Source: Candidatus Bathyarchaeota archaeon (lineage in GTDB: Archaea; Thermoproteota; Bathyarchaeia; TCS64). From it: a stretch of 11,886 nucleotides of DNA. The stretch is from contig JBDRQD010000019.1 of the NCBI GenBank assembly GCA_043826455.1, forward strand, positions 1 through 11,886, read 5' to 3'. Positions 1 to 11,886 of the stretch are shown here, in pieces (positions within the stretch are counted from its first letter, which is position 1; the number at the start of each line of letters is the position of its first letter). Both the position numbers and the translations under genes were made by a program. The notes beneath the pieces were generated by a model. It was not told where the DNA came from, made no database searches, and saw only the letters and a program-made list of their open reading frames with translations.

Positions 1-10
1 GGGGGGTGAA

Positions 11-2566
11 ATGCAGGTTCTCCTCGTCGGCGGTGACCCCGGGGTTCTCGGCTCCGTTAAGAGGTTCCTTGAGGAAGAGAACCCCAAAATGCGGGTGGTC
101 TCCGTTCAGCGGCCGGAGGAGGCGCTGAGGCTTCTATCCTCGGAGGCGTTCGACTGCGTAGTCTCCGACTACACGATGCCGGGGATGAACGGAGTAGAGC
201 TGGCCAGAAGGATCAGGGAGACGAGCACCGTCCCGTTCATCATCTACAAGGATCGTGAGACCGTGGAGGTGGCTGAGGCCGCCTTCGAGGCCGGCGTGGA
301 CAGCTTCGAGCGGAGGATAGCCGACCCGAGGCACCTCCTGGTGCTCGCGAAACGGGTGAGGCTGGTGGTGGGGAGGCGCCGGTCAGAGGATCTGTACCGG
401 GGCGTGGTGGAGCGAGTCAGGGACCCACTCTGGATACTCGTAGGGACCACCATCGTACACGCCAACGAGGCGATGGCGGAGCTCCTCGGAGTCGACGGCC
501 CCGATGAGGTTATGGGTCACGAATCCACGGAGTGGGTCGTAGAGGAGGACCGGGAGAGGGTTCGGGAGACGGCCCTCGGCAGGCAGAGGGGAGAAGCCAT
601 GCCACAGCTATACGAGTTCACAATCCAAAGGCGGGACGGCCAGCGTAGACGGGTTGAGGCGTCAGCCTCCCTCATAAGCTACATGGGGAGCACGGCCAGC
701 CTCAGCTTCCTCCGCGACATAACCGAACGCAAGAAGTCTGAAGAGGAGTTGATCCGTCTAGCTGATGCCGTAAGGATGACCACAGATAGCATCATGATCT
801 CTGGCATTGATGGAAAGATCATAGATGTTAATGAAGCCACCCTGAAGATGTATGGCGCAGAGGACAGGGGAGAACTGATTGGAAAAAGCTCCTTCGACCT
901 CATCGCCCTCGAAGACAGAGAAAAAGCGTTAGCGGGTATGAGCGAGGTTCTGGAAAAGGGGTACGTGGAGAGTCGAGAGTATCGTATCTTACTGAAGGAT
1001 GGCCGTGAAACATCTGTGGAGATGAGCGTCGCCATCTTGAAGGGTCTGGATGGTAACCTAATGGGTTTTGTAGGCGTTTCAAGAGACATCACCGACCGCA
1101 AGCGGTTGGAGGAGGAGATGGGTAAGCAGAGGCTGACGTTGGAAGACCTCTACGAGAACGCGCCCGTAATGTACCTGACCCTCGACACGGAGGGCGTAAT
1201 AATCAAAGCCAACCAGACGATGTGTGGCGCCCTCGGCTACGCTAAGGAAAAGCTTGTAGGCAAAGAAATGTGCGCTCTCCTGCCGGAGGGAGACACCCAG
1301 ATATTCAAAGACAGCTTCCCAAGGTTACTCGAGATTGGAGGCATACGCGGTGCATTGAGGAGACTCGTCGGGAAGGATGGTAGAGTCATCGAGACATTGA
1401 TGGATACGTCGGTCGAGTACGGGGAGGATGGGAGTCCTCTCTACACCCGGGCTGTCTTCAGGGACATGACCACCCAGAGAGAGGTGGAGAGGAAACTACA
1501 GGAGTCGGAGGAGAAGATTCTCAACTTTTTCGATTTTACTAGAGAAGGGATAATAATAACTAATTACGCTGGAATAATAGAATCAGCAAACTCTGCGTCA
1601 ACCAGGATTCTAGGTTACAGCAAAGAAGAGCTTATAGGGAGTCCCTTAAATGGGCTCGGTTTTGACCCGCATCAAAGCCAAATGATGTTGAACAAGTTAA
1701 TCAAGAATGACTATATAGAATCTTATGAGACGGTTTATAAACGAAAAGGCGGGTCTTTTATCGACGTATTAACTAGCTCTTTTCTTCAAAGGGATCAAAA
1801 TGGGAGCATAGTACAGATTGGAACCATCTTCACAGACATCACTGAACGTAAACGAGCAGAGAGGATGATGAGGACGAAGCTGATGAAGTTCAGCATAGAA
1901 CCAGGGCATATTTACGTTGTAAAGGAGAAGGCCCCAGCCTTGGCTCTTGAGGCCTTCAAAGACCTCCTCAACATAGGTTATCAGGGAGTTGTTATCTCGA
2001 GAACACCTGAAAACATTTTTAGAAAAATGGTTAAGAATGACTTTAACTTCTATTGGCTCGCTGAAAAGGGTGAACGAGTTACACCTCCCAGTTATCAGAA
2101 AATTAAGGAACTTGTGGAGACCTATCCAAGGAACGCCGCTTTTTTGATAGACGGAATCGAGTACCTGGTTTTAAGGAGGGGATTTAAGGCACTCGTATTA
2201 TTTATTCAATGGCTTAGAGACCATGTAATCTTCACAGGGGATACAGCTATTCTGGTACTTGATCCTGTCCAATACACAGAACGAGAACTTCATCTACTAG
2301 GAAAAGATGCTGAGGAAGTTAATGTCCGGCATCCAAGTGTTTCTGCGGAGATGCTTGAGATCTTAAGCTTTGTCTATGCCCAAAATAGGGTGGGAGTTAA
2401 TCCAAACTACTCTGCTGTCGGACAGGATAGAAACCTGAGTAAGCCTACCCTGAAAAAAAGGATAAATCATCTTATCAACTCTGGCTATTTGACTGAAACT
2501 CCAGTTGGGAATAACAAACTTCTTCATATAACGGAGACTGGGCGAAGCATGCTTTTTCAGCAATAG
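11..2566 (+). CDS. Multidomain signalling regulator: degenerate receiver (REC) + 4 PAS/PAC + DUF835 (inactive KaiC-like) + C-terminal winged HTH
   Basis: 851-aa ORF. REC fold at the N-terminus (FDCVVSDYTMPGMNGVEL). Four PAS repeats end in RDITERK, RDITDRK, RDMTTQR and TDITERK. DUF835 signature IEPGHIYVV...GVVISRTPE...FYWL...FLIDGIEYL...GF lies at ~1895-2320. The C-terminal LSKPTLKKRINHLINSGYL...LLHITETGR looks like a MarR-type wHTH. Confidence 0.85.
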   Translation: MQVLLVGGDPGVLGSVKRFLEEENPKMRVVSVQRPEEALRLLSSEAFDCVVSDYTMPGMNGVELARRIRETSTVPFIIYKDRETVEVAEAAFEAGVDSFERRIADPRHLLVLAKRVRLVVGRRRSEDLYRGVVERVRDPLWILVGTTIVHANEAMAELLGVDGPDEVMGHESTEWVVEEDRERVRETALGRQRGEAMPQLYEFTIQRRDGQRRRVEASASLISYMGSTASLSFLRDITERKKSEEELIRLADAVRMTTDSIMISGIDGKIIDVNEATLKMYGAEDRGELIGKSSFDLIALEDREKALAGMSEVLEKGYVESREYRILLKDGRETSVEMSVAILKGLDGNLMGFVGVSRDITDRKRLEEEMGKQRLTLEDLYENAPVMYLTLDTEGVIIKANQTMCGALGYAKEKLVGKEMCALLPEGDTQIFKDSFPRLLEIGGIRGALRRLVGKDGRVIETLMDTSVEYGEDGSPLYTRAVFRDMTTQREVERKLQESEEKILNFFDFTREGIIITNYAGIIESANSASTRILGYSKEELIGSPLNGLGFDPHQSQMMLNKLIKNDYIESYETVYKRKGGSFIDVLTSSFLQRDQNGSIVQIGTIFTDITERKRAERMMRTKLMKFSIEPGHIYVVKEKAPALALEAFKDLLNIGYQGVVISRTPENIFRKMVKNDFNFYWLAEKGERVTPPSYQKIKELVETYPRNAAFLIDGIEYLVLRRGFKALVLFIQWLRDHVIFTGDTAILVLDPVQYTERELHLLGKDAEEVNVRHPSVSAEMLEILSFVYAQNRVGVNPNYSAVGQDRNLSKPTLKKRINHLINSGYLTETPVGNNKLLHITETGRSMLFQQ

Positions 2567-2590
2567 TTTACCTTCTTTACCCTTTTTTTA
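2567..2590 (+). terminator. Pyrimidine/T-rich archaeal-type terminator candidate
   Basis: tttaccttctttacccttttttta lies immediately after the stop at 2566. It could also contribute to an rsbR promoter. Confidence 0.5.
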
Positions 2591-2640
2591 TCCCATCTTA
2601 ATGTGTTGGTAAACAGCAACTATTGATCAGGTGTAATGAT

Positions 2641-3036
2641 ATGGAAATAGAGTTGGCTGAGATTAGAACCCCTGTGGTTGAGGTCTGGCAGAATGTGATA
2701 CTGGTCTCCATAGTAGGCACCCTAGACACCAACCGGGCGGGTGTGTTGATGGAGGCGCTTCTGATGAAGATCGTGGACAAAGAGGCGAAGGTCGTCATCC
2801 TGGACCTCGACGGCGTGCCATTAATAGACACGACCGTGGCCAAGCACATAATGGACACGATAGCGGCGGCTAAGCTGATGGGACCCGAGGTCATCGTCTC
2901 GGGGATAAACCCGGAGGTGGCCAAGACGATGGTGAAGCTTAAAATCCGGTTCGAAGCCGAGACCTACAGCGTGCTGAGGAGGGCGATGGAGTCCGCCTTA
3001 AAGCTTCTTGGGTATGAGCTCACCATATTAAAGTAG
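2641..3036 (+). CDS. rsbR: RsbR-type stressosome STAS protein lacking an N-terminal sensor domain
   Basis: TPVVEVWQNVILVSIVGTLDTNRA...ILDLDGVPLIDTTVA...SGINPEVAKTMV matches the RsbR STAS domain. Both phospho-Thr positions are kept (GTLDT and IDT, equivalent to B. subtilis T171/T205). ATG 2641 follows an AGGTG SD-like motif; the ORF track start at 2623 is less likely. Confidence 0.88.
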   Translation: MEIELAEIRTPVVEVWQNVILVSIVGTLDTNRAGVLMEALLMKIVDKEAKVVILDLDGVPLIDTTVAKHIMDTIAAAKLMGPEVIVSGINPEVAKTMVKLKIRFEAETYSVLRRAMESALKLLGYELTILK

Positions 3037-3077
3037 CGCCGGGAGAGGACGCAGCCGTAAGGGAGGGAGATCATGTT

Positions 3078-3449
3078 TTGTCGATGGGCAGGGTAGCGTC
3101 TGCGCTGAGGTTGGGGGACTGCCTTCTGGTGACCCCGCAGGGAGATCTCCACGACTCCGCCGCCGACCTGTTCCTAGAGGAGACCCTCGAGAGCCTGAAC
3201 AAGGCTAGATGCACTAGCCTGATACTGAACATGGGGAACGTCGAAGTCGTGGACAGCTTCATGGGCAGGACCATCGGCGAGTTGATCCAGGCCGCCTCCC
3301 TTCACGGTGTGAAGGTCGTGGTGGTGGGTCTGAGGCCCGAGGTGGCTATAACCATGGTGGAGATGAACATATCCATAGGCCACGTCGACACCGCCCTCAA
3401 CATCGACAATGCTCTAAACATCCTAAACAAGAAGAGGATTCGACCTTGA
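3078..3449 (+). CDS. rsbS: RsbS-type STAS protein (stressosome antagonist)
   Basis: LLVTPQGDLHD...VEVVDSFMGRTI...VVGLRPEVAITMVEM...TALN. The DSF motif carries the RsbS phospho-Ser (S59 equivalent). GGAGGGAGA lies upstream; the start is TTG 3078 or ATG 3084. Confidence 0.92.
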   Translation: MSMGRVASALRLGDCLLVTPQGDLHDSAADLFLEETLESLNKARCTSLILNMGNVEVVDSFMGRTIGELIQAASLHGVKVVVVGLRPEVAITMVEMNISIGHVDTALNIDNALNILNKKRIRP

Positions 3450-3862
3450 TGCCTTGTGAGGATGTTGAGGTGGAGGAGATACGTACGGAATCGGACATCG
3501 TGAGGTGTCGGTCCCTGGCTAGGGCCTTCGCCGGGAGGCTGGGCTTCGGCAAAGTGGATCAGACCCGCATCACCACAGCCGTCTCGGAGATCGCTAGGAA
3601 CACGCTTGTCCACGGCGGTGGGGGCAGTATGACGATCAGGGTAGTCGAGGGAAACGGCCTAGAGGTTCTGTTTGTCGACGCCGGCCCCGGCATCCAGGAC
3701 ATCGACTTAGCGATGAGAGACGGCTACTCGACCGCTGGGAGTCTTGGACTGGGGCTGGGCGGCGCCAGGAGGCTCATTGACGAATTCAGTTTAGAGTCGA
3801 AGGTAGGCGCTGGAACGAGGGTAACTATGAGAAAGTACCCGTCGAAGCAGGCGTGGGGCTGA
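3449..3862 (+). CDS. rsbT: RsbT Ser/Thr switch kinase (GHKL/HATPase_c)
   Basis: ESDIVRCR...LGFGKVDQTRITTAVSEIARN (N box), DAGPGI (G1), DGYSTAGSLGLGLGGARRLIDEF (G2), GTRV. A TGATG overlap with the rsbS stop gives ATG 3449. Confidence 0.95.
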   Translation: MPCEDVEVEEIRTESDIVRCRSLARAFAGRLGFGKVDQTRITTAVSEIARNTLVHGGGGSMTIRVVEGNGLEVLFVDAGPGIQDIDLAMRDGYSTAGSLGLGLGGARRLIDEFSLESKVGAGTRVTMRKYPSKQAWG

Positions 3863-4443
3863 TGCCTGGGTTGAGGGTTGGAGTAGCATCCAAACCGATG
3901 AAAGGCTTCGAGGTGAACGGGGACGCACACCTCCACCTGGAGGCCGAGGGCCGGAGCCTCGTCGCTGTCTTCGACGGCCTCGGCCACGGAGCGGACGCCT
4001 CGGTGGCCTCGGAGAGGGCCCGGAGATACGTGGAGACCCATGCCTTGGACGGCCTTGAGGAATTGTTCCATGGTTGCCACGCCGAGATCGAGGACACCAG
4101 GGGCGTCTGCATGGGAGTGTTCAGGGTCGACAGAGGGTCGGGCAGGATCGAATACTGTGGCGTGGGGAACACCGCTGCATGGATACTCGGGGAGGAGCAT
4201 AGAAGAATGGTCTCCGTATCAGGTATCGTGGGCTACACCATGGAGAGCCTCCTCAGATTTGAGTACCGTTATGATCGGGAGACGGTCTTGATGCTCCACA
4301 CCGACGGCGTCTCTTCCAGGTTCAGCCTCCCTAGCCTAGGCGCGGTGAGGGATGACCCTCAGAGGGCTGCTGAGGAGATCCTGGAGGGGTGGGGGAAGGA
4401 GACCGATGACGCCACAGTGGTGATAGCCGTTGAAAGGAGATAG
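3862..4443 (+). CDS. rsbX: RsbX-like PPM/PP2C (SpoIIE-family) Ser/Thr phosphatase
   Basis: Metal-binding motifs NGD, DGLGHG, HTDGV and DDATVV are present, plus TRG and GVGN. At ~193 aa it is a stand-alone phosphatase. A TGATG overlap with the rsbT stop gives ATG 3862. Confidence 0.9.
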   Translation: MPGLRVGVASKPMKGFEVNGDAHLHLEAEGRSLVAVFDGLGHGADASVASERARRYVETHALDGLEELFHGCHAEIEDTRGVCMGVFRVDRGSGRIEYCGVGNTAAWILGEEHRRMVSVSGIVGYTMESLLRFEYRYDRETVLMLHTDGVSSRFSLPSLGAVRDDPQRAAEEILEGWGKETDDATVVIAVERR

Positions 4444-4447
4444 TGCA

Positions 4448-6394
4448 TTGAAGGACCCGGTGGATAGGCTGGCAGAGCTGCTCCGTGAGTACAGCAGAGA
4501 CGGAAGCGAGGATGTCCTGTACAGGGCGTCCCTGCTGGGGAGGGAGCTTCATGGGTTGATGACGCCTCCCGACAGGGTTTTGGGCTTCTTCCTGGAGGCC
4601 CTGAGGCGGGTCTCTCAGGTGTCTGCTGAGTTTGAGGGTCTGCTCCTCGAGGTGATGATCACCTACAGCTCCAGCTTCCTCGAGGCGGAGGCGGCGCTTA
4701 GGGAGAGTGAGGAGCGTTACCGTAGCCTCGTGGAGAACTCGCCCAACGCTATCTCGGTCATGGTAGAAGGTAGGATCGTTTACGCTAACAAGAGGAGAGC
4801 GGAACTCGCAGGAAAAGACGATCCATCCGAGTTGGTTGGCACAAGCGTCATCTCTCAGATAGTGGAAGGAGACAGGGAGTCTATAGTAGAGAGAGAGGAG
4901 GCAAGAGAAAGAGGGGAGAAGCCTCCATCACCATTCGAGTACAGGATGTTGAGGGCGGATGGCAGCGTCAGAGACATCGTATGCTACAGCTCAGCTATTA
5001 GCTATCAAGGTAAAAACGCTGTGCAGCACGTGCTCCTCGATGTCACCGAGGAGAAGCGGTACGAGGAGAGGCTTGAGACTCTGCACCGGCACGCATTGGG
5101 GCTTGCCCTGATGGAGACCTTTGAGGGGATTGGTGAGGTGACTATGAAGGCGGTTGAGGATGTCCTCGGATACAACATTGGCAGCTTCGGGGTCGTTGAG
5201 GGTGAATTCCTCCGGTATATATACCTAAAGGGAACTGGGAGGGGTGAGACCTTTAAGATGCCTTTAGATGGGCCGGGAGTCACTGTTAGGGCACTCAGGC
5301 TCGGGGAATCTCAGCTAGTCCATGACACCCGCGTGGAGGAGAACTATGTGATTGGCCTCACTGAAGGCGAATACCCGAGTCTATCTGAGCTCGCGGTTCC
5401 CGTTCACCTCGAAGGGAAACCCGTTGCCGTGATAAACGTGGAGAGCACGGAGGTAGGTGCTTTCACGGTGATGGATCAACGGCTCTTGGAGGTCTTCGCA
5501 GAGCACGTGGCTTCAGCGTATGGGAGGCTCCAGCATCATGCGCTACTAATAGAGGCTGAGGAGCGGTACAGGGAGGTGGTGGATAACAGCAACGACGGCA
5601 TCCTCGCCATCAGCCTCGACGGGGTGGTCACCTTCTCGAACCGGAGGATGCTGGAGATGACTGGGTACGGGCCGGGGGAGGTGGTGGGCAGGAGCTTCTC
5701 TGACCTCATCAAGGTGGATGCTAGGCAGAGGATGGTTGAGCTTCTTCAGTCAGCCACTAAGAGGGAGGTGACTGGCCTCTCAGAGTTTGAGTTGACCCGC
5801 GGGGACGGGTCGACGCTGTACGTGGAGGCTTCGGCCGCCGCCATAATGAGGGGTGGGGCCCTTGCGGGGGTTCAGGTGATCTGCAGGGACATCGGGGAGC
5901 GGAAGGCTGGTGAGCGCCGTGTCAGGGTGCTGGCCTACCAGCTGAACGGCTTGAAGCCGGGCGGCTGCTTCATCAGCGACTCCCATGAGCGGTGCTTCAA
6001 GGCGTTCGCCGACCTGACCATGCATGGGGTCCCGGGTCTCTGCTTGGCGAGGGAGGACCCTGAGGCATTGGTGTCCCGGTATGGCATCGGCAGGGAGAGC
6101 ATCGTCCTGGTGTCGACGAGGCCGGTGGCGGGGTTTGAGGTTGTCAGGGACCTGCAGGAGGTGAGCCGGCTCATCGCAGCGTTCCTCGCGAAGAACGGGG
6201 AGCCCGTGGTGGTGCTGGATGGCCTGGAGTACCTGGTCAGCCGGTTCGGGTTCGACCCGGTCTACGGCTTCATCCAGGAGAAGCGGTTCGACTTCCTGGA
6301 TGCCGGCGCCGTCCTCCTGGTACCTGTGGACTCGGCGACCCTCAGCGACCGGGAGAGGGCCCTCATAGCCAGCGAGGTAGCTACCCTCATGTGA
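4448..6394 (+). CDS. RsbU_N-like domain + PAS + GAF + PAS + DUF835 (inactive KaiC-like) signalling protein
   Basis: The N-terminus LAELLREYSRDGSEDVLYRASLLGREL...PPDRV...LLLEVMITYSSSF resembles the RsbU N-terminal domain. It is followed by PAS (YRSLVENSPNAI...DVTEEK), GAF (GVTVRAL...SELAVPV...VINVES...FTVMDQRLLEVFAEH), PAS (...RDIGERK) and DUF835 (GLCLAREDP...VVLDGLEYLVSRFGF). AAGGAG at 4434-4439 favours TTG 4448 over 4430. Confidence 0.85.
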   Translation: MKDPVDRLAELLREYSRDGSEDVLYRASLLGRELHGLMTPPDRVLGFFLEALRRVSQVSAEFEGLLLEVMITYSSSFLEAEAALRESEERYRSLVENSPNAISVMVEGRIVYANKRRAELAGKDDPSELVGTSVISQIVEGDRESIVEREEARERGEKPPSPFEYRMLRADGSVRDIVCYSSAISYQGKNAVQHVLLDVTEEKRYEERLETLHRHALGLALMETFEGIGEVTMKAVEDVLGYNIGSFGVVEGEFLRYIYLKGTGRGETFKMPLDGPGVTVRALRLGESQLVHDTRVEENYVIGLTEGEYPSLSELAVPVHLEGKPVAVINVESTEVGAFTVMDQRLLEVFAEHVASAYGRLQHHALLIEAEERYREVVDNSNDGILAISLDGVVTFSNRRMLEMTGYGPGEVVGRSFSDLIKVDARQRMVELLQSATKREVTGLSEFELTRGDGSTLYVEASAAAIMRGGALAGVQVICRDIGERKAGERRVRVLAYQLNGLKPGGCFISDSHERCFKAFADLTMHGVPGLCLAREDPEALVSRYGIGRESIVLVSTRPVAGFEVVRDLQEVSRLIAAFLAKNGEPVVVLDGLEYLVSRFGFDPVYGFIQEKRFDFLDAGAVLLVPVDSATLSDRERALIASEVATLM

Positions 6395-6406
6395 GGCAGC
6401 CCTCGG

Positions 6407-7102
6407 TTATAGGAGCCGGATCTTCTCCAGCCCCTGCTCCCCGTAGGACACCTGGTCGCCGAAGAGGCCTCTGAACCCATGTACCTCTCTGCTCTCATGT
6501 GCCTCAGGGTTTAGGAGGAAGATGGCTGTGAACCGCGGCTCGTCAAGCCTTCTCAGAGTCTCCTGGGCGAACCCGTAGGCCGCCTCGAAGCCTGCTGAGA
6601 GTGCGTGATCGGTGAGATTATCATAGACGAGGGCCAGCGGCTCATCCCTGTGGGCGTCCAGGATTGGGGAGAGGATGGTCTGAGGCGTCACAGGGACTAG
6701 CTCCACGGCCTCGTCCCCCAGCAGGGCCCTGTGGAGGGCGCTGGTGCTGGGCGATAGCACGGCCACCCCTTCCCCGTAGGCCCGGGCCTCCAAGAAGTCT
6801 CTCACACACCTCTCATAGGGCGTAGAGGGGCTGTACTCCATAAGGATCTTTCTGCCCCGGAGCTCCATGTGGCTCAGGCCCAGCGCACCCGAGAACCCGG
6901 TCCTCCGGGAGGCCTCCAGGTGTCTCCTCAGGTACCCAGCCAGCTCGGCGGTGAAGGGCTTGGTGACGTAGCCGTCGGCACCCGCCTCGGCGGCCATCCT
7001 CCTGTCCACGTCCCTCCCCAGGGCTGTGAACATCACCACCGGGATGTGCCTCGTCCTCGGCTGCTCCTTCAGAGCCCTGCACACCTGGAAGCTGCGCGCG
7101 GG
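6407..7102 (-). pseudogene. 5'-truncated response regulator: C-terminal half of REC + inactive KaiC/DUF835-like domain
   Basis: The frame reads PARSFQVCRALKEQPRTRHIPVVMFTALG...GADGYVTKPF, i.e. only the second half of a receiver. The acidic pocket and phospho-Asp are absent and an in-frame TAA lies at 7118-7120 inside tbp. The C-terminal GRKILMEY...LVYDNLTD...GFEAAYGF...TAIFLLNPEAHESREV...LF resembles inactive KaiC-like domains. It could still be translated from GTG 7084. Confidence 0.7.
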
Positions 7103-7103
7103 G

Positions 7104-7667
7104 CTACTCGTAGTAGATTAAGTCGTAGTCCTCAAGTATCAAGTGGAGCTTCTCCACGGCCTCACGGACCATGTCCTCGTGCTTCGCCCCCGTGCACACC
7201 AGCTTACCTGAAGAGAACATGAGCATCACCACCTTGGGCTCACCCATACGGTAGACAAGGCCGGGGAACTGCTCGGGCTCGTACATCACGTTCTCCATGA
7301 TGTCCGCAGCGGTCTCCAGGTCAATCTTGCCGTGGAGGTTGGCTGTGGCCACTATGTTCTGGGTGACTATCTTGGGTTTACCCAGTATGATTATCCCGTT
7401 GTTCTTGAGCTCCCGCACCACCTTATTTACGGCGCTCCGGGCCATCTTCTCAGACTTGGCCCCGGTGCACACCATCTTGCCGGACCCGAAGATGAGGGTG
7501 GTCGTCTTCGGCCTCTTAAGCCTGAATACGAGGCCCGGGAACCGTTTGGGGCGGTACTCAACGTTGCGGAAGACCTTCATGATGGCTAGGAGGTCGATCT
7601 TCTGGTCGAGGGTTGCTGTGGCTACTACGTTTTGTATTACTATTTCAAGGTCTCGTGTTTCAGCCAC
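7104..7667 (-). CDS. tbp: TATA-box-binding protein
   Basis: Two TBP repeats: IQNVVAT...EYRPKRFPGLVFRL...LIFGSGKMVCTGAKSE and TQNIVAT...YEPEQFPGLVYRM...MFSSGKLVCTGAK. GTG start. Confidence 0.98.
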   Translation of the reverse strand: MAETRDLEIVIQNVVATATLDQKIDLLAIMKVFRNVEYRPKRFPGLVFRLKRPKTTTLIFGSGKMVCTGAKSEKMARSAVNKVVRELKNNGIIILGKPKIVTQNIVATANLHGKIDLETAADIMENVMYEPEQFPGLVYRMGEPKVVMLMFSSGKLVCTGAKHEDMVREAVEKLHLILEDYDLIYYE

Positions 7668-7895
7668 AACCGTTCACATACATTTTACAAACCCACCACT
7701 ACTAAACATTTCAGCGCGGACGCGGGCGGATTCAATGATTCGTTATTCTTATTGGGATGGTTACCGCACGCGCAACAGTTCCATCTCCGGAGACGTGGCT
7801 GTCATTCTTAAATGGGGCAAATATTGGAGCTGTCTCTATTTGTAATGGATAACGCCGCGGGGAGGGAAGCCGCGTGAAACCGTTTCTCCCCCGCT

Positions 7896-8129
7896 TCAGG
7901 CCCCGCCATTCGCCTGCGGAGCCGGAGCACCCACGGCCGGGGCAGGCTCGCTTTGTTGCACGCTAGCACTGCTCCCATGGCCTCTGAAGGGCTCAATGAG
8001 CACCACTACCTTGTCCAGCGAGGACGACACACTCTTCACCCTGTAGTCTCTATGGATCTCATCTAGGCTCGCTACTGTGCCCCGGTCGATGGTGCAGCCG
8101 AAGGGTCCCAGTTCAATCACCTTTATCAT
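7896..8129 (-). CDS. Small hypothetical protein (77 aa, Pro/Ala-rich tail)
   Basis: ATG preceded by GAGGCGTGA, with TTTAATT about 24 nt upstream. It fills otherwise empty space co-directional with tbp. No family recognised. Confidence 0.5.
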   Translation of the reverse strand: MIKVIELGPFGCTIDRGTVASLDEIHRDYRVKSVSSSLDKVVVLIEPFRGHGSSASVQQSEPAPAVGAPAPQANGGA

Positions 8130-8263
8130 GGTTCACGCCTCGACATGTGCCGAATTAAAGCCGACGAATAACACGGGTGGAGGGAGGTGGGTGAAAAGCC
8201 GCGGGCCTCCTGTTTATTTGGCGGCTAAGATTCATGGGCCCGCACGCGCACTCACCGTTGACT

Positions 8264-8628
8264 TTAAGCCAACTGACTTAACGCTCTCCGGGTCTCCTCT
8301 GGGAACTCCCCAAGTAGCTTCCCTATGAAGAGTGACGCCAGGTGTTCCCTTAGCTCTGCTTCGCTGTACCTGTGACGGTATATCCGCCGATAGCCTCCCC
8401 TCCCCGTCCTCTCCTGTAGCCGAGTAAGCCGTTGTCCACCATGGCGTTGAGGCCGTTGATGATGCTGGCCCGACTTATAGAGCCCTGCAGCTTTTCGTTG
8501 ACTTGGTCCCACACCTCTCTGCTATTAGCGCCTTCCTGGACAGTCCATAGGTACCTTAGGGCGAGTATCTGGTAGGGCTTGAAGAACATCTCGTAACCGG
8601 TTTTAGAAAGATCCATTTCTAGTGACAT
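8264..8628 (-). pseudogene. Winged-HTH transcription regulator (BlaI/MecI/CopY-like) split by a 1-nt frameshift (pseudogene or sequencing error)
   Basis: ORF 8350-8643 gives KPYQILALRYLW...ANSREVWDQV...SISRASIINGLNAMVDNGLLGY. ORF 8264-8512 continues ERTGRGGYRRIY...EFPEETRRAL (the wing). One extra G at ~8413 (TAC AGG [G]AG AGG ACG) joins them into ~121 aa from ATG 8628. Confidence 0.75.
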
Positions 8629-8650
8629 GGCTGAGAATATCAAACAGATG

Positions 8651-8669
8651 AGATATTTAAGTTATATCT
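8651..8669 (-). promoter_or_regulatory. TATA box (TTAAATA, minus strand) within inverted repeat AGATAT-N7-ATATCT
   Basis: TTAAATA (8660-8654) lies ~26 nt upstream of ATG 8628, consistent with a leaderless archaeal promoter. A perfect 6-bp inverted repeat overlaps it. Confidence 0.5.
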
Positions 8670-8762
8670 TTCTATAATGATTAGAAGGTATCACATTAAG
8701 TCTTTTAGAAGAATCCAACTAAACCCACTTCCACGGCTTAGGTGTGGGGGTCAAACCCACCT

Positions 8763-8876
8763 TTACTCATAAACGTCATCGTTTGGGAGGCTCACTACTG
8801 CGCTCTCATGATCCTGCCGCGTATGCTGACTATAGGTGAGACACCTGTTCACCCTGTCCTTCAGGCTCTCCGACAA
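8763..8876 (-). CDS. Possible 37-aa small ORF (MSESLKDRVNRCLTYSQHTRQDHESAVVSLPNDDVYE)
   Basis: Translated by hand from TTG 8876 to TAA 8763, with a purine-rich GGAAGTGTGA upstream. It is below the ORF-track cutoff and no homology was recognised. Confidence 0.25.
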   Translation of the reverse strand: MSESLKDRVNRCLTYSQHTRQDHESAVVSLPNDDVYE

Positions 8877-8923
8877 GCTCTCACACTTCCACCGGTGAGC
8901 GTCTATTGCTCCCAGATTAGCCT

Positions 8924-8954
8924 TGACTGGTCTATCAGTCACCTTTTAACTGAT
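8924..8954 (+). promoter_or_regulatory. TATA-like TTTTAA with overlapping inverted repeats upstream of the Lrp/AsnC gene
   Basis: TGACTG-N6-CAGTCA (8924-8941) and ATCAGT-N9-ACTGAT (8934-8954) surround TTTTAA (8944-8949), ~36 nt before ATG 8986. Confidence 0.45.
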
Positions 8955-8985
8955 GGCAGCGTAGATCCTTCCCAGTGAAGCCCTG

Positions 8986-9213
8986 ATGGCTACGGCTTAT
9001 GTCCTGATCAACGCCGAGATGGGAGAAGAGAACAGGGTGCATATGAGGCTCAAGGAGATCCCTGAGGTGAAGGAGGCCTACATGGTCTACGGGGTCTACG
9101 ACATCATCGCCCGTGTGCAGACAGAGACTATGGAGGAGTTAAAAGATGTTCTCAGCTGGAAGATCAGGCGCCTCGACAAGGTCAGATCGACGTTGACCAT
9201 GATTGTGTTCTAA
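8986..9213 (+). CDS. Stand-alone Lrp/AsnC ligand-binding (RAM) domain protein
   Basis: AYVLINAEMG...PEVKEAYMVYGVYDIIARV...IRRLDKVRSTLTMIV, 75 aa, no HTH. Confidence 0.93.
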   Translation: MATAYVLINAEMGEENRVHMRLKEIPEVKEAYMVYGVYDIIARVQTETMEELKDVLSWKIRRLDKVRSTLTMIVF

Positions 9214-9220
9214 CCCCGCC

Positions 9221-9242
9221 CTTCTTTCTTTAGCTCCATTTT
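9221..9242 (+). terminator. T-rich terminator candidate for the RAM gene
   Basis: cttctttcttt...catttt just after the stop at 9213. Confidence 0.45.
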
Positions 9243-9265
9243 ACCCATACAATAAGTGTTTACAC

Positions 9266-9342
9266 AAGGGTGCTGGCTGTGGGGATCGAACACAGATTTA
9301 CAAGTCTATGTTTGACCCCTGAACACCACGTCTTCCACCCTT
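9266..9342. repeat. Long imperfect palindrome/hairpin (77 nt) between convergent genes
   Basis: Core GGGGATCGAACACAGATT-TACA-AGTCTATGTTTGACCCC (9281-9319), flanked by TGGCTGT/ACACCA and AAGGGTG/CACCCTT arms. Confidence 0.6.
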
Positions 9343-9347
9343 AACCG

Positions 9348-9364
9348 AAGAAAGAAAAGGAAAA
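9348..9364 (-). terminator. T-rich terminator candidate for alba
   Basis: The minus strand reads ttttccttttctttctt directly after the alba stop. Confidence 0.55.
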
Positions 9365-9640
9365 CTAGTTCTTCGCCAGAGTTATCGCTATGTTGCTGAC
9401 GTTCCTCGGGCTACCGTCCTCGGACTCCAGCTGCTCAGTCCCGATGCTAATGTCCTTCACGACGAGATCCGAGACGAACTGGTTCCTCACAACCTCAGCC
9501 ACGTCCACCGCCTTACTGATGGCACGACCCCTAGCCATGAGGGTCACCTCGCTACTCTCATCCCTCAGGGCCGTCATCGCCGCTAGACAGTAAGCCATAA
9601 CGGGTTTCATGCCGATGTAGACAACGTTACCTTTCTCCAA
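9365..9640 (-). CDS. albA: DNA/RNA-binding chromatin protein Alba (Sac10b family)
   Basis: VYIGMKPVMAY...ARGRAISKAVDVAEVVRNQF...ISIGTE...RNVSNIAI. TTG start with an AGGTGA SD upstream. Confidence 0.96.
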   Translation of the reverse strand: MEKGNVVYIGMKPVMAYCLAAMTALRDESSEVTLMARGRAISKAVDVAEVVRNQFVSDLVVKDISIGTEQLESEDGSPRNVSNIAITLAKN

Positions 9641-9670
9641 CTTGTGTCACCTTGTGTTTACCTGTGTTCG
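9641..9670. repeat. Three imperfect 10-bp tandem repeats immediately upstream of alba
   Basis: cttgtgtcac / cttgtgttta / cctgtgttcg. Confidence 0.55.
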
Positions 9671-9694
9671 GTAACTTAAAGTGAATCCAAACAG

Positions 9695-9707
9695 GTATTA
9701 ATCTTTT
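9695..9707 (-). promoter_or_regulatory. BRE/TATA-like element for alba
   Basis: The minus strand reads AAAAGATTAATAC, ~55 nt upstream of the alba start. A second TTTAAG lies at 9680-9675. Confidence 0.45.
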
Positions 9708-9786
9708 AGGAGTTATGCACTAGGTTAGAGGTGACACTCAAAGTATGAGGTTAAGGAGATCGGGAGAATGCTAAAGGGGAAACCTG

Positions 9787-9954
9787 TTAAGGCTTCTTAG
9801 GTATGGTGTGACTTAGTTTATTGTCCTTAAAATAAGCATTAAAACTCTTACCACACTCCACACAGTAAAATGATTTAGCGTCATAAACATCATACCTCCA
9901 CTCCTTTTCCACATACTTGGAAACCTTACCGCACATGGGGCACGCCACCACCAA
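9787..9954 (-). CDS. Small basic CPxCG zinc-ribbon protein (possibly Cren7-like)
   Basis: CPMCG...KEW...FYCVECGKSF, Lys- and aromatic-rich. GGAGTG upstream favours TTG 9954 (55 aa) over 9972. Confidence 0.75.
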   Translation of the reverse strand: MVVACPMCGKVSKYVEKEWRYDVYDAKSFYCVECGKSFNAYFKDNKLSHTIPKKP

Positions 9955-10218
9955 TAAAGCACTCCCATACACGGTAAAGATTTACCTTCCAGCCACACAA
10001 AAATTTTTTTTGATCCACGCAGACAGTACCCGGCTTCCTCATGAAATGAGCTCCCTGTGTCCTGATAAAGCAGCAAATGAGGCAAAATAAGACTTGTACA
10101 CACCCAGACCAAAGAAGGGCTTTCATCGAAACACGACTTGTGAATGTAACCGCCAGCCTCATGAATGCATGAGCCATTAGGCGCCAAGGGCTCAATGCTG
10201 GAGACGAGTAAAGGGGGG

Positions 10219-11190
10219 TCACACCTGGACGTTGAACTCCATGCGCCGGGCCAGCTCCTTGTACCTGTTCCTTATAGTAACCTCGGTGACCTGAGCCTCC
10301 CGGGCTATCTCGCCCTGGACTCGCCTCTCACCGTTGAGCATGCAACTGATGTAGACACACGCCGCCGCCATACCCTGGGGCCCCCTGCCACTGGTGAGCT
10401 TCATCTCGGACGCCTGGTTCAGAATCAGCATGGCCAGCCTCTCCGTCTCCCCCGTCAAGGCCAGCCTGTTCACCAGCCTGCTGATGTAGCCCTGAGGGTC
10501 CACCTGGGGCACAGTGGGCTTCAGCTCCCTGAGCAGGAACCTGTAGTTGCGGGCCGCCTCCTTCTTGGTGATGTTGGCAGTCTCAGCCACGTCCCCCAGG
10601 GTCCTGATGATCCCGCACTGCCTGCACGCCATGTAGATGCTGGCCACGGCCACGCTCTGGATGGTCCGGCCGCGGATGAGCTGCTTCTGGATAGCCCTCC
10701 TATAGATCATGCTCGACGTCTCCATGACGTTCCTGGGCAGGTTCAGCTTGTAGCTTATCTTACTCATCTCGCTGAGAGCGTGAGCCAGGTTACGCTGGTT
10801 GCTGCCCGACACCTTGCTCCGCCTGTGCCACTTCCTGAGCCTGTAGAATTTCGCCTGCTCCTCCGGGCTGAGCCTGCGCACTGACGCGCCTCTGTCCTGC
10901 CAGCCTATGGTGGTGCTCAGCCCCTTGTCGTGGATGATCCACGTCACCGGTGCGCCGACCCTGGGCTTGTTCTCCTGCTGCTCCGGCTCGAAGGCCCTCC
11001 ACTCGGGGCCATGATCGATGAGCGTGGACGAGACCACGTAGCCGCATGCCCGGCACACAAGCTCACCGGCCTCCACGTCCCGGAGGAGGCTGAATCCGCC
11101 GCACTCCCTGCAGAAGGTGGGGGCCATCTCTCCTAGGACCTTCATCTTCTCTGGATACCCTTCCACTTTTGCCCGTAATTGAAGACGCAT
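10219..11190 (-). CDS. tfb: Transcription initiation factor IIB (TFB)
   Basis: Zn ribbon CRECG...CRACG, B-reader IDHGPEWRAF, linker RVGAP...HDKGLSTTI, RLRKW, two cyclin repeats (LIRGR...IYMACR; GRGPQGMAAACVY) and BRE-binding HTH VTEVTIRNRYKEL. The true start may be a downstream Met. Confidence 0.98.
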   Translation of the reverse strand: MRLQLRAKVEGYPEKMKVLGEMAPTFCRECGGFSLLRDVEAGELVCRACGYVVSSTLIDHGPEWRAFEPEQQENKPRVGAPVTWIIHDKGLSTTIGWQDRGASVRRLSPEEQAKFYRLRKWHRRSKVSGSNQRNLAHALSEMSKISYKLNLPRNVMETSSMIYRRAIQKQLIRGRTIQSVAVASIYMACRQCGIIRTLGDVAETANITKKEAARNYRFLLRELKPTVPQVDPQGYISRLVNRLALTGETERLAMLILNQASEMKLTSGRGPQGMAAACVYISCMLNGERRVQGEIAREAQVTEVTIRNRYKELARRMEFNVQV

Positions 11191-11219
11191 CTATGATTAA
11201 GGCGTTTTCCATGGTAGCC

Positions 11220-11620
11220 TTACTGTATCGATGTTAAATGCGTGTGAGGAGTTTCTCTCGTCTTTTCACTCTCTTTGAGGTTTATCCACTCGGTTAGAAT
11301 GGGGCAGAGGATGGGTGAAGTAAAGCGTCCGGGGATGCATCTGTCTGTTTCGTCGCAGGCCAGGCAGGGGCAGTCCTTTATCGAGTCTAGGGTGACGTGC
11401 TTCCTGAGGGAGATGAGCCTGTAGGTCCAACGCCCGTCGTGCAGCTCCTTCAGCCTTTCTATGGCCTCCCTCTCCAAGAACTTGAGGGCTACCCTGGATC
11501 CTCCCATCTATAGGCTCCAAGAGTCTTCCACATCTCCACCTGTAGGATGCCCTCGCCTCCGGCGCCGTGTATCATTCGGGACGCCTGTCTCACCCGTTCT
11601 TCCCTGCTAACCTTTCTCAA
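11220..11620 (-). pseudogene. TFE-beta / archaeal RPC34 orthologue (wHTH + 4Fe-4S domain) split by a 1-nt frameshift (pseudogene or sequencing error)
   Basis: From TTG 11620 the frame reads MRKVSREERV...GEGILQVEMWKTLGAYRWE. A second frame continues GSRVALKFLERE...ELHDGRWTYRL...CPCLACDETDRCIPGRFTSPILCPILTEWI (CxxC-x5-C-x10-C). One extra G at ~11500 (GAG [G]GA TCC) restores ~133 aa. It lies directly upstream of tfb. Confidence 0.82.
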
Positions 11621-11885
11621 CCCGGGCTCGCTCCACAGTCACCCTTTGTACCTTATTCCATGGATTTGTTCCCATGGAGGCGTAGAACGTGTTTCCGTAC
11701 TCCCTTCTTTCGAGGGCCGAGGCGTCGGCGAAGAAGACCTTGAACCGTTCGATCCCTTCGTATCCGTCTAGGCCCTTTAGGTGGTGGTCCTTCAAGTGTC
11801 TGGTCTGGCCTAGGGTCAACAGCCGGAAGTCCTTGGGGACGTCTTCTACCGTTCCGAATGTCTCGAGGGTGATGATTATTGGGGC
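11607..11885 (-). CDS. Hypothetical protein, 3' end (runs off window)
   Basis: The frame stays open to the window edge (APIIITLETFGTVEDVPKDFRLLTLGQTRH...RVEKG*). Its stop overlaps the TFE-beta start, suggesting an operon. Family not recognised. Confidence 0.65.
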   Translation of the reverse strand, partial: APIIITLETFGTVEDVPKDFRLLTLGQTRHLKDHHLKGLDGYEGIERFKVFFADASALERREYGNTFYASMGTNPWNKVQRVTVERARVEKG

Positions 11886-11886
11886 G

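Follow-up and report, generated by a model that had tools for sequence, protein, structure and literature searches.

The window analysed here, the whole 11,886-nucleotide stretch of a Candidatus Bathyarchaeota contig, carries adjacent rsbR, rsbS, rsbT and rsbX genes, the gene order of the rsbRSTX stressosome module, followed by a gene for an RsbU_N-PAS-GAF-PAS-DUF835 output protein. It is, in our judgement, evenly balanced whether these genes encode a functional, pared-down stressosome switch that came from bacteria, with the RsbT-docking head joined to a PAS-GAF-PAS-DUF835 protein native to archaea, and this is the reading favoured below.

The rsbRSTX Genes

All five open reading frames lie on the plus strand and are free of internal stops. 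The first, rsbR (2641..3036), encodes a 131-aa protein consisting of a STAS domain only (Pfam STAS, E=7.5e-17). This short start is favoured because a Shine-Dalgarno-like AGGTG (2629..2633, plus strand) lies 7 nt ahead of the ATG at 2641; the stop-to-stop frame begins at 2602, leaving room for at most 13 extra codons upstream. The best PDB matches of RsbR are Vibrio RsbR (7o0i, E=9.7e-28) and Listeria RsbR (6qcm, E=6e-23), both of which rank over RsbS, and the DT motifs containing its T30 and T64 line up with those of Listeria RsbR. The second gene, rsbS (3078..3449), encodes a STAS protein of 121-123 aa (Pfam STAS, E=6.5e-13; numbering from TTG 3078) that best matches RsbS of B. subtilis (6jhk, E=2.9e-20) and Listeria (1.6e-19). 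Its DSF phospho-acceptor is S60, and the aligned RsbS serine is an alanine in the variant chain 9o4r_a. We take RsbR T30 and T64 and RsbS S60 to correspond to T171, T205 and S59 of B. subtilis.

The third gene, rsbT (3449..3862), encodes a 137-aa GHKL Ser/Thr switch kinase (Pfam HATPase_c, E=5.1e-11, or HATPase_c_2) in which the N-box E47..N51, D77 and the G-boxes are all found; the N, G1 and G2 boxes are invariant in an alignment of 40 RsbT. The fourth, rsbX (3862..4443), encodes a 193-aa single-domain PP2C feedback phosphatase (Pfam SpoIIE, E=7e-10) with the motifs NGD, VFDGLGHG, HTDG and DDAT and with PDB matches to 3zt9 (E=4e-20) and B. subtilis RsbX (3w40, E=1.8e-10). RsbT and RsbX thus carry the catalytic motifs of a GHKL kinase and a single-domain PP2C, respectively. 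The fifth gene (4448..6394) starts at a TTG and encodes the 648-aa output protein, whose domains were assigned with Pfam. A sequence-only reading of this DNA had named the four rsb genes and described their phospho-acceptor and catalytic motifs as intact, and the profile matches, PDB matches and residues above bear out both claims. Its description of the genes as tightly packed holds for the TGATG overlaps at 3447-3451 and 3860-3864 and for the 4-nt gap before TTG 4448, but not for rsbR and rsbS, which are spaced by 41 nt. The tetranucleotide composition of the operon falls at the 22nd percentile of 756 windows and is no outlier, and therefore gives no sign of recent transfer. A sigma-70 promoter scan was disregarded as ill-suited to archaea.

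The lack of RsbV and RsbW, claimed earlier for the window, also held in a search of the whole assembly (97.7% complete), which turned up neither an RsbV-type STAS protein nor a second SpoIIE phosphatase nor a kinase of the stand-alone RsbW type. SpoIIE occurs there only in RsbX, STAS only in RsbR and RsbS, and short HATPase_c_2 only in RsbT, and nothing in the source assembly qualified as the RsbU phosphatase, RsbV or RsbW of the SigB pathway. Histidine-kinase-sized HATPase proteins are encoded elsewhere in the assembly, none with an RsbU_N head.

The RsbU_N Head

The head of the output protein (4472..4666, plus strand) scores 18.4 bits for RsbU_N (PF08673), under the curated cut-off of 25.5 (E=0.0025), and partial RsbU_N matches of similar score occur in 15 other genomes of 401. 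The Pfam score by itself was rejected as proof, being at noise level, and the orthologue route was taken instead. The syntenic orthologous head in G046, a genome of the same genus, reaches 27.4 bits, above the cut-off, and a two-sequence profile of the heads, which are only 28% identical, matches B. subtilis RsbU (2j6y, E=1.7e-6). The head assigned earlier is thus real, below the Pfam cut-off alone and confirmed through its orthologue and the 2j6y match. Residues E21, Y25, L67 and I71 align with E24, Y28, I74 and I78 of B. subtilis RsbU, whose RsbT-contact residues are named in PMC12143880. Across 36 aligned rows, E21 and L66 are retained in 36/36, Y73 in 32/36 and Y25 in 22/36, and Pfam assigns RsbU_N to the majority of the 111 nearest heads. 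A profile search of the assembly found no second RsbU_N head in the source genome; the profile included the window's own head, so that only the absence of a second match is informative. A predicted RsbT2-head2 complex scored 0.59 against 0.01 for the best control (partner pLDDT 81; at least 80% of contacts agreeing between runs), a result that weakly supports binding and may reflect family likeness; the mark applied is reached by 116/157 solved and 2/215 mismatched pairs, and at scores of 0.60 or under by 18/157 solved pairs and both mismatches.

The PAS-GAF-PAS-DUF835 Tail

Behind the head lie a PAS-GAF-PAS sensor stack of native type (4712..5905, plus strand; Pfam), which shares 39-49% identity with the PAS-GAF units of a G022 histidine kinase, and a DUF835 domain (5978..6376, plus strand; PF05763, 72.9 bits against a cut-off of 33.1, E=5.8e-19). 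The model of this domain (pLDDT 88.4) adopts a KaiC/RecA fold, with KaiC CI as top Foldseek match, a Z of 13.8 against FlaH (rmsd 3.0 over 140 residues) and a Z of 12.0 against KaiC CI. A Walker A/P-loop is missing, with no GxxGxGKT after strand 1, so DUF835 cannot bind ATP that way; a Walker-B-like LDG motif is retained. The domain is therefore an inactivated KaiC-like DUF835, as had been proposed. Over 322 aa, the PAS-DUF835 tail shares 44% identity with a REC-PAS-DUF835 regulator that follows a histidine kinase in G022, so the tail is already in use as an output, and the heads attached to it can be exchanged. DUF835 and inactive KaiC (iKaiC) domains are already catalogued as archaeal outputs, and according to a passage in PMC5847659 they have been proposed to signal via an active KaiC ATPase. 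No active KaiC gene lies within the window; the source genome (G000) has five strong KaiC matches (E<=3e-48) elsewhere, and a stand-alone DUF835 adjoins an active KaiC gene in G002, G003, G004 and G006.

Proposed Mechanism

By analogy with the family, STAS-only RsbR and RsbS would together build a STAS shell without turrets, in which RsbT is held. RsbT would phosphorylate RsbR at T30 and T64 and RsbS at S60, as the intact sites suggest, and would then be released, with RsbX resetting the switch. Free RsbT would bind the RsbU_N dimer and its linker, ordering a coiled coil as in B. subtilis RsbU, and this ordering may dimerise or reorient the domains downstream of RsbU_N, while PAS/GAF ligands could gate the RsbT signal. 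DUF835 would relay the signal through contact with another protein, the likeliest partner being one of the KaiC-family ATPases of the genome. Since RsbR is sensorless, input probably arrives by way of the balance between RsbT and RsbX, set by nucleotide, metal or protein levels, or through a partner in trans. The shell would then be a threshold device and not a sensor, which is the least certain step.

Conservation and Genomic Context

The order R-S-T-X-RsbU_N and the short RsbR are shared with G046 (identities 63/41/58/35%), and the operon is rare, occurring in 2/79 genomes of the order. An RsbT-like match in G854 was discarded because it lies in a hydrogenase cluster. Conservation in relatives had been put forward earlier as a check on the coupling of RsbU_N to DUF835, and it is not supported. 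The G046 output gene encodes RsbU_N-HisKA-HATPase without any sensor domain, and DUF835 gave no match in that genome. The fusion forms a cluster of 1 member, and DUF835 is found on 0/111 related RsbU_N proteins (50%-identity representatives, after removal of 19/130 matches that were strongest within long PAS proteins) and, in a second search that scored 7998 candidates, on 1/20, the window protein itself; many of the matches are partial and lie on short contigs. The DUF835 wiring looks like a lineage-specific domain swap.

Convergent with the operon lies a 5'-truncated REC-iKaiC-like gene (6407..7084, minus strand), assigned by Pfam and by an intact 288-aa homologue in G041. Its REC matches profile positions 61-104 only, the first half of REC being missing, its Atlas matches lead to DUF7504/KaiC clusters, and its single-sequence fold reached a pLDDT of 40. 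It is the nearest iKaiC partner candidate, and its truncation was counted against the mechanism. Positions 5899-6907 have an 80% duplicate on contig C29 beside a transposase; judged by these sequences, the neighbourhood shows recent rearrangement. On the other side, a REC-PAS(x4)-DUF835-winged helix response regulator (11..2566, plus strand; Pfam) ends 74 nt before rsbR, the gap containing a T-run, and is probably a separate transcript, and a comparable neighbour is absent at the G046 operon.

The singleton fusion, the kinase in the sister genome, the truncated neighbour and the duplicate with its transposase would all fit a recent unselected shuffle, in which recombination swapped a kinase-type output for the DUF835 tail and RsbT binding has no useful effect. 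We consider this unlikely, because the gene keeps 648 codons in frame with each domain whole and the head retains its RsbT-contact residues despite its divergence from the G046 head; near-identical operon pieces also occur in runs X2 and X4, from two other studies, though none reaches DUF835.

A Sensorless RsbR and a Second Operon Type

The 131-aa RsbR was examined for a sensory domain and a linker helix at its N-terminus, and it has neither. RsbR is a bare STAS domain without a globin or PAS sensor, as it is in G046, and its orthologues measure 129-131 aa. RsbR_N, RsbRD_N and protoglobin profiles gave no match in the source genome (97.7% complete) or G046 (90%), and no further STAS protein or sensor-bearing RsbR paralogue was found in either assembly. 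A metagenome scan with the short-RsbR alignment returned 1 locus, identical in sequence to G046 and thus adding no further gene context, and the RsbR of P0040 is 73% identical to the short RsbR; neither of two Priestia plasmid STAS matches qualified as a short RsbR within an operon. The Atlas holds short bacterial STAS-only clusters (129 aa, 65 members; 140 aa, 320 members), and STAS-only RsbR-like proteins are thus not unique to this lineage. No published description of a sensorless operon was found in the literature, and the sequence-only reading did not mention the sensor-free RsbR.

A separate clade of stressosome operons within the same class has an iKaiC gene directly upstream of rsbR (G472, G671 and G879), and one genome with this second operon type also has an active KaiC at the operon head; this clade too was absent from the earlier reading. 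In a midpoint-rooted FastTree tree of 69 loci with R, S and T matches, in which the nearest bacterial donors are not sampled, the source and G046 operons form one clade (support 1.0), and no supported clade unites the two archaeal operon types (0.29). BLASTP of DUF835 against the G472 iKaiC gave no alignment, so the two belong to different iKaiC families. The earlier proposal of a stressosome rewired to KaiC/DUF835 signalling is thus partly supported: its conservation is not borne out, and the iKaiC operons back its wider idea indirectly. A bolder reading, which we think less likely than not, is that this is a natural turret-less, sensorless stressosome and that the class has tied stressosomes to KaiC-family signalling twice, through the RsbU_N-DUF835 fusion and through iKaiC-headed operons.

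The signal might instead flow in reverse, with the PAS-GAF-PAS-DUF835 protein as a sensor whose RsbU_N head holds or frees RsbT in response to PAS/GAF ligands or to a KaiC partner. The protein would thereby replace the lost RsbR sensor, and the true output would be the activity of the RsbT kinase towards RsbR/RsbS or some other substrate. Such flow agrees with a sensorless RsbR, with the failure to find a sensor in trans, with the location of the operon's sole sensory domains in this protein and with the iKaiC gene upstream of rsbR in G472, G671 and G879, a position in which one might expect an input. We nonetheless regard it as rather improbable: G046 pairs the same short RsbR with a sensorless RsbU_N-HisKA-HATPase, so the loss of the RsbR sensor is independent of PAS/GAF, and RsbU_N acts downstream of RsbT in studied systems.

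RsbR begins ~8 residues ahead of the first STAS strand, and the linker helix described in PMC9237128 is therefore missing, which leaves a slim likelihood that no megadalton particle forms and that R and S take part in ordinary partner switching as a small STAS anti-kinase pair. However, the core consists of STAS domains, RsbS alone can pack as a 60-mer in crystals (PMC6760441), and R-type and S-type sequences remain distinct. Such a pair would be compatible with the phosphorylation, RsbU_N-binding and DUF835 steps of the favoured mechanism.

Integrity of the Assembly

The contig, whose source assembly has 7.2% contamination, is archaeal and not evidently chimeric by gene content (Pfam) and read-run coverage. 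Run X1, which may be the source sample, was assembled independently and yields a 5623-nt piece over 52-5674 and another over 5652-6280 that spans the PAS2-DUF835 joint, with a depth of 10.7 and then 14-58 beyond 5650. X2, a run of another study, bridges 5095-5792; it is almost without cover of DUF835 and uninformative there. RNA run X6 yields contigs over 3336-3615 and 3807-4111 at ~97.5% identity, which are no proof of transcription. An assembly chimera of the rsb operon with the DUF835 tail of another strain, which would accord with the contamination and with the X1 depth rise as related sequences in the sample, is very improbable given the two X1 pieces, the X2 bridge and the natural PAS-DUF835 joints in C29 and G022.

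Relation to Known Systems

The Moorella thermoacetica module resembles the bathyarchaeal operon in that RsbX best matches 3zt9, which we take to be MtX. As summarised in a section of PMC12143880, that module, MtR-MtS-MtT-MtX-MtG, likewise has rsbRSTX followed directly by a protein in which an RsbU_N head and sensor stack precede an output other than a phosphatase, there RsbU_N-GAF-GGDEF, whereas here the host is archaeal, the output is the non-enzymatic DUF835 and RsbR has no N-terminal domain. The stressosomes of Bacillus subtilis and Listeria share homologous R, S, T and X with phospho-sites and kinase and phosphatase motifs, and B. subtilis RsbU shares RsbU_N with the RsbT-contact residues, but their RsbU phosphatase domain, RsbV and RsbW were not found in the assembly, and one turret-free RsbR stands against their several sensor-bearing paralogues. 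Proteobacterial rsbRSTX operons with an RsbU_N-histidine kinase have the same gene order (PMC9237108, Figure 3; PMC12143880) and the same output type as G046, while in the window DUF835 replaces HisKA-HATPase and RsbR is sensorless. REC-PAS-DUF835 regulators, such as that of G022, share the PAS-DUF835 tail as output, but their input head is a phosphorylated receiver and not RsbU_N with its Ser/Thr partner switch.

Both rsbRSTX modules in archaea and the exchangeability of RsbU_N outputs have already been published, the known RsbU_N-driven outputs including PPM, GGDEF and histidine kinase (PMC12143880, PMC9237108), and no published description of an RsbU_N-DUF835 output was found in the literature. 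The weight of the fusion is limited because it is a singleton in an uncultured organism. DUF835 adds a non-enzymatic member to the RsbU_N outputs PPM, GGDEF, HD and histidine kinase. In the usual model, stressosome sensing is located in the N-terminal turrets of RsbR. A passage in PMC9237108 regards the mode of sensing as unsettled, and a conserved operon with a bare STAS domain as its sole RsbR amounts to a natural deletion experiment on it. If the suggested turret-less stressosome is real, it would serve as a natural test of the need for turrets in sensing, and the twofold tie to KaiC-family proteins would offer a direct biochemical entry into the putative archaeal KaiC hub. A DUF835 protein switchable by RsbT in vitro would make the search for DUF835 partners practical.

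A stressosome module with an RsbU_N-headed output protein

Five intact genes, supported by open reading frames and domain calls, lie on the forward strand at 2641-3036 (rsbR), 3078-3449 (rsbS), 3449-3862 (rsbT), 3862-4443 (rsbX) and 4448-6394 (the 648-aa output protein, RsbU_N-PAS-GAF-PAS-DUF835). The rsbR-rsbS spacing is 41 nt, and the sequence confirms the tight packing reported earlier, with its TGATG overlaps and 4-nt gap. Searches of solved structures identify the first STAS protein as RsbR-type (Vibrio 7o0i, E=9.7e-28), the second as RsbS-type (B. subtilis 6jhk, E=2.9e-20), the kinase as SpoIIAB-like, and the phosphatase as a match to 3zt9 and B. subtilis RsbX. The phospho-acceptor and catalytic motifs, described previously as intact, are present. 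As far as sequence can tell, the archaeal stressosome module is real and intact.

Against the Pfam RsbU_N model, the head of the output protein scores 18.4 bits, below the cut-off of 25.5, and this score proves nothing, since partial matches of similar score occur in 15 other genomes of 401. The assignment to RsbU_N holds by another path. The same operon is found in a relative of the same genus, G046, where the head of the fifth gene reaches 27.4 bits, over the cut-off, at 28% identity to the window head, and a profile of the two heads finds B. subtilis RsbU (E=1.7e-6). The RsbT contacts E24, Y28, I74, and I78 of RsbU (PMC12143880) align with E21, Y25, L67, and I71 of the window head. Structure prediction of a 2:2 RsbT-head complex gives weak support for binding (0.59, best control 0.01, partner pLDDT 81, runs sharing at least 80% of contacts), though family likeness may account for the score. 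In the benchmark, solved pairs reached the mark in 116 of 157 cases and mismatched pairs in 2 of 215, but scores of 0.60 or less included only 18 of the 157 solved pairs and both mismatches. A scan of 20,913 open frames from the window's assembly (G000) gives no second RsbU_N head.

Origin and distribution of the DUF835 output

The C-terminal domain was correctly read as DUF835, an inactivated KaiC-like domain: it scores 72.9 bits against Pfam, lacks the Walker A loop, and yields a model (15 sequences, pLDDT 88.4) matching FlaH (Z 13.8, rmsd 3.0, 140 residues), PH0284, and KaiC CI (Z 12.0). DUF835 is described as the inactivated KaiC output of REC-DUF835 and REC-PAS-PAS-DUF835 regulators (PMC5847659); compared with these regulators as they are presented there, the window protein shares the output but has an RsbU_N head instead of REC. 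Homology of its parts marks the output protein as a mosaic: the PAS-GAF part shows 39-49% identity to units of a histidine kinase in genome G022, and the PAS-DUF835 tail shares 44% identity across 322 aa with the REC-PAS-DUF835 regulator encoded behind the same kinase, while a paralogue on another contig of the assembly, C29, is GAF-GAF-PAS-DUF835. Because similar tails are borne under other heads in the G022 regulator and the C29 paralogue, the PAS-DUF835 tail is a native output with exchangeable heads.

The sequence-only reading, which proposed a stressosome rewired into archaeal KaiC/DUF835 signalling, is not borne out as a conserved coupling. Genomes with RsbT number 2 among the 79 of the order, 5 among 401 sampled within the class, and 2 among 401 sampled within the phylum. 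DUF835 occurs in 12 of the 79 genomes of the order, G046 not among them, and only G000 has both; the G046 output protein is RsbU_N-HisKA-HATPase. A head-profile search of 1.84 billion representatives gave 130 hits, of which 111 with an N-terminal head were kept and 19 dropped. The outputs of the 111 are kinases, PP2C, GGDEF, HD, or PAS only, and none matches the local DUF835 profile. In a second search, the RsbU_N proteins (n=20) comprised 5 kinases, 14 PAS-only proteins, and the window's own. On present evidence, the RsbU_N-DUF835 fusion appears to be a singleton. Within Bathyarchaeia, proteins of clusters P0049, P0051, P0048, and P0050 have an RsbU_N-like head that either stands alone or precedes one or two PAS domains, and may be RsbT receivers without an output domain. 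The fusion might also be the product of an unselected shuffle, a reading we regard as doubtful.

Proposed mechanism and alternatives

We give about even chances to a mechanism in which RsbT released from an R/S shell switches the RsbU_N output and DUF835 relays the signal. RsbT would be held on a turret-less shell until phosphorylation of S60 freed it; free RsbT would then bind the RsbU_N dimer and linker, ordering a coiled coil as in B. subtilis RsbU. The PAS and GAF domains may gate the signal, and DUF835 would relay by contact, with its probable recipient among five strong KaiC homologues that G000 encodes outside the window. The input may enter through the RsbT/RsbX balance or through a partner in trans. 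The flow might also run in reverse, with the PAS/GAF protein acting as sensor, which seems less probable again than a shuffle.

RsbR itself is unusual in its sensorless form. It has 131 aa, starting about 8 residues ahead of the first STAS strand, with a ribosome-binding site 5' of ATG 2641 and an in-frame stop 13 codons upstream, and its orthologues in G046, P0040, and P0041 have 129-131 aa. In G000 and G046, both incomplete assemblies, R and S are the sole STAS matches, and neither genome gives a match to RsbR_N, RsbRD_N, or protoglobin. Among bacterial rsbT loci, 65 of 80 fetched had an RsbR match, all 65 with room for an N-terminal head (minimum 65, median 194 residues, counted from the upstream stop); short STAS-only proteins exist in bacteria too. 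The published stressosome core is made of STAS domains, with the N-domains protruding as turrets (PMC6760441), and R/S assembly is therefore plausible here, the canonical sensor nonetheless being absent. That R and S form no large particle we consider improbable.

Assembly chimerism is unlikely, and indeed the least credible alternative. No piece spans the whole operon and the PAS2-DUF835 joint is covered by run X1 only, but X1, which may be the source sample, yields one independent piece at 52-5674 and another at 5652-6280. Run X2, from a different study, joins 5095 to 5792 and also contains parts of rsbR, rsbS, rsbX, and the head, and X4 contains 4639-4912 and 5051-5428 with zero differences. 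Contig C19, which is the entire window (assembly 2.95 Mb, completeness 97.7%, contamination 7.2%), is archaeal, since TBP, TFB, Alba, and Lrp-domain genes are co-located on it with the operon; the contig is neither bacterial nor, in all likelihood, chimeric. Judging by how close homologues of the RsbU_N head are named, the host probably belongs to Bathyarchaeia. G000 has at least 3 TBP, 11 TFB, and 7 Alba homologues, and the window has one of each inside 4 kb.

Two further window genes carry KaiC-like domains. In a REC-PAS(x4)-DUF835-winged-helix protein (11-2566, forward strand), the inactive KaiC-like domain precedes a domain that probably binds DNA; the GC content drops to about 41% over 1500-2500, compared with 55-64% in the flanking sequence, which suggests a mosaic gene. 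On the reverse strand, a REC-inactive-KaiC-like gene (6407-7084) has a receiver domain without its first half and abuts the TBP stop. Its copy on C29 is broken and adjoins a transposase, and an intact 288-aa homologue exists in genome G041.

Known systems and the link to KaiC

Operons of the rsbRSTX type are reported in some archaea, with downstream RsbU_N-headed proteins that include phosphatases, c-di-GMP enzymes, and kinases (PMC9237108), and RsbU_N has been proposed as an exchangeable input (PMC12143880). By its genes, the window system would work like the Moorella-type module, but it is without the RsbR sensor, one defining feature. On Halanaeroarchaeum plasmid NZ_CP087725.1, locus L146 (5611-11960) encodes PAS-RsbR, RsbS, RsbT, RsbX, and a large PAS protein, and is by its gene content an archaeal stressosome on a plasmid. 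Titles and abstracts of the literature searched hold no description of stressosome-DUF835 coupling, so that a DUF835 output of a stressosome module appears undescribed. Two things reduce the weight of the finding: the DUF835 wiring occurs once, and each half was already known.

A single genus of the order includes four genomes (L118-L121, L127) in which a stand-alone DUF835 gene is convergent with an active KaiC gene, adjoining ribonucleotide reductase. Four other genomes of the class (G472, G671, G879, and G523) have rsbR-S-T-X-T2 without RsbU_N. In this second operon type (iKaiC-rsbR-rsbS-rsbT-rsbX-rsbT2; loci L090 9715-13996, L097 11737-14629, L136 6626-11103, and L096), an inactive KaiC-like (iKaiC) gene stands directly upstream of rsbR in G472, G671, and G879; it has DUF7504/ATPase matches in G472 and G671, and the G879 gene is similar in sequence. 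G472 has an active KaiC two genes further upstream, the G523 contig begins inside rsbR, and the G671 rsbR appears short and frameshifted. These four genomes form one clade (support 1.0) and G000 with G046 another (1.0), their union being unsupported (0.29). Because its carriers fall in one clade, the iKaiC adjacency is taken as a single inherited event spanning two families. The second operon type backs a stressosome-KaiC link indirectly, by another route and through another iKaiC family.

Follow-up and report, generated by a model that had tools for sequence, protein, structure and literature searches.

An RsbU_N-like domain on a DUF835 protein encoded directly behind an archaeal rsbRSTX cluster, a candidate site for RsbT docking

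The output gene behind rsbX in an archaeal stressosome cluster opens with a segment (4448-4690) that is confirmed here as a real, divergent RsbU_N domain, and this domain is likely to be the docking site for RsbT on a protein ending in DUF835. The window, by which we mean the whole 11,886-nucleotide stretch of DNA that was analysed, is an entire contig (C19) of a 2.9-Mb genome that is 97.7% complete and 7.2% contaminated. It encodes TBP, TFB, Alba and one Lrp-type gene, so the host is archaeal, and the named relatives of the window proteins point to a member of the Bathyarchaeia. The cluster itself is a minimal rsbRSTX module followed by its output gene (Table 1), with rsbR, rsbS, rsbT, rsbX and the fusion gene lying next to one another; rsbS overlaps rsbT, rsbT overlaps rsbX, and the five lie close together, each intact and in frame. 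The probable start of the fusion gene is the TTG at 4448, with an AGGAG 7-8 nt upstream and the rsbX stop codon 4 nt upstream.

Table 1. Stressosome cluster, upstream neighbour and domains of the fusion gene, in window coordinates.
Feature	Coordinates	Strand	Remarks
REC-4xPAS-DUF835-wHTH-like gene, upstream neighbour; candidate downstream partner	11..2566	+	wHTH matches below cut-off
rsbR homologue, STAS domain alone, 131 aa, without sensor domain	2641..3036	+	
rsbS homologue, STAS, VDSF motif intact	3078..3449	+	
rsbT homologue, GHKL switch kinase; R22, R26, D92 kept	3446..3862	+	
rsbX homologue, single-domain PP2C	3853..4443	+	
Fusion gene RsbU_N-PAS-GAF-PAS-DUF835, 648 aa	4448..6394	+	domain junctions bridged by contigs
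RsbU_N-like four-helix domain	4448..4690	+	E21, Y25, L67, I71 match RsbU E24, Y28, I74, I78
Helical linker	4691..4735	+	predicted: helix 4 of the model (model residues 65-102, counted from 4430) unbroken into the start of PAS1
PAS domain 1	4712..5056	+	
GAF domain	5120..5518	+	
PAS domain 2	5561..5905	+	
DUF835 (iKaiC), RecA/KaiC-fold without Walker A	5978..6376	+	

An earlier note, made from the letters of this DNA, had read four motifs at the start of the fusion protein as those of Bacillus subtilis RsbU. All four are present in the forward-strand frame at 4448-4690, and the identity that they suggested is borne out by profile comparisons. The Pfam check that the note proposed came out divided: PF08673 is the sole family match of the segment (E 0.0017), at 19 bits against a cut-off of 25.5, and it scores 13.3 bits when the whole protein is scanned. 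A phmmer search of the segment against the RsbU structures gave E values of 0.33-1.3, with RsbU structures making up four of its eight matches. A profile built from 13 non-bathyarchaeal RsbU_N rows, with shuffled and reversed sequences as controls, scored the segment at 37.4 bits, whereas the best of 5,000 shuffles reached 13.1 and the reversed sequence -0.1. When the same profile was run over the genome's six-frame ORFs, 20,913 in all, the segment came out first (E 1.8e-7, with the runner-up at 0.32). The rows of this profile had been gathered with a profile that included the window, and 10 of the 11 rows scanned pass the Pfam cut-off unaided. A second profile, of 12 bathyarchaeal-type rows, recovered the four N-terminal RsbU structures with E values between 3e-4 and 2e-3 (next match 0.17), and HHalign gave a probability of 92% to a Neobacillus RsbU. 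Ten matches were returned by a search of 1.84 billion representatives; four of them (P0008-P0011, several short stretches each) were left out as repeat-like before the Pfam count, and all six homologues that were kept match RsbU_N, two above the cut-off. Among the nearest relatives, those that pass the PF08673 cut-off are P0004 (33.9 bits), P0013 (55.7 bits) and a protein of another genome of the same genus, G147 (27.4 bits). A single-sequence search with residues 5-100 among 3,165 candidates of 359-1145 aa found nothing but the protein itself.

The structure model of the domain (pLDDT 85) has four helices, the long last one running into PAS1. The top match in the fold search is the C-terminal domain of KaiA (Z 9.4, rmsd 3.0, 85 residues aligned), and RsbU is matched at Z 5.7-6.0 over 61-63 residues, corresponding to the first three helices; both Z values lie below the tool's helical-bundle level and do not decide the matter. 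A swap of the fourth helix in the RsbU crystal dimer would account for the low RsbU score over three helices. RsbU_N and KaiA-C share one fold (PMC11372060), so that a structural match to KaiA is to be expected. The best match in the ESM Atlas (0.85), from a cluster with RsbU_N on 45% of its members, is a lead only, and the window domain sits on a long branch (0.95) in the RsbU_N tree.

In Bacillus RsbU the interface with RsbT includes E24, Y28, I74 and I78 on the RsbU side and R19, R23 and N24 on the RsbT side, and a salt bridge between RsbU R91 and RsbT D92 is needed for activation (PMC12143880). Alignment to the RsbU chain in the PDB upholds the claim that the Glu/Tyr pair is kept, with E21 and Y25 (counted from 4448; nt 4508 and 4520) falling on E24 and Y28, and L67 and I71 occupy the positions of I74 and I78. 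Across a 28-row alignment the Glu is invariant (28/28) and the Tyr is found in 23 rows, with an aromatic residue in 27. The register of R91 is not kept: in an ungapped extension from Y80/Y73 it falls on L84, with an Arg at 85, and this position varies across the RsbU_N family. On the kinase side, numbered with Neobacillus RsbT as a proxy, the window RsbT has intact kinase motifs in addition to the residues listed in Table 1, and an Ala at the N24 position. The core of the docking site is kept, and the linker contact may not be. The surface residues of RsbT were also considered as a marker of RsbU_N partners and rejected, being about as common in RsbT proteins that lack such a partner: the R19 equivalent occurs in 22 of 22 with one and 28 of 28 without, and R23 in 21 of 22 as against 21 of 28.

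The tie to the stressosome that had been read from gene position holds when the class is surveyed. Among 401 genomes sampled from it, including that of the window, RsbT occurs in five and the RsbU_N domain in two, the window's genome and G147, in both behind rsbX. In G147 the same slot is filled by an RsbU_N domain on a histidine kinase (HisKA), and the remaining three RsbT genomes lack RsbU_N, rsbX being followed there by another RsbT-like gene. In two other bathyarchaeal clusters, which have a second RsbT-like gene in place of RsbU_N, KaiC-family genes lie just upstream of rsbR: a full KaiC together with a short KaiC-like/DUF7504 gene in G187 (L012, 12365-13996, reverse strand) and a short one in G330 (L013, 12054-12629, reverse strand). 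The cassette is present in 2 of the 71 genomes of the family. Metagenomes supplied 20 loci, 16 of them bathyarchaeal-type; in 14 of the 15 with visible upstream DNA (the 16th shows too little) the domain stands directly behind rsbX or a remnant of it, the exception being L034, from which the first helix has been lost. Because of close kinship among many of these loci, they stand for a handful of lineages. When the best 80 RsbT loci from named genomes were inspected, in a scan biased to RsbT proteins like the query, 16 carried the domain, including all seven archaeal ones (one being the G147 locus), on bodies that comprise histidine kinase, GGDEF, HD, PAS-only and true PP2C forms. Of the 401 genomes, 25 have close DUF835 relatives of the fusion protein, and among these 25 RsbU_N is present in the window's own genome alone. 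Since the domain tracks rsbX and not DUF835, RsbU_N follows the stressosome and has been grafted onto a native archaeal protein type. Of 91 pairs, which are not independent of one another, 68 gave a usable dN/dS ratio over the domain, with values of 0.10-0.60 (0.52 for the two pairs that include the window); values below 1 point to purifying selection on it.

Other arrangements were seen in passing. Three loci from Alkanophaga and another Methanophagales genome (L036, L037, L067) have an RsbU_N-histidine kinase directly behind rsbT, and in the tree they make up an archaeal group distinct from that of the bathyarchaeal domains. A bacterial RsbU_N-GAF-GGDEF gene is represented by four assemblies (L029-L032), and no rsb gene was seen upstream of it, the DNA covered extending to as much as 6 kb in L030-L032. 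A donor for the module was sought in the RsbT tree, and none is named because the window joins no well-supported group there; matching sub-clades of RsbT and RsbU_N were not counted because they are expected from gene linkage.

The input side of the cluster is reduced. The stop-to-stop frame of the window RsbR is 144 aa, leaving the protein as a bare STAS domain, and the genome, at its stated completeness, yielded just two STAS genes, no RsbRD_N domain and no sensor-bearing RsbR. The RsbR of G147 is also STAS-only (L011, 11403-11792, reverse strand), and other bathyarchaeal loci have kept the sensor domain. A short RsbR split over two frames was noticed in G330 (L013, 11522-11985, reverse strand). 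No other PP2C or STAS gene was found in the genome, where the sole SpoIIE match is RsbX, so there is no RsbU/RsbV route. To our knowledge, archaea have no sigma factors.

The body of the fusion protein is, as the note had it, not a phosphatase: it consists of PAS-GAF-PAS-DUF835, and a Pfam scan of the 648 aa found no PP2C/SpoIIE domain. DUF835 (PF05763) scores 68.7 bits against a cut-off of 33.1, and its model (pLDDT 93.6) matches Rad51, FlaH, RecA and KaiC CI at E 3e-5 to 5e-4; the Walker A pattern was found in none of 30 aligned DUF835 rows. DUF835 is a common archaeal output domain, listed among the outputs of response regulators in archaea as a KaiC-like domain that has been inactivated (PMC5847659). 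The genome holds three DUF835 genes, two of which flank the stressosome cluster, and ten KaiC-family matches, nine of them over the cut-off.

A second RsbU_N-DUF835 fusion was found in a decayed state. Two metagenome loci, L015 and L016, identical over 1,235 nt, carry an RsbU_N-PAS-DUF835 gene that a stop and frameshifts have disrupted, and it too lies behind what is left of rsbX. The tree gathers the bathyarchaeal-type domains into one group (98/92), in which the window and L015 are not sisters, L015 joining the PAS-only forms; this placement is read with care because the branches are long. Two histories would fit: two separate origins of the DUF835 fusion, or an old fusion that has often been lost. 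When 8,000 candidates of 320-2,000 aa were scored, with P0024 (11% coverage) dropped from the matches, no second intact fusion turned up, and this search is weak evidence. Bathyarchaeal RsbU_N-PAS(1-2) proteins that have no output domain were also observed (L017-L028, L045, L051, L054), some ending right after RsbU_N, and an insert of five residues ahead of the conserved Glu is common to the group. The window fusion is not an assembly artefact, since one contig, from what may be the source run, covers 2600-5674 with no differences, contigs from two other studies, from closely related strains, bridge the RsbU_N-PAS1 junction, and one bridges position 5674. In the RNA run X6, two contigs from a strain 97-98% alike lie over rsbS-rsbT-rsbX and none over the fusion gene; such contigs do not demonstrate transcription.

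The surroundings of the cluster have irregularities of their own. In the upstream REC-4xPAS-DUF835-wHTH-like gene, the last 1 kb has a G+C content of 0.41, down from about 0.55-0.64, which suggests a mosaic. On the reverse strand, the gene at 6407-7084 contains only the second half of a receiver domain, cut at the end of the TBP gene with the phospho-Asp half missing, together with a weak DUF7090 match, and a copy that is 80% alike lies in two frames on contig C29 beside a transposase-like ORF. The genes for TBP, Alba and TFB (7104-7667, 9365-9640 and 10219-11190) have copies 82-92% identical on other contigs of the same genome, reflecting either an expansion of paralogues or a contig from a co-binned relative, given the level of contamination.

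Placing the protein among known systems separates what is familiar from what is new. Like Bacillus subtilis RsbU (PDB 1w53, 2j6y, 2j6z, 2j70), it has a homologous four-helix domain followed by a long helix and is encoded with rsbR, rsbS and rsbT. RsbU, however, joins RsbU_N to PP2C, whereas the protein here has neither the phosphatase domain nor a route through RsbV, RsbW or SigB; the R91 position is out of register, the gene lies behind rsbX and the host is an archaeon. Closer in layout are MtG of Moorella (RsbU_N-GAF-GGDEF) and the proteobacterial RsbU_N histidine kinases, which have the same module order with RsbU_N on a non-phosphatase; G147 and the three Methanophagales loci have the kinase version. 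The window differs from these in its non-enzymatic DUF835 output and its STAS-only RsbR. The rest of the protein resembles archaeal iKaiC proteins such as REC-PAS-PAS-DUF835 (PMC5847659), in which a PAS/GAF stack ends in DUF835; contig C29 encodes a GAF-GAF-PAS-DUF835 paralogue with which it shares 44% identity across 455 aa. Unlike its DUF835 relatives, it has RsbU_N where they often have REC, or else more sensors, and its gene is tied to a stressosome cluster.

In Proteobacteria, RsbU_N-like domains on signalling proteins behind rsbX have been described, as has the occurrence of a minimal stressosome module in some archaea (PMC9237108), and RsbU_N on a histidine kinase and on MtG has led to the proposal of an 'exchangeable toolkit' (PMC12143880). 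The earlier note was therefore right that RsbU_N sits on a non-phosphatase here and overstated the surprise: with kinases and diguanylate cyclases already in print (PMC9237108, PMC12143880), non-phosphatase grafting as such is already known. Full-text searches returned no paper joining RsbU_N or the stressosome to DUF835, KaiC or Bathyarchaeia, and none listing a DUF835 output or an archaeal RsbU_N protein, in the text that these searches cover; the supplementary tables of Heinz 2022, Galperin 2018 or the 2017 mBio paper on the archaeal KaiC hub could list the architecture. As far as the searches run can tell, the new part is a DUF835 output in an archaeon, with one intact example.

We propose, with a probability of roughly 60%, that RsbT freed from the stressosome docks on a dimer of the RsbU_N domain, and that the signal passes through PAS-GAF-PAS to change partner binding by DUF835. 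By analogy with Bacillus RsbU, the domain would dimerise, and two RsbT molecules would bind across the dimer and the helix that follows, stiffening it into a short coiled coil. The change would run through PAS-GAF-PAS, where small-molecule input could be added, to the two DUF835 domains. DUF835 cannot work as an ordinary ATPase, so its output would lie in altered binding of other proteins, most likely a KaiC-family ATPase or the neighbouring REC-PAS-DUF835-wHTH protein. RsbX would reset RsbR and RsbS, which would then recapture RsbT. Several observations count against this scheme: the Pfam score below cut-off, the long branch, the shift of R91, the Ala in RsbT and the failure of its kept residues to mark RsbU_N partners, the sensorless RsbR, the single intact RsbU_N-DUF835 fusion beside many truncated relatives, and the three domains that lie between docking site and output.

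One alternative shares the docking step and differs only afterwards: RsbT docks to phosphorylate the fusion protein, as in Moorella, and phosphorylation in place of linker stiffening sets the output. The out-of-register R91 weakens the linker mechanism, the window RsbT keeps its kinase motifs intact, and in Moorella the RsbT homologue is reported to phosphorylate a diguanylate cyclase downstream of it (PMC4976288), a protein that has an RsbU_N domain (PMC12143880). The phospho-site would be a hypothetical one, however, and we regard this course as unlikely. Equally unlikely, in our estimate, is that the domain acts as an RsbT sink or is the leftover dimerisation module of a decaying cassette, with the DUF835 body a passenger of a recent in-frame fusion that RsbT does not control. 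Relatives that stop at RsbU_N itself or at the first or second PAS domain, the pseudogenised fusion of L015 and L016 behind its rsbX remnant, the sensorless RsbR, the patchiness of the cassette in the family and the adjacent REC gene that lacks its first half would all fit such decay. Yet the five genes are intact, packed and in frame, the Glu/Tyr pair is kept, dN/dS is below 1, the RsbU_N-DUF835 fusion occurs in two non-sister lineages, and contigs from two other studies cover parts of the gene in close strains.

That the domain is KaiA-like, binding the tail of a KaiC-type ATPase or its own DUF835 domain, seems to us quite improbable, for all that the top structural match is the C-terminal domain of KaiA (PDB 1r5q, 5c5e), with the same four-helix fold. 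The RsbU_N family profile (alignment A7) reaches KaiA (PDB 1r5q) by sequence alone at E 0.002, RsbT binds RsbU at a site equivalent to the one that KaiC occupies on KaiA (PMC11372060), and the genome has its ten KaiC-family matches. RsbU is nonetheless far closer by sequence, KaiA being 11% identical, and the Z of 9.4 is below the tool's helical-bundle level; the protein has no pseudo-receiver domain and no kaiB/kaiC cluster beside its gene, and it is rsbX, rather than genes for KaiC or DUF835, that the domain follows. A chance resemblance, a generic helical N-terminus or an assembly artefact would be in keeping with the Pfam score below cut-off, the non-significant single-sequence matches in the PDB and an Atlas lead of 0.85; the shuffle test, the whole-genome rank, the homologues above cut-off and the junction-bridging contigs lead us to reject it as extremely improbable.

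Beyond the proposed docking of RsbT on the RsbU_N dimer, we raise more tentatively, and as something we rather doubt, a wider scheme in which a bacterial stressosome has been wired into an archaeal KaiC-superfamily network in place of the sigma-B cascade. RsbT, through a KaiA-fold domain, would control an inactive KaiC-fold domain in the same chain, whose targets would be KaiC ATPases or the REC-PAS-DUF835-wHTH regulator next door. With RsbR pared down to STAS, sensing would have passed to PAS and GAF domains in the output proteins. The KaiC-family genes near the clusters of G187 and G330 would then be other solutions to the same link.

What can be drawn from the window is bounded by a single intact example, an uncultured host and a general principle that is already in print. 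Within those bounds, an output gene with a recognisable RsbT-docking domain and two mutable residues makes the link directly testable with small soluble proteins. DUF835 gains a defined candidate input, and if RsbT changes DUF835 binding, its partners can be fished out in the presence and absence of RsbT. The idea of RsbU_N as an exchangeable toolkit would thereby be extended from enzymes to a non-enzymatic archaeal output.
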